Shown here: positions 1 through 64,000 of the stretch, piece by piece
How positions within the stretch are numbered: position 1 is the first letter of the stretch
How the letters are laid out: every line of letters starts with the position of its first letter
Source of the DNA: Myxococcota bacterium
GTDB taxonomy: Bacteria; Myxococcota_A; UBA796; CAJQPC01
DNA length: 64,000 bases
Direction of reading: 5' to 3'
Assembly: GCA_036229005.1 (NCBI GenBank)
Contig: JAZAMN010000011.1
Span: forward strand, 128,001-192,000
The notes under the pieces: generated by a model
What the model was told of the DNA's origin: nothing
Databases searched by the model: none
The model's input: only the letters and a program-made list of their open reading frames with translations
Made by a program: the position numbers and the translations under genes

Positions 1-1
1 G

Positions 2-967
2 GCTGGCCTCGGCCTCTACAGCCTTGGTCTCTCCGATTTCAATGGCGATGGCTACGGGGATCTGGCAGTTGGCGGTGACGACCGCTACGGAGCAGTACAT
101 GTATGGACCGGCTCAGCGGCCGGCTACAGCCAAAGTCCTCAGCTGACATTCACCGCCCCCGAGTCAGGGCGGACCTCTTGGGGAGAGGGAATGGCCTCAA
201 TCCAAGTCGAAGACGGGACCACTGGCTTGGCCATCGGCGCTCCTGACGCCAGCATACCAGCCCTCTATCTATGGTTCGACCTGGTTTCGGCCACCAATCC
301 AGCCTCCAGTGCTGACCTGGTCGTGGAGGGAGAAGGTATCGGCGAGTCTCTCTCGAGCACAGCATCCGGCGACCTCGACGGAGATGGACAGGGCGATCTG
401 GTGCTCACTTTGGAGGACAGAGACATCGTTGCCCTTGGATACGGGCCCCTTCCCAGGGGAGTCATCCCTGTCGCCGACCTCGGTAGGCAACTCCACGCAG
501 AAGGGCTTGAGCCTGGAACCGGGCCAGCTGTCGGAGACTTCGATGGAGATGGCTACGACGACGGTGTCTTCGCAGACATCAGCACAGGCACACTCTACCT
601 TCATCACGGGTCAGCGTCCCGAGAGTGGGCAGACCACATCGCCGACACGGATGTCGTTATCGAGACCGGCTACGAAGGAGGCGGACTCGTAATGTCAGCG
701 GGGAGTCTCGTTTCCGAGACAGACCTGTTGGTGACTGTTCCCAGGTACGTCGAAGACAACTGGCAGGGAACCCTCATACAAGTCTTCTCATCCCCCATCT
801 CCGTAGACTCGAGCCCGGCGGTGACTGCCACCGGCGACGGTCGTTACTGTGGATTTGGGGTCGCCACCGCCGATCTGAACGGTGACAACGCGCCCGATCT
901 CATCGTGTCATGTCCTCTGGCAGAAGACCGCGGTCTGGCCTACATCCAATTTGGCCGAACACTCTAA
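2..967 (+). CDS. FG-GAP/integrin-like repeat protein, 5'-truncated by window edge
   Basis: Frame is open from position 2 (SDFNGDGYGDLAVG); further motifs GDLDGDGQGDLV, GDFDGDGYDD, ADLNGDNAPDLIV. Confidence 0.8.
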   Translation, partial: AGLGLYSLGLSDFNGDGYGDLAVGGDDRYGAVHVWTGSAAGYSQSPQLTFTAPESGRTSWGEGMASIQVEDGTTGLAIGAPDASIPALYLWFDLVSATNPASSADLVVEGEGIGESLSSTASGDLDGDGQGDLVLTLEDRDIVALGYGPLPRGVIPVADLGRQLHAEGLEPGTGPAVGDFDGDGYDDGVFADISTGTLYLHHGSASREWADHIADTDVVIETGYEGGGLVMSAGSLVSETDLLVTVPRYVEDNWQGTLIQVFSSPISVDSSPAVTATGDGRYCGFGVATADLNGDNAPDLIVSCPLAEDRGLAYIQFGRTL

Positions 968-2484
968 AAAATGATGTCCGCCCCCGCATCAATCCGGAGA
1001 CTGTAGGTCTGGGAGCACCCCTTCGTGACCCAACTTGATGGATAGATCCGCAGCGCCCAGTCGCTATCCGTCCCCCACTCCTTGGGCTTGGTCAGCCTCA
1101 ACACCCCCCCACCAGACACGCTGGCAGAGGTGTAGAGCACGCTCCCATTGTCAAGGTCGTACAGCTCCGCGACCCAAGCCCCGCTGGCAGGGAGGCTCGT
1201 GATTTGGACGGTGAAATAGGCTGACTCGAATAGGTTGTCGCCAACGTCGAAGACAAACCAGTCCTCGTCTCCTGGCCCCGACATTGTCAGGCCGGAGACC
1301 GACAGGCTGTCACCGCTCCACAACAAGCCATCAACCTCCCCAAAGTCATAGGCCCCCGCCTGCGACTCATTCTCTTCGTAACTGTCCCACCAGTCCTCGT
1401 TGTTGTCCCCATCGCAGTCCTGATCGACCCCGTCGCAGACCTCGGCCTCGCCAGGAGACACCTTGGGGTTGCCGTCATCGCAGTCCCCCATGTTCTCGGT
1501 GTAGCCGTCCCCGTCGTTGTCGTAGTTGTCGGGGTCGATCACGATGACCTGCGCGCTCGCGGATCCCTCGTTCCCGTCCTCGTCGACGGCCCGCAGTGTC
1601 AGGGTGTGCGTGCCCTCCATCAGCGAGAAGGATGAGGACACCTTGCCGGAGCTGTCCGCAGCCCCTCCCCACAGAGAGCCCTGCAGGTCCGAGTCGAAGG
1701 AGAGGGAGAGGGCATTGGGCGCCGTCAGATCATCGCCCACCGTCGCGGACAGCGTGATGGTGTCGGTCGTCCAGTGGTTGGCTCCGTCCTTCGGCGAGGT
1801 CAGCGTGACCGTAGGCCGGGCATCCTCCAGGATCTCGATGCCGACGGTGGCGCTCCCGACCTTGTCCTCCAGATCCAGGCAGCGCAGCGACAATGTCGCC
1901 GCCCCGATGCTGAGCCCGGTGAGCGCCTGGGTGACACCGCCGTTGGCCGCGGGGCTCCCCGTCCACAGCATGCCGTCGCGGGAAGAGACGATCTCGCAAG
2001 ACAGCTCCCCCGGAAGCTGGACGTCGTCCTCCACGAAGGCCACCACGTTGACCTCGGCGCTGGCAGGGAACGCGTCCCCCTCCATGGGGCCGATGATGTT
2101 CACGACCGGGGACCCGGGGACGTTCTCGCCGTTGCCGACCTCGATCTCGACCGTGGCCCGACCGGCCTCGCCCGAGGCGTCGATGGCCTCCAGCGTGATC
2201 ACGTGCGGTCCGGGAGAGAGGCCCGTGACCGGCAGCAGCACGACCCCGCTGGCGTCTGGGACCGCCGTGCCCAGCTCTCCATCCACAGAGGAGGCCCAGG
2301 TGACCTCCAGGGTCTGCGGGTCCTGCTGGTCGTCTCGGGCGATCCCCGCGAGCTCGACGCTGTCCCCGGGGGGAACGGCCATGCCCTCTTCGGGCGAGGT
2401 GATGCTCACCGAGGGCGGCGTGTTGTAGACGCCCACCTCATTGTCATTGCAGGCGACAAACGCCAGAAGGAGGACAGAGCTCAT
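964..2484 (-). CDS. Lipoprotein with tandem Ig-like domains and a Cys/Asp putative metal-binding (MopE-like) motif
   Basis: MSSVLLLAFVAC lipobox; repeated PxVxIxSP...beta-sandwich units; DNDGDGY..GDCDD..PGEAEVCDGVDQDCDG. Confidence 0.75.
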   Translation of the reverse strand: MSSVLLLAFVACNDNEVGVYNTPPSVSITSPEEGMAVPPGDSVELAGIARDDQQDPQTLEVTWASSVDGELGTAVPDASGVVLLPVTGLSPGPHVITLEAIDASGEAGRATVEIEVGNGENVPGSPVVNIIGPMEGDAFPASAEVNVVAFVEDDVQLPGELSCEIVSSRDGMLWTGSPAANGGVTQALTGLSIGAATLSLRCLDLEDKVGSATVGIEILEDARPTVTLTSPKDGANHWTTDTITLSATVGDDLTAPNALSLSFDSDLQGSLWGGAADSSGKVSSSFSLMEGTHTLTLRAVDEDGNEGSASAQVIVIDPDNYDNDGDGYTENMGDCDDGNPKVSPGEAEVCDGVDQDCDGDNNEDWWDSYEENESQAGAYDFGEVDGLLWSGDSLSVSGLTMSGPGDEDWFVFDVGDNLFESAYFTVQITSLPASGAWVAELYDLDNGSVLYTSASVSGGGVLRLTKPKEWGTDSDWALRIYPSSWVTKGCSQTYSLRIDAGADIIF

Positions 2485-2555
2485 CCGTTGATTCCCGTCC
2501 GGTGCCTGGGGCAGACCAGTATACAACGCGACAAGCACCTGCGAGGCGTTAGACG

Positions 2556-3569
<1,014 letters not shown>

Positions 3570-3571
3570 GC

Positions 3572-4468
3572 TCAGCCCTTCTTGCGGCGGTCCCCGAAGC
3601 GGCTGTCCGAGCGCACCGGGTTGGGATCCCGCGCCTCCCGGGCCTGCTGGCCGATGCCCTCCTCGGGAGAGAAGGCATCGATCTCACGCACCAGACGGCG
3701 CCGCGGCCGGGTCACGAACTCGGCGATGTTGTCGGCCACGCGGACACCAGCGGGCTCCAGCATGGGGTGGTGGCTGACGTCATCAAAGCGCCAGAGCACC
3801 GCACCGAAGTAGTCCGCCAGCAGCCTGGACTGGTGCAGCGTCACGATGGGGTCCTTGAAGCCATGGACCACCAACATCGGCGCCGAGATCGCGTCGCGGG
3901 GGATGTCCGGCCTCGACAGCCCGAGTTCGCGCGTCAGGCGGTTGGGCCAGGGGGTGAGTCGCTGCAGCGCCTTGGACTGCGCATCCGAGGGCAGTTGGTC
4001 GAAGCCGCAGTCCAGATACGCCTTCTCCGAGAGCGCCAGAGGACGTCCGCGCGCCAGTCCCATGAGCTGCGGCAGGAAGGAGCGGATCCCGGTGCGGGTC
4101 GGTCGCATCCACACCGCCTTGGGCGTCGCGCTGGCCACACATACCAGAGACTGCACGTCCACCTGCGAGGCCACCATCTGCGCGACCAGCCCCCCCATCG
4201 AGTGACCGATCAGAGCCACCGGCCCCTTGAGGGAGGAGAGGGATCTGGAGACGGACTCAGCGAGTTGGCCCAACCCCGGGTCCTGATCGCTCTGCGAACC
4301 ATGACCGGGCAGCTCGAGCGCAAGCGAGGACAGGCCGTGCTGTTCTGCCCAGCGCCGCTGATCCCGCTCCCAGATCCATGGCCCCAGGCCAATGCCGTGA
4401 AGCAAGACCAGGGTCGGCCCATCTGAGGAGCCTTCAACCAGCACACCGGGGAGATCGCCAAATCGCAT
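3572..4468 (-). CDS. Alpha/beta hydrolase (start uncertain, 4468 or further upstream)
   Basis: LVLLHG, GHSMGG nucleophile elbow, HGFKD, SHH. Confidence 0.85.
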   Translation of the reverse strand: MRFGDLPGVLVEGSSDGPTLVLLHGIGLGPWIWERDQRRWAEQHGLSSLALELPGHGSQSDQDPGLGQLAESVSRSLSSLKGPVALIGHSMGGLVAQMVASQVDVQSLVCVASATPKAVWMRPTRTGIRSFLPQLMGLARGRPLALSEKAYLDCGFDQLPSDAQSKALQRLTPWPNRLTRELGLSRPDIPRDAISAPMLVVHGFKDPIVTLHQSRLLADYFGAVLWRFDDVSHHPMLEPAGVRVADNIAEFVTRPRRRLVREIDAFSPEEGIGQQAREARDPNPVRSDSRFGDRRKKG

Positions 4469-4541
4469 CCCCCTCGACCTAGCCCATCCAGACGCTGAAC
4501 GCACCTTGGCTTGGGCCAGCAACGCACTTAGCTTCCGGAAC

Positions 4542-5816
4542 ATGCTGCTGCTCCTGATCTCCTGTTGGACCAAAGAGATCCCCGCACACCTGCAGCCAGG
4601 GCTGGCTGCCCCGGTGACCGCTCCTGTGTCTGCCCCGGTGGACCTGTCAGAGGCGATGGACCGCCTGGTCGCTCGGGATCCCCTGCTCCGCCGGCCCGAT
4701 CTCGACGCAGCGGCCCAATGGCCTCCGCTGGATCCCGCTCTGAGCGCCTACCTGGACAGGGTGGCCGAGCAACCCGCTGAGCCCGCAGCCTTCCAGTCCC
4801 TGGAACAGGAGCACCCCGGAACGGTCGCGGTCGTGCTGGCCCGAGGCTGGCGACTCGCCGCCATCGAGCACTTCGGCACCCAGCTCAGCTCCAGCCTCCC
4901 GCTCCAACGCCAGGCTGGGCTGTGGCTCATGCCCTTTGGCGCCAGCGGTGTGACTCCCCAGGACCGGGGTCCCTGGAGCTGGCTGCCCCCCGATCAGATC
5001 CTCACCTATGCTGAACAGTGGGTCCTCCGCGCTTGGCTGGAGGCACCGGACCTTCCCCAGCAAGCCCTGGCGGAGACTCTGTCCGACCCGACCTTCGACC
5101 GGCTCGCCCTCTCCCCAGAGGGCCTGATCCTGAGCGCCCCCCGCGCCGGCGATGCCGACCTCAAAGCGCTCAATGACCTGGTCACGCTCTTCTTGGAGTC
5201 GGTCGCGGCAGACAGCAACAGCGAGCAGGCCCGACACCGGGAGAACATCGAGGCCCTGGAGGAGCAACTTGGGGTGGAGCACGCCGCACTCGAGACCTAC
5301 GCCCAGTCGGTCCGGCTGGAGCTCGGCTCTGCAGGCGGTGACCGGGGACGCGGGGGCGCCTTGATGGCCTGGCAAGTAGAGCGCTGGCTGGATCCCTCCC
5401 GCGGCTGGGGCCTGGACCGCAGCGAGAACCTGCAGAGAGCCGCCCGGTGGGATCCCAGCCTTGAGGCGCCCGCCGCAGTCCTTCAGGTCGCACTCCTCAA
5501 GGACCTCGTGGACCGACTGGAGGTCGGACTCAAGAGAGGCCGCATCACCCACCTGCTGCCTCCGCTGGCCGACGCACTGAACGGAGTGGGGCACGCCCGC
5601 CTCCCCATGCGATGGCTGGAGCGTCCTGGCCCTGAGCCGGCGACCTGGTTGGATCTGACCCGGGCCGCGGGAGCGCCGGATGGCACCACCCCAGAAGAGG
5701 GGCTCGCCGCGCTCAACGCACTGCTCGCCGAGCGGTGCACGGTGGCGCTGAGGAACACGCTGCCGTCGGAGCAGCGCGCGCTCATCGAGCGCATCCAACG
5801 CAAGGCCACCCAGTGA
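4542..5816 (+). CDS. Hypothetical protein, possible lipoprotein
   Basis: Long ORF; MLLLLISC N-terminus; GTGA overlap with next gene. Confidence 0.6.
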   Translation: MLLLLISCWTKEIPAHLQPGLAAPVTAPVSAPVDLSEAMDRLVARDPLLRRPDLDAAAQWPPLDPALSAYLDRVAEQPAEPAAFQSLEQEHPGTVAVVLARGWRLAAIEHFGTQLSSSLPLQRQAGLWLMPFGASGVTPQDRGPWSWLPPDQILTYAEQWVLRAWLEAPDLPQQALAETLSDPTFDRLALSPEGLILSAPRAGDADLKALNDLVTLFLESVAADSNSEQARHRENIEALEEQLGVEHAALETYAQSVRLELGSAGGDRGRGGALMAWQVERWLDPSRGWGLDRSENLQRAARWDPSLEAPAAVLQVALLKDLVDRLEVGLKRGRITHLLPPLADALNGVGHARLPMRWLERPGPEPATWLDLTRAAGAPDGTTPEEGLAALNALLAERCTVALRNTLPSEQRALIERIQRKATQ

Positions 5817-6703
5817 GCCTCCTCGTGGAGCGCTTCGAGCGCCTCAGATTCAAGGCGCTCTGGCAACTGGGCGCCGACCCCGTGGAGCTCGAACGCCTGG
5901 AGCGCGAGGTCCTCCTGACCGCGCCAGCCCACCCACTGGTCATGAACCACCGGGCCCGCCTGGCGCTCCCAGAGACCGAGCTTCCGCCCCCGCCCCGCGG
6001 TCTGTCCGGCATCGCCAAGGCCTGGCTGATGGGGGACATCCGGGCAGCCCGCGGCCTGGCGGAGAAGCACAAGGGACCTCGGATCCAGGTGATCCGCGGA
6101 GACCTGGCGCTGGCGGAGCGGGCCCACCAGCAGGCGCTGGAGCACTACTCGCTCGCCGAGCGCGTCTTTGGGACCCACCCTCCGCTCCTGGCCCGTCAGG
6201 CCAGATGCCACCTCTCCCTGGGCGAGCACCAGCAAGCCAAGCAGCGGGTTGTCCTCGCGCTCTCCATCAATCCACTCTACGGGTCCGCGCGGACCCTGCG
6301 CTGGGAGGTGGGCGCACATGCAGGGACCAAGCTCCGCCCCGTCCCCCTCCAGGCCCCTATCCAGGTCAAACAGGGCAGCCTGTTCATCCCCAAGGACATG
6401 GACGAAGAGAGCCAGCGGGTCTGGCAAGCCTGGTACCAGGGCCTGCTGCGAGAGGACCCGACACGTCCGCCGCGCAGCCTCGCCCACGAGGCGCTGCTCT
6501 CCGCCTTTGGCAGCCGAAGCATCCACCACGAGGGGACCCAGGCCCTGTGCGAGCTCCTCGCACTGTGGCGAGGCCAAGAGCTCCTGGGGTCCTATCAGTG
6601 GAGCATGGGCCTGACCCCTGAGCGGGCACCGCAGTTCCGGAGCTGGCACGACCTGAACCAGGATGCCCTCCACCGATTCTGGGACCAAGGCATCGAGGCC
6701 TGA
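5813..6703 (+). CDS. Hypothetical TPR-like protein
   Basis: GTG start overlapping upstream TGA; helical TPR-like stretch (GDLALAERAHQQALEHY...ARCHLSLGEHQQAK). Confidence 0.6.
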   Translation: MSLLVERFERLRFKALWQLGADPVELERLEREVLLTAPAHPLVMNHRARLALPETELPPPPRGLSGIAKAWLMGDIRAARGLAEKHKGPRIQVIRGDLALAERAHQQALEHYSLAERVFGTHPPLLARQARCHLSLGEHQQAKQRVVLALSINPLYGSARTLRWEVGAHAGTKLRPVPLQAPIQVKQGSLFIPKDMDEESQRVWQAWYQGLLREDPTRPPRSLAHEALLSAFGSRSIHHEGTQALCELLALWRGQELLGSYQWSMGLTPERAPQFRSWHDLNQDALHRFWDQGIEA

Positions 6704-6740
6704 GCCTCCCTCCCTTGCTCCGGCTTGAAGCCCGCAGAGC

Positions 6741-6768
6741 AAGAGAGCCCCGCCCGAAGGCGAGGCTC
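6741..6768 (-). terminator. Intrinsic terminator between convergent genes
   Basis: Minus strand GAGCCTCGCC-TTCG-GGCGGGGCTC followed by TCTT. Confidence 0.6.
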
Positions 6769-6788
6769 CCATCAGTCCCAGACCAGAC

Positions 6789-8690
6789 TCAGCTACCGGT
6801 GCAGGAGAAGTCGATGGTCATGGTGTCGGAGTCGGTGGCGCCGTAGCAGTCGGTGACCTGGAGACCCATGATCACGCTCGCGGTGTTGGTGCTGCCGTAG
6901 GTCGCGGAGACCCCGGAGACCGTGACCTCGGGGGTGTCGCTGCTGCTGTCGTCGATGGAGACGGTCGCGCCGTCGTTGTCGTCGACCGTCCAGCTGTAGG
7001 ACATCCAGTAGGCGGACTCAGCGTCACTGGAACCCGAGGCATCCAGGTCGAACTTGTAGTCGTCGCAGTCATCGCAGCTATAGGACGCGCCGTAGCTGAT
7101 GGCCTGGCAGGTCACGCTGTCGCTGTAGCTCTGGTCGCTACCAGCGTCCGCGACCGGCGCGGTGTTGCTGCCTGCTGCCGTGACCACGGCGGTGACGGTG
7201 GAGGGGTAGCTGTCAGCACCACCGTCGTTCACCGTCAGGGTGAAGACGTAGGTGCCGTCGACATCCGGGGTGAAGGTGGGGTTGGCAGCGGTGTAGTCGC
7301 TGAGATCGGAGGTGGTGGCCACCGAGGTCGCGGGCGCCGAGGTCAGCTCCCACTCGTAGGTCAGAACACCGGAACTATCGGGGTCGTAGGAGCTGGAGCC
7401 GTCCAGGTAGAGCACGCTGCAGTGCTCCAGGCTGGAGGAGCTGTCGTAGGTTCCAACCGCGATGGGCATGACCTCGGCATCACCGTCGCAGTCGTTGTCG
7501 ATGCCGGTCTCGACCTCGGGCGCGCCGGGGTAGACGGTGACGCTGGTGTCGTCACAGTCGCCGTCGTCGCGGGAGAACCCGTCGCCGTCGTGATCGATGT
7601 GGGAGCACAGCTCGTTCTCCTCACCCGGAGAGCCGGCGTCACCCAGCAGCTCCCAGGAGTCCAAGGAGGTGCACCAGTTGTTGACGTCGTCGTTCAACGT
7701 CGCGTCGACGCTGCCGGGATCCAGGTTGATCGAGCCACCATCGGGGTCCGGCATCGTGGCGCCATCATCCCAGCTCAGGCTGTCGATCACGACCCCTTCT
7801 GCGGACAGGGAGACGTCGTCACTCTCGTTGGAGAGCGAGATCCCCGAGTACTCGTAGTCGACGGTCATGTTGCCGTTGGTGGAGGTGTTCGAGTTCGCGC
7901 CCAGCACCAGGTACTCGCCCGCCCCGATGACCAGGGGGTCACCAGGAGCGATCACGTGCGACTCACTCCCGGACTGGATCTGGATGCCGGCGAGATTCAG
8001 ATCCCCGGCGGTGGTGTTGTAGATCTCGAACCACTCACCGTTCGGGTCGGTGATGTTCTTGGGGTTGTTCATCACCTCGGTGATGACCAACTCACCGCCT
8101 GCCCAGGGCAGCTCGTCCGTCATGCCGTCGCAGTCGTTGTCCACGCCATCACCGTCGACCTCGGTGTTGCCGGGGTAGGCGCTGGCGTCGGAGTCGTCGC
8201 AGTCGTCCTGGCACTGGGTCACGCCGTCACCATCGACGTCGTAGCCCTCGTCCACGAGGCTGTCGCCGTCGTTGTCCAGGCCGTCGCAGATCTCGCTGCC
8301 CACGCAGTCAGCGACACCGTCGCCGTCTGCATCAGCGAAGCCCTCGTCGACGCCACCGTCGCCGTCGTTGTCCAGGCCGTCGCAGTCCTCGACGTCCATG
8401 CAGTCCGCGGTGGAGTCGCCGTCGCTGTCTGCGAAGCCCTCGTCCGTCAGGCCGTTGCAGTTGTCGTCGACGCCGTTGCAGTCTTCGGTGCGGCCCGGGT
8501 AGACGTCGGCGTTGTTGTCGTCGCAGTCCCCGTCTTCCGCGGTGACGCCGTCAAGGTCGGCGTCGGTGGGGTCGGAGCTGTCTACGGGAATGGGCTCTTC
8601 GGAGTCCACCACGAGCTCGTCGTCCTTACAGGCGGCGAGCGTGAGGAGGAGGGAAGACGCGAACAGGGCCGATGCGGTCTTGATGTTCAT
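6789..8690 (-). CDS. Lipoprotein with putative metal-binding (MopE-like) repeats, lamin-tail domain and PKD-like domains
   Basis: LAAC lipobox; many DxDGDG..DCDD/E.CDGLDNDGD repeats; GELVITEVMNNP...GEWFEIYN (LTD); LDGSSSYDPD..LTYEW (PKD). Confidence 0.85.
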   Translation of the reverse strand: MNIKTASALFASSLLLTLAACKDDELVVDSEEPIPVDSSDPTDADLDGVTAEDGDCDDNNADVYPGRTEDCNGVDDNCNGLTDEGFADSDGDSTADCMDVEDCDGLDNDGDGGVDEGFADADGDGVADCVGSEICDGLDNDGDSLVDEGYDVDGDGVTQCQDDCDDSDASAYPGNTEVDGDGVDNDCDGMTDELPWAGGELVITEVMNNPKNITDPNGEWFEIYNTTAGDLNLAGIQIQSGSESHVIAPGDPLVIGAGEYLVLGANSNTSTNGNMTVDYEYSGISLSNESDDVSLSAEGVVIDSLSWDDGATMPDPDGGSINLDPGSVDATLNDDVNNWCTSLDSWELLGDAGSPGEENELCSHIDHDGDGFSRDDGDCDDTSVTVYPGAPEVETGIDNDCDGDAEVMPIAVGTYDSSSSLEHCSVLYLDGSSSYDPDSSGVLTYEWELTSAPATSVATTSDLSDYTAANPTFTPDVDGTYVFTLTVNDGGADSYPSTVTAVVTAAGSNTAPVADAGSDQSYSDSVTCQAISYGASYSCDDCDDYKFDLDASGSSDAESAYWMSYSWTVDDNDGATVSIDDSSSDTPEVTVSGVSATYGSTNTASVIMGLQVTDCYGATDSDTMTIDFSCTGS

Positions 8691-8912
8691 GGGACAAAGC
8701 TCCCGAAGTAGAAGGGCTGGTCAGACAACGTCCGACGGACAATACCGTGAAAAGCAGATGCCAGACAAGATTTCATCCATTTTTCCATGCAAGGTCGGGG
8801 GGACGGTGTCCAACCCACCCAACGTACTTCCAACGGCACACCACATCCACGGGTTGAAGCTGACCTTGCGCTGAACTCCTGAAAAAAGCGATCCCCTCCA
8901 AGAGTTTTCGGC

Positions 8913-8940
8913 TTGACGTTTGGCCACTGGACGATAGATG
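8913..8940 (+). promoter_or_regulatory. Putative sigma70-type promoter of tRNA-Gly
   Basis: TTGACG-16nt-TAGATG about 40 nt upstream of the tRNA. Confidence 0.45.
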
Positions 8941-8981
8941 GGTGGGGCTTCGCGAGGACATCTCGCTGGGCGAAGAGCTGC

Positions 8982-9057
8982 GCGGGAGTAGCTCAGTTGG
9001 TAGAGCACCAGCTTGCCATGCTGGCTGTCGCGGGTTCGAATCCCGTCTCCCGCTCCA
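8982..9057 (+). tRNA. tRNA-Gly (GCC)
   Basis: Cloverleaf GCGGGAG...; anticodon arm CCAGC-TTGCCAT-GCTGG; GTTCGAATC; encoded CCA. Confidence 0.97.
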
Positions 9058-9060
9058 TTC

Positions 9061-9090
9061 AAAAGCCGCCCTCCGGGGCGGCTTTTTTTC
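9061..9090 (+). terminator. Intrinsic terminator (likely bidirectional)
   Basis: AAAAGCCGCCC-TCCG-GGGCGGCTTTTTTT. Confidence 0.85.
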
Positions 9091-9115
9091 TCTGCCCCCG
9101 AAAGGTGCTTGCGGC

Positions 9116-10306
9116 TCAGGCTCCCTCCGCCTTGCCGTCCACAAAGCGCCTGCCCTTCCACTCCGACTCCACCCCGAAGAGAGAGCGGAGCAGGATCCAG
9201 GCGAACATCAGGTTCCCCAGTGGGTGCGTCAGGGCGTGGAGCCCGCTGCGTCCATCAGCCCGCTCCAAGCGAAAGCGGAAGGTGTGGATCAAGGCGATCA
9301 CCCCAAGCAGCCACGCCCCCCAGGGCCAGGTGGGCCCCGGCCAGATCCCAAGCAGGGAGCCCAGCCACGCCCCAAGCAGGGCGTAGGGCAGGAGCGTGCT
9401 GACCGCGATGAAGGTCATCGCTCCCAACGCGACCCCAGGTCGCCGGCCCATCCCCTCGTAGAGGTTCTTGCCGTATCCGGAGACGATCTCCGAGAGGCGC
9501 GTGTAGAGGCGGACCGAGAATGCCTCTGGGGCGTGGAACAGCCCCGTGGGCAGTCCGCGTTGCTTGAAGGCCTGAGCGAGCCGGACATCCTCCAGGACCT
9601 CGGCGCGGACGGCCTCGTGTCCCCCCAGGCTGTCGTAGGCCCCCCGTTCGACGAGGATGAACTGGCCGTTGGCGAAGGCCTCTCTGCGCCCGGGATCATT
9701 GATGGCGTCCAGGTCCACGGAGCCGCGGATGAACCACCCGATCACAGGGATCACCGCCACCTCCCAGAAGCTCTCGAGGGCCCAGTCTCCGAAGAGGGAG
9801 AGCAGCGCGAGCCCGCGAGCCTGCATCCGCGAAGCCGCCGTCCGCGCGGCCCATGGGGCGAGCCGAAGGTCCGCATCGACGAACAAGAGCTGCTCTCCCG
9901 CCGCCTCCCCAGCAGCGCGCTGACAGGCCCAAGGCTTCCCAGCCCAGCCCGCAGGAGGCTCCACGCCGGCGACCACCCTCAGGCGGGGATCTCCGCCGCC
10001 GGCATCCAGAGCCTCCTGGCGCGTGTTGTCCTCGCTCCGGTCATCAACGACGAGGACTTCGAAGTTGGGGTGGTCCTGGGTGAGCGCAGATCGCACGGCT
10101 GCCCCGATCTTCCCCTCCTCGTTCCGGGCAGGGATGCAGATGGAGAGCAGCGGGAGCTCCGCGGGGGTGGGCTCCTGAGCGTCCAGCCTGTGCCCGGTCC
10201 CCCAGCGACCGACTCCGAGCGCCAGGCCCGACCAGGTCAGGCTCATCAAGCCCAGGTAGCCGCCCGCGAGGACCGCAGAGAAGCCAGGGTCGGACCAGGT
10301 GATCAC
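9116..10306 (-). CDS. Membrane glycosyltransferase family 2 (CrtQ/HpnB-like)
   Basis: SICIPARNEE, VVDDRSED, GWAGKPWAC, LFVDAD, ANGQF, EDVRLA; terminal TM helices. Confidence 0.88.
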   Translation of the reverse strand: MITWSDPGFSAVLAGGYLGLMSLTWSGLALGVGRWGTGHRLDAQEPTPAELPLLSICIPARNEEGKIGAAVRSALTQDHPNFEVLVVDDRSEDNTRQEALDAGGGDPRLRVVAGVEPPAGWAGKPWACQRAAGEAAGEQLLFVDADLRLAPWAARTAASRMQARGLALLSLFGDWALESFWEVAVIPVIGWFIRGSVDLDAINDPGRREAFANGQFILVERGAYDSLGGHEAVRAEVLEDVRLAQAFKQRGLPTGLFHAPEAFSVRLYTRLSEIVSGYGKNLYEGMGRRPGVALGAMTFIAVSTLLPYALLGAWLGSLLGIWPGPTWPWGAWLLGVIALIHTFRFRLERADGRSGLHALTHPLGNLMFAWILLRSLFGVESEWKGRRFVDGKAEGA

Positions 10307-11454
10307 GGTGCCTCCAAGCGCCCGTCGCGCACCACGAGCGGCCCTTGGTGTCCCTCGGGCGAATCCGGACGCGCCAACACATTCCCTCCTAGCACGACCA
10401 CGCCTGCGGGGATCCGGCGGCCGGGGGCGACCCAGACCCCGCTCCCCACCGTGGTCCCCTCCCCCACGCAGATCCCCGCCATCCCCATCGGCGCCGGGAC
10501 GATCTGACCGCCGACCTCCACGCGGACCGGGCTCCCATCCAGGCGCTGGTCCATGCCGGTGCTCCCCCGCTTGAACGCCGCCTGAGGCCCCAGGACACCG
10601 AGCTGCAGGACCCCACCCAGACTCGCTCCGCTGCCGAGGACCCCGAACTTGAGCATCGCCTGCCGCTGCACGACCGCCTGAGGCCCCAGCACACTCCCCT
10701 CCACCAGCGCGAGCGGCTCGACCCGCGCGCCAGGCCCCAGGATGCTGCCTCGGACGACGGCGCCCGCCTCGACCTTTGCGCCCGGGAGGAGCAGCGAGGC
10801 CTCCACGATCGCGTCCGGGTGGACCTCGCCGCCACGAGAGAGCCCCTGCGGGATGCGGCGGGGACCCGAGCGAAAGAAGGCACGGACCACAGCCCAGGCA
10901 GCCCCGAGCCCCTCTCCTCCCAGCTCCAGCCAGAGCGTGGGGGGGAGCAAGAGCAGGTTCGCCCAGAGCAGCCCGATCCAGCTCCGGACCGGGAGGATGA
11001 GCCGATCGCTGACCATCAGGGCCTCACCGCCGGGCACCAGCTCTCCCAGGGGCTTCTCCTGGGGGTCGAGGCAGATCTCCTTGGCCTCACGGATGCGCTC
11101 ACCGAGCGGACTCGGGCTGGCACCGTGCAGATAGACGAGCCCCTCTCCCGCAAGCGAGGACATGCGCAGCATCTCCCCGATCGCACCCGACAGGACGATC
11201 CGGCCGTCCCTGCCCGCCTGCTGCCCAGCTTCCCAGGCGGCCTCGAGCGCCTTGGGGCCGAGCGCACACCCAACGGGGACCACCAACACGGCCCCCTGCT
11301 CCGGGTCCGCGCACGGCGTGAACCCCGCCGCTGCAACCGCGATCACGCTGGCGTCCTGGAGACTGTGGCGCCCCAGCGGGAGGTCCTGAGCGGAGCCAAG
11401 TCCCGGAAGCTCCAGGCTCCCAGACTGCAGCAGCGCGCGCCTAGTAGAGGGCAT
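10303..11454 (-). CDS. Hypothetical protein with C-terminal left-handed beta-helix (hexapeptide) repeats
   Basis: SLLLPGAKVEAGAVVRGSILGPGARVE..SVLGPQAVV repeats; VGEGTTVGSGVWVAPGRRIP. Confidence 0.65.
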   Translation of the reverse strand: MPSTRRALLQSGSLELPGLGSAQDLPLGRHSLQDASVIAVAAAGFTPCADPEQGAVLVVPVGCALGPKALEAAWEAGQQAGRDGRIVLSGAIGEMLRMSSLAGEGLVYLHGASPSPLGERIREAKEICLDPQEKPLGELVPGGEALMVSDRLILPVRSWIGLLWANLLLLPPTLWLELGGEGLGAAWAVVRAFFRSGPRRIPQGLSRGGEVHPDAIVEASLLLPGAKVEAGAVVRGSILGPGARVEPLALVEGSVLGPQAVVQRQAMLKFGVLGSGASLGGVLQLGVLGPQAAFKRGSTGMDQRLDGSPVRVEVGGQIVPAPMGMAGICVGEGTTVGSGVWVAPGRRIPAGVVVLGGNVLARPDSPEGHQGPLVVRDGRLEAP

Positions 11455-13123
11455 GGATGCGCACCCCATTCCCCTCGGCGATGGGCGACTGGACGCTCTC
11501 CAGGTAGCGCACCGCCTCGTCGTGCATGTCCGGCCGGGCCGTGGGGTCTTCGTGGATCACCAGGTAGCGGATGCCCTTGCTGTGGGCAGCCCCCTGTGTC
11601 CGCTGCAGGGGCTTCCCATCGCGGGTCCGCGCGTCCGAGAGCAGCGCGCTCCAGACCGCTCGCGAGGCCGGGTTGTTGGGGAAGTTGAGGGTGCCGGTCA
11701 GCGGCTTGTCATGCGCGGTCTGCTCGTAGAGGTAGGAGCGCCCACCGGCCACGGGGTAGTTGATGACCGCGCCCGAGGGGGCCTCGGCGAGCGCCTGGAA
11801 GGCGGGGTCCAGCTCGAAGTCGGCGTGCTCGGGCAGCCCGGCGACTGGCGAGAGGAGGCGGAGATCCACCACCAAGAGGGCGAGGAGGGCCGGCGCCGCC
11901 CAGGGCCTGTCGATCCGGGCCACCGCCCCCGCCGCGAGGAGCGCGAGCCCCAAGGAGGGAAGCACGGCGAGGCGCCACAAGAGAGAGAGGGACGAGAAGC
12001 CCGGCGCCCCCTCCAGCAGGAAGTACGGGAGTGGGACGGCCAATCGGCGATCGATGACCCAAGCGGCCCCGTCCATGCAGACCACCGGCCCCATCGCCAG
12101 GACGAGCCCCGCTCCGCCTGCGAGCCAGATCACACCGTCGATGTCCTCGTCTGCGCCCCGGCGGCGGAGAGCGAGTGCGCCCCCAGCAGCCAGCAAGAGG
12201 GTGAGCCCCAGGTAGTGCGAGTGGATGAAGCCCTCTCCATACCGGGAGAGCTTGCGGAAGTCGGGGCTGCGGAAGTCGCCGGGGACCCACCAGCCGCGGG
12301 GATCCGCGGGGCCGATGCTGCGCCGGACGGTGCTGAGCTCCTTGTCGGTCTTGATGCCGACCAGGTTCTGCGGGTGTTGGACGCCTGCGCGCACCCCGGC
12401 GGCGACGGGCACCGTGAGCACGAGGGCCACCCCTGCGACCAGGGCACCTCTGCTGAGGCGCTGACGCCAAGGCACCCGCGGGCCACCGAGGACAAGCAAG
12501 GCGAGCCAGAAGATCCAGGCGGTCACCCCCAGATACCAGCTCCCGAGCGCCGCCAGGAAGAGGCCGACGGCGCCCTTGACGATGGCCTTGGCCCCTCCCC
12601 GTTCGAGGGCCTGGAGCATCCAGAGGACGGCGAGGGGGAGCCAGCCGCCTCCGATGGCCTCGCTGGTGCCGTTCTGCATGCCGGAGACGAGCACAGGGGC
12701 GAGGGCGAACGCGACGCCGGCGACATAGCCAGCCGCCTCCTTCCGCCAGAGGTGGACCGCGAGCGCGTGGGCGCAGAGTCCGGCGAAGGCGACGTGGAGG
12801 AGGCAGAGAGCGCCATAGGCCACCAAGGGGCCCGCGAGAGCGACCAGCGGGAGGGCAAGGAGCGCGTTCAGAGGGTCGGCGACCTGGATCACACCGCCGT
12901 CGGGCCAGCCCAGCAGGGTCGTGTGCCAAGGCAGGTCCCCCTGGGCGAGGCTGTGCTGCACGAACCACAGCGACCAGAGGGAGTTGCCGAGGTCGCTCCG
13001 TGCAGCCCCCGGGACCGTTCGGCCCAGCTCCGGGAGCAGCGGCCAGGTCAACACAACCGCCACGCCCGAGTACACAGCCAGACGGCTCAAGCGGGTGGGC
13101 CAGGGAGAGCGGGGAGAGGTCAC
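11441..13123 (-). CDS. Polytopic membrane protein (YfhO/GT-C-like)
   Basis: About 10 hydrophobic segments; TWPL..D....W..W N-terminal pattern; YEQTAHDKPL..GIRYLVIH C-terminal domain. Confidence 0.65.
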   Translation of the reverse strand: MTSPRSPWPTRLSRLAVYSGVAVVLTWPLLPELGRTVPGAARSDLGNSLWSLWFVQHSLAQGDLPWHTTLLGWPDGGVIQVADPLNALLALPLVALAGPLVAYGALCLLHVAFAGLCAHALAVHLWRKEAAGYVAGVAFALAPVLVSGMQNGTSEAIGGGWLPLAVLWMLQALERGGAKAIVKGAVGLFLAALGSWYLGVTAWIFWLALLVLGGPRVPWRQRLSRGALVAGVALVLTVPVAAGVRAGVQHPQNLVGIKTDKELSTVRRSIGPADPRGWWVPGDFRSPDFRKLSRYGEGFIHSHYLGLTLLLAAGGALALRRRGADEDIDGVIWLAGGAGLVLAMGPVVCMDGAAWVIDRRLAVPLPYFLLEGAPGFSSLSLLWRLAVLPSLGLALLAAGAVARIDRPWAAPALLALLVVDLRLLSPVAGLPEHADFELDPAFQALAEAPSGAVINYPVAGGRSYLYEQTAHDKPLTGTLNFPNNPASRAVWSALLSDARTRDGKPLQRTQGAAHSKGIRYLVIHEDPTARPDMHDEAVRYLESVQSPIAEGNGVRIHALY

Positions 13124-13169
13124 AGGCGTCCGAGCGGGAGCTGGAGTCTATCACCGCACCCGGCGGGAG

Positions 13170-13190
13170 TTATCCACAAGCTGTGGACAA
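13170..13190. promoter_or_regulatory. Pair of oppositely oriented DnaA boxes
   Basis: TTATCCACA (perfect) at 13170-13178, 3 nt spacer, TGTGGACAA (= TTGTCCACA) at 13182-13190, in a divergent intergenic region. Confidence 0.55.
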
Positions 13191-13373
13191 CAGCAGAAAT
13201 GGCGCCGACGTGACAAGCGCCCCACAACTTCGCCCAAACCGCTGTTTTTATTGGGGTATTCCCGTGCTCAAAACTTGCGCACGCACTCCCAATCCGATCT
13301 TGTCCGCAAGCAAGGCCCCCGCGTGCTCCCCCTGGGGATGGCGGTTATCGGGCCGATGAAGGAGTGTCTTTCC

Positions 13374-13823
13374 ATGCTGACCCTGCCCCTGTTGATCGCG
13401 TCCCTGTTCACCGCCTGCGGAGAGAAGGAGGCGACCGAGACCGCCGCCCCCGCTGAGGCCGCAACCACCGAGAGCAGCGTGGTCCCCGCAGACAAGAACT
13501 CTCAGGCCTTCGCCGAGAGCCTGTTCGCCGAGGACTTCGAGGGCATGAAGCCCGTTGAAGGCGACGGCGTGGTCCTCACCTACAAGCGCCTGAGCTTCAA
13601 CCCCGACGGGAGCTGGAAGGCCGAGGGCGTGGTCGAGGTCATGGACGAGGGCATGGAGTGTGTCGAGAGCGGCTCCTGGAGCATGGAGCCTGCTGACTCC
13701 AAGAGCGTCGGCACGGTGAGCTGGGACCTGGAGAAGACCAACTGCGCCGGCCGCGAGTCCGGCGGGACGACCCGCGCCGAGTTCAGCTTCGACGGCGGCG
13801 ACTACTCCATGAAGATGCGCTGA
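13374..13823 (+). CDS. Hypothetical lipoprotein
   Basis: AAGGAG RBS; MLTLPLLIASLFTAC lipobox; strong GC3 codon bias. Confidence 0.75.
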   Translation: MLTLPLLIASLFTACGEKEATETAAPAEAATTESSVVPADKNSQAFAESLFAEDFEGMKPVEGDGVVLTYKRLSFNPDGSWKAEGVVEVMDEGMECVESGSWSMEPADSKSVGTVSWDLEKTNCAGRESGGTTRAEFSFDGGDYSMKMR

Positions 13824-13835
13824 GCAGCCGACGCC

Positions 13836-15482
13836 TCACCCGCGGGAGATGCCGACCGTCTCCCGCGGTGCGTAGCGCTCGACCAGCGACTCCGCCGCGC
13901 GCACACCATCGAGCGCTGCGGAGACGATTCCACCCGCGTAGCCAGCCCCTTCACCCACGGGCAGCAGATCGCGGAGCCCTTCTGCGTGGAGATCCCGGTC
14001 CCGCAGGAAGCGAACCGGCGAGGTCGTCCTGGTCTCCGGTGCGATCAGCAGCGCCTCCGGTCCCGCGAAGCCCGGGATCTTCTTGTCGAAGGAGCGGATG
14101 GCCTTCTTGAGCCCGGAGATGAGGCCGCTGGGGAGCACCTCGCGCAGATCCACGGCGCTCAGCCCCTGGGGGTAGGAGCTGCGCGGAAGCTCGGCGCTCA
14201 CCCGCCCCGCCAGGAGGTCCTCGACCCGCTGCGCGGGCGCCTTGTAGTCCCCGCCTGCGAGCTCGAATGCCCGCTGCTCGATGCGGTCCTGGTAGTCCAG
14301 GCCGCCCAGGGGATTCTTGCTGACCTTGGGGTACTCGGCCGCCTGGACCTGGACGATGATGGCCGAGTTTGCCCAGAACGCCCGTCGCGCCGCGAAGCTC
14401 ATGCCGTTGACCACCACCCGGCCCTCTTGTGCGGTGGCCGGTACGACCACCCCGCCTGGGCACATGCAGAAGGTGTGGGCGGCCCGGCCCTTGTTGGGCG
14501 TGTGGGTGAGGCGGTAGCTCGCGGGCGGGAGATCCCCGCGAGGGCCGCGGTAGCGCGCCTGGTCGATGACGGCCTGCGGGTGCTCGATGCGGGCCCCGAT
14601 GGCGATTGGCCGCGCCTCGCACTGGGCACCCGCCTCGTAGAGCGCGCGGTAGGTGTCCCGGGCGCTGTGGCCGGCAGCGACGATGACGGGCGCTCTGCGG
14701 ATGACCTCGCCGGTGGACAGAGCGACCCCGACGCAGCGACCGCCCTCGGACAGGAAGCGTTGGACCGAGGTGTTGAAGCGGATCTCAGCCCCGAGCTCCC
14801 GCAGCCGCTCCCTGAAGACGGGGAGGATGGCTCGGACCCGGTCGGTCCCGAGGTGGGCGTAGGCGCTGGTCTGGATCTCGGGATCCGCACCGAAGCTGAC
14901 CAGTCGTTGGAAGACGTAGCCGAGGTCCCCGTCCCGGCGCCGCGTGTAGATCTTGCCGTCCGAGAAGGTCCCCGCGCCGCCCTCACCAAACACGACGTTG
15001 GACTCGGGGTCGAGCGGCCGCTTGTTCCGCCAGGTCATGTTGACGGTGGGCACCCGCTGCTCGACGGGCTCACCGCGCTCGATCAAGAGCACCTTCGCAC
15101 CGGCCTCAGCAAGTCGAAGAGCGGCGAAGAGGCCTGCGGGACCTGCGCCCACAACGATCGGACGCACGTCGGGTGGCCAAGCCTTCCTTGGGATCGTGGC
15201 CCTGTCGAAGTCGCCGTAGCGCTCTTCGTCCCGCAGGGTCCACGCCCGGGCGCCCTTGACGCCTCGGGCCAGCAGCGCGGCCTCGTCGCCGCTGAGCTCC
15301 ACCTTGTAGTTGGCGACCCAACGCTTGGCCCGTTGGCGCGCGTCCAGGGAGCGCTTGACCACCTCAAGTGCGGTGATTCGCTCCTCCTCCACGCCAAGCG
15401 CCGCGGCGACCGCAGATCGCTGCTCTTCCACCGGACTCGACTCGTCACCGAGCCACTTCACGCCCATCACCAGGATCGCCAC
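13836..15482 (-). CDS. Uncharacterised FAD-dependent oxidoreductase (COG2509-like)
   Basis: VVGAGPAGLFAA, GEGGAGTFSDGK, TFCMCPGG, ETRTTSP, GEGAGYAGGIVSAA; GGAGG before GTG. Confidence 0.9.
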   Translation of the reverse strand: MAILVMGVKWLGDESSPVEEQRSAVAAALGVEEERITALEVVKRSLDARQRAKRWVANYKVELSGDEAALLARGVKGARAWTLRDEERYGDFDRATIPRKAWPPDVRPIVVGAGPAGLFAALRLAEAGAKVLLIERGEPVEQRVPTVNMTWRNKRPLDPESNVVFGEGGAGTFSDGKIYTRRRDGDLGYVFQRLVSFGADPEIQTSAYAHLGTDRVRAILPVFRERLRELGAEIRFNTSVQRFLSEGGRCVGVALSTGEVIRRAPVIVAAGHSARDTYRALYEAGAQCEARPIAIGARIEHPQAVIDQARYRGPRGDLPPASYRLTHTPNKGRAAHTFCMCPGGVVVPATAQEGRVVVNGMSFAARRAFWANSAIIVQVQAAEYPKVSKNPLGGLDYQDRIEQRAFELAGGDYKAPAQRVEDLLAGRVSAELPRSSYPQGLSAVDLREVLPSGLISGLKKAIRSFDKKIPGFAGPEALLIAPETRTTSPVRFLRDRDLHAEGLRDLLPVGEGAGYAGGIVSAALDGVRAAESLVERYAPRETVGISRG

Positions 15483-15612
15483 GGAGCCTCCACGGCGGCC
15501 CTGATAACGCAGGCCGGGCATCGGGTGCCTCAGCACCTGAGGTCGGTTAGCCAAGGCTTCCTGAAACCCGCGGGCCCCCGATGTGGAGGGGCCCCATCGT
15601 CCTGGAGCGCAC

Positions 15613-16620
15613 ATGCCCATCCGCGTCGCAATCAACGGCTTTGGCCGCATCGGCCGCAACGTCCTTCGCGCAGGCTGGGACGACCCCGAGATCGAGTTCG
15701 TCCACCTCAACGACCTGACCAACGACGACATGTTGGCCCACCTGCTGGTCAACGACTCCGTCCACGGCCGCTTCGACCACGACGTGAAGGTCGTCGACGG
15801 CGGTATCGAGATCGACGGCAAGCTGGTCCGGACCTCGGCCGAGCGCGATCCCACCAAGCTGCCCTGGGGCGATGAGAAGATCGACGTCGTCATGGAGTGC
15901 ACGGGTGTGTTCCGCTCCCGCGACGCCGCCTCCAAGCACCTGCAGGCAGGCGCCGGCAAGGTCATCGTCTCCGCTCCCGCGACCGACCCTGACGCGACCA
16001 TCGTCGTCGGTGTCAACGACAGCACCCTGACCGGAGACGAGCGCATCATCTCCAACGCAAGCTGCACCACCAACTGCCTGGCCCCCGCCGCCAAGGTCAT
16101 CCACGACCGCTTCGGCATCCGCCACGGCCTGATGACCACGGTCCACAGCTACACCATGGACCAGCGCCTGCTCGACGCTCCCCACAAGGACTTCCGCCGC
16201 GCACGGGCCGCAGCCGTCAACATGGTCCCGACCACGACGGGCGCCGCAAAGGCCGTCGGCCTGGTCCTCCCCGAGCTCGCCGGCAAGCTGGGCGGCATGG
16301 CCATCCGCGTCCCCACGCCGAACGTGTCCCTGGTCGACCTGGTCGTCGAGCTGGACAGCGACGCCACCGTCGAGGCTGTCAACGCAGCGATCACCGAGGC
16401 TGCCAACGGCCCCCTCAAGGGCATCCTGGGCGCCGAGAGCGCGCCTCTGGTCAGCTCCGACCTCGTCGGCAACCCCCACTCCTCCATCGTCGATCTCGAC
16501 TTGACCGACATGATGGGCCCCCGCACCCTCAAGATCCTCACCTGGTACGACAACGAGTGGGGCTTCTCGAACCGCATGCTGGACCTCACCCGCCTGGTCA
16601 TGGGGAAGAACCGCCGATGA
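15613..16620 (+). CDS. gap: Glyceraldehyde-3-phosphate dehydrogenase type I
   Basis: INGFGRIGR, SNASCTTNCLAP, WYDNEWGFS. Confidence 0.98.
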   Translation: MPIRVAINGFGRIGRNVLRAGWDDPEIEFVHLNDLTNDDMLAHLLVNDSVHGRFDHDVKVVDGGIEIDGKLVRTSAERDPTKLPWGDEKIDVVMECTGVFRSRDAASKHLQAGAGKVIVSAPATDPDATIVVGVNDSTLTGDERIISNASCTTNCLAPAAKVIHDRFGIRHGLMTTVHSYTMDQRLLDAPHKDFRRARAAAVNMVPTTTGAAKAVGLVLPELAGKLGGMAIRVPTPNVSLVDLVVELDSDATVEAVNAAITEAANGPLKGILGAESAPLVSSDLVGNPHSSIVDLDLTDMMGPRTLKILTWYDNEWGFSNRMLDLTRLVMGKNRR

Positions 16621-17792
16621 GCGCCTTCGACAAGCTTCAGGTCCAGGGCAAGCGCGTCCTGCTGCGCCTGGACCTCAACGTTCCACTCAAGAAGCGCAAG
16701 GTGGCGGACGCGACCCGCATCGAAGCGGCGCTTCCCACCATCACCTCCCTGCGGGACCGGGGCGCGCGCCTCGTGATCTGCAGCCACCTCGGCCGTCCCA
16801 AAGGCCAGGTGGTCCCCGCGCTGTCCCTGGAGCCTGTGGCCGCCTGGCTCGCAGAGCACCTGGACACCGAGGTCGTGTTCGCCCACGACTCCGTCGGGGA
16901 CGACGTGGAGTACCTCTCCCGCGAGCTCCCCGAGGGTGGGATCCTGGTCCTGGAGAACCTGCGCTTCCACCCCGGTGAGAAGGCCGGCGAGGACGCCTTC
17001 GCCCAGAAGCTGGCCCGGCTCGCCGAGGTCTACGTGAACGACGCATTCGGTGTCTGCCACCGCGAGCACGCCAGCGTGACCGGCGTGGCCAAGCACCTCA
17101 AGCAGCGCGCTCTGGGGCCGCTCATCGCGCAGGAGGTCGCGGCCCTCGACCGCCTCCTCAAGGGCGCGGTCCGTCCCTTCGTGGGTGTGCTCGGCGGCGC
17201 CAAGGTCAGCGACAAGATCGGTGTGCTCGAGGCCCTGCTGGAGCGCTCCGACAGCCTCCTCATCGGGGGGGCCATGGCCTACACCTTCCTGGCCGCCAAG
17301 GGCGAGGAGATCGGCTCCAGCCTGGTCGAGTCCAACAAGCTCCGCCTCGCCACCCGCCTGATGGCCACCGCCGAGGACCGGGGCGTGAAGCTGATGCTTC
17401 CCCTGGACCACGTCGTCACCCAGGAGGGCTCCGACGACCCCATCGTCGTAGAGGAGATCCTCCCCGGGATGACCGCATTCGACATCGGGCCCAAGACCGC
17501 CGCCGCCTACGCAGAGGTCCTCTCCAAGGCCAACTCGGTGTTCTGGAACGGCCCGATGGGCATGTTCGAGAAGGAGGCATTTGCCGGCGGCACCAAGGCC
17601 GTCGCCGAGGCCGTGGCAGCATCGGGCGCCTACACGGTGGTCGGTGGGGGTGACTCCGCCGCTGCCGTGAACCGCTTTGGGCTCGCAGATCAGATCTCCC
17701 ACATCTCCACCGGCGGTGGCGCCTCCCTCAAGTACATGGAGGGCGCCGGCCTCCCGGGCATCCTGGCCGTCCGCGCGAAGGGGGCCCGATGA
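16617..17792 (+). CDS. pgk: Phosphoglycerate kinase
   Basis: RLDLNVP, SHLGRP, LENLRF, GGAKVSDKI, HISTGGGASL. Confidence 0.98.
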   Translation: MSAFDKLQVQGKRVLLRLDLNVPLKKRKVADATRIEAALPTITSLRDRGARLVICSHLGRPKGQVVPALSLEPVAAWLAEHLDTEVVFAHDSVGDDVEYLSRELPEGGILVLENLRFHPGEKAGEDAFAQKLARLAEVYVNDAFGVCHREHASVTGVAKHLKQRALGPLIAQEVAALDRLLKGAVRPFVGVLGGAKVSDKIGVLEALLERSDSLLIGGAMAYTFLAAKGEEIGSSLVESNKLRLATRLMATAEDRGVKLMLPLDHVVTQEGSDDPIVVEEILPGMTAFDIGPKTAAAYAEVLSKANSVFWNGPMGMFEKEAFAGGTKAVAEAVAASGAYTVVGGGDSAAAVNRFGLADQISHISTGGGASLKYMEGAGLPGILAVRAKGAR

Positions 17793-18550
17793 GCCGCCGC
17801 CCCTTCGTCGCTGGCAACTGGAAGATGAACAAGGGCCCCAACGAGGCTGACGCGCTCGCTCGCGAGCTCAAGGCAGCGCTCGCCGACCAGACTGCGGTCG
17901 ATGTCGCAGTGGCCCCGACCTACGTCGCCCTTCCGGGCGTGTGCGCGCGCCTCCAGCACAGCGGCATCCAGGTCGCTGCCCAGGACATCCACCCCCAGGT
18001 CTCCGGCGCCTTCACCGGCGCGATCTCGGGCGAGATGGTGCGCCAGCTTGGAGTGACCTACACGCTGGTCGGCCACAGCGAGCGTCGGCAGCTCTGGGGA
18101 GAGGACGACACCCTGATCAACCAGAAGGTCCACGCGGCCTTCCGCGCAGGCCTGCTCCCGATTCTCTGTGTGGGCGAGACCCTCGCCCAGCGGGACTCCG
18201 GGCAGGTTGAGCAGGTCCTCGCTACCCAGCTCGCCGGTGGTCTAAAGGGACTCGCCGCCGACCAGGTGGCAGCCGTCACCCTCGCCTACGAGCCCGTGTG
18301 GGCCATCGGGACCGGCCGGACCGCCAGCCCCGCTCAGGCACAAGACGCGCACGCGTTCATCCGACGCTGGCTCTCCGAGAACTTCCCTGCCTACGTGCCG
18401 GACGCCGTGCGCATCCAGTACGGAGGCTCCGTGAAGCCTGGAAACGCCGCGGAGCTGATGTCCCAGCCCGACGTCGATGGCGCCTTGGTCGGGGGAGCTG
18501 CCCTCAAGGCCGACAGCTTCGCTGCCATCGTCCAGGCCGCTTCGACTTGA
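17789..18550 (+). CDS. tpiA: Triosephosphate isomerase
   Basis: AGNWKMN, GHSERR, AYEPVWAIGTG, YGGSV. Confidence 0.98.
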   Translation: MSRRPFVAGNWKMNKGPNEADALARELKAALADQTAVDVAVAPTYVALPGVCARLQHSGIQVAAQDIHPQVSGAFTGAISGEMVRQLGVTYTLVGHSERRQLWGEDDTLINQKVHAAFRAGLLPILCVGETLAQRDSGQVEQVLATQLAGGLKGLAADQVAAVTLAYEPVWAIGTGRTASPAQAQDAHAFIRRWLSENFPAYVPDAVRIQYGGSVKPGNAAELMSQPDVDGALVGGAALKADSFAAIVQAAST

Positions 18551-18613
18551 CAGATCGTGCTCCGGGGAGCAAGTTCCCGGGGCTTTGGGCCCAGCGCCCC
18601 CGGAGACCGGACC

Positions 18614-18961
18614 ATGTCCTTGTTCATCACCATCCTGCACCTGATGCTCTGTCTGGTGCTCATCCTCGTCATCTTGCTGCAGCCCGGCAAGGGTGGCGAC
18701 GTGTCCGCCGCATTCGGTGCTGGCGGCAGCGGCGGTTCCCAGGTCTTCGGTCCGCGCGGTCCGGCCAACCTCCTCTCTCGGGCCACGACCGTGGTCGCGG
18801 TGCTGTTCATGGTCACCTCCATCACCTTGGCGGTCCAGTCCAACACCCGCGCAGGCAACGACGCCGACGCGGAGGAAGAGGTGATCATCGACGATGATGA
18901 AGGCTTCCTGCCGGCTTTCGAGGAAGTGCCCTCGACCAGCGGTGCAGCAGCCTCAGAATAA
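18614..18961 (+). CDS. secG: Preprotein translocase subunit SecG
   Basis: ILLQPGKGGD..FG...VFG..G.ANLLSRAT; two TM segments; tpiA-secG-tRNA-Leu synteny. Confidence 0.92.
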   Translation: MSLFITILHLMLCLVLILVILLQPGKGGDVSAAFGAGGSGGSQVFGPRGPANLLSRATTVVAVLFMVTSITLAVQSNTRAGNDADAEEEVIIDDDEGFLPAFEEVPSTSGAAASE

Positions 18962-18985
18962 GATCCAAACGGGCCCCAAAGTGCC

Positions 18986-19013
18986 TTGACACTTTGTGGG
19001 CCAGCGTTAAAAG
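18986..19013 (+). promoter_or_regulatory. Putative promoter of tRNA-Leu
   Basis: TTGACA-16nt-TAAAAG, 13 nt before the tRNA. Confidence 0.55.
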
Positions 19014-19026
19014 GACGGAGTCCTCA

Positions 19027-19114
19027 GCGCGGGTGGCGGAATTGGTAGACGCGCTAGGTTGAGGGCCTAGTGGACGTTTAGTCCATGAGGGTTCGATTCC
19101 CTCCTCGCGCACCA
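19027..19114 (+). tRNA. tRNA-Leu (GAG)
   Basis: GGCGGAATTGGTAGACGC D arm; CTAGG-TTGAGGG-CCTAG; long variable arm; CCA. Confidence 0.96.
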
Positions 19115-19117
19115 TCT

Positions 19118-19153
19118 CTTCGGCCGGGCCTCAGTGCCCGGCCGAAGTCTTTT
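19118..19153 (+). terminator. Intrinsic terminator after tRNA-Leu
   Basis: CTTCGGCCGGGC-loop-GCCCGGCCGAAG-TCTTTT. Confidence 0.8.
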
Positions 19154-19327
19154 GGGGGGTAGCTCTCGGAGCGGTCGGCTCAGCTCGCCAAAGCCTCTCC
19201 TCGCTTGCATCCCAGACTGAAGAAGCGGCGAGGTGGCCACAAGGGTCAGGAGGTACACCTCCCAAGCCCTGACAGCCTCCTCAACCGCTCTCTCCCCCCT
19301 CCCCCAGCGAGGTCACCCGCAGCCCGT

Positions 19328-19771
19328 TCAGCTCGCCAGACAGGCCGGACAGACCCCGTACAGCTCATGCCGGTGGTGCTTGAGCCGCCACCCGAGCTCA
19401 CGGACCACGGCGTCCTGGCGTGCCTCCAGCGCCTCGTCCTCGAACTCGTCGATGCGGCCGCAGTTGGTGCAGATGAGGTGGTCGTGGTGGTCGAGGTCAG
19501 CGAGCTCGTACCTGGCCTGGCCCTCGTCGAAACGACGCTCGTGCGCGACGTTGGCCTCCGTGAGCAGCTTCATGGTCCGGTAGACCGTCGCGAAGCCGAT
19601 CCCCGGGTCCCCTTCCTGAACACGCCGCGTGAGCTCTTGCAGGGTGATGTGGCCCCCCTGAGCGAAGAAGCAGTCCACGATCACATCGCGTTGCCGTGTG
19701 TTCCGCTTCCCCTCCTTCTCCATGAAGCGAGCCAAGCGCTTTCGAAGCTGGTTCTTGTGCTCTTGATCCAT
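19328..19771 (-). CDS. fur: Fur-family transcriptional repressor
   Basis: TRQR, ATVYRTMKLL, HHDHLICTNCG, LYGVCPAC. Confidence 0.9.
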   Translation of the reverse strand: MDQEHKNQLRKRLARFMEKEGKRNTRQRDVIVDCFFAQGGHITLQELTRRVQEGDPGIGFATVYRTMKLLTEANVAHERRFDEGQARYELADLDHHDHLICTNCGRIDEFEDEALEARQDAVVRELGWRLKHHRHELYGVCPACLAS

Positions 19772-19856
19772 TGCAGACTCTCCTGGCCCCCCCCTTAAGA
19801 GTTCGGGGGCAAAGATCCAGCAGCAACCGTCTGCTCCGCGCCCTGCCCAAGGACGC

Positions 19857-19897
19857 AGAAAGGGGAGACAGCCCTGTTGGACTGCCTCCCCTTTCTC
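19857..19897 (-). terminator. Terminator at end of alpha operon
   Basis: AGAAAGGGGAG..CAG-loop-CTG..CTCCCCTTTCT inverted repeat just after rplQ. Confidence 0.65.
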
Positions 19898-19914
19898 ACA
19901 CAGGCTGGAGAGGA

Positions 19915-20391
19915 CTACTCCTCGCCACCACCCTGCACGTCGTCACCAGCGACTTCCTGCTTGGCGGAGACAGGCTTCTCGTCGCCGACCAGCGAGATCA
20001 CAACCATGGGGGCGTTGTCACCGGTACGGTGGCCCACGCGGGTGATGCGGGTGTACCCGCCAGCGCGGCTCTGGAAGCGCTCGCTGTACTCGTTGAAGAG
20101 ACGGTTGAGGGCCTCACCATCGACCACCTTGCGGCGAGCCTGGCGGAGGGCGTGGAGACGCTTGGCCTTCGCCTCAGCGAGCTCGTCCCCGGTCAGCCCC
20201 TCAAGGGAGCTGGGGGGAACGCGCTTGCCCAGCGAGATGAGCTTCTCGGCGTAACCGCGCAGCTCCTTGGCCTTGGCCTCAGTGGTTTGGATCTTGCCGT
20301 GCAGGAACAGGCTGGTAGCCATGTTCCTGAACATTGCCTTCCGGTGGGAGCTGTTCCGCCCCAGCTTGCGGCCGGACTTTTCGTGACGCAT
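19915..20391 (-). CDS. rplQ: 50S ribosomal protein L17
   Basis: MRH..GRKLGRNSSHRKAMFRN, TTEAKAKE, RAGGYTRI. Confidence 0.97.
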   Translation of the reverse strand: MRHEKSGRKLGRNSSHRKAMFRNMATSLFLHGKIQTTEAKAKELRGYAEKLISLGKRVPPSSLEGLTGDELAEAKAKRLHALRQARRKVVDGEALNRLFNEYSERFQSRAGGYTRITRVGHRTGDNAPMVVISLVGDEKPVSAKQEVAGDDVQGGGEE

Positions 20392-20448
20392 TGGGATCTC
20401 CTACGACCTCAAGCAGGGGCTCCGGGTCAAAGACCCGGGCTCTACCGC

Positions 20449-21486
20449 TCAGGCCCGGTTCTTGGGGAAGTTGTGAAGCTTCATGCCCAAGGAGAGCTGC
20501 ATGTCGGACAGAATCTCCTTGATCTCATTGAGGGACTTGCGACCAAAGTTCTTGGTCTTGAGCATCTCGGCCTCGGTCCGCTCGACCAGCTGCCAGATGT
20601 ACTCAATGCCGGCGTTCTGCAGGCAGTTGGCGGAACGAACCGAGAGCTCGAGCTCGTCCACGCGCTTGTACAGGTGCTCGCTCCACTGCTCCTCGGGCTC
20701 GGCGCTCTCTGCGACCACCGGCTCGTCTTCCTCGGAGAAGTTGACGAAGATTGCAAGCTGCTCGCGGAGAATCTTGGCCGAGTAGGCCACGGCGTCCTCG
20801 GGGAGGACAGAACCGTCGGTCCAGACCTCCAGGGTCAGCTTGTCGTAGTCCGTACGACGACCAACGCGAGCGTTGGTGACGGCGTACTTGACCTTCTTGA
20901 TCGGCGTGTGGATCGAGTCGACCGGGATGGCACCCAGCTCGTGGTCGTCGCCCTTGTTCTGCACTGCAGGGACGTAGCCCTTGCCCATGTTGAAGCGCAG
21001 GTGCGCCTCAAAGGTGCCATCCTGAGTCAGGGTGGCGATGGGGTGCTCGGGGTTCAGGACCTCCGCCTCAACGCCCTCATCAAAGACGACATCAGCGCCC
21101 GTGACGATGACGCTGGTGCGGGAGGCACCAACCTTCTTGATGCTCGCACCGAATGCATCCATCGCGGTGGTCTTGATCAGCAGGCCCTTGAGGTTCAGCA
21201 CGACGTCAGTGACGTCCTCAACCACACCGGGGATGGAGGAGAACTCATGGAGCACCCCTTCGATCCGAACGGACGTGACAGCGCAGCCCTGCAGCGAGGA
21301 CAGCAGGACACGACGCAGGCTGTTGCCGATGGTCGTGCCAAAGCCACGCTCCAGCGGACGCGCGACGAACTTGCCGTACGTGCTGCTGGACCGGGAGTCG
21401 CGCTCGACCGCCCGGGGCTTGATGAGGTTGCGCCAGTTGGCGTAGACGTGCTCCTCGAGGGGAGGCAGATCAGACATGTCACTCAT
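20449..21486 (-). CDS. rpoA: RNA polymerase alpha subunit
   Basis: [44 protein letters not shown]. Confidence 0.98.
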
Positions 21487-21608
21487 GGATGTCTCCAGCG
21501 GGTTTCAGCGCCAACGACCAGCATGGCGTTCTACACCCGGGAAGCGAGCAGCGGCCGAGGCCGAGGTTGGTCAGACCAGGCGCAAAAGGCGCCCTGCAGT
21601 GAACAGAA

Positions 21609-21998
21609 TCAGACGCGACGACGCTTGGGAGCGCGGCAGCCGTTGTGCGGGATGGGCGTGACGTCCTTGATCATGGTGATCTTGAGGCCAGCGTTGGCCA
21701 CGGCACGCAGGGCGCTCTCGCGACCGGAACCGGGACCCTTCACGAACACCGCGACCGAACGCATGCCATGGTCCATGGCCTTGCGGGCGGCATCCTCGGC
21801 GACCAGCTGAGCCGCGAAGGGGGTGCTCTTGCGGGAGCCCTTGAAGCCCTTCACACCAGCGCTGGACCAAGCCACCGTGTTCCCGGCGGGATCGGTGAAG
21901 GTCACGATGGTGTTGTTGAAGGTCGCCTGGATGTGCACTGCACCGGCGGGGATATTCTTCTTTACGCGCTTTCCGCGCTTCTTCTTGGGAGCAGCCAT
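21609..21998 (-). CDS. rpsK: 30S ribosomal protein S11
   Basis: [31 protein letters not shown]. Confidence 0.98.
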
Positions 21999-22011
21999 GA
22001 CAGACCTCCTT

Positions 22012-22374
22012 TCAGCGACGGCGCGCGAGGCGCTTCGGCCCCTTGCGGGTGCGGGCGTTGGTGTGGGTGCGCTGACCACGGACGGGGAGTCCGCGCTTGT
22101 GACGCAGGCCGCGGTACGCGCCCAGGTCGATCAGTCGCTTGATGTTCATCGCGACTTCCTTGCGGAGTTCACCCTCAACGGTGTAGCTGCGCTGGATGAC
22201 GTCACGCAGACGAGCGACCTCGACCTCGGAGAGGTCCTGCACTCGGATCTGGGGCTCGACTTCAGCCTCCGCGAGAATCAGGCCGGCGGTGTGCCGACCA
22301 ATCCCGTAGACGTAGGTGAGCGCAATATCAATGCGCTTGTTGCGTGGAAGGTCCACGCCTTCGATACGTGCCAT
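22012..22374 (-). CDS. rpsM: 30S ribosomal protein S13
   Basis: [29 protein letters not shown]. Confidence 0.98.
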
Positions 22375-22464
22375 TCGTCCTCTCCTCGCCGGAACGCCGG
22401 TTCAACGGTGGACAGTTTCGTTGTTGAAATGCGACATGGGCCCTGACGGGCCCGAAGCCGCTGG

Positions 22465-22493
22465 CATCTATGAGAGATGCCAAAGAAAGTCAA
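22465..22493 (-). promoter_or_regulatory. Putative alpha-operon promoter
   Basis: Minus strand TTGACT-17nt-TAGATG between secY and rpsM. Confidence 0.5.
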
Positions 22494-22501
22494 GCTGGAG
22501 A

Positions 22502-23854
22502 TCAGCTATCGCTGGACTGCTGCTCCAGAAGGCGCCGACGCCGGCCCCGGCCAGCGCCTCCCCCACCCTCGCCCATCAAGCCATCGTAGTGCTTGGTGAG
22601 CAGGTGTCCCTCGATCTGCGCGACCGTGTCGAGAGAGACACTGACTACAATCAGCAGGCTGGTGCCGCCGAAGTAGAAAGGCACACCGAACTCGTTGATC
22701 AGCAGCGTGGGGACGATGCAGATGGCAGCCAGGTAGATGGCGCCAGCAGTGGTCAACCGGCTCAAGATGGTATCGATGTAGTCAGCGGTCTGCTTCCCGG
22801 GCCGGATTCCCGGGATGTAGCCACCCTGCTTCTTGAGGTTGTCCGCGACATCTACGGGGCTGAAGGTCACAGCCGTGTAGAAGAAGGCGAAGAACACGAT
22901 GAGCAGTACATAGACGAGGTTGTAGAGCCAACGTCCCGGGGTCAAAGCACCGATGACCTGCTGCACGACGGGGTGCTGCCAGAAGGTGGCCAGCGTAGCC
23001 GGGAACATCAGCAGGGCACTGGCAAAGATCGGCGGGATGACGCCGGCCACATTCACCTTGAGCGGCAGGTGGGTTGCCTGTCCACCGTAGACACGACGTC
23101 CCACAACGCGCTTGGCGTACTGGATGGGCAGCCGCCGCTGTGCGCGCTCAAAGAAGACAATGCCGGCCAGGACGAAGAACATGAAAACAGCCAGACCAAC
23201 CAAGAACACCAGGTTCATTTGGCCGTCTTGGACCTTCTGGACCAACTGAAAGATGCCCTGGGGCATCCCAGCAATGATGCCAGCCGTGATGATCAGGCTC
23301 GCCCCGTTGCCAACACCACGCTCGGTGACCTGCTCGCCCAGCCACATGACGAAGCAGCTACCGGCCGTCATCGTCACGATGGTCATGAACTCGAACCAAG
23401 GGCCGGCGTTCAACACGACGTCCTGACCGCCCGCAGCCTTCATCTGCTCAAGTCCCTTCGCAATTGCAAAGGACTGAACGATGGCGATGGCGATGGTGCC
23501 ATAGCGCGTGTACTGAGTGATCTTGTTGCGTCCTGCCTGTCCTTCCTTGGACAGGCGCTCCAACTGCGGCACAGTGGCCGTCAGTAGCTGCATGATGATG
23601 GACGCAGAGATGTAGGGCATGATGCCCAACACAAACACGCTGAACTGCTCAAGGGCTCCGCCCGAGAACATGTCGTAGAGACCGAACAGCGTGTTGGAGT
23701 TGCTCGAGAAGAAGCTGGCCAGCGCCGTGCGGTCTACACCCGGCGCAGGCACAAAGACCCCAAGGCGATACACCGCGAGCATCGCGAGCGTAAACAGAAT
23801 CCGGTTCCGAAGCTCTGGAACGCGGAAGATGTCCTTGAGGGAGCTAGCGTTCAC
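22502..23854 (-). CDS. secY: Preprotein translocase subunit SecY
   Basis: LGIMPYISASII, WLGEQVTERGVGNG, IPGIRPG, GGTSLLIVV. Confidence 0.98.
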   Translation of the reverse strand: MNASSLKDIFRVPELRNRILFTLAMLAVYRLGVFVPAPGVDRTALASFFSSNSNTLFGLYDMFSGGALEQFSVFVLGIMPYISASIIMQLLTATVPQLERLSKEGQAGRNKITQYTRYGTIAIAIVQSFAIAKGLEQMKAAGGQDVVLNAGPWFEFMTIVTMTAGSCFVMWLGEQVTERGVGNGASLIITAGIIAGMPQGIFQLVQKVQDGQMNLVFLVGLAVFMFFVLAGIVFFERAQRRLPIQYAKRVVGRRVYGGQATHLPLKVNVAGVIPPIFASALLMFPATLATFWQHPVVQQVIGALTPGRWLYNLVYVLLIVFFAFFYTAVTFSPVDVADNLKKQGGYIPGIRPGKQTADYIDTILSRLTTAGAIYLAAICIVPTLLINEFGVPFYFGGTSLLIVVSVSLDTVAQIEGHLLTKHYDGLMGEGGGGAGRGRRRRLLEQQSSDS

Positions 23855-23856
23855 GG

Positions 23857-24309
23857 TCAGACGACCTCAGCGGTCCCACCGGCGGCCGCGATCTTGTCAG
23901 CAGCAGTCTTGCTGAACTTGGCTGCCTTGACGGTGAGCTTCTTGGACAGCTCGCCACGGCCGAGGATCTTGAGTCCGTCCTTGCCAACGCGAGCCACGAC
24001 ACCCTGCTCCTTGAGCAGCGCCAGATCGATCTCTGCACCGTCCTCGAAGCGAGCCTCGAGCTCAGAGACGTTCAGGACGGTGTAGTCCTTGGCGAAATTG
24101 TTGTGGAAGCCGCGCTTGGGCAGGCGGCGCTGAAGGGGCATCTGGCCACCCTCGAAGCCGACCTGGATGCCGGAGCCAGAGCGGGAGCCGTAGCCCTTCT
24201 GTCCGCGACCAGCGGTGCGCCCCTTACCGGAGCCCTCACCACGACCAACGCGCTTGCGGGTCTTGGTGGACCCGGGAGCGGGCTTGAGGTTTGCGAGTTC
24301 GTTTGCCAT
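23857..24309 (-). CDS. rplO: 50S ribosomal protein L15
   Basis: [29 protein letters not shown]. Confidence 0.98.
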
Positions 24310-24350
24310 TTTGGGTATCTCCACGCGGCAGGACCGCGTAAGCGAGGCGC

Positions 24351-24536
24351 TCAGGCCTCGACCTCTTCGACGTCCACCAGGTGGATGACCTTCTTGACCA
24401 TGCCGCGAACTGCAGGCGTGTTCGGCAGGACCCGCTCCGAGCGGATCTTGCGAAGCCCCAGGCCCTTCACAGCAGCGATCTGCTTGTCGGTAGCACCGAT
24501 GGTCGAACGCTTGAGGGTGACCTTGATGTTCTTCAC
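24351..24536 (-). CDS. rpmD: 50S ribosomal protein L30
   Basis: [24 protein letters not shown]. Confidence 0.95.
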
Positions 24537-24598
24537 TTGAACGTCCTTCTGCCGGAGGGCGCCGTGTACTTAAACACCACGCCCCTCACGGCTACTGT

Positions 24599-25153
24599 TT
24601 ACTGGATGGAAGCCCAGTGGGCCTCACCCACCACGTAGTTGGGGGTCACCTCGCTCACGTCCTTCCCGACGCGAACAGCGTACTGCTCGGGAGTCTCGAG
24701 AAGGTGCAGAGCGTTGAGCGTAGCCCGCACAACGTTGTGGGAGTTGTTGGTACCAAGGCACTTGGTGAGCACGTTGTGGTAGCCAGCCGCATCCAGGATG
24801 GCCCGGATGCTGGGCCCAGCGATGACGCCGGTACCGGGAGCAGCGGGGAGCAGCAGCACCTGACCGGCGCCGAAGTTCCCGACCTGCTTGTGCGGAACGG
24901 TACCGTCCACCATTGCGGCCTGGAACATGTTGGCCCGAGCCTTCGTGCTCGCCTTGCGAATCGCCTCAGGCACCTCGTTGGCCTTGCCGAACCCGACGCC
25001 GACCTTGCCCTCACCATCGCCAACGACGACGATAGCCGAGAAGCTGAAGCGACGGCCGCCCTTGACGACCTTCGCAACGCGGTTGATGTTGATGACCTTT
25101 TCAGTCAGTCCGTCATCGGGCTGATTGCGGCGTCCGCGGGACATCCTTGCCAT
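24599..25153 (-). CDS. rpsE: 30S ribosomal protein S5
   Basis: NRVAKVVKGGRRFSF, GKANEVPEAIRKA, PGTGVIAG. Confidence 0.97.
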   Translation of the reverse strand: MARMSRGRRNQPDDGLTEKVININRVAKVVKGGRRFSFSAIVVVGDGEGKVGVGFGKANEVPEAIRKASTKARANMFQAAMVDGTVPHKQVGNFGAGQVLLLPAAPGTGVIAGPSIRAILDAAGYHNVLTKCLGTNNSHNVVRATLNALHLLETPEQYAVRVGKDVSEVTPNYVVGEAHWASIQ

Positions 25154-25202
25154 TGAAAACCTCCACCGAAGCCAAGCTCCGGAAGTGACCGGGCGACCGG
25201 TC

Positions 25203-25571
25203 TCAGAACTTGAGACCACCGTCGCGTGCGGCATCGGCAAGAGCCTTCACACGCCCGTGGTACAGGTAGCCATTGCGATCAAAGACAACGCTGGACACAT
25301 CAGCCTCTGCAGCCTTCTTGGCGATGAGCTCGCCAACGGCCTTTGCTGCCTCGATGTTGCCCCGATGCCCCTCATACCCCTTCAGGTCGGAGGACAGGGT
25401 CGAAGCCGCTGCCAGAGTCTTGCCGCTGTCATCGTCGATGAGCTGGGCGTAGATGTGCTTCGCGCTGCGGAAAACGCTGAGCCGAGGACGGTCTGCAGTG
25501 CCGCGCAGGTGCTTCCGGATGGAAACCTTGCGACGGAGACGGGCCGTCTGGCGAGAGTTGGTGTTTGCCAT
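25203..25571 (-). CDS. rplR: 50S ribosomal protein L18
   Basis: [32 protein letters not shown]. Confidence 0.98.
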
Positions 25572-25582
25572 TGGTGACTCCG

Positions 25583-26119
25583 TTACTTCTTGGCGGCCTT
25601 GCCGGCCTTGAGACGGACGTTCTCACCTTCGTAACGAACGCCCTTACCCTTGTAGGAGTCGGGAGCCCGGAAGGACCGGATGACAGCAGCCGCCTGGCCA
25701 ACCGTCTCGCGATCCGGGCCGGTCAGCGTCACAAGCGTCTGCTTGTCCACGCTCACCGAAACCCCCTCGGGGGGATCGAAAGTGATCGGGTGGGAGTAGC
25801 CCAGGTTGAGGAGCAGGCTCTTGCCCTTGACCTCTGCCCTGTAGCCGACACCGATGATCTCGAGCTTCCGGGTGAAGCCCGTGGACACACCCACGACCAT
25901 GTTGTTGATGAGGGCACGCATCAGCCCGTGGTTGGAGCGGTGCTGCTTGCTGTCAGACTGCCGGGTCACGATGACCTGGTTGTCCTCAACCTTGACGTCA
26001 ACACCGTCCACCAGGGGACGCTCGAGTTCGCCCTTGGGGCCCTTGACCACGACCTTGTCGGTGATGGTGACCTCGACCTTCGCAGGAAGATCGACGGGCT
26101 TCTTTCCAATACGGGACAT
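25583..26119 (-). CDS. rplF: 50S ribosomal protein L6
   Basis: [28 protein letters not shown]. Confidence 0.98.
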
Positions 26120-26130
26120 GCTCTTCCTCC

Positions 26131-26529
26131 TTACCAGACGTAGCAGAGGACTTCGCCACCAACACCCTCACGCCGGGCGGTGCTGTCAGTGAGCACGCCC
26201 CGAGGGGTGGTGAGGATTGCAACGCCGAGCCCGTCACGAACGCGCGGAATCTCAGCCTTGCCGACGTACTTCCGCCGTCCAGGCTTGGAAACCCGCTGCA
26301 GACCGCGGATGACGCCCTTGTTGGACTTGTCGTACCGCAGGAAGACCTTGATGCTCCCCTGCGGCTTCTCGGGGATGTCGATGTAGCCCTCAACGAAGCC
26401 TTCGGCCTTGAGGATCTTCACCATCTCCAGCTTGATCTTGGAACGCGGGATAACCACGCTGGAGTGGCCCGCCTGAGAGGCGTTCCGGATCCGCGTCAGC
26501 ATATCCGCGATCGGATCTGTCATGGACAT
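26131..26529 (-). CDS. rpsH: 30S ribosomal protein S8
   Basis: MTDPIADMLTRIRNA, SKPGRR, GGEVLCYVW. Confidence 0.98.
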   Translation of the reverse strand: MSMTDPIADMLTRIRNASQAGHSSVVIPRSKIKLEMVKILKAEGFVEGYIDIPEKPQGSIKVFLRYDKSNKGVIRGLQRVSKPGRRKYVGKAEIPRVRDGLGVAILTTPRGVLTDSTARREGVGGEVLCYVW

Positions 26530-26608
26530 GTTTTGTTCTCCAGTTCGGAGCTGGTTTCCTCAGGGAGGACCTGGCTCGAGGAAGAAAGTCTTAGCGAGCT
26601 CTTGAAGC

Positions 26609-27151
26609 TCAGCTACGGAAAGGGAAACCCATCGCCTTGAGGAGGGCACGGCCCTCGGCGTCGGTCTTTGCGGTGGTGACGAACGTGATGTTCATCCCGT
26701 TGATCTTGGAGACCTTGTCGTAGTCGATCTCAGGGAACAGGATCTGCTCCGTCAGTCCCATGTTGTAGTTCCCACGGCCATCAAAGCCCTTGGGATCCAT
26801 TCCACGGAAGTCACGAATACGAGGCATCGCCAGCGACACCAGTCGGTCATAGAAGAACCACATCCGCTCACCGCGGAGGGTCACCCTGGCGCCCAAAGGC
26901 ATGCCTTCACGAAGCTTGAAGTTCGCGATGCTCTTGCGCGCGCGGCTGATGACGGCCTTCTGCCCCGTCAGCAGGGAGAGCTCCTCAGCAGCCTGGTCCA
27001 GGACCTTGGAGTTGCTGATGGCCTCCTTGAGACAGGTGTTCACCACGATCTTCTCGAGGCGAGGCACTTCCATCACGTTGCCGTACTCGAACTCCTTGAG
27101 GAGCGCGGGAACAGCCTGGGTGGCGTAGATGGTCTTGACACGGGGGGTCAT
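26609..27151 (-). CDS. rplE: 50S ribosomal protein L5
   Basis: [28 protein letters not shown]. Confidence 0.98.
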
Positions 27152-27161
27152 GTCTTACTCC

Positions 27162-27482
27162 TCAGGCGTCCAGCGCCTGGCCGGTCTTGCGGTCAACCCG
27201 CACCTTCCGGCCATCAGCGTTGGTACCGAAGCCGACCTTCACACGACGCTGCTCGGCGGCGTTCCAGAGGGCGACGTTGGAAATGTGGAGGGCGGCCTCA
27301 CGGTGGAGGATCTGGCCAGCCTGCTCGCCGGTGGGCTTCTGGTGCTTCTTCACCAGGTTCACGCCCTCGACAACAAGCCGCGCCTTCGCGGGATCAACGC
27401 TCAGAACGCGCCCCGTCTTGCCCTTGTCCTTGCCAGTGATGACGACAACAGTGTCACCACGCTTGATCTTGTACTTGGCCAT
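27162..27482 (-). CDS. rplX: 50S ribosomal protein L24
   Basis: KIKRGDTVVVITGKDKGK, VEGVN..KKHQKP, HISNV. Confidence 0.97.
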   Translation of the reverse strand: MAKYKIKRGDTVVVITGKDKGKTGRVLSVDPAKARLVVEGVNLVKKHQKPTGEQAGQILHREAALHISNVALWNAAEQRRVKVGFGTNADGRKVRVDRKTGQALDA

Positions 27483-27490
27483 GGCGGTTC

Positions 27491-27859
27491 CTACAGGACC
27501 TCGGGAGCCAGCGCAACGATCTTCATGTACCGCTTCGCACGCAGTTCGCGTGCAACAGGGCCGAAGATACGGGTGCCGATGGGCTCACCGTCCTTGTTGA
27601 TGAGAACAGCGGAGTTGTTGTCGAAGCGAATGTAGGTACCGTCAGCGCGACGGACCTCCTTCTTCGTGCGCACGATGACAGCTCGGGCGACGTCGCCCTT
27701 CTTGACCTTGCCGTTGGGCAGGGCCTCGCGCACAGCAACGACAACAACGTCACCGATGGAGGCGTAGCGACGCTTCGAACCGCCCAGGACCTTGATGGCC
27801 TTGAGCTTCTTGGCGCCGCTGTTGTCAGCTACCTCGAGGGTGCTTTCAGTCTGAATCAT
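27491..27859 (-). CDS. rplN: 50S ribosomal protein L14
   Basis: [24 protein letters not shown]. Confidence 0.98.
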
Positions 27860-27889
27860 GGGATGGTCTCCCTCGCGTCAGAAGTCGGT

Positions 27890-28156
27890 TCAGGAGCCAC
27901 GGGGCGTGCGATCGACCACAACCCACCGCTTGGTGCGGGAGAGGGGCCGAGACTCACGGATGGTGACAGTGTCACCCACGCGGCACTCGTTGGACTCGTC
28001 GTGGGCCTTGTAGACGTTCCGACGGTTGATGTACTTGTGATAGCGCGAGTGCTTCACGCGCCGGTTCACTTCGACGGAGACCGTCTTGTCCATCTTGTCA
28101 GAGGTCACCCGACCCTGCAGGACCCTACGGCCCGAGGTTTCGTTGTGCTCAGCCAT
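27890..28156 (-). CDS. rpsQ: 30S ribosomal protein S17
   Basis: [26 protein letters not shown]. Confidence 0.97.
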
Positions 28157-28334
28157 GTTTCGCTCACGTTTGCTGCACACAGGTGCAACGTGGTTTCCGG
28201 TTTATCGGACTTTGGCCAACCCGGTCTCCCACCGAAGCGGGACTCGAAGTTGGTCGGCGCCGTGCCAGCACTCGACGAGTGCAGGTTGTCAGCCGAAGCT
28301 GACCCGGCCCAACAGGGCCGGAAGCGGGCGGCAA

Positions 28335-28658
28335 CTAATCGTCGCCACCAACCTTGTCAACAATCCCCTGCAAAAACCCAGCACCAGCGCCGTCGGCCTG
28401 ACTGCCAGCGTCTGCAGCAGAGAAGCTGCCGCGGAACTTGTTGCGAAGGCTGTCCTTGGCCAAGCCCTGGTTCAGCTCCCGCTCGCGCTGGAAGGTCCGG
28501 GCCCGGGCGATGTCCTTGCGGAGCTTGCCGATGACCGAGGAGTCCTCGAGCTGGTTCGTCGCGAGCTGAAACTCGGCAGTGACCATCTGACGCTCCAACT
28601 GGAGCTCGTGATGGACAAGCTGCTCATCGGTCATGCTCTTCCAATCGGTGGTAGCCAT
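28335..28658 (-). CDS. rpmC: 50S ribosomal protein L29 with C-terminal extension
   Basis: Position between rplP and rpsQ; FQLATNQLED..I..LRKDIARART. Confidence 0.88.
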   Translation of the reverse strand: MATTDWKSMTDEQLVHHELQLERQMVTAEFQLATNQLEDSSVIGKLRKDIARARTFQRERELNQGLAKDSLRNKFRGSFSAADAGSQADGAGAGFLQGIVDKVGGDD

Positions 28659-29074
28659 CAGACCAAGCCCTCCCGGCGGACGATCTTCCACTTGATGGGA
28701 AGCTTGTGACCAGCGCGCTCAAGGGCGCCAACTGCGACCTCCTCCGCCACGCCGTTCAATTCGTAGATAACGCGGCCGGGCTTGACCACGGCCACCCAGA
28801 ACTCCGGGTTGCCCTTACCCTTACCCATTCGGGTCTCGGCGGGCTTCTTGGAGATGGGCTTGTCAGGAAAGACTCGAATCCAGACCTTGCCACCACGCTT
28901 GATGTGGCGGGTCATGGCGATACGGCCAGCCTCGATCTGACGAGAGGTCAGACGTCCGCAGGTCATCGCCATGAGGCCGAATTCACCGAAGGAAACTTCG
29001 TTCCCGCGCCAAGACAGACCGGACATCCGGCCCTTATGGCTCTTGCGGTACTTGACACGCTTGGGGGTCAACAT
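28658..29074 (-). CDS. rplP: 50S ribosomal protein L16
   Basis: [24 protein letters not shown]. Confidence 0.98.
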
Positions 29075-29092
29075 GATGAAACTCCTGGGCCC

Positions 29093-29731
29093 TCAGGCCT
29101 GCTCGCCCGGCAGGACTTCGCCCTTGAAAATCCAGACCTTGACGCCGATCATCCCGTAGGTGGTCTTCGCGGTGGCCTGACCGTAGTCGATGTTGGCACG
29201 GAGGGTGTGCAGCGGAACGCGGCCCTCGTGGTACCACTCCCGCCGGCCCATGTCAGCGCCACCGAGCCGGCCGCCGCACATGACCTTGACGCCCTTGGCA
29301 CCGGCCCGCTGAGCCTGGGTGACTGCCTTCTTCATCGCGCGGCGGAAAGAGACGCGCTTGACGAGCTGGGCGGCGATGTTCTCGGCGACCAACTGAGCGT
29401 CGGTCTCGACCTTCCGGACCTCGATCACGTTGGCGTAAATCTCGGTGGAGGTGAGCTTCTGGAGGTCGCCTCGCAGCATCTCGAGACCCGTCGCACGCTT
29501 GCCGAGGATCACACCAGGCTTCGCAGCGTGGATGTAGACCTTGGCCTTGTTGGCAGCGCGCTCGATGGTGACCTTGGCGACACCAGCGTGGTGGTACTTG
29601 TCCTTGACGAACTTTCGGATCGCGACGTCCTCGTGGACATTGCGCTCGTAGTCCTTCTCGGCGAACCACTGGGCGTCCCAACCGCGGGACACACCAACTC
29701 GGAAGCCGATCGGATGAATCTTGTGACCCAT
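29093..29731 (-). CDS. rpsC: 30S ribosomal protein S3
   Basis: [26 protein letters not shown]. Confidence 0.98.
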
Positions 29732-29735
29732 GTCC

Positions 29736-30074
29736 TTACTCCTGGCGGGTGTCGAGGACGACGGTGATGTGGGAAGTGGGCTTACGGACCGGGGTAGCGC
29801 GGCCCTGCGCCCGGGGGCGGAACCGACGCAGACTTGCACCCTCGTTCACGAAGATGGTCTTCACGAAGAGCGCATCGATGTCAACGCTGTCATCGGTGTC
29901 CTCGGCGTTGGCCATGGCGGACTCGATGAGCTTCTTGATCATCGGCGCGGTCTTCTTGCGGGTGAACGCGAGGAGCTCAAGCGCCTCGTCGACATCCTTG
30001 CCCCGGACCATGTCCGCGACCAACCGGGCCTTGCGCGGCGAAACGCGCGCGAAACGGAGACTTGCCTTGGACAT
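29736..30074 (-). CDS. rplV: 50S ribosomal protein L22
   Basis: [24 protein letters not shown]. Confidence 0.98.
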
Positions 30075-30358
30075 CAGCGGCGCCCCTTGGACTTCTTGTC
30101 CGCAGCGTGCCCGTAGTAGGTACGGGTAGGTGCGAACTCGCCCAGCTTGTGACCGACCATGTTCTCGGTCACGTAGACCGGAATGAACTTGCGGCCGTTG
30201 TGAACGGCAAAGGTCATCCCAATGAAATCGGGAAGAATGGTAGAGCGACGGCTCCAGGTCTTGACCACGGGAGCGTTCTGGCCGCTCTCGCGAGCCTTGG
30301 AGACGCGCTTGAAAAGGTGAGGGTCGACGAAGGGACCCTTCTTGATGGAACGTGCCAC
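30074..30358 (-). CDS. rpsS: 30S ribosomal protein S19
   Basis: [23 protein letters not shown]. Confidence 0.98.
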
Positions 30359-30367
30359 GGGTTCTCC

Positions 30368-31192
30368 TTACTTGCGACGCTTGACGATGAAACGGTTGCT
30401 CGGCTTCTTCCGAGCGCGGGTCTTGCGACCCTTGGTGGGCTTGCCCCAGGGGGTCACCGGGTGGCGACCACCAGTGGTCCGGCCCTCACCACCACCGTGG
30501 GGGTGGTCGATGGGGTTCATGGCTGCACCACGGACCTTGGGACGACGACCGAGCCAGCGGCTGCGACCTGCCTTTCCGATGGACTGGTTCTCGTGCTCGA
30601 GGTTGCCGACCTGACCGATCGTGGCCTGGCTGTTGCGGTGCACCTGACGGAGCTCACCGCTCGGCAGCCGCAGCAGGACGAGATCGCCCTCCTTGGCCAT
30701 CACCTGGGCGTAGCTTCCAGCGGAGCGACAGATCTGGCCGCCGCGGCCAATGGTCAGCTCGATGTTGTGCACCCAGGTACCCAACGGGACGGCGTGCAAC
30801 TGCATGCTGTTCCCAGGCTTGATGTCAGCCTCGTTGCTGCTGATGATCTGGTCACCGACCCGAAGGTTCAGCGGATGCAGGATGTACCGCTTCTCTCCGT
30901 CGGCGAAGTGAATCAGCGCAATGCGTGCCGAGCGGTTGGGGTCGTACTCGACAGCAGCGACCTTTCCAGGAACGCCCCACTTGTCACGCTTGAAGTCGAT
31001 GATTCGGTAGCGCCGCTTGTGACCACCACCCCGGCGACGGACAGTCATCCGGCCGCGGTTGTTTCGCCCACCGCTGCTCTTGAGCGGAGCCAGGAGCGAA
31101 CGCTCCGGGGACTTCTTGGTGACCTCGGCGAAGTCGCTGACGCTCATGAAGCGGCGACCGGCACTGGTCGAGTTGAACTTGCGAATGCCCAT
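30368..31192 (-). CDS. rplB: 50S ribosomal protein L2
   Basis: [30 protein letters not shown]. Confidence 0.98.
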
Positions 31193-31202
31193 CGTTCTGT
31201 CC

Positions 31203-31499
31203 TCAGGCCTCGCCGGCGTCGGCGTAGAAGTTGATGCTGTCGCCGTCACGCAGGGTCACGTAGGCCTTCTTCCAGTTGGAGCGACGCCCCATATGGCGGC
31301 CGAAGCGCTTGACCTTTCCGCGCACAATCAGCGTACGGACGTTGCTGACGCGAACCCCGAAGAAGTTCTCAACAGCGTCCTTGATCTGGTGCTTGTTGGC
31401 CTTGAGACCGACCTTGAACACGTAGGTGTTGTCCTCGGCGGCGTAGGCGGTCTTCTCGGTCACGACGGGACCGAGCAGGATGTCGTGGAGCTGATCCAT
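31203..31499 (-). CDS. rplW: 50S ribosomal protein L23
   Basis: [21 protein letters not shown]. Confidence 0.97.
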
Positions 31500-31500
31500 T

Positions 31501-32124
31501 TCAGGCCCCCAGGCGGCTGATGATACCGTCGACCGCAGCCTTGGTGGCGGCGATGTTGCCGTGCTTGAGCACGTCGTAGACGTTCAAGCCCTCGACGGGG
31601 AGCACGGTGACGCCGGGAAGATTCCGGGCCGACTTGATGACGTTCTCGTCCTTCTCGCTCAGGATGAGGAGCAGGTCGTTGAACTCGAAGTTGTCCATGA
31701 CGGACTTGAAGGACTTGGTCTTGATCTCGCTCATCGCGAAGCTATCGAAGACAGTGAACTTCGACTCCTCAACACGGCGGGACAGCGCGCTGCACAGCGC
31801 GGCGCGACGGACCTTCTTGGGAACCTTGTGCCCGTGATCACGAGGGGTGGGACCGAAGACGATTCCGCCGCCACGCATCTGCGGGGCACGGGTGGTGCCC
31901 TGACGCGCGCGGCCGGTGCCCTTCTGCTTGAAGGGCTTCTTGCCGCCACCAGACACCTCGGAGCGGCCCTTCACCTTGTGGGTACCCTGACGGCGGTTGG
32001 CGAGCTGTTGACGGACCACCGTGTAGAACAGGTGCTCCTTGACCTCGGCGCCAAACACGTTCTCGTCGAGCTCGATAGAGCCGACGGACTGCTTGGCCAT
32101 GTTGTAGACATCGACGGTAGGCAT
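31501..32124 (-). CDS. rplD: 50S ribosomal protein L4
   Basis: RQGTH..K.RSEVSGGGKKP.KQKGTGRARQG, SARNLP. Confidence 0.98.
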   Translation of the reverse strand: MPTVDVYNMAKQSVGSIELDENVFGAEVKEHLFYTVVRQQLANRRQGTHKVKGRSEVSGGGKKPFKQKGTGRARQGTTRAPQMRGGGIVFGPTPRDHGHKVPKKVRRAALCSALSRRVEESKFTVFDSFAMSEIKTKSFKSVMDNFEFNDLLLILSEKDENVIKSARNLPGVTVLPVEGLNVYDVLKHGNIAATKAAVDGIISRLGA

Positions 32125-32158
32125 GCGAATGCTCCTGCTTCTCTGCCAGGCAGAGCGC

Positions 32159-32473
32159 TTAGGAAAGCTTGATCTCGACGTGCACACCAGCGGACAGGTC
32201 GAGCTTCATGAGAGCATCGACGGTCTGCTGGGTGGGCTCAAGGATGTCGAGGAGGCGGTGGTGGGTCCGACGCTCGAACTGCTCACGGGACTTCTTGTCG
32301 ACGTGAGGTCCGCGCAGAACGGTCCAGCGAGAGACGGTGGTAGGCAGGGGGAAGGGACCCCGGATGCTCACACCCGTACGCTTGGCGGCCTCAACGATCT
32401 CGTTGGCGCTGCGGTCAAGCAGCTTGTGATCGTAGGCCTTGAGCCGGATGCGGATCTTGTTGGTCTGGGCCAT
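32159..32473 (-). CDS. rpsJ: 30S ribosomal protein S10
   Basis: [23 protein letters not shown]. Confidence 0.98.
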
Positions 32474-32690
32474 CGGATTGCTCCAAAGGATGGGAAGGGG
32501 TCTCGCCAGAAAAGCCGGCGTGCTGCCGGCGTCCCGTCCGCGTGGTTGCGGTTGGCGAGCGCCTCTCGTACCGTAGGTAGGCAAGCGGTTGGGCATGCCC
32601 GAGAGACGGAACCCCCGCCGTTTAGCCGGTTGCTTGGAGGTGGGCCACCCTGGAGTGCGGAAAAGGATCCCTCCACGACGGTGAGAGCAC

Positions 32691-34766
32691 TCACGGAGCG
32701 CCGTCGGTTGTTGGGGTCAGCTCCTGCTTTCGCTGGAGTTCCTCACGCACGGTCGCCGACGCGGGCGCGTAGCGTCGAAGGCGTGTCCCGTAGGTTCCCC
32801 TACCCTGGGTCTGAGACCTCAGCCGGGTCGCATACCCGAACATCTCGGCCAGCGGAACTTCCGCCACCACCCGTTCTTCGCCGGGCGTTGCATCGACTTG
32901 CTCAATGAAGCCACGTCGGCCGCTGATGTCGCCCAGGACCTGGCCGAGGTACTCGTGGGGTGCACGAACCTCAAGCTCCACCCGTGGTTCCAGGAGGACG
33001 GGCGCCGCGTCCATCAGCGCTCTCCTGAACGCCGTCCTCGCTGCCTGCCGGAAAACCGCCTCACTGGCATCGACCTCCCGATACTCGACCTCCTCCAGGG
33101 TCACCTCAACGCCGCTTACCGGCATTCCGGCCAGTGGCCCGCAGGACAAGACCTCGTCCACGGCCCCCCAGATCGCTTGCCGGTAGGACGCGGGGAGCCG
33201 GTCAGGCTGGACCAGGTCCGTCCGCTTGCGGTCTGCATGGGGGGACACCCCGAACACCACTCGTCCGAACTGACCCCGCCCGTTCACGATTCGCTGCTGG
33301 AGCGACTCCCCTACTGCCCGCCGAGTTGGCGCCTCCTTGTAGGCAACTTGGGGGCGCCCGAACTCGGCGTTCACGCCAAAGTCCCTCAGAAGACGATCCT
33401 GGGCGACTTCGAGGTGGAGCTCCCCCATCCCGTGGAGCAGAAGGTCTCCCGTGTCCTCGTTCTTGCGGAGACGAAGACTCGGGTCCTCATGGACCAGTGC
33501 CGCGAGCGAGTCGCCCAGCCTCGGTGCGGACTCTGCATCCAATGCCCGGACCGCAAGATAGATCACTGGGTCCGGTACATGAATGGCCTCCAGAACGACG
33601 GAGAGCTGCTGAGAGCAGACAGTGTCGCCCGTATCGACCCCATCAAGGGCTTCCACCCCCACGATGGCACCCACACCGACCTCATCGACTCGTTCCGCCT
33701 CACTCGCATAGAGTTGGACGAGCCGAGACAGGCGCAACTTGGTACCGGTTCTGGGGTTCCATGCCAAATCGCCGGCCCGAATCCGGCCAGAGTAGACTCG
33801 GAGCCAGGTCATCCGGCCGAGCGCAGGATCGTTCATGCGCTTGAACGCGAGCGCGACTAGCGGGGCATCCCTGTCCGCACGTACCCGCAGCGGCTTTCCA
33901 TCGCTGCTCTCCACCTGCAGATCGGGATGGTCCAACGGCGACGGCAGGAGACGGGTCACGGCATCGAGGAGTGCAGTTGTTCCCTGGTTGTGGAAAGCAG
34001 ACCCGCAGAACACCGGGACCACTCGGCGCTCAAGTACGGCGCTTCTGGCTGCCAACCAGAGGTCCTCAGTTGGGAGAGCGCCCTCGTCGAGGAACCGCGC
34101 CATGAGCGCTTCATCCTCAATGAGTGCGTCGAGGAGCAGCTCCCTAGCGAACTCGAGTTCGTCCTTCAGGGTGCCAGCGATCTCCATCTGGACTGGCCCC
34201 AACGGATCGCTGGAGAAGCGCCAGGCTTCCTGAGCCAGCAAGTCCACATAGCCGACAAAGCGCTCCTCCTCGACGATCGGGATTTGAAATGGAACCGCCT
34301 CTGCACCAAGACGCGTCTGGATGTCCTCAACACACCGGTCGAAGTCGGCCCCCACGCGATCCATCTTGTTCACGAAGGCGAGCCTGGGGACACCATAGCG
34401 GTCCGCTTGGCGCCAGACCGTCTCAGACTGGGACTGGACCCCCTCAGTAGCCGAGAAGACCGCGACCGCACCATCAAGAACCCGAAGGCAGCGCTCCACC
34501 TCAACAGTGAAGTCCACATGCCCGGGGGTATCGACCAGATTGACCTGGTGCCCCTGCCACTCGAGCACGGTAGAGGCCGCCGTGATCGTGATCCCCCTCT
34601 CCTGTTCCTGGGCCATCCAGTCCATGACGGTTGTCCCGTCATCGACTTCGCCCATGTGGCGCAGAAATCCGGCGCAGAACAAGATCCGCTCTGAGAGCGT
34701 GGTCTTTCCTGCATCTATGTGGGCCAGGATTCCGATGTTCCGGACCTGGCTGGCTTGATTGGCCAC
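32691..34766 (-). CDS. fusA: Elongation factor G family GTPase, divergent (EF-G2-like)
   Basis: [39 protein letters not shown]; directly after rpsG; domain IV motifs degenerate. Confidence 0.85.
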
Positions 34767-34780
34767 GGGGACTCCAGAGC

Positions 34781-34807
34781 AAAGCAGGGCACCCGAAGGT
34801 GCCCTGC
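34781..34807 (-). terminator. Terminator-like hairpin between rpsG and fusA
   Basis: Minus strand GCAGGGCACC-TTCG-GGTGCCCTGC-TTT. Confidence 0.6.
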
Positions 34808-34828
34808 CTCTCAGTCCCTACTATCCGC

Positions 34829-35299
34829 TTACCAGCGGTAGTGAGAGAAGGCCCGGTTGGCCTCTGCCATACGATGGGTGTCTTCCTTCTTCTTCACAGC
34901 ATTGCCGCGAGAGTGGGAAGCCTCCATCAGTTCGGCTGCGAGCTTGTCGGTCATGGTGCGACCACCGCGCTGACGGGCGTACTGGATGATCCAGCGCATC
35001 GCGAGTGCCACTCGGCGGTCGGGACGAACCTCGACGGGCACCTGGTAGGTCGAACCACCGACGCGGCGGCTCTTGACCTCGACCATGGGCTCGACATTCT
35101 CCAGGGCCCGACGGAACACCACGATGGGGTCCTCACGGGTGCGGTCCTGAATGGTGTCGAAGGCACCGTAGACGATGGCCTCAGCGGTGGCCTTCTTGCC
35201 ATCACGCATCAGGTTGTTCATGAACTTGGTGACCAAGACGTCCCCGAACTTGGGGTCGGGCAAGACTTGGCGCTTGGGTACTTCGCGGCGACGGGGCAT
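34829..35299 (-). CDS. rpsG: 30S ribosomal protein S7
   Basis: [30 protein letters not shown]. Confidence 0.98.
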
Positions 35300-35307
35300 A
35301 TCGTCCT

Positions 35308-35682
35308 CTACTTCTTCGGGCGCTTGGCGCCGTACTTGGAACGGCCCTGGCGACGGGCGTTGACGCCCTGGGAGTCCAGGGTGCCGCGCACGACGTGGTA
35401 GCGCACACCAGGGAGGTCCTTGACACGACCACCGCGGATGAGGACCGAGCTGTGCTCCTGGAGGTTGTGGCCCTCACCGCCGATGTACGAGGTCACCTCG
35501 ATACCGTTGGTGAGACGGACACGGCAAACCTTACGGAGTGCAGAGTTCGGCTTCTTGGGGGTGGTGGTGTAGACGCGAGTGCAGACGCCACGCTTCTGCG
35601 GGCAGTTCTGCAGAGCCGGAGACTTGGACTTGCTCCGGATCTTCTTGCGACCCTTGCGGACCAGCTGGTTGATGGTAGGCAT
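35308..35682 (-). CDS. rpsL: 30S ribosomal protein S12
   Basis: [35 protein letters not shown]. Confidence 0.99.
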
Positions 35683-35781
35683 TCCTGAACCTCAGAGCGC
35701 TGAGAGCCAAGGCGCCCTACGGGCGGCTCTTAGCGGGAAAACAAACGCCGGAAACAGTAGAGTTACCAGCAGAGCCCCGCC

Positions 35782-35810
35782 GCTTTAATCGACGGGAGTA
35801 AGAGCGTCAA
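35782..35810 (-). promoter_or_regulatory. Putative str-operon promoter
   Basis: Minus strand TTGACG-17nt-TAAAGC. Confidence 0.5.
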
Positions 35811-35848
35811 CACTGGCCCCCCCCGAGGATCGGGGGAGACCGGTCGAC

Positions 35849-40615
<4,767 letters not shown>

Positions 40616-40721
40616 GGCACACGCTCCTTCGAGGAGGGGGACGCCCAAGGGGACGCAGGGACAGAGAGAAGAGAAAAAGAAGGGAGCAGGTGCGGACCTC
40701 GAGGGCCCGCACCAATCGGTA

Positions 40722-43700
40722 TCAGCCGCGCATGAAGTCGCGGTCCTCGATGAGTTCCACATCGAGGGCCAGAGCCTGCAGCTCCTTGACCAGAACGTTG
40801 AAGGACTCGGGCAGACCGGCCTCCAGGACGTTCTCGCCCTTGACGATGGACTCGTACATGCGAGTACGACCCGTGACGTCATCGGACTTCACGGTCAGGA
40901 ACTCCTGGAGGTTGTAGGCGGCACCGTAGGCCTCGAGGGCCCAGACCTCCATCTCACCAAGACGCTGACCGCCGAACTGGGCCTTTCCGCCGAGGGGCTG
41001 CTGCGTGACCAGCGAGTAGGGACCGATGGACCGGGCGTGGATCTTGTCATCCACCAGGTGGTGGAGCTTGAGCATGTACATGATGCCCACAGTCACCCGC
41101 CGGGTGAAGGCCTCTCCAGTGCGACCGTCGAAGAGGAGGGTCTGACCGTCCTCGTCCTGGTCGGCCAGCACCAGCGCCTTGCGGATCTCCGCCTCGTCAG
41201 CACCGGCGAACACGGGCGTTGCCGTGGTCAGGCCGCGCTCGTACTTCTTGGAGAAGGCGACCATCTTGTCGTAGGACGCAGTCTCCAGGAACTCCTGGAC
41301 GGGAGCGTTGTACTCGAAGGCTGCCTTGAGGAAGGTTCGCAGCTCCTCAGCGTCCTTCTGCTCCTCGATCATCCGGTTGAGCTTCACGCCCAGGGAGCGG
41401 GCGGCCCAGCCCAGGTGCGTCTCGAGGATCTGGCCGACATTCATACGAGAAGGGACGCCGAGCGGGTTGAGGACGACGTCCACTGGGGTGCCATCCTCGA
41501 GGTAGGGCATATCCTCGATGGGAAGGATGCGAGAGACGACACCCTTGTTACCGTGGCGACCGGCCATCTTGTCGCCGACCTGGATCTTGCGCTTGATCGC
41601 GACGTAGACCTTGACCAGCTTGATGACGCCAGGAGGCAGCTCGTCGCCCTTGCGCAAACGCTCGATCTTGTCCTTGAAGCGGTCACGGATCCGATCCTCC
41701 TTCTCGCGGACGTTGTCCACGAGGGCCCAGATCTTCTCCTCGACAGCCTCGTCATCCTTGACGGTGATCTTCTCGAACTGCTCGAAGGTGATGCGCTCGA
41801 GGTTCTGCTCGGAGAAGGCCTCGCCGCGAGCGACGAGCTCCTCACCGGTGTTGTCATCAAGAATCTTGTTGGCGGCGCTGTGGCCGTCCAGGATGGCAAC
41901 GAGCTGACGGTGGGCGGACTCGTGGAGGACCTGAATCTTGGACTCACGGTCTCGCTCGATCTTGGCGACCCCTTCGGCCTCGATGGTCAGCGCACGGGTG
42001 TCCTTTTCGACGCCCTCACGTGCGAAGACCTGAGCACCGATGACGGTTCCAACAACACCAGGAGGAACGCGAAGGGAGGTGTCGCGAACGTCACCGGCCT
42101 TCTCGCCGAAGATTGCACGAAGCAGCTTCTCTTCCGGAGAGAGCTGAGTCTCACCCTTGGGCGTGATCTTTCCGACCAGGATGTCGCCCTGACGAACCTC
42201 AGCGCCGACCTTCACGATGCCAGCCTCATCGAGGTTGGCCAAGGCGTCCTCACCCACGTTGGGGATGTCGCGGGTGATCTCCTCCTTGCCGAGCTTGGTG
42301 TCGCGGGCGGCGACCTCAAACTCCTCGATGTGGATGGTGGTGTAGTAGTCCTCACGCACCAGCCGCTCGGAGAGCAGGATGGAGTCCTCGAAGTTGTACC
42401 CATTCCAGGTCATGAAGGCGACGATGACGTTCTGACCAAGAGCCAACTCGCCACGGTCGGTTGCGGGACCGTCGGCGATGACCTCGCCCTGCGTGACCTT
42501 GTCACCCAAGCGCACAACCGGCTTCTGGTTGATGCAAGTGTTCTGGTTGGACCGAACGAACTTGGTGAGGTTGTAGATATCGACGTCGCCACCGACGTCG
42601 TCGCTCATCTCGTCCGTCTTGATGACGATTCGGCTCGCATCAACCGAAGTCACCACCCCGGACCGCCGGCAGGTGGTGGTGACACCGGAGTCACGGGCAA
42701 CGATGCGCTCCATGCCGGTTCCCACAAACGGGGCCTCGACGCGGATGACAGGCACCGCCTGGCGCATCATGTTGGACCCCATCAGTGCACGGTTCGCATC
42801 GTCGTTCTCCAGGAAGGGAACGAGCGAGGCGGCGACCGACACGAGCTGGTTGGGGCTGACGTCGATGAGGGTGATTTCCTCAGGAGGGACTCGGCCAAAC
42901 TCACCGCGGACGCGGGCGTTGACGTTCTCCTCGGTGATGACGCCGTTCTCATCCCGCAACGTGGCAGACTGAGCGATGACGTGGCCCTCCTCCTCCATGG
43001 CGGAGTAGTAGGCGACCTCGCCGGTCAGCTTGCCACCCTCGACCCGCTGGTACGGCGTCTCGATGAAGCCGAAGTCGTTGACGCGCGCGTAGGTGGAGAG
43101 AGACGCGATCAGGCCGATGTTCGGACCTTCAGGGGTCTCAATCGGGCAAATACGACCGTAGTGGGTGATGTGGACGTCGCGGACGTCGAAGCCAGCTCGC
43201 TCGCGGGTCAGACCACCAGGGCCCAGGGCCGAGAGGCGACGCTTGTGGGTCACCTCGCTCAGGGGGTTGGTCTGGTCCATGAACTGGGAGAGCTGGCTGC
43301 TGCCGAAGAACTCCTTCACAACCGCCGAGACAGGCTTGGCGTTGATGAGATCGTGGGGCATCAGCGCCTCGATCTCGGACAGGCTCATCCGCTCCTTGAT
43401 GGCCTTCTCCATCCGGACCAGGCCGATGCGGTACTGGTTCTCCAGGAGCTCGCCCACCGCACGGATGCGCCGGTTGCCGAGGTGATCGATGTCGTCGATC
43501 TTGCCCTTGTTGTTCTTGAGGTCGATCAGGTACTTCACGACCCGCAAGATGTCGTCACGGGTCAGCGTGGTCTGCTCGAGGGGCAGGTCCAAGCCCAACT
43601 TCAGGTTCAACTTGAGACGTCCGACCTCGGAGAGGTCGTAGCGCTCGGCGTTGAAGAAGAGGTTGTTGAAGTGCTTGACGGCCGTGTCGTAGGTCGGGGG

Positions 43701-44894
43701 ATCACCGGGCCGCAGGCGGCGGTAGATCTCGATGACCGCCTCCTCAGGAGAGGAGATCTTGTCCACCAGCAGGGTGTCCCGCAGGAAGGAGCCGACCATC
43801 ACGTTGTCCATGAAGAGAACGTCGAACTCGTAGATGCCCGCCTCAAAGGCGCGCTGGACGTTCTCCTCAGTCAACTCCTCGTTGCACTCAATGAGGATGA
43901 GACCGGTCTCCATGTCGACCACGTCGTAGGCAGAGACGGCGCCGTAGACGTTGGCCTCAGTGACCGGAATGGTACCCATCTCGACAGTCTGCTCTTCACC
44001 GTCGACGATCACCGTGCGCTCGGCGAGGATGCCAGCCTTCCGCATCTTGCGGATGGCGGGCCGGAGGAACTTCTTGCCCTCCTTGGCGATGACCTTGCCG
44101 GTCTCCGGATCGCTGACGCTGACAGAAGCGGTCTGGATGCTGAGGAGGTCGGCGGTGGTCTCCTTGACCCAAGCACCGTCAGCGAAGACCAGCTTCTCGT
44201 TGTCGTAGAAGTAGTTGAGCAGTTGCTCGGTGTCGTAGCCGAGCGCGCGGAGCAGGACCGTGGCCGGCAGCTTGCGGCGGCGGTCGATCCGGACGTAGAG
44301 GATGTCCTTGGTGTCGAACTCGAAGTCGATCCAGCTACCGCGGTTGGGGATGACCCGGGCAGAGAAGATGAGCTTTCCACCACCAGTCTTGCTGTAGGAC
44401 TGGTCGAAGAAGATGCCCGGGCTGCGGTGGAGCTGAGAGACGACGACACGCTCGGTGCCGTTGACGATGAAGGTACCGTTCTCGGTCATCAGCGGGATCT
44501 CACCGAAGTAGACCTCCTGCTGCTTGACGTTGGAGACGGTGCGCGCGTCGGTCTGCGCATCAACTTCCCAGACAACGAGCCGAACAGTGACCTTGAGCGG
44601 AGCAGAGAAGGTCATCCCCCGCTCGCGGCACTCCTCAACGTCGTACTTCGGGGCTTCGAGATCGAAGCTCACGAAGTTGAGCGAAGCCTTGTTGGAGAAG
44701 TCCTTGATCGGGAAGACGCTCTTGAACACAGCCTGGAGGCCCGTGTTCCGACGCTCGTCCACAGGCACCTTGGACTGCAGAAAGGCTTCGTAGGAGGCAC
44801 GCTGGATCTCGATCAGGTTGCCAATGTCCACCATGGGGTGGGCCTTGGCGAAGGTCCGACGGTGCTTGAAGTTGTTGGCGAGCAGGTCAGCCAT
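40722..44894 (-). CDS. rpoB: RNA polymerase beta subunit
   Basis: [34 protein letters not shown]. Confidence 0.99.
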
Positions 44895-45143
44895 GAGGAC
44901 CTCGGCAGGTTGCGGCACCCACTGGGGTGAACAGCAAAGAAGGGTTGGCCGGCGCGAGGTCGTTCCAGAACGCAGAGAAGCGCTGCACGGCAGCGAAACT
45001 GCGCGCAACGCGAACAATCGGACAAGCGTCCAGGTTCGTGGGGACCATCAAGCGGCGGTCTCGGGGGATCCGGGTCAGGGTCAGCGGTTGCTGACGGGGC
45101 GGAACTCAAGGGAGCTCCGAACGGGATGGGCTCAAGGAGCCCG

Positions 45144-45186
45144 GAACGCCGGACTCCCACCCCATCAGGGCAGAAGTCCGGCGTTC
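45144..45186 (-). terminator. Hairpin/attenuator between rplL and rpoB
   Basis: GAACGCCGGACT...AGTCCGGCGTTC inverted repeat just after rplL stop. Confidence 0.5.
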
Positions 45187-45198
45187 GTTACGGCAAGA

Positions 45199-45579
45199 TC
45201 ACTTGATCTCGACGTCAGCGCCAACATCCTTGAGCTTGGCGGCGAGCTCCTCAGCGGCGGCCTTGTCGATGGCCTCCTTGACGGGAGCGGGAGCGGACTC
45301 GACCAGGCCCTTGGCGTCCTTCAGACCGAGGCCGGTGGCCTCGCGGACGGCCTTGATGACCTTGATCTTGTTGGGGCCGGCATCCTTGAGGACGACGTCG
45401 AACTCGGTCTTCTCCTCCTCGGGCTCGGCAGCAGCAGCGGCACCGCCGCCAGCAACGGCCATCACGGGAGCGGAAGCCTCAACACCCAGCTCCTCCTCGA
45501 GGACGCTGATGAGGTCCTTGACCTCGGAGAGCTTGAGGTTCTTGATGTACTCGACGACGTCAGCCTGGGTAGCAGACAT
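45199..45579 (-). CDS. rplL: 50S ribosomal protein L7/L12
   Basis: [26 protein letters not shown]. Confidence 0.98.
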
Positions 45580-45630
45580 GATGAATTCCTCGCAAATCGA
45601 AAATGGGGAGTAGAGAAAAGACTCAAGCGT

Positions 45631-46164
45631 CTATTCGCCGCCTTCCTGGCCGGCAAGCTTGGTCTCGTAGTTCTTGAGAAGGTAGAGCAGATCGCGGGCG
45701 GGCCCGCGGATGACACCCATGACCTGACGGGGCCCCTCCTGCATCGTCCGGAGCAGCAGCGAGAGCAGCTCCTCACGGCTGGGCAGGCTGGCGACCGCCT
45801 TGACACCCTCGGCGTCCAGGACATCTCCCTCGAAGAAGCCGGCCTTGACCTGGATCGCTCCCTTGGGGTTGATGTTCTCCTTCACCGACTTGGCAGCAGC
45901 GATGGGATCCTCACCGGAGAGGATCACTGCGGTCATGCCGTTGAAGTGGCTGGCCAGGGCCTCCTTACCGGTACCCTCGAGCGCCTTGACGGCGAGGGTG
46001 TTCTTCACAACTTCGAAGCGGAGGTTGTCCTTTTCGAGGTTGCGCCGGAAGGTGTTGACATCGTTCGAGGTCACGCCGCGGTACTCAGCGAGGACCACGA
46101 AGGGCGCCTCCTGGATCCGGGCCTGGAAGTCCGCAATGAACTCACTCTTTGCAGTGCGCAGCAT
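45631..46164 (-). CDS. rplJ: 50S ribosomal protein L10
   Basis: EYRGVT, VVKNTL, ASLPSREELL. Confidence 0.96.
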   Translation of the reverse strand: MLRTAKSEFIADFQARIQEAPFVVLAEYRGVTSNDVNTFRRNLEKDNLRFEVVKNTLAVKALEGTGKEALASHFNGMTAVILSGEDPIAAAKSVKENINPKGAIQVKAGFFEGDVLDAEGVKAVASLPSREELLSLLLRTMQEGPRQVMGVIRGPARDLLYLLKNYETKLAGQEGGE

Positions 46165-46173
46165 CGTGGCCTC

Positions 46174-46887
46174 CTATCGACCGGCGGCGCGCAGGGCGTC
46201 CGCAGCGTCAACACGCACACCGATCCCCATGGTCGTCGAGACTGCAACACCCTTGAGGTAGGTACCCTTGGCGCTGGCAGGCTTGAGTCGCATGAGCTCG
46301 TTGATGAGCGCGGCGATGTTCTCTCGGATCTGCTCGGTCTCCATCGAAGCCTTGCCGACAGGGGCGTGGATGATTCCAGCCTTCTCGACACGGAAGTCGA
46401 TGCGACCTCCCTTCAGATCCTTGACAGTCTGGGCGACGTGCTCGGGCGCGACGACGGTGCCAACCTTGGGGTTGGGCATCAAGCCACGGGGTCCGAGCAA
46501 GCGGCCGATCCGGCCAACCTTGCCCATCATGTCGCGGGTGGCGACCGCCTTGTCGAAGTCGAGCCACCCTCCTTGGATCTTTTGGATGATTTCATCGGAA
46601 CCGACGAAGTCAGCTCCGGCTTCCTCAGCGGCCTTTGCCGCGTCTCCCTGTGCGAAGACCAGAACGCGCACCGTCTTTCCGGTCCCGTGGGGGAGCCCAG
46701 TCGCCCCGCGGATCATCTGATCCGCGTGACGGGGATCCACCCCGAGCCGGACGGCGACGTCCACCGTCTCGTCGAAGCCCGCGGTCGCGGTCTCCTTCAA
46801 GATGGCAACGGCTTCATCCAGGCTGTACTTGCGCGTCGAGTCGACCCGAGTCCGGGCTTCCCTGTAGCGCTTGCTCTGCTTTGGCAC
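46174..46887 (-). CDS. rplA: 50S ribosomal protein L1
   Basis: FDETVD..LGVDPRHADQ, LGPRGLMPNPKVGTV. Confidence 0.98.
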   Translation of the reverse strand: MPKQSKRYREARTRVDSTRKYSLDEAVAILKETATAGFDETVDVAVRLGVDPRHADQMIRGATGLPHGTGKTVRVLVFAQGDAAKAAEEAGADFVGSDEIIQKIQGGWLDFDKAVATRDMMGKVGRIGRLLGPRGLMPNPKVGTVVAPEHVAQTVKDLKGGRIDFRVEKAGIIHAPVGKASMETEQIRENIAALINELMRLKPASAKGTYLKGVAVSTTMGIGVRVDAADALRAAGR

Positions 46888-46975
46888 GATTTTCCTCCGC
46901 TCATACCCAAGACAAGCTTGGGCTCCCAGTGGGGTGCATACGGGCTACGGCTGCCCTCCCCCGCGCTGAGACGAG

Positions 46976-47407
46976 TCAGTCGGTGATGGTGATTCCCATG
47001 GACCTGGCAGTTCCCTCGATCGTCCGCATGGCCGCAGCGACGTTCGTGGTGTTCAGGTCCGGGAGCTTCTTGGTAGCGATTTCCTCAACCTGGGCGCGGG
47101 TCAGCGTGCCGACCTTCTTCTTGTTGGGCTCGCCAGAGCCCTTGCCCAGCCCCGCAGCCTTCAGGAGCAGACCCGCGGCAGGCGGGGTCTTGCAGACGAA
47201 GGTGAAGCTGCGGTCGGAGTAGACGGTGATCTCAACAGGAATGAACAGCCCGTCGCCGGCCTGAGCCTGCGTACGCGCGTTGAACTCCTTGCAGAACATG
47301 GGGATGTTCACGCCGGCCTGGCCAAGGGCAGGGCCGACAGGGGGGGAAGGGTTTGCCTTGCCCGCCATGATCTGCAGCTTGATCTGGTTGACGACCTTCT
47401 TGGCCAT
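46976..47407 (-). CDS. rplK: 50S ribosomal protein L11
   Basis: [23 protein letters not shown]. Confidence 0.98.
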
Positions 47408-47477
47408 TTTCACGCTCCTCGGTGAGTTGCCCGGGGGCTCTCACTGGGCTGTTCCGTTGAAGTGTTGGGTTGAGCGC

Positions 47478-48023
47478 TCAGGAGAGCTTCTCAACCTGAG
47501 TGAAGTCCAGCTCAACGCTGGTGGGTCGACCAAACAGGTTCACCATCACACGCAGCTTTCCACGCGCCTGGTTCACCTCTTCGACGATGCCGTTCATGGT
47601 GGCGAAGGCGCCCTCCATGATCCGGACCTCTTCGTTGCGGTCGAAGTTGAGCTTGGGCTTGGGACGGGGCTCCCCGCCTTCGTCCAACCCCATACGCCGG
47701 ATGATGCGTTGCACCTCGGCCTCGGGGACGGGAGGCGGCCGACGGTTGTTCCCGCCGACGAAGCCAGTAATCTTGGGGGTGTTGCGGACGACATGCCAGG
47801 TCTGGTTGTCCAGTTCCATCTGCACGAGCATGTAGCCGGGGAAGAACTTGCGGGCGACGCTCCGCTTCTGCCCACCCTTGACCTCGACAACGTCTTCCTT
47901 GGGGACGAGGATGTCTCCAAAGCGATCTTCAAGCCCGGCCTGAGCGATGCGCTCTTCCAGGGCCCGCTTGGCCTTTCCTTCGTAGCCCGAGAAGGCGTTT
48001 ACAACGTACCAGGCCATCGCCAT
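47478..48023 (-). CDS. nusG: Transcription termination/antitermination factor NusG
   Basis: WYVVNAFSGYE, FFPGY, TGFVGG, FGRPTSVELDF. Confidence 0.97.
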   Translation of the reverse strand: MAMAWYVVNAFSGYEGKAKRALEERIAQAGLEDRFGDILVPKEDVVEVKGGQKRSVARKFFPGYMLVQMELDNQTWHVVRNTPKITGFVGGNNRRPPPVPEAEVQRIIRRMGLDEGGEPRPKPKLNFDRNEEVRIMEGAFATMNGIVEEVNQARGKLRVMVNLFGRPTSVELDFTQVEKLS

Positions 48024-48071
48024 GGTGAGGTCCTCCAACGACGCCCTGCAGCGCCGAAGTGGGTGGGAAGT

Positions 48072-48461
48072 TCAGCTCAAGCCGAACAGGAATCTCTCCG
48101 TGACCTGGGCCCAGACCCAGTCATAGATCGCGAGAGACCCGGAGAAGATGACAGTGACCACAATGACAACGATCGAGTTGTTGGTCGTCTCCTCGCGGGT
48201 CGGCCAAGTGACCTTGACCAGCTCGCCGATGACCTCGTTCGTGTAGGTCACAGCCCGCACATTCTTGAGGAGCGCGAACATGGAGACGATTGCGCCCACG
48301 CCACCGATGATGGTGGAGAGAGGCAGGAGCCCCGCGACCGCGAAGTCTTCCACGCCGTCCATGTTGAGCAACACGGCTTCAGCAGCGGAGGCGAGCGCCC
48401 AGCCCATGAGGGCGGCGGTGACCAGGAAGACCACGTAGATGTAGCGGGTGTGCGTTGTCAC
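48072..48461 (-). CDS. secE: Preprotein translocase subunit SecE (3-TM type)
   Basis: ELVKVTWPTREET motif; upstream of nusG. Confidence 0.9.
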   Translation of the reverse strand: MTTHTRYIYVVFLVTAALMGWALASAAEAVLLNMDGVEDFAVAGLLPLSTIIGGVGAIVSMFALLKNVRAVTYTNEVIGELVKVTWPTREETTNNSIVVIVVTVIFSGSLAIYDWVWAQVTERFLFGLS

Positions 48462-48548
48462 TTGAAGTCCGGTGCAGCCAAGGCTGCTGTCTTCGGTTCA
48501 GCCGGGCCCCGATACCATGGGGATCGCCGGATGACAAGCCGTAGACAC

Positions 48549-48578
48549 GAAATCCCCGGGCACAAGGCCCGGGGATTC
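48549..48578 (-). terminator. Hairpin downstream of tuf
   Basis: AATCCCCGGGC-loop-GCCCGGGGATT. Confidence 0.6.
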
Positions 48579-48611
48579 GAATTTTGGTCTCTCAGAAGAG
48601 AAGACCTGAGA

Positions 48612-49802
<1,191 letters not shown>

Positions 49803-49872
49803 AATGGCACCTCCGAGAAAAAAGGGCGGCCCTGTAAATGGCTCGCCGGGTCGATCACGTTCTAGAAAAAAA

Positions 49873-49947
49873 TGGAGCCGACGATGGGATTTGAACCCAT
49901 GACCTCCTCCTTACCAAGGAGGTGCTCTGCCCCTGAGCTACGTCGGC
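49873..49947 (-). tRNA. tRNA-Thr (GGT)
   Basis: CCTCC-TTGGTAA-GGAGG anticodon arm; CCA. Confidence 0.95.
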
Positions 49948-49957
49948 AAAAGTGACA

Positions 49958-50033
49958 TGGAGCGGGAAACGGGGTTCGAACCCGCGACCCTCAGCTTGGA
50001 AGGCTGATGCTCTACCAACTGAGCTATTCCCGC
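49958..50033 (-). tRNA. tRNA-Gly (TCC)
   Basis: TCAGC-CTTCCAA-GCTGA; CCA. Confidence 0.96.
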
Positions 50034-50080
50034 GTCATGTCAGGTTTCCTGTCAAGCAAATGAATGAAAGACAGGACATA

Positions 50081-50165
50081 TGGTGGGGAGTGGTGGATTC
50101 GAACCACCGTAGGCAGAGCCGACAGGTTTACAGCCTGTTCCCTTTAACCACTCGGGCAACTCCCC
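50081..50165 (-). tRNA. tRNA-Tyr (GTA)
   Basis: ACAGG-CTGTAAA-CCTGT; long variable arm; CCA. Confidence 0.96.
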
Positions 50166-50209
50166 ATATGTGAACAAAGAACAACCTGCCAAGAGCAGGG
50201 TAACCACGC

Positions 50210-50285
50210 TGGTGCTGACGGTGGGAATCGAACCCGCAACCTGCGGTTTACAAGACCGCTGCTCTTCCAGTTGAGCTACGCCAGC
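50210..50285 (-). tRNA. tRNA-Thr (TGT)
   Basis: GCGGT-CTTGTAA-ACCGC; CCA; Thr-Tyr-Gly-Thr-tuf arrangement. Confidence 0.96.
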
Positions 50286-50333
50286 GTGGCTGCCCTTCAC
50301 CCTTCCGGTCTCCCGGGGGGCAAGGTGGCCCGC

Positions 50334-50362
50334 TATTTAGTCCTCCCCCGGAAGCCTGTCAA
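50334..50362 (-). promoter_or_regulatory. Putative promoter of tRNA-tuf operon
   Basis: Minus strand TTGACA-17nt-TAAATA. Confidence 0.6.
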
Positions 50363-51483
50363 GGAGACTCCGGATCATCCTTCAGAAATGGATCGTCTTC
50401 GCCGTCCAGAGGTCCCCAGATCTGCTCCGGGAGCGCATCGAGAAGGCTCAACTCGATCAAACGAATGTGCTCGATCTCCGTGCCATCTCGGCTCAGGATG
50501 ACCTCGAAGGGCACCACAAGACCGGTGTCGAGTTCCCGCCAGTCAGAAAAGTTGTAGCGCACATCTCCTGCGTCACTTCGGAAGCTCACCTGCGTGATGG
50601 TCCAGCGTTCCGCATCGATCAGGAGCTGAAAACTCTCCCCCGTGGCCTCCCGGATGGTCTCCAGGCGGTAGACCTGACGGCCTTCGTGCTCTTCCAAGCC
50701 CTCCACCCGGAGCGCGTCGAAGGCGGGATCGTCTGCGACGCGCTGCGCGAAGCCCAGGGGCCAGAAGAGCACCGCATCCGGCCCAAAGTCCGCGAGGACC
50801 TCTCGGGTCTTCTCCGGATCGCGCTCCAGGACACCGGACTCCTCGGTGTAGACCCAGGCCTCCTCGCCGCGGACGAGCATGGTGGCGTCCACTCCAGGGC
50901 CGTCGATGTGCTGGATCCGCAGGCGCTGATCCCCAGCTTCCCAGGCCAGGTCGTGCCTCGCTTGCACCCGGCCTGCAGGGGTGTCCAAGGACCGCTCGTA
51001 TCGGAAGGTGAGGGCTTCTGCGTCGGCGAGCCGGGCCTCCCCTCCCCCTTCTCCTCCCAGGGCCCTGACAGCGTGGGCGAGGATCTCCTGGGTCGTAGGG
51101 AGGGGCTCCTGGGGCGTCTCAACGGCGACCGCACCGGGGTCCAGCGAACTGCCGGTCCACCCCTGTGCGCGGGCGTTCAGGCGTCGACCGCCCGTCTCAT
51201 CCCCCTCATAGACGGTAATGCCCTGGCCACTGTCCTGGGCAAGCTGGGCGGCGGCTTGCTGGGCCGCGTCGAGCTCGGTGAAGCCCTCGGCGACCACCAG
51301 GTATTCCCAGCCGGAGCCATGCTCGTAGCGTCGGACCACGCGGGCGTTGATGCCCGACTCCTGGGCGAGCTGCTGGATCTCAAGGGCCTCCGCGCGTGTC
51401 GGGAGCGGAGGCGACTCCAGGTAGTAGCCTTCATCCGCCAGGGCCACGGACGCCATCAACGCCAAGGCAAGCAGGGTCACCAT
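50359..51483 (-). CDS. Secreted protein: N-terminal SPOR-like domain plus LolA-like beta domain
   Basis: Signal peptide MVTLLALALMASVALA; EYLVVAEGFTELDAAQQAAAQL (SPOR-like); VYRLE..LLIDAE..FSDWRE..GLVVPF. Confidence 0.55.
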   Translation of the reverse strand: MVTLLALALMASVALADEGYYLESPPLPTRAEALEIQQLAQESGINARVVRRYEHGSGWEYLVVAEGFTELDAAQQAAAQLAQDSGQGITVYEGDETGGRRLNARAQGWTGSSLDPGAVAVETPQEPLPTTQEILAHAVRALGGEGGGEARLADAEALTFRYERSLDTPAGRVQARHDLAWEAGDQRLRIQHIDGPGVDATMLVRGEEAWVYTEESGVLERDPEKTREVLADFGPDAVLFWPLGFAQRVADDPAFDALRVEGLEEHEGRQVYRLETIREATGESFQLLIDAERWTITQVSFRSDAGDVRYNFSDWRELDTGLVVPFEVILSRDGTEIEHIRLIELSLLDALPEQIWGPLDGEDDPFLKDDPESP

Positions 51484-52217
51484 TCCGCCACGACCTCCTG
51501 AGCGAGGGCCCGGAGACCTGGATCGGGCTCCTGAGCCGCCCAGGCACGCAGGCGCTGGGCATCCGATGGGATAGCCCGAGCGTCGATCGCCATCCACGCG
51601 GCCCTCCGGACACTGGTGTCCTCGTCTTGGGCGAGATCGGCCAGCGCAGCGTCGACCAGGTCCCCCTCCATGTCCGAGAGGTGGGCACAGAGCCAGCGGC
51701 GGACCTCAGCCTCTGGGGCCCCCGAGAGCATGAGCAAGTTGGCGTGGTCCCGAGCGAGCAGGGCCAGGCGGGTATCGACCTCTGCGCGACACTCCTGAGA
51801 GAGGGGCTGCTCTCGCGCCAAGACCAATACGCGCGCGGCGTTCTCGAAGCGCTGCATGCGGAGGATCTCCAGCGCCGCCAGGCAGTGTTGGGTCCCCTCC
51901 CCGGCTGGTCGGTTGGACTGAGCGAAGAGGATCGGAGCCCCCCGGAGATCCCCGCTCACCACCAGCGCCCGCATGGCCGAACGTCGCCCTTCGGGGTTGT
52001 CGGGCTCGGCGAGGACACCCTCAAGGAAACGCAGATCCGCTTCGCTGAGGTGCTCGAGGTCCATGACCCGACCGGTGTCTTCCTGGGGAGCAGGCGCGGG
52101 CTCGGTGGGCTTGTCCGGTAGCGACTCGGGGGCCGCAAACCAGAAGACCAGTGCCATGACGAGCACGAGGCCGCCAGAGAGGACCGCGGTCCCGATCCAG
52201 GCCCGCTCGGTGCTCAC
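51477..52217 (-). CDS. Membrane-anchored HEAT-repeat-like protein
   Basis: GTG overlapping upstream TGA; N-terminal TM; LAQDEDTSVRRAAW, EPDPGLRALA. Confidence 0.6.
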   Translation of the reverse strand: MSTERAWIGTAVLSGGLVLVMALVFWFAAPESLPDKPTEPAPAPQEDTGRVMDLEHLSEADLRFLEGVLAEPDNPEGRRSAMRALVVSGDLRGAPILFAQSNRPAGEGTQHCLAALEILRMQRFENAARVLVLAREQPLSQECRAEVDTRLALLARDHANLLMLSGAPEAEVRRWLCAHLSDMEGDLVDAALADLAQDEDTSVRRAAWMAIDARAIPSDAQRLRAWAAQEPDPGLRALAQEVVAEW

Positions 52218-53131
52218 TGGGGGACCCCGAGCATGGTGTCCATCTCGATCGGGACGGGCATGAAGCTCAGGATGAAGGCGATCCCCACCAGCGCGGCGAC
52301 CCACCTGGCGCGAGGGGTCAGCGGGGGCTCGGCGGGCACCTCGAGGTTCTTGTAGCCCCGGAAGAAGAAGAGCAGGAGGCCCCATACGGCCCAAGGGGTC
52401 CAGAGGACACCGGCGGCGATGGCGACGCCGAGCAGCAGCTTTGAGACCTTGGGCGCCGCCTTGGGCCAGAGACCCGAAAGGATGTGTCCGCCGTCCAGTT
52501 GGCCGATCGGCAAGAGGTTCATCGCGGTCAACAGGCACCCTACCCAGCCGGCCAGGGCCATCGGGGTGAGCTGATCGAAGCGACCAGGGGCCGCGCCGAG
52601 GATCAGCTTGCCGAGGAGATCCATGAGCAGAGGGTTCGCGAAGATGAGGACCTCGACGTGGCCGTCGGGGACGGTGGGGAAGAGGTGCTCCCAGAGGGGG
52701 GCCAGGAAGCTGAGGGTCTCCGGAAGGAGCACGGGCTCGGGAGGGATGGGCGGGAGCGGAGGTGGCTGAGCCTCTTGGGTGCCAGGCAATCCAACGGCCA
52801 TTGCGAGGGCTGCGACGACGAAGCCCGCCAACGGACCCGCGGCGCCCATCTCCAGGAGGGCCGTTCGACTCTTGGGGAGTGACCGGAGGCGAATGACCGC
52901 CCCGAAGGTCCCGAAGGCCGCCGGGAAGGGGATGAAGTACGGCAATGACAGCGCGAAGCCGTGGCGACGGGCGACGACCCAGTGGCCCATCTCGTGCGCG
53001 AGCAGGATCGACATGAGGGTCACGGCGAACGCAGCGGCGTCCTTGGCAGCGCCGGCGTCACGCAGCGGGTTGCCCCCGGTCCAGAGGAAGCCGTAGACCA
53101 GATAGACCGAGAGCAGCGTCGCCAGGAACAA
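52214..53131 (-). CDS. Site-2 protease, family M50 (start may be as far up as 53200)
   Basis: HEMGH, FGTFGAVI, AGPLAG, NLLPIGQLDGGH. Confidence 0.92.
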   Translation of the reverse strand: MFLATLLSVYLVYGFLWTGGNPLRDAGAAKDAAAFAVTLMSILLAHEMGHWVVARRHGFALSLPYFIPFPAAFGTFGAVIRLRSLPKSRTALLEMGAAGPLAGFVVAALAMAVGLPGTQEAQPPPLPPIPPEPVLLPETLSFLAPLWEHLFPTVPDGHVEVLIFANPLLMDLLGKLILGAAPGRFDQLTPMALAGWVGCLLTAMNLLPIGQLDGGHILSGLWPKAAPKVSKLLLGVAIAAGVLWTPWAVWGLLLFFFRGYKNLEVPAEPPLTPRARWVAALVGIAFILSFMPVPIEMDTMLGVPQ

Positions 53132-53196
53132 CCCGACGCTGGTTCGGGTCTCCCGACGCTGCTGCTCAGCGCTCTCAGTGAGTTGGACCGCCCCGC

Positions 53197-55938
53197 TCAG
53201 TCGTTCTCCAGCGCGTCGAGGGCGGCCTGCTCGACCTGCTGTACCTGCAGCTCGTAGGAGCCCTGGTCTCCACCGCCCGAGACGATGATCACGTACTGCT
53301 CGCCGCCGACGAGGCTGGCCGTGAGGGTGGCCTCCTCCCCGCTCGCTCCGCTGCGGCCACCGAGGTTGTAGCGCGGGGAGTAGGTGAAGTCGTCGTTGTC
53401 GTCCCGCTCGTCGAGATCGAAGATGCTGGTGTCCACGCTGGCCTCACCGCCCGATTTGCAGGCGACGGTCCACAATTGGTCCAGGAAGCTGGCCGGCTCC
53501 AGCTCGTCCTCGTTCGCGACCCCATCCAGCTCGTAGTCGTCTCCACAGCCAAGCTCGGCGGTGGTTTCGGCGCAGAAGTCCTCCGCCATCTCCTCCTCGG
53601 TGAAGGCGACCGAAGAGGTGAAGAGCTGGTAGTACTGGTAGCTCAGGACGGTGTTGGGGAAGGCCCAGCTCTCGCTGCTCTCGGCGCAGGTTCCGGAGTT
53701 CCAGTCGGCGGGGAGGACGCCGGAGAGCGCCTCGGCCGGGAGGATGGCCAGCCAGGGGTCGTAGGGGGCCTCGTCACCCGAGCTGTTCTCGAAGCGCCGG
53801 TCCAGTTGGACGACAACGGGGACCACCTGGCCAGTGGGCCGCGCGCTCAGGTCGAGGAGCCAACGGTCGGTGTCCTCGACATCCTTGCCCACGGTGTCGT
53901 CGTCTTCGATCACGCGGGTGGAGAAGCTCTCGCTGATCTCACCCATTCCGTAGACGGGGCTGCCATCCTGGGGGAGCTCAGGGATGGGGACGAGGTTGGA
54001 CTGGTCCAGCGCGGAGAAGACGCGCTCGATCTCGATGTCCTCGCCGCTGCCTGGCCAGCGGACGACGGCGCCGGAGAGGGTGCCCTCGGTGTCGATCTCG
54101 AGGGCAGCCCGCTCGAGGTTGAGCCGGGAGAGGCGGACGACGTGGACGCCGTAGGACCCCGCCGTGTAGCCGTGGAAGTCGAAGTCGGGCACGAAGGTGT
54201 GGAAGTCCGGGCCGGCGGTGCGCACGCCCTTGCTGTCGGCCTCGGTCGGGCTCGCCGTGGTGCCGGCGGTGAAGAACTGGTTCAGCCCCCGGACGTTGAA
54301 CCCGGTCTGGTAGCCGTTGGCTCCGTAGTACACGCCAGGGGTGGGCGTGGAGGGCGCGACATCGGGCGCCGAGAGCTGCGCGGAGGCGGCGTAGGGGGTC
54401 CAGACGGCGGAGTCGACGAGCTCACTGCCGTCTTCGGCCTCGACGCCAGTGGTCAGCAGGGCGATCTGCCAAGCCAGGACCAGATCGCCGAAGGTCCACT
54501 CTTCGCCAGAGACCGTGCTCACGGCCGTTGCGACGTTCTCCTCGGAGCTCTCCCCCAGGGAGCCCGCGTCCAGTTGGACGATCTCCGAGAGCACGCCCAC
54601 GCCGAAGGCATCGACCAGCCAGCGGCCGAAGAGGTACTGGGCGCCGCGGGGGTCGGTCGCGATGATGCCGTCGTCCTCGTAGGAGGAGAGGCTGTAGAGG
54701 TAGGGGGCGTCCAGGTACTTCCAGGCGTCGTCGTAGTAGACGGCGCCGAAGCCCACCGAGTCCGCGGCGGCGGTGCCCAGGGTCTCGATGAGCCAGGTGT
54801 CCTCCATGGAGGATTCGGCCTCGAGCACCCGGTAGTTGTAGAGGGCGAGGTTGGTGTAGGAGCGCGCGATCTCAGCAGCGAGGGTCATCTCCGTGTAGGA
54901 CTCGACCGTGGCGGTGTAGTAGCTGTTGAAGAAGCCATAGGGGTCGGGCGCGAAGACGAAGATCACCTCCTGCTCGTTGGAGCCGGGGTTGGCGGTGGCG
55001 TCGTAGTCGGCGAGGTCGACCTCGGGGTTGGCGTAGCTGGGCACGACCTGGGTGAAGTCGTCTTCGTCCGAGGACCCTAGCGGCAGCTTGTTCAGCCAGG
55101 GGCTGATGACGACCGAGACGAGGCCATCACCGTTGAGATCGCTGGGCTCCCCCATCGTCGCGTTGATGTTGGCGAAGATGTTGGTGTCCACGATGTTCGC
55201 GACGTCCTGCAGGTCGCAGTTGTCCAGGCCATAGGAGCCGCGGGGGTCTACCTCGTCCAGGGTGCCGTCACAGCCCTGATCCCAGTCGATGGCGACGTCG
55301 TCGTCCACCCAGATGGCGACCGAGTCACCCAAGCCCCAGAGGGTCGCGGTGATCTTGGCGTAGCTGCCGCTGTCCTCGAAGTCGTTGCGGACCCGGAAGG
55401 ACTGGCGCGAGACGCCGACCTCGTAGGCGGCTGGGGGCGCGACCGGCTCGCTGAGAGGCTGCCACCCCGCTGCGGGACGCTGGAGCTTGGCCGGGGCCTG
55501 CTGAGGACCGCTGGGGATGCGGATGCCGCCGGGGCCGCCGGTGTCACCGCCCAGTTGGCTCGCGTCGCTGTAGCGCAGCGTGTAGCCGGCATCGCCCTCG
55601 CCGTTGTTGATCACGATGAGGAAGAAGTCCTGGTCCTGGTTGGAGTCCCCGCTGGCGTCGCTCAGGTCAACGTACTCGTCCTCCGAGGTGAAGGTCACCA
55701 GGTCACCAGGCTCATCGAGCTCACCGACGGGATCGGAGTCCGCATCCGTGTCGCTGTCAGCATCCCCGTCCGCATCGGCGTCCGTGTCGCTGTCAGCGTC
55801 CGTGTCGGTGTCGCTGTCCCCTTCCGTCTCACCGTTGGTGGTGTTGAAGCGATCGTCGCGCTCCACGCACCCTGCCGCCGCGAGGGCACCAAAGACCATG
55901 GCTGGCAGGACGAGTCGGCTGAAAGGAACAAGGCGCAT
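53197..55938 (-). CDS. Large acidic lipoprotein with degenerate M30-peptidase-like domain
   Basis: LAAAGC lipobox; D-x repeat linker; GEPSDLNGDGLVSVV..P.LN, SNEQEVIFV, DTWLIE, GAQYLF.RWL. Confidence 0.7.
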   Translation of the reverse strand: MRLVPFSRLVLPAMVFGALAAAGCVERDDRFNTTNGETEGDSDTDTDADSDTDADADGDADSDTDADSDPVGELDEPGDLVTFTSEDEYVDLSDASGDSNQDQDFFLIVINNGEGDAGYTLRYSDASQLGGDTGGPGGIRIPSGPQQAPAKLQRPAAGWQPLSEPVAPPAAYEVGVSRQSFRVRNDFEDSGSYAKITATLWGLGDSVAIWVDDDVAIDWDQGCDGTLDEVDPRGSYGLDNCDLQDVANIVDTNIFANINATMGEPSDLNGDGLVSVVISPWLNKLPLGSSDEDDFTQVVPSYANPEVDLADYDATANPGSNEQEVIFVFAPDPYGFFNSYYTATVESYTEMTLAAEIARSYTNLALYNYRVLEAESSMEDTWLIETLGTAAADSVGFGAVYYDDAWKYLDAPYLYSLSSYEDDGIIATDPRGAQYLFGRWLVDAFGVGVLSEIVQLDAGSLGESSEENVATAVSTVSGEEWTFGDLVLAWQIALLTTGVEAEDGSELVDSAVWTPYAASAQLSAPDVAPSTPTPGVYYGANGYQTGFNVRGLNQFFTAGTTASPTEADSKGVRTAGPDFHTFVPDFDFHGYTAGSYGVHVVRLSRLNLERAALEIDTEGTLSGAVVRWPGSGEDIEIERVFSALDQSNLVPIPELPQDGSPVYGMGEISESFSTRVIEDDDTVGKDVEDTDRWLLDLSARPTGQVVPVVVQLDRRFENSSGDEAPYDPWLAILPAEALSGVLPADWNSGTCAESSESWAFPNTVLSYQYYQLFTSSVAFTEEEMAEDFCAETTAELGCGDDYELDGVANEDELEPASFLDQLWTVACKSGGEASVDTSIFDLDERDDNDDFTYSPRYNLGGRSGASGEEATLTASLVGGEQYVIIVSGGGDQGSYELQVQQVEQAALDALEND
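55735..55818 (-). repeat. Asp-X dipeptide repeat (DSDTDTDADSDTDADADGDADSDTDADSD) linker
   Basis: Imperfect 6-nt periodic repeats inside the CDS. Confidence 0.85.
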
Positions 55939-56129
55939 GGCGTCTCCGAACAGAGGACTGGCAGGGGCCCTCAGCCTCCAGTCTACACCTGGGTGGCGTT
56001 GGAACGCGAACCGTGGAGCCGCCGGGACCTTGACATCCACCAGTGACGCAGGCAGTTTTCGGTCTCGCAAGTGGGCCAGTTCAGCCCCAAATGCCCCACC
56101 GAGGGGCCCTCGCCACGGAGACCGGGCCC

Positions 56130-57809
56130 ATGATCGCCTCCATGTTGGTGCTGGCTGCGGCCTGCACAAAGGAAGCCCAGGACACCGCAGACCTGGCTCG
56201 ACCGGACCTGGTCTGCCCCGGCGACCAAGGGTGCAGCGACGCCGACGGTCCACTGATGGCAGGCGCATCCGCGGTGGAGATCACGCCGAGCTGCTTCGAG
56301 TCCTGGGAGGACCTGAGCGGAGACAAGCGCTGGTCGGCGACCAAGGACGCCTACTTTGACTGCGGCTGCGACCGCCTGTGCCCAGAGGACGAGGGCTACC
56401 CTGGCCCCGACGAGGGCGAGGGCGACGGCGAGTTCATCGCGATGTGGATGGGGGGCTTCTCCCAGGCCCACCCCGCACAAGGGGTACACGACCCCCTCTG
56501 GGCCCGCACCCTGGTGCTCGAGCGCGGGGAGACCCGGGTGGCGGTGGTGTCCGTGGATCTGGTGGGCTTCTTCAATGAGGACGTCGACAAGGTGCGCGCG
56601 ATGCTGGACGAGCAGGAGTTGGACATCGACTACCTTCTTGTCTCCGCCACCCACAACCACGAGGGCCCCGACACCATGGGCCTTTGGGGCAAGGCCTTCG
56701 GAAAGAGCGGCTACCAGGAGTTCTACTTGGAGCAGGTGCGCGCCGGCATCGTCAGCTCCATCCAGCAGGCGGTGCTGGAGTTGGAGGAGGTCGGAGAGAT
56801 CCGCGTGGGGAGCGTCGCGGCCGCCGACTACCACAGCGACGGAATCGCGAACGTCATCCGGGACACCCGCGATCCCGTCGTCATCCCCCAGGAGGTCGGG
56901 AGCCTCTGGCTGCAGGACCAGAGCGGCGAGACCATCGCCACCGTCGTGCACTGGGGCTGCCACCCCGAGACCCTCGCGGACGACAACCTGCTCCTCTCCT
57001 CGGACTTCGCGGACAGCCTCCGGAACACCGTCGAGCGCGGCAGCGAGTGGGACGCGTACCAGACCGAGGGGCTCGGCGGGGTCGCCATCTACCTTCAGGG
57101 GATGGTGGGCGGCATGATGACCACGCTCCGGATGGACGTGGAGACCCCCGATGGCGAGAACCTCGGGGACGCGGGCTACCCCAAGACCGAGGCCATCGGC
57201 ACGCTCCTCGGTGAGATGGCCATCGACGCCGCCCGAAACGGCGAGGTGGTCGACCTGGACAGCGCCCTGAGCGTCCGCGCCAGCGACGTGAAGATCCCCG
57301 TGGTCAATGACGCCTTCCAAGCGCTCTTCCTGATCGGCACGCTCCCCCGCGAGCTCTACGACTACGACGCGGACGAGCCCGTCACCGACGAGAACCAGCC
57401 CCGCGTGCTCACCGAGGTGAGCCTGATTCAGCTCGGTCCCCTGTCCCTGGCCACGGTGCCCGGAGAGCTGCTCCCCGAGGCGGCCCTGGGCGGCTACGAC
57501 GGCAGCCTGATCGGCTCGGAGCTCTACAGCCTGATCCAGGAGGGAAATGAGAACCCGCCTGACCTCGCTGGCGCCCCAGAGGCCCCCTACCTGATCGATG
57601 CGGTCCCCGGTTCCCAGCGGTGGATCGTCGGGCTGGGGAACGACGAGATCGGCTACATCATCCCCGCCTACAACTTCGAGCTGAACGCGGATCTGCCCTA
57701 CCTGGACGAGGCCCCCGGTCACCACTACGAGGAGACCAACTCCCTGGGCCCCGAGACGGAACCCATCCTGAACGAGGCTCTGCACGAGCTGTTGGAGTGG
57801 AGCCCCTGA
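56130..57809 (+). CDS. Neutral/alkaline ceramidase-family lipoprotein
   Basis: LAAAC lipobox; GVHDPLWAR, SATHNHEGPD, HPE, VPGEL, GLGNDEIGYI, YEE. Confidence 0.75.
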   Translation: MIASMLVLAAACTKEAQDTADLARPDLVCPGDQGCSDADGPLMAGASAVEITPSCFESWEDLSGDKRWSATKDAYFDCGCDRLCPEDEGYPGPDEGEGDGEFIAMWMGGFSQAHPAQGVHDPLWARTLVLERGETRVAVVSVDLVGFFNEDVDKVRAMLDEQELDIDYLLVSATHNHEGPDTMGLWGKAFGKSGYQEFYLEQVRAGIVSSIQQAVLELEEVGEIRVGSVAAADYHSDGIANVIRDTRDPVVIPQEVGSLWLQDQSGETIATVVHWGCHPETLADDNLLLSSDFADSLRNTVERGSEWDAYQTEGLGGVAIYLQGMVGGMMTTLRMDVETPDGENLGDAGYPKTEAIGTLLGEMAIDAARNGEVVDLDSALSVRASDVKIPVVNDAFQALFLIGTLPRELYDYDADEPVTDENQPRVLTEVSLIQLGPLSLATVPGELLPEAALGGYDGSLIGSELYSLIQEGNENPPDLAGAPEAPYLIDAVPGSQRWIVGLGNDEIGYIIPAYNFELNADLPYLDEAPGHHYEETNSLGPETEPILNEALHELLEWSP

Positions 57810-58904
57810 ATGGCTGACTACTACGTCATCCTGGGCGTCTCCCGGAGCGCCGATCTGTCGGCCATCCGAAAGGCCTTCAAGGACATCGCCCGCAAGCACC
57901 ACCCGGATCGCAACCCCGGGAACGCCGAGGCCGAGCGCATCTTCAAGGCGGCCAGCGCGGCCTATGCGGTGCTCGCGGACAACAAGAAGCGCGCCCTGTA
58001 CGACGAGTTCGGGGAGGAGGGCCTCGCGGTCGGCTTCAACGTGGAGCGTGCCCGCGCGCGGCGAGCGGCCAGCCAGGGGCGGGCGGCCTACGGGGGCGGC
58101 ATCTCCTTCAACGACATCCTCAGCGGGCGCTACAGCCCCAAGGATATCCCCGATCCGGAGCCTCCAAAGGACCGCTCGCAGGGACCATTCTACGACCACA
58201 AGCCGCGCAGCCAGGGGCCCTACTACGGCACCCCTCCCCAGCGCCCTGCCGGTGGCGGATACACCCCTCCCCCCCGTCCAACACCGCCGCCGCCTCCCCG
58301 CGCCCCGACGCACGGTGGACGCGTTCGAGCCCAGACCCAGCCGGCAGCCCAACCCCTGCGGACTTCGGTGACGGTGGATCCGATGACTGCGCTGCAAGGC
58401 GGGGAGACCCGGGTCCAGTTCATGAGGCCGACCCGGGTGGGCGGACTGGAGGAGGTCACCCTCCGGGTCACGATCCCCGCCAACACGCGGGACGGGGCCT
58501 CGATGCGCCTGCGAGGACAGGGTGGCTATGGCCGGGGAGCCTCTGGACCTCAGGATGTGCTGCTGGAGATCCGCGTGGACCGCGCAGGGCCCGTGCGCCA
58601 GGATGGCCGGAACATCGAGCTCGAGGTCCCCGTGACCCTGGGTGAGGCGCTGCTGGGCGGAAAGATCGAGGTGGACAGCCCGATGGGGCGCTTCCAGGTC
58701 CTCATCCCCAGCGGCTCGGACACCGGGACCCGGATTCGGGTGAGGGGTCGGGGTGCTCCCGGGCTTGGGTCCTCACCTCCTGGGGATCTCGTGCTGGTCA
58801 TCAAGCCCATGATGCCGGACCAGATCAGCGAGGACATGCTGGAGCTCGTCCGCAAGCTGGAGCAGTACTACACGCGCTCTCCGCGTGAGTCCTCCGAGGA
58901 CTGA
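57810..58904 (+). CDS. DnaJ/CbpA-type (class B) co-chaperone
   Basis: J domain with HPD; no Zn finger; C-terminal VPVTLGEALLGG..GDL domain. Confidence 0.9.
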   Translation: MADYYVILGVSRSADLSAIRKAFKDIARKHHPDRNPGNAEAERIFKAASAAYAVLADNKKRALYDEFGEEGLAVGFNVERARARRAASQGRAAYGGGISFNDILSGRYSPKDIPDPEPPKDRSQGPFYDHKPRSQGPYYGTPPQRPAGGGYTPPPRPTPPPPPRAPTHGGRVRAQTQPAAQPLRTSVTVDPMTALQGGETRVQFMRPTRVGGLEEVTLRVTIPANTRDGASMRLRGQGGYGRGASGPQDVLLEIRVDRAGPVRQDGRNIELEVPVTLGEALLGGKIEVDSPMGRFQVLIPSGSDTGTRIRVRGRGAPGLGSSPPGDLVLVIKPMMPDQISEDMLELVRKLEQYYTRSPRESSED

Positions 58905-58913
58905 CCAAGCTCC

Positions 58914-58943
58914 TTGACATCGGGCGACACACAATCGTAAAAG
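58914..58943 (+). promoter_or_regulatory. Putative promoter
   Basis: TTGACA-18nt-TAAAAG followed by AGGAGG RBS. Confidence 0.45.
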
Positions 58944-58966
58944 GCGGGCCCTCAGGAGGCCCCCCG

Positions 58967-59875
58967 ATGCTTGTTGCCCTCGCTCTGTTCGCCTGCACCA
59001 AGGACGACACCACCGACGACTCTTCCACGGGAGAGCTCTCCCGCTTCGAGCAGGAGATCTTCGTCGAGCAGACCCCCGTGACCGAGTCCGGCACCAGCCT
59101 GGACACCTGCCACACGCCTGGCCAGGACTGGCCCACCCAGACCCCGGACGCGAGCTGCCAGGTCGAGGTCTCCATGTCCGGCACGGTCCTGGACTTCCAG
59201 GACGACGTCCCTGTGGAGGAGGCCACCACCGAGTTCTGGTGGGACAACACCTACGTCGAGGGCTCCGCGGACCAGACCGTGGTGAGCGACGAGTCGGGCG
59301 ACATCAGCGGCGTGGCCCCCACCTGCACGCCCTACACCTACTCCACCTACACCGATCCGGCGCTCGAGGAGACCGTGCTCACCATCCAGGCGCACAACGT
59401 GATGCCCCCCGGTGAGAGCGTCGAGGACGACCCCAACTCCGTGTCCACCACGACCTACCAGCTCATCCCCGGGCTGCTGGGTGTTGCTGTGGAGCCCGGC
59501 AAGGCCGTCGTGGCTGGAACCGTCTACGGCTGCGAGCGTGAGGGCGACGCCGTCGAGTACGCGCAGGTCATCGCCCGGACCAAGGGAGGCGACTACCTGG
59601 AGGACCAGGATGTCTTCTACTTTGTGGACGACTTCCCCGACCGCAACCAGGAGTGGACCTCGGCCGATGGCCTGTGGATCATCGCCAACGTGCCCGAGAG
59701 CGAGCTGACCATCGAGGTCTGGACCTGGGACGGCAGCGAGCACCAGCTCCGCGCGACCACCGACCTGACCATCATCCCAGACAGCATCAACATCGCCAAC
59801 GCCTACGTGGGCTTCGAGGGCGGCGTGGTGTACCCCGAGGAGTGCCTGAGCTCCTGCGCCGCGGTCGAGGAGTAG
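58967..59875 (+). CDS. Hypothetical lipoprotein with carboxypeptidase-regulatory-like beta-sandwich domains
   Basis: AGGAGG RBS; MLVALALFAC; SGTVLD..PVEEA..SDESG; TSADG.WIIANVP. Confidence 0.7.
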   Translation: MLVALALFACTKDDTTDDSSTGELSRFEQEIFVEQTPVTESGTSLDTCHTPGQDWPTQTPDASCQVEVSMSGTVLDFQDDVPVEEATTEFWWDNTYVEGSADQTVVSDESGDISGVAPTCTPYTYSTYTDPALEETVLTIQAHNVMPPGESVEDDPNSVSTTTYQLIPGLLGVAVEPGKAVVAGTVYGCEREGDAVEYAQVIARTKGGDYLEDQDVFYFVDDFPDRNQEWTSADGLWIIANVPESELTIEVWTWDGSEHQLRATTDLTIIPDSINIANAYVGFEGGVVYPEECLSSCAAVEE

Positions 59876-59879
59876 TCCG

Positions 59880-61442
59880 ATGTTCCTGGCCGCACTGCTG
59901 ATGGCATCCACCGCCCACGCGGTGGAGTTCGAGTCCGCCGACGGCGACACCACTCTGACCCTGGAGGGCTACTACCGCTTCAGGGTCCAGCAGTACGGGG
60001 GGCTCTACGACCCCGCGGCCTGGGACGATCTGGACTCCTCGAACGGGCGCTACTCCGTTCAGCGCCTGCGCCTTGAGCCCTCTCTGAACTTCTCGGAGCG
60101 GGCCAAGGTCTACGCGCAGATCGACGCCCTCGACAACACTTTGATGGGCGACAACGAGGACTTCGCCAGCACCGCGCTGTTCGCCGGCAACGGGAGCTGG
60201 ACCGGCGTCGACGGCCAGCCCGGCGACAACGTCGTGGTGAAGCGCGCCTGGACCCGCTTCTCCCTGCCCGTGGGCACCATGCTGGTCGGCCGCATGGAGT
60301 CCCACTGGGGCATGGGCCTGCTGGCCAACGACGGCAACGACTTCCGAAACACCTGGGGCGAGTCCTACGGCGGCAGCTCCTTCGACCGGATCCTCTTCGC
60401 CACCAAGCCCTTGGCCATCACCGAGGCGGCCTTCGGGTTTGGCAGCGCGGACATCCCGCTGGTGGTGGCGGTCGGCATCGATCGGCTGGTGGAGGACCCC
60501 CTCACCCAGTACTACGGCTACCAGTGTGACCCCGACGACGAGGAGGAGGGCTGCGGGTCCACCGAGGATCACGGCTACACCGAGGACCGGGACACCGAGG
60601 ACCGCCGGGACAACTGGTGGTACGACAACGAGGACGACGTCTACCAGCTCGCCTACGTGGTGTCCTACAAGGGCCAGGACCTGAACTGGGGCAACAAGCT
60701 CACCGACTTCACCCTGGGCGCCCTGGCCTTCAACCGGCACCAGCGGGAGACGGACTCGGCGGTCTGGGTGCTCGACGCCCACACCCGCCTGAACCGGAGC
60801 TGGCTCTACGTGGAGTCCGAGGGCTACGCAATCGTGGGCGAGACCCGCGCCCTGGCGCTGCCCGACTCCACCCAGGAGGACCCCCTGCACAAGGAGGTCA
60901 AGATCTGGGGCGCTGCCGCAAAGGCCGGCTACCAGACCCCCGACCTGGACCTCATCATGGAGTACGGCATCGCCAGCGGCGACGAGTACGCCGGCGACTC
61001 CAGCTTCACCGGGCGCCCCTTCCACGCCGACTACAACGTCGGCCTGCTCCTCTACGAGGAGATCCTGGCCTACGGCACCCGCTACCAGTGGCGGGACGCG
61101 GCGGATGGCCTGTGGAGCCGAGGCGGCGTGTACAACTCCAGCTACCTGTTCCCGCAAGTGCGCTACCAGCTCATCCCCGGCTGGAACCTGCACGGCGCCT
61201 TCCTGGTGGCCATGCCGCACAAGCCCGACGGGGCCATCATCCGCACCGATGACGACGCCGAGTCCGCCCTGCTGGGGTGGGAGGTCGACGCGGCCCTCAA
61301 GATCGACTTCCAGGAGCAGATGAAGTTCTCCCTGGAGGGCGGCTACGCCAAGACCACCGACCGCCTGCCCACCGAGATCTGGGGCATCGCCGAGAACGGC
61401 AGCGTCTGGACGGTGCAGTCCCGCATCGCCTACTCCTTCTGA
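59880..61442 (+). CDS. Outer-membrane beta-barrel protein (porin/alginate-export-like)
   Basis: Signal peptide ending AHA; LEGYYRFR, VGRMESHWGMGLLANDG, LGWEVDA; C-terminal YSF. Confidence 0.75.
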   Translation: MFLAALLMASTAHAVEFESADGDTTLTLEGYYRFRVQQYGGLYDPAAWDDLDSSNGRYSVQRLRLEPSLNFSERAKVYAQIDALDNTLMGDNEDFASTALFAGNGSWTGVDGQPGDNVVVKRAWTRFSLPVGTMLVGRMESHWGMGLLANDGNDFRNTWGESYGGSSFDRILFATKPLAITEAAFGFGSADIPLVVAVGIDRLVEDPLTQYYGYQCDPDDEEEGCGSTEDHGYTEDRDTEDRRDNWWYDNEDDVYQLAYVVSYKGQDLNWGNKLTDFTLGALAFNRHQRETDSAVWVLDAHTRLNRSWLYVESEGYAIVGETRALALPDSTQEDPLHKEVKIWGAAAKAGYQTPDLDLIMEYGIASGDEYAGDSSFTGRPFHADYNVGLLLYEEILAYGTRYQWRDAADGLWSRGGVYNSSYLFPQVRYQLIPGWNLHGAFLVAMPHKPDGAIIRTDDDAESALLGWEVDAALKIDFQEQMKFSLEGGYAKTTDRLPTEIWGIAENGSVWTVQSRIAYSF

Positions 61443-61501
61443 GTGGCTATGTAGAGAGGGCCTGACCGGAGTCGGGCCCTCGGGACTCGGAGGAGCGCGC
61501 C

Positions 61502-61753
61502 GTGGACTTCCTGCTGCTCATCGTCGGACGCCTGGTCCAGGGCATCGCGTTCGTGCTCTTCCTGGACGCGATCCTCAGCTGGTTCCAGGAGCCCGACCAG
61601 TTCCCCCGCCGCTACACGCGGGCGCTGGCCGACCCGATCTACGCGCCGCTGCGCGGCTTCCTGATCATCGGTGGAATGGACCTGTCCCCCCTGGTGATGA
61701 TCCTGGGGCTGAACTTCCTCGCGAACGTGCTCCTGGGCGCGGTCTCCCCCTGA
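61502..61753 (+). CDS. yggT: YggT family membrane protein
   Basis: AILSWF, DPIYAPLR, GGMDLSPLV; GGAGG RBS. Confidence 0.88.
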   Translation: MDFLLLIVGRLVQGIAFVLFLDAILSWFQEPDQFPRRYTRALADPIYAPLRGFLIIGGMDLSPLVMILGLNFLANVLLGAVSP

Positions 61754-61766
61754 CTGGAGCCGGACG

Positions 61767-62468
61767 ATGCTGACCACCCTTCTCTTGCTGTGCAGCCTGG
61801 CGGTGGCCGGGCTGGACGCCGATCTGGAGCGGGCCGCGAACGGGGACCTGTCGGAGGCCATGCGCCGGGAGGCCTTCAACAGCCTGACCCGGAGCTACAG
61901 CACGGAGCGGCCCCAGATGGAGGCCGTGCTGTTCGACCAGAAGGCGGACGCGCGCCAGCGCTGGGTCCTGGCCCGCTCCCTGGGCCACACCGGCAGCAAG
62001 GACGCTATGCGGGCGCTGCTCAAGCTCTGCGAGGACCCCATGCCCGCGATGCGCGCTGCAGCCGCCGGCGGCCTCGGGGACCTGGGCTTCAAGGACGCCA
62101 GCCCCAAGGTCGCCAGCCTCCTGGAAGACGACGCGATCATGGTCCGCGGAGAGGCGGCCATCGCTCTGGGCAAGATCGGCGACCACGCCTCGGCTCCGGC
62201 CCTGGAGGCCGCGCTCCGAGATCGCAGCAACTTCTACCGGGACCAGAGCCTGTGGGTGCGCGTGCACTACGTCACCGCCCTGGGTCAGATCGGCGCCCCC
62301 TCTTCGACCGCGGTGCTCATCGCCGCGCTGGAGGACCAGGACCGGGCGGTTCAAGACGCCGCGCTGGCCGCCCTGCGCGAGGCCGAGGGCTTCGACTTTG
62401 CCGAGGGGCGCACCCGCAGCGAGCACATCCAGGCCTGGCAACGTTGGTACGCGGCGCAGGACCGCTGA
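61767..62468 (+). CDS. Secreted HEAT-repeat protein
   Basis: Signal peptide; repeats RAAAAGGLG, VRGEAAIALGKIGD, ALEDQDRAVQ. Confidence 0.85.
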   Translation: MLTTLLLLCSLAVAGLDADLERAANGDLSEAMRREAFNSLTRSYSTERPQMEAVLFDQKADARQRWVLARSLGHTGSKDAMRALLKLCEDPMPAMRAAAAGGLGDLGFKDASPKVASLLEDDAIMVRGEAAIALGKIGDHASAPALEAALRDRSNFYRDQSLWVRVHYVTALGQIGAPSSTAVLIAALEDQDRAVQDAALAALREAEGFDFAEGRTRSEHIQAWQRWYAAQDR

Positions 62469-62483
62469 CCCCCGGGGCTCAGC

Positions 62484-63224
62484 TCAGCGCTTCACGCTCA
62501 GCTTCATCACGGTCTTGCCCACGCCCAGGGTGTCCCCCGAGCGGATGCGCGTGACGCCGACCTTGCGGCCGTTGTGGAAGGTGCCGTTTGTGGAGCCCAG
62601 GTCCCGCAGGAACACCATCTCGCGGCCGAAGAGCTCCAGCACAGCGTGCCGGCGGCTGACCTCAGGGTCGGAGAGCGGGATCTCGCCCATCTTGCGCCCG
62701 ATGGTCACGTTGCCCCGGGTGAAGCGGAACACCTTGCCCGCGTCCTGGCCCGCGACGACCTCCAGCACCGCGATGATGCCAGGAGGGAGCCGGAGGTCCT
62801 GACCGATCACGTCGGCGGGGGTCCCGGTCTTGTCGCGGCTCCCTTTGAGCTCGACGAGCTCCTCGTCCAGCAGCCAGGCGATCTCGAGCTGCTTGGGGCC
62901 GTCCGCGGAGCCGCCGTCCGTTTCCCCGTCTTCCGCCAGGAAGAGCACCATGCGGGTGCTGCCCACGCTGATCTCAGCCCCCGGCCGAAGCTGGCTCTCG
63001 CGGACCAGCCGGCCGTCGACCATGGTGCCGTTGGTGGAGCCCAGGTCCCGCAGGAACCAGTGCCCCTGGTTGAAGCGGATCTCCAGGTGCCGGCTGGAGA
63101 TCATGGCGTCATCGAGCACCAGATCGCCGCCCCGGCGGCCAACGACAAGCGGCGCGTCCAAGGGCAGAGGCACGTTCAGCCCCTGCTTGGAGCCCGCGAC
63201 GATCTTGAGGAAGGCCTGCCCCAT
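62484..63224 (-). CDS. Tandem FHA-domain protein
   Basis: Two GR..SSRH/SRRH..DLGSTNGT motifs. Confidence 0.92.
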   Translation of the reverse strand: MGQAFLKIVAGSKQGLNVPLPLDAPLVVGRRGGDLVLDDAMISSRHLEIRFNQGHWFLRDLGSTNGTMVDGRLVRESQLRPGAEISVGSTRMVLFLAEDGETDGGSADGPKQLEIAWLLDEELVELKGSRDKTGTPADVIGQDLRLPPGIIAVLEVVAGQDAGKVFRFTRGNVTIGRKMGEIPLSDPEVSRRHAVLELFGREMVFLRDLGSTNGTFHNGRKVGVTRIRSGDTLGVGKTVMKLSVKR

Positions 63225-64000
63225 CAGGCTTCTTTGGCCTGGGCAGCGGCCTGGCACTGGGCACGCCAGGCCTGGTGGTATCGCCCGGGCAGGGGCCGCC
63301 CCAGCATGTCCTCGACGAAGAGACCGGCGTTGGAGAGCGCGGGCAGGTCGATGCCGGTTTGGTAGCCCATCTCGGTGAGCATGTAGACGAGATCCTCGCT
63401 CGCAGCGTTCCCGCTCGCACCCGGCGCGTAGGGGCAGCCGCCCAGACCCGCGACCGAGGTGTCGAACTGCCGGACCCCAGCCTCCAGGCCCGCCAAGATG
63501 TTGGCCAGAGCGGTCCCGCGGGTGTCGTGCATGTGCAAGGTCACCCGCTCGGGCCCCACGCCTGCCTCGCCCAGCAGCCGGATGATCTCCTGGACCTGCC
63601 GGGGGTTGCCCATGCCGGTGGTGTCGCCCAGGGAGATCCGCTCGGCGCCGGCCTCGAGCAGGGCCAGGGAGAGGTCCACGGTGCGCTGGGGGTCGGTCTT
63701 GCCCTCGTAGGGGCAGCCAAAGACGGTGGACAGGTAGCTGCGCACCCGGAGGCCCTCGGCGCGGGCGTCCGCGATGACCTCGCGCAGGCCCATCAGCGAC
63801 TCGGAGGTCGAGCGGTTCACGTTCTTGAGGTTGTGGGTCTCGCTGACGGACATGAAGGTCGCGACCGCCTTCATCTCCACACCCACGGCCCGGTCCAGGC
63901 CCCGCTTGTTGGGGACGAGGCCCCAGTAGGTCACGCCCTCGACGTCCGGGAGCGCACCGACCACCTGATCGGCGTCGGCGAGCTGGGGGATCCAGCGGGG
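63224..64000 (-). CDS. Hydroxymethylglutaryl-CoA lyase, 5'-truncated by window edge
   Basis: PRWIPQLAD, FGCPYEG, SLGDTTG, HMHDTRG, GLGGCPYAPGASGN. Confidence 0.93.
   Translation of the reverse strand, partial: PRWIPQLADADQVVGALPDVEGVTYWGLVPNKRGLDRAVGVEMKAVATFMSVSETHNLKNVNRSTSESLMGLREVIADARAEGLRVRSYLSTVFGCPYEGKTDPQRTVDLSLALLEAGAERISLGDTTGMGNPRQVQEIIRLLGEAGVGPERVTLHMHDTRGTALANILAGLEAGVRQFDTSVAGLGGCPYAPGASGNAASEDLVYMLTEMGYQTGIDLPALSNAGLFVEDMLGRPLPGRYHQAWRAQCQAAAQAKEA

Follow-up and report, generated by a model that had tools for sequence, protein, structure and literature searches.

The window analysed here is a 64-kb stretch of the genome under study (G000:C11:128001-192000), and positions given without a contig name are those of the window. 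On its minus strand lie rpsJ (uS10, 104 aa; 32159..32473, with the ATG at 32473 and a TAA stop at 32161-32159) and rplD (uL4, 207 aa; 31501..32124, with the ATG at 32124), whose products both score above the NCBIfam cut-offs (157.7 bits against a cut-off of 85 for NF001861, and 255.6 bits against 130.1 for TIGR03953, respectively). The two genes are separated by a spacer of 34 nt (32125..32158, minus strand) at the usual position of rplC, and this spacer is without any L3 remnant. Relative to the canonical S10 operon (rpsJ-rplC-rplD-rplW-...), rplC here stands outside the operon with a leader of its own, whereas the other genes are in the usual order. A tblastn search of the 64-kb window with the genome's own L3 as query reveals no L3 sequence (best E-value 0.46). 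The initial annotation had placed the rpsJ stop 34 nt from the rplD start and had reported no L3 in the spacer or the window, and both observations are confirmed. It had also described a hairpin and an AGGAG in the spacer; the AGGAG is present at 32132..32136 (minus strand), where its sequence marks it as the ribosome-binding site of rplD, as is a 6-bp CTCTGC/GCAGAG hairpin at 32141..32155 (minus strand), but the loop is CTG rather than TGG. As a regulatory element this hairpin was considered and rejected, since its stability is at chance level (z-score 0.15, with 104 of 200 shuffled sequences folding equally well) and it is not conserved, the spacers of relatives being different.

The junction is bridged with neither a joint nor an indel by contigs from all four sequencing runs, which belong to four studies and comprise two DNA runs (X2 and X3) and two RNA runs (X4 and X6); the X2 contig is near-identical to the window DNA and may be its source. 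Because the junction is bridged cleanly in four studies the gap is real, and an assembly collapse, which the initial annotation had named as grounds for refutation, is excluded. Longer rpsJ-rplD spacers of 246-325 nt are found in loci L153, L201, L203 and L205 (families f55, f40, f45 and f48 respectively), and these too are without an L3 remnant. A structured-looking block, GAAGGGCGUC ... GGACGNACCCG, is common to these four spacers with variants, and three of them have a TTGAC promoter-like site 5' of rplD; the block is possibly another ribosomal protein leader.

The G000 genome (6.4 Mb, 94% complete) contains a single L3 gene, the sole match to PF00297. This rplC is full length (uL3, 213 aa; G000:C11:112572-113213, plus strand; 285 bits for TIGR03625) and is on the same contig as the window, outside it and about 15 kb to the left of its start; 47 kb separate it from rplD, which lies on the other strand. 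It is preceded by a gliding-motility cluster (L522:849-14419, corresponding to G000:C11:96849-110422) with two OMP_myx_plus barrels, GltC-, GltE-, CglF- and GltG-like genes and CglE, in which CglE scores over its cut-off and the GltC-, GltE- and GltG-like genes under theirs, and it is followed by two CoA-transferase genes. The gliding cluster also adjoins rplC in most of the order to which G000 belongs, and in family f11. These gliding genes, together with a locus labelled Kofleriaceae that branches within the same tree, assign the organism to Myxococcota. A promoter candidate (TTGCCG, 17 nt, TACATG; G000:C11:112462-112490, plus strand), from which transcription of rplC would start, was identified with a custom regular expression; a stricter promoter scan of the region upstream of G000 rplC returned none. 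Promoter-like sites are present 5' of rplC in 25 of 50 genomes of the order, compared with 0.8% of control windows that are mostly coding, and the RNA contigs at rplC cover the coding part only.

These observations bear on what became of the gene. The initial annotation had suggested that rplC was relocated or replaced, for example by an antibiotic-resistant or a separately regulated copy. Relocation is borne out by the single intact copy identified in the genome-wide profile search, and separate regulation is supported by the promoter-like site and by a conserved leader (see below). That the gene is instead a foreign, drug-resistant or spare copy, or that the gap is an assembly error, is a very improbable account. 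It draws on the L3 search, in which the best named matches included many Streptomyces at 55-58% identity; against it, the gene is the only copy, its GC3 of 0.92 is like that of native genes, the junction is bridged in four studies and shared across the phylum, and in the L3 tree, which agrees with the species tree at the level of classes, the protein clusters with others from its class (SH-aLRT 93), which counts against foreign replacement. The question of resistance was judged on distribution and on the tree; the letters at the L3 loop tip near the peptidyl transferase center (TRLT) are common to relatives, and across the phylum they vary freely, independently of the split. An ESM Atlas search returned nothing beyond L3. 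The rplC gene is thus neither lost nor replaced, but is present as one intact native stand-alone copy. Foreign replacement is refuted for this lineage; given a tree of 209 columns with few near outgroups, one at the base of the phylum may still have occurred.

The split is old, near phylum-wide and not special to G000. Within the order, 31 genomes were queried and rpsJ adjoins rplD at all 27 loci with a DNA match, so that the adjacency noted in the window extends to the related genomes; rplC is present in all 31 genomes and has neither rpsJ nor rplD beside it at any of the 30 rplC loci returned. Across the phylum, 65 of 70 rplD loci read directly, from 51 families and chosen for family coverage rather than at random, are without rplC in the slot. 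The other five are canonical and belong to families f16, f21, f25 and f29. Position lists show rplC and rplD adjacent in four of 98 genomes that list both genes; the counts of genes on different contigs (81 of 98) are not used as proof, for which we rely on the 70 directly read loci. The canonical order including rplC is found in loci from Desulfovibrio, Actinomycetota, Bacillota and Verrucomicrobiota. The four families with this order group together as one clade, which is nested within the phylum in unconstrained trees; in the L3 tree they fall outside it with Desulfovibrio. A topology that unites all split lineages is not rejected, however (p-AU 0.24). One early move of rplC is the simplest reading and we infer a single origin as likely.

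Insertion of rplC at one common site throughout the phylum was also considered and is rejected, as its neighbours vary by family: the gliding cluster in the class of G000, dapF in 13 families, rplS in f13 and rplQ in genome G022. This variation obscures the route by which the gene moved. In G022 (L137) rplC is about 560 nt downstream of rplQ, at the end of the alpha operon, with the leader kept. In f13, rplS adjoins rplC at loci L231, L237, L241, L243 and L245; in G116 it ends about 59 nt upstream of rplC on the same strand, and in three others the two are divergent. For gene-order tools the practical consequence is that those expecting rplC next to rplD will miss it across most Myxococcota.

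The relocation itself is visible in the annotation of a model organism. In the accessible supplement of PMC12754779, an RNA-seq table for Myxococcus xanthus DK1622, rpsJ (MXAN_3299) and rplD (MXAN_3300) are 53 nt apart and rplC (MXAN_3370) is 58 kb from rplD; as in G000, rplD follows rpsJ directly and rplC is distant, although M. xanthus rplC shares the strand of the S10 operon and that of G000 is on the opposite one. The arrangement can thus be read from a published table, but no paper that describes either this split in Myxococcota or a leader for uL3 was found in the open-licence literature, subscription papers being outside that scope. Neither is mentioned in the accessible text of PMC7247131, PMC10931766, PMC11109978, PMC2481283, PMC5416885, PMC9508819 or PMC10802402, and a search of the supplements of PMC4765838 gave no matches. 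What is new here is the identity of the leader, and probably uL3 as its ligand.

The leader of the stand-alone rplC contains a hairpin (G000:C11:112525-112560, plus strand) that ends on the first G of a GAGGA ribosome-binding site. Genomes of the order share the pattern CGUA-M-G...C-CAA-UGCG followed by a Shine-Dalgarno site; in the fold of this pattern a 1x3 internal loop separates a 4-bp stem from a variable hairpin. The pattern is present 5' of rplC in all 51 genomes of the order, some of which were used to derive it, compared with 394 of 3613 control windows, and in all 51 the stem ends 8-14 nt 5' of the start codon and touches the Shine-Dalgarno site. In an alignment of 29 distinct rows, pairing holds in 92.6% of cells, four of 10 pairs change on both sides, and the covariation score is not reached by any of 500 shuffles, as is also the case for the strand-swapped form described below; because the core pairs are invariant or changed on one side, the covariation stems from the flanking stems. 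Model R1 matches 81 of 92 genomes of the order and one of 28 other genomes of the class, with one match per genome except for two in G303. All 17 of the held-out matches that were located are directly 5' of rplC, one of them having the same letters as a training row. There is no terminator at the rplC leader and no Rfam match to it at gathering score. When the whole G000 5' region is folded, the motif pairs have a probability of about 26% and the minimum-energy structure is another hairpin over the Shine-Dalgarno site; since the motif fold is not that of lowest energy, a ligand would have to select it. Most of the split families have no match to the loop before rplC, and the loop therefore does not explain the relocation.

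A form of the same loop with its two strands exchanged is found elsewhere. It is 5' of rplC in all four f11 genomes and in 13 of 17 f17 genomes; it was confirmed, as predicted, in genomes fetched afterwards (all three new f11 genomes and 11 of 15 new f17 genomes), and the four f17 misses look like variants. Eleven further loci from families f9, f18, f19, f33, f40, f42 and f57 do not have it. The identical CAA loop is present in five of seven Microbacteriaceae, 35-75 nt 5' of rpsJ and ahead of an intact S10 operon. A pattern scan of metagenomes yielded at least 119 matches; among those listed, 29 are about 20 nt 5' of an actinobacterial-type rpsJ (28 identified by blastx and one by eye), rplC follows rpsJ in all 13 loci with 600 nt available, not one lies before rplS or rplN, and 90 lack any ribosomal protein gene behind them and look like chance matches. 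The Microbacteriaceae S10-operon leaders comprise loci L038, L062, L066, L077 and L081, together with L400-L518 (29 loci), and eight loci of this type that were scanned have no Rfam match. In an alignment of 31 rows of the strand-swapped form, 96.4% of cells pair, five of nine pairs change on both sides, and covariation of the flanks is strong. Within the phylum no full match is found before rpsJ, the sole match among 96 leaders being from Microbacterium, and Streptomyces S10 leaders have scattered matches only. Model R2 gave three matches in 150 genomes of the phylum, all of them training sequences; it is too weak for whole-genome searching, so these few matches do not show absence.

Both forms resemble the base of helix 96 of 23S rRNA. 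As G000 is without an assembled rRNA we used that of its relatives G004 and G169, in which CAC-CUC-UGG pairs with CYA-C-GUG and folds as a 3x1 loop; the two strands are at approximately 2678-2686 and 2723-2729, positions estimated by offset from an anchor. The leader core corresponds to that of helix 96, with a C-G pair, a C-N-M loop, a U-A pair, a G-U or G-C pair and one base opposite the loop. Helix 96 is the only match to the leader core that is common to both rRNA sets, each with about 2,500 possible 3x1 loops; in addition a second match near 717 is present in one set, and an alternative partner strand in the other. The strands of the order leader are in the reverse of the rRNA order, and those of the f11, f17 and Microbacteriaceae loops are in the rRNA order. 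The leader positions that vary, namely the middle loop base and the single base opposite, include the rRNA letters. The pairs flanking the core are reversed, being U-A and C-G in the leader versus A-U and G-C in the rRNA, and are nearly fixed among leaders, and Model R2 fails to detect helix 96 in rRNA at E-values of up to 2. On these sequence comparisons, we predict that the leader hairpin mimics helix 96 at its 3x1 internal loop.

The loop also resembles a known leader, the L19 leader (RF00556). Both are small bulged hairpins beside a ribosome-binding site, with a C-N-M/single-base internal loop and the same closing pairs, and locus L301 aligns to the L19-leader consensus UUC-CGC-UGc / gGCA-A-GAg with 21 bits (E-value 0.016 on 141 nt); this is the best score obtained, below the gathering score of 36 bits, and none of five genomes is over the cut-off. 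The two differ in that the L19 leader precedes rplS in Firmicutes, Fusobacteria and Flavobacteria, whereas the present hairpin precedes rplC or rpsJ-rplC, and the strands of the order rplC leader are opposite in order to those of the L19 leader. The accessible text of Yao et al. 2007 (PMC1913097) states that homology of the L19 leader to an rRNA site was not identified, whereas here helix 96 matches its loop. More generally the hairpin is like the rRNA-mimicking leaders for L20, S15 and S4 discussed in the accessible parts of PMC7247131, being a covarying rRNA-like structure upstream of a ribosomal protein gene. The literature was compared as text, and figures, such as the L19 sites in Figure S1 of PMC7247131, may bear on the helix 96 comparison.

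We regard feedback repression by uL3 through the helix-96-like leader as the likeliest reading, and hold it with modest confidence. In this reading rplC left the S10 operon, probably once and early in Myxococcota, and in the order of G000 the leader of the stand-alone gene would mimic the 3x1 loop of helix 96. Spare uL3 would bind its own mRNA at this loop and block the rplC ribosome-binding site, thereby repressing translation. The ligand is suggested by gene content: rplC is the only ribosomal protein gene common to the stand-alone transcripts and the Microbacteriaceae operon, and the other ribosomal protein genes tested beside rplC in the motif-bearing families were absent except for the upstream rplQ in G022, in a comparison where 27 of 72 loci have less than 110 nt of downstream sequence. 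With uL3 the only ribosomal protein encoded behind all of the placements found, uL3 feedback is the likeliest regulation. We presume that uL3 contacts the matched part of helix 96. Open-licence literature provides no direct statement of uL3 touching helix 96; in the accessible parts of the sources, its documented contacts are with domain VI and the base of helix 95 (PMC9935924; PMC2577335), and cryo-EM shows domain VI becoming stronger as uL3 occupancy rises, 'except H96' (PMC9687910).

The same mimicry could instead be read by a neighbouring protein. bL19 touches helix 96 and requires uL3 during assembly, and the hairpin could be recognized by bL19 or by a uL3:bL19 pair, with rplC and the Microbacteriaceae S10 operon being cross-regulated from elsewhere. 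The identity of the loop with the Rfam L19-leader consensus, reversed flanking pairs included, speaks for this reading, as does the position of rplS directly beside rplC in five of six f13 genomes. We nonetheless consider this main rival unlikely, if not negligibly so. None of the six f13 genomes, where rplS adjoins, has the loop before rplC, and 27 of 29 rplS leaders in the phylum are without the loop, the other two being stray matches and neither in G000; moreover, in the accessible text of PMC7247131, feedback leaders usually bind the product of their own operon, and its Table S1 has the L19 leader's own ligand as unconfirmed. It is more doubtful still that the hairpin is some other conserved cis-regulatory RNA, responding to another protein or a small molecule or acting as a translation enhancer, and that its likeness to helix 96 is a coincidence. 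The matched core is about eight bases only, the likeness was spotted post hoc, the flanking pairs run in the reverse sense, R2 misses helix 96, and one of the two rRNA sets has the second chance match near 717. Coincidence accounts less readily for the occurrence of both strand orders, which is expected if loop shape alone matters, for the recurrence of the loop in another phylum before an rplC-containing operon, and for the presence of rRNA letters among those found at the variable leader positions.

If feedback by uL3 is the correct reading, a uL3-sensing copy of helix 96 may occur in three settings, these being the stand-alone rplC with two strand orders and the S10 operon of Microbacteriaceae, and the L19 leader may be the same copy, with the loop either reused for two neighbouring proteins or reading the uL3:bL19 pair; we see the chances of this broader proposal as evenly balanced. 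In E. coli the S10 operon is regulated by uL4 according to the accessible text of PMC10931766, in which 'uL3' as a whole word appears once and not as a regulator, and uL3 is not listed as a ligand in the accessible Table 1 (20 new motifs) or Table S1 (earlier motifs) of PMC7247131. The uL3 protein organizes domain VI of 23S rRNA, yet these leader tables and the review passages available list no leader under its control. The proposal would give the S10 operon of one group of Actinomycetota a regulator and supply the L19 leader with its counterpart in rRNA, and the natural circular permutation of the loop would show which atoms the protein must read. As the hairpin is 35-50 nt long and occurs in cultured Microbacterium, the idea is directly testable.

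Several other features of the window and genome are worth recording. Slots in the spc and alpha operons at 26530-26608, 22375-22501 and 21487-21608 indicate that further genes have been shed, and gaps of fitting size are present at the same slots in many relatives; elsewhere in the genome rpsN and rpmJ are side by side on contig C73 (84229-84526), rpsD is on C30, adk on C18, map on C31 and C21, and infA on C20. The fusA gene of the str locus (32691-34766) is divergent, with approximately 35-69% identity to the copies of relatives, and a canonical-type EF-G query matches slightly better on C8 than at this fusA. The tuf gene is not beside it, and is at 48615-49802. Four relatives (L025, L028, L160 and L178) have no fusA between rpsG and rpsJ. 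The rpmC gene (28335-28658) encodes a uL29 of about 107 aa with a C-terminal extension, the usual length of uL29 being about 65 aa.
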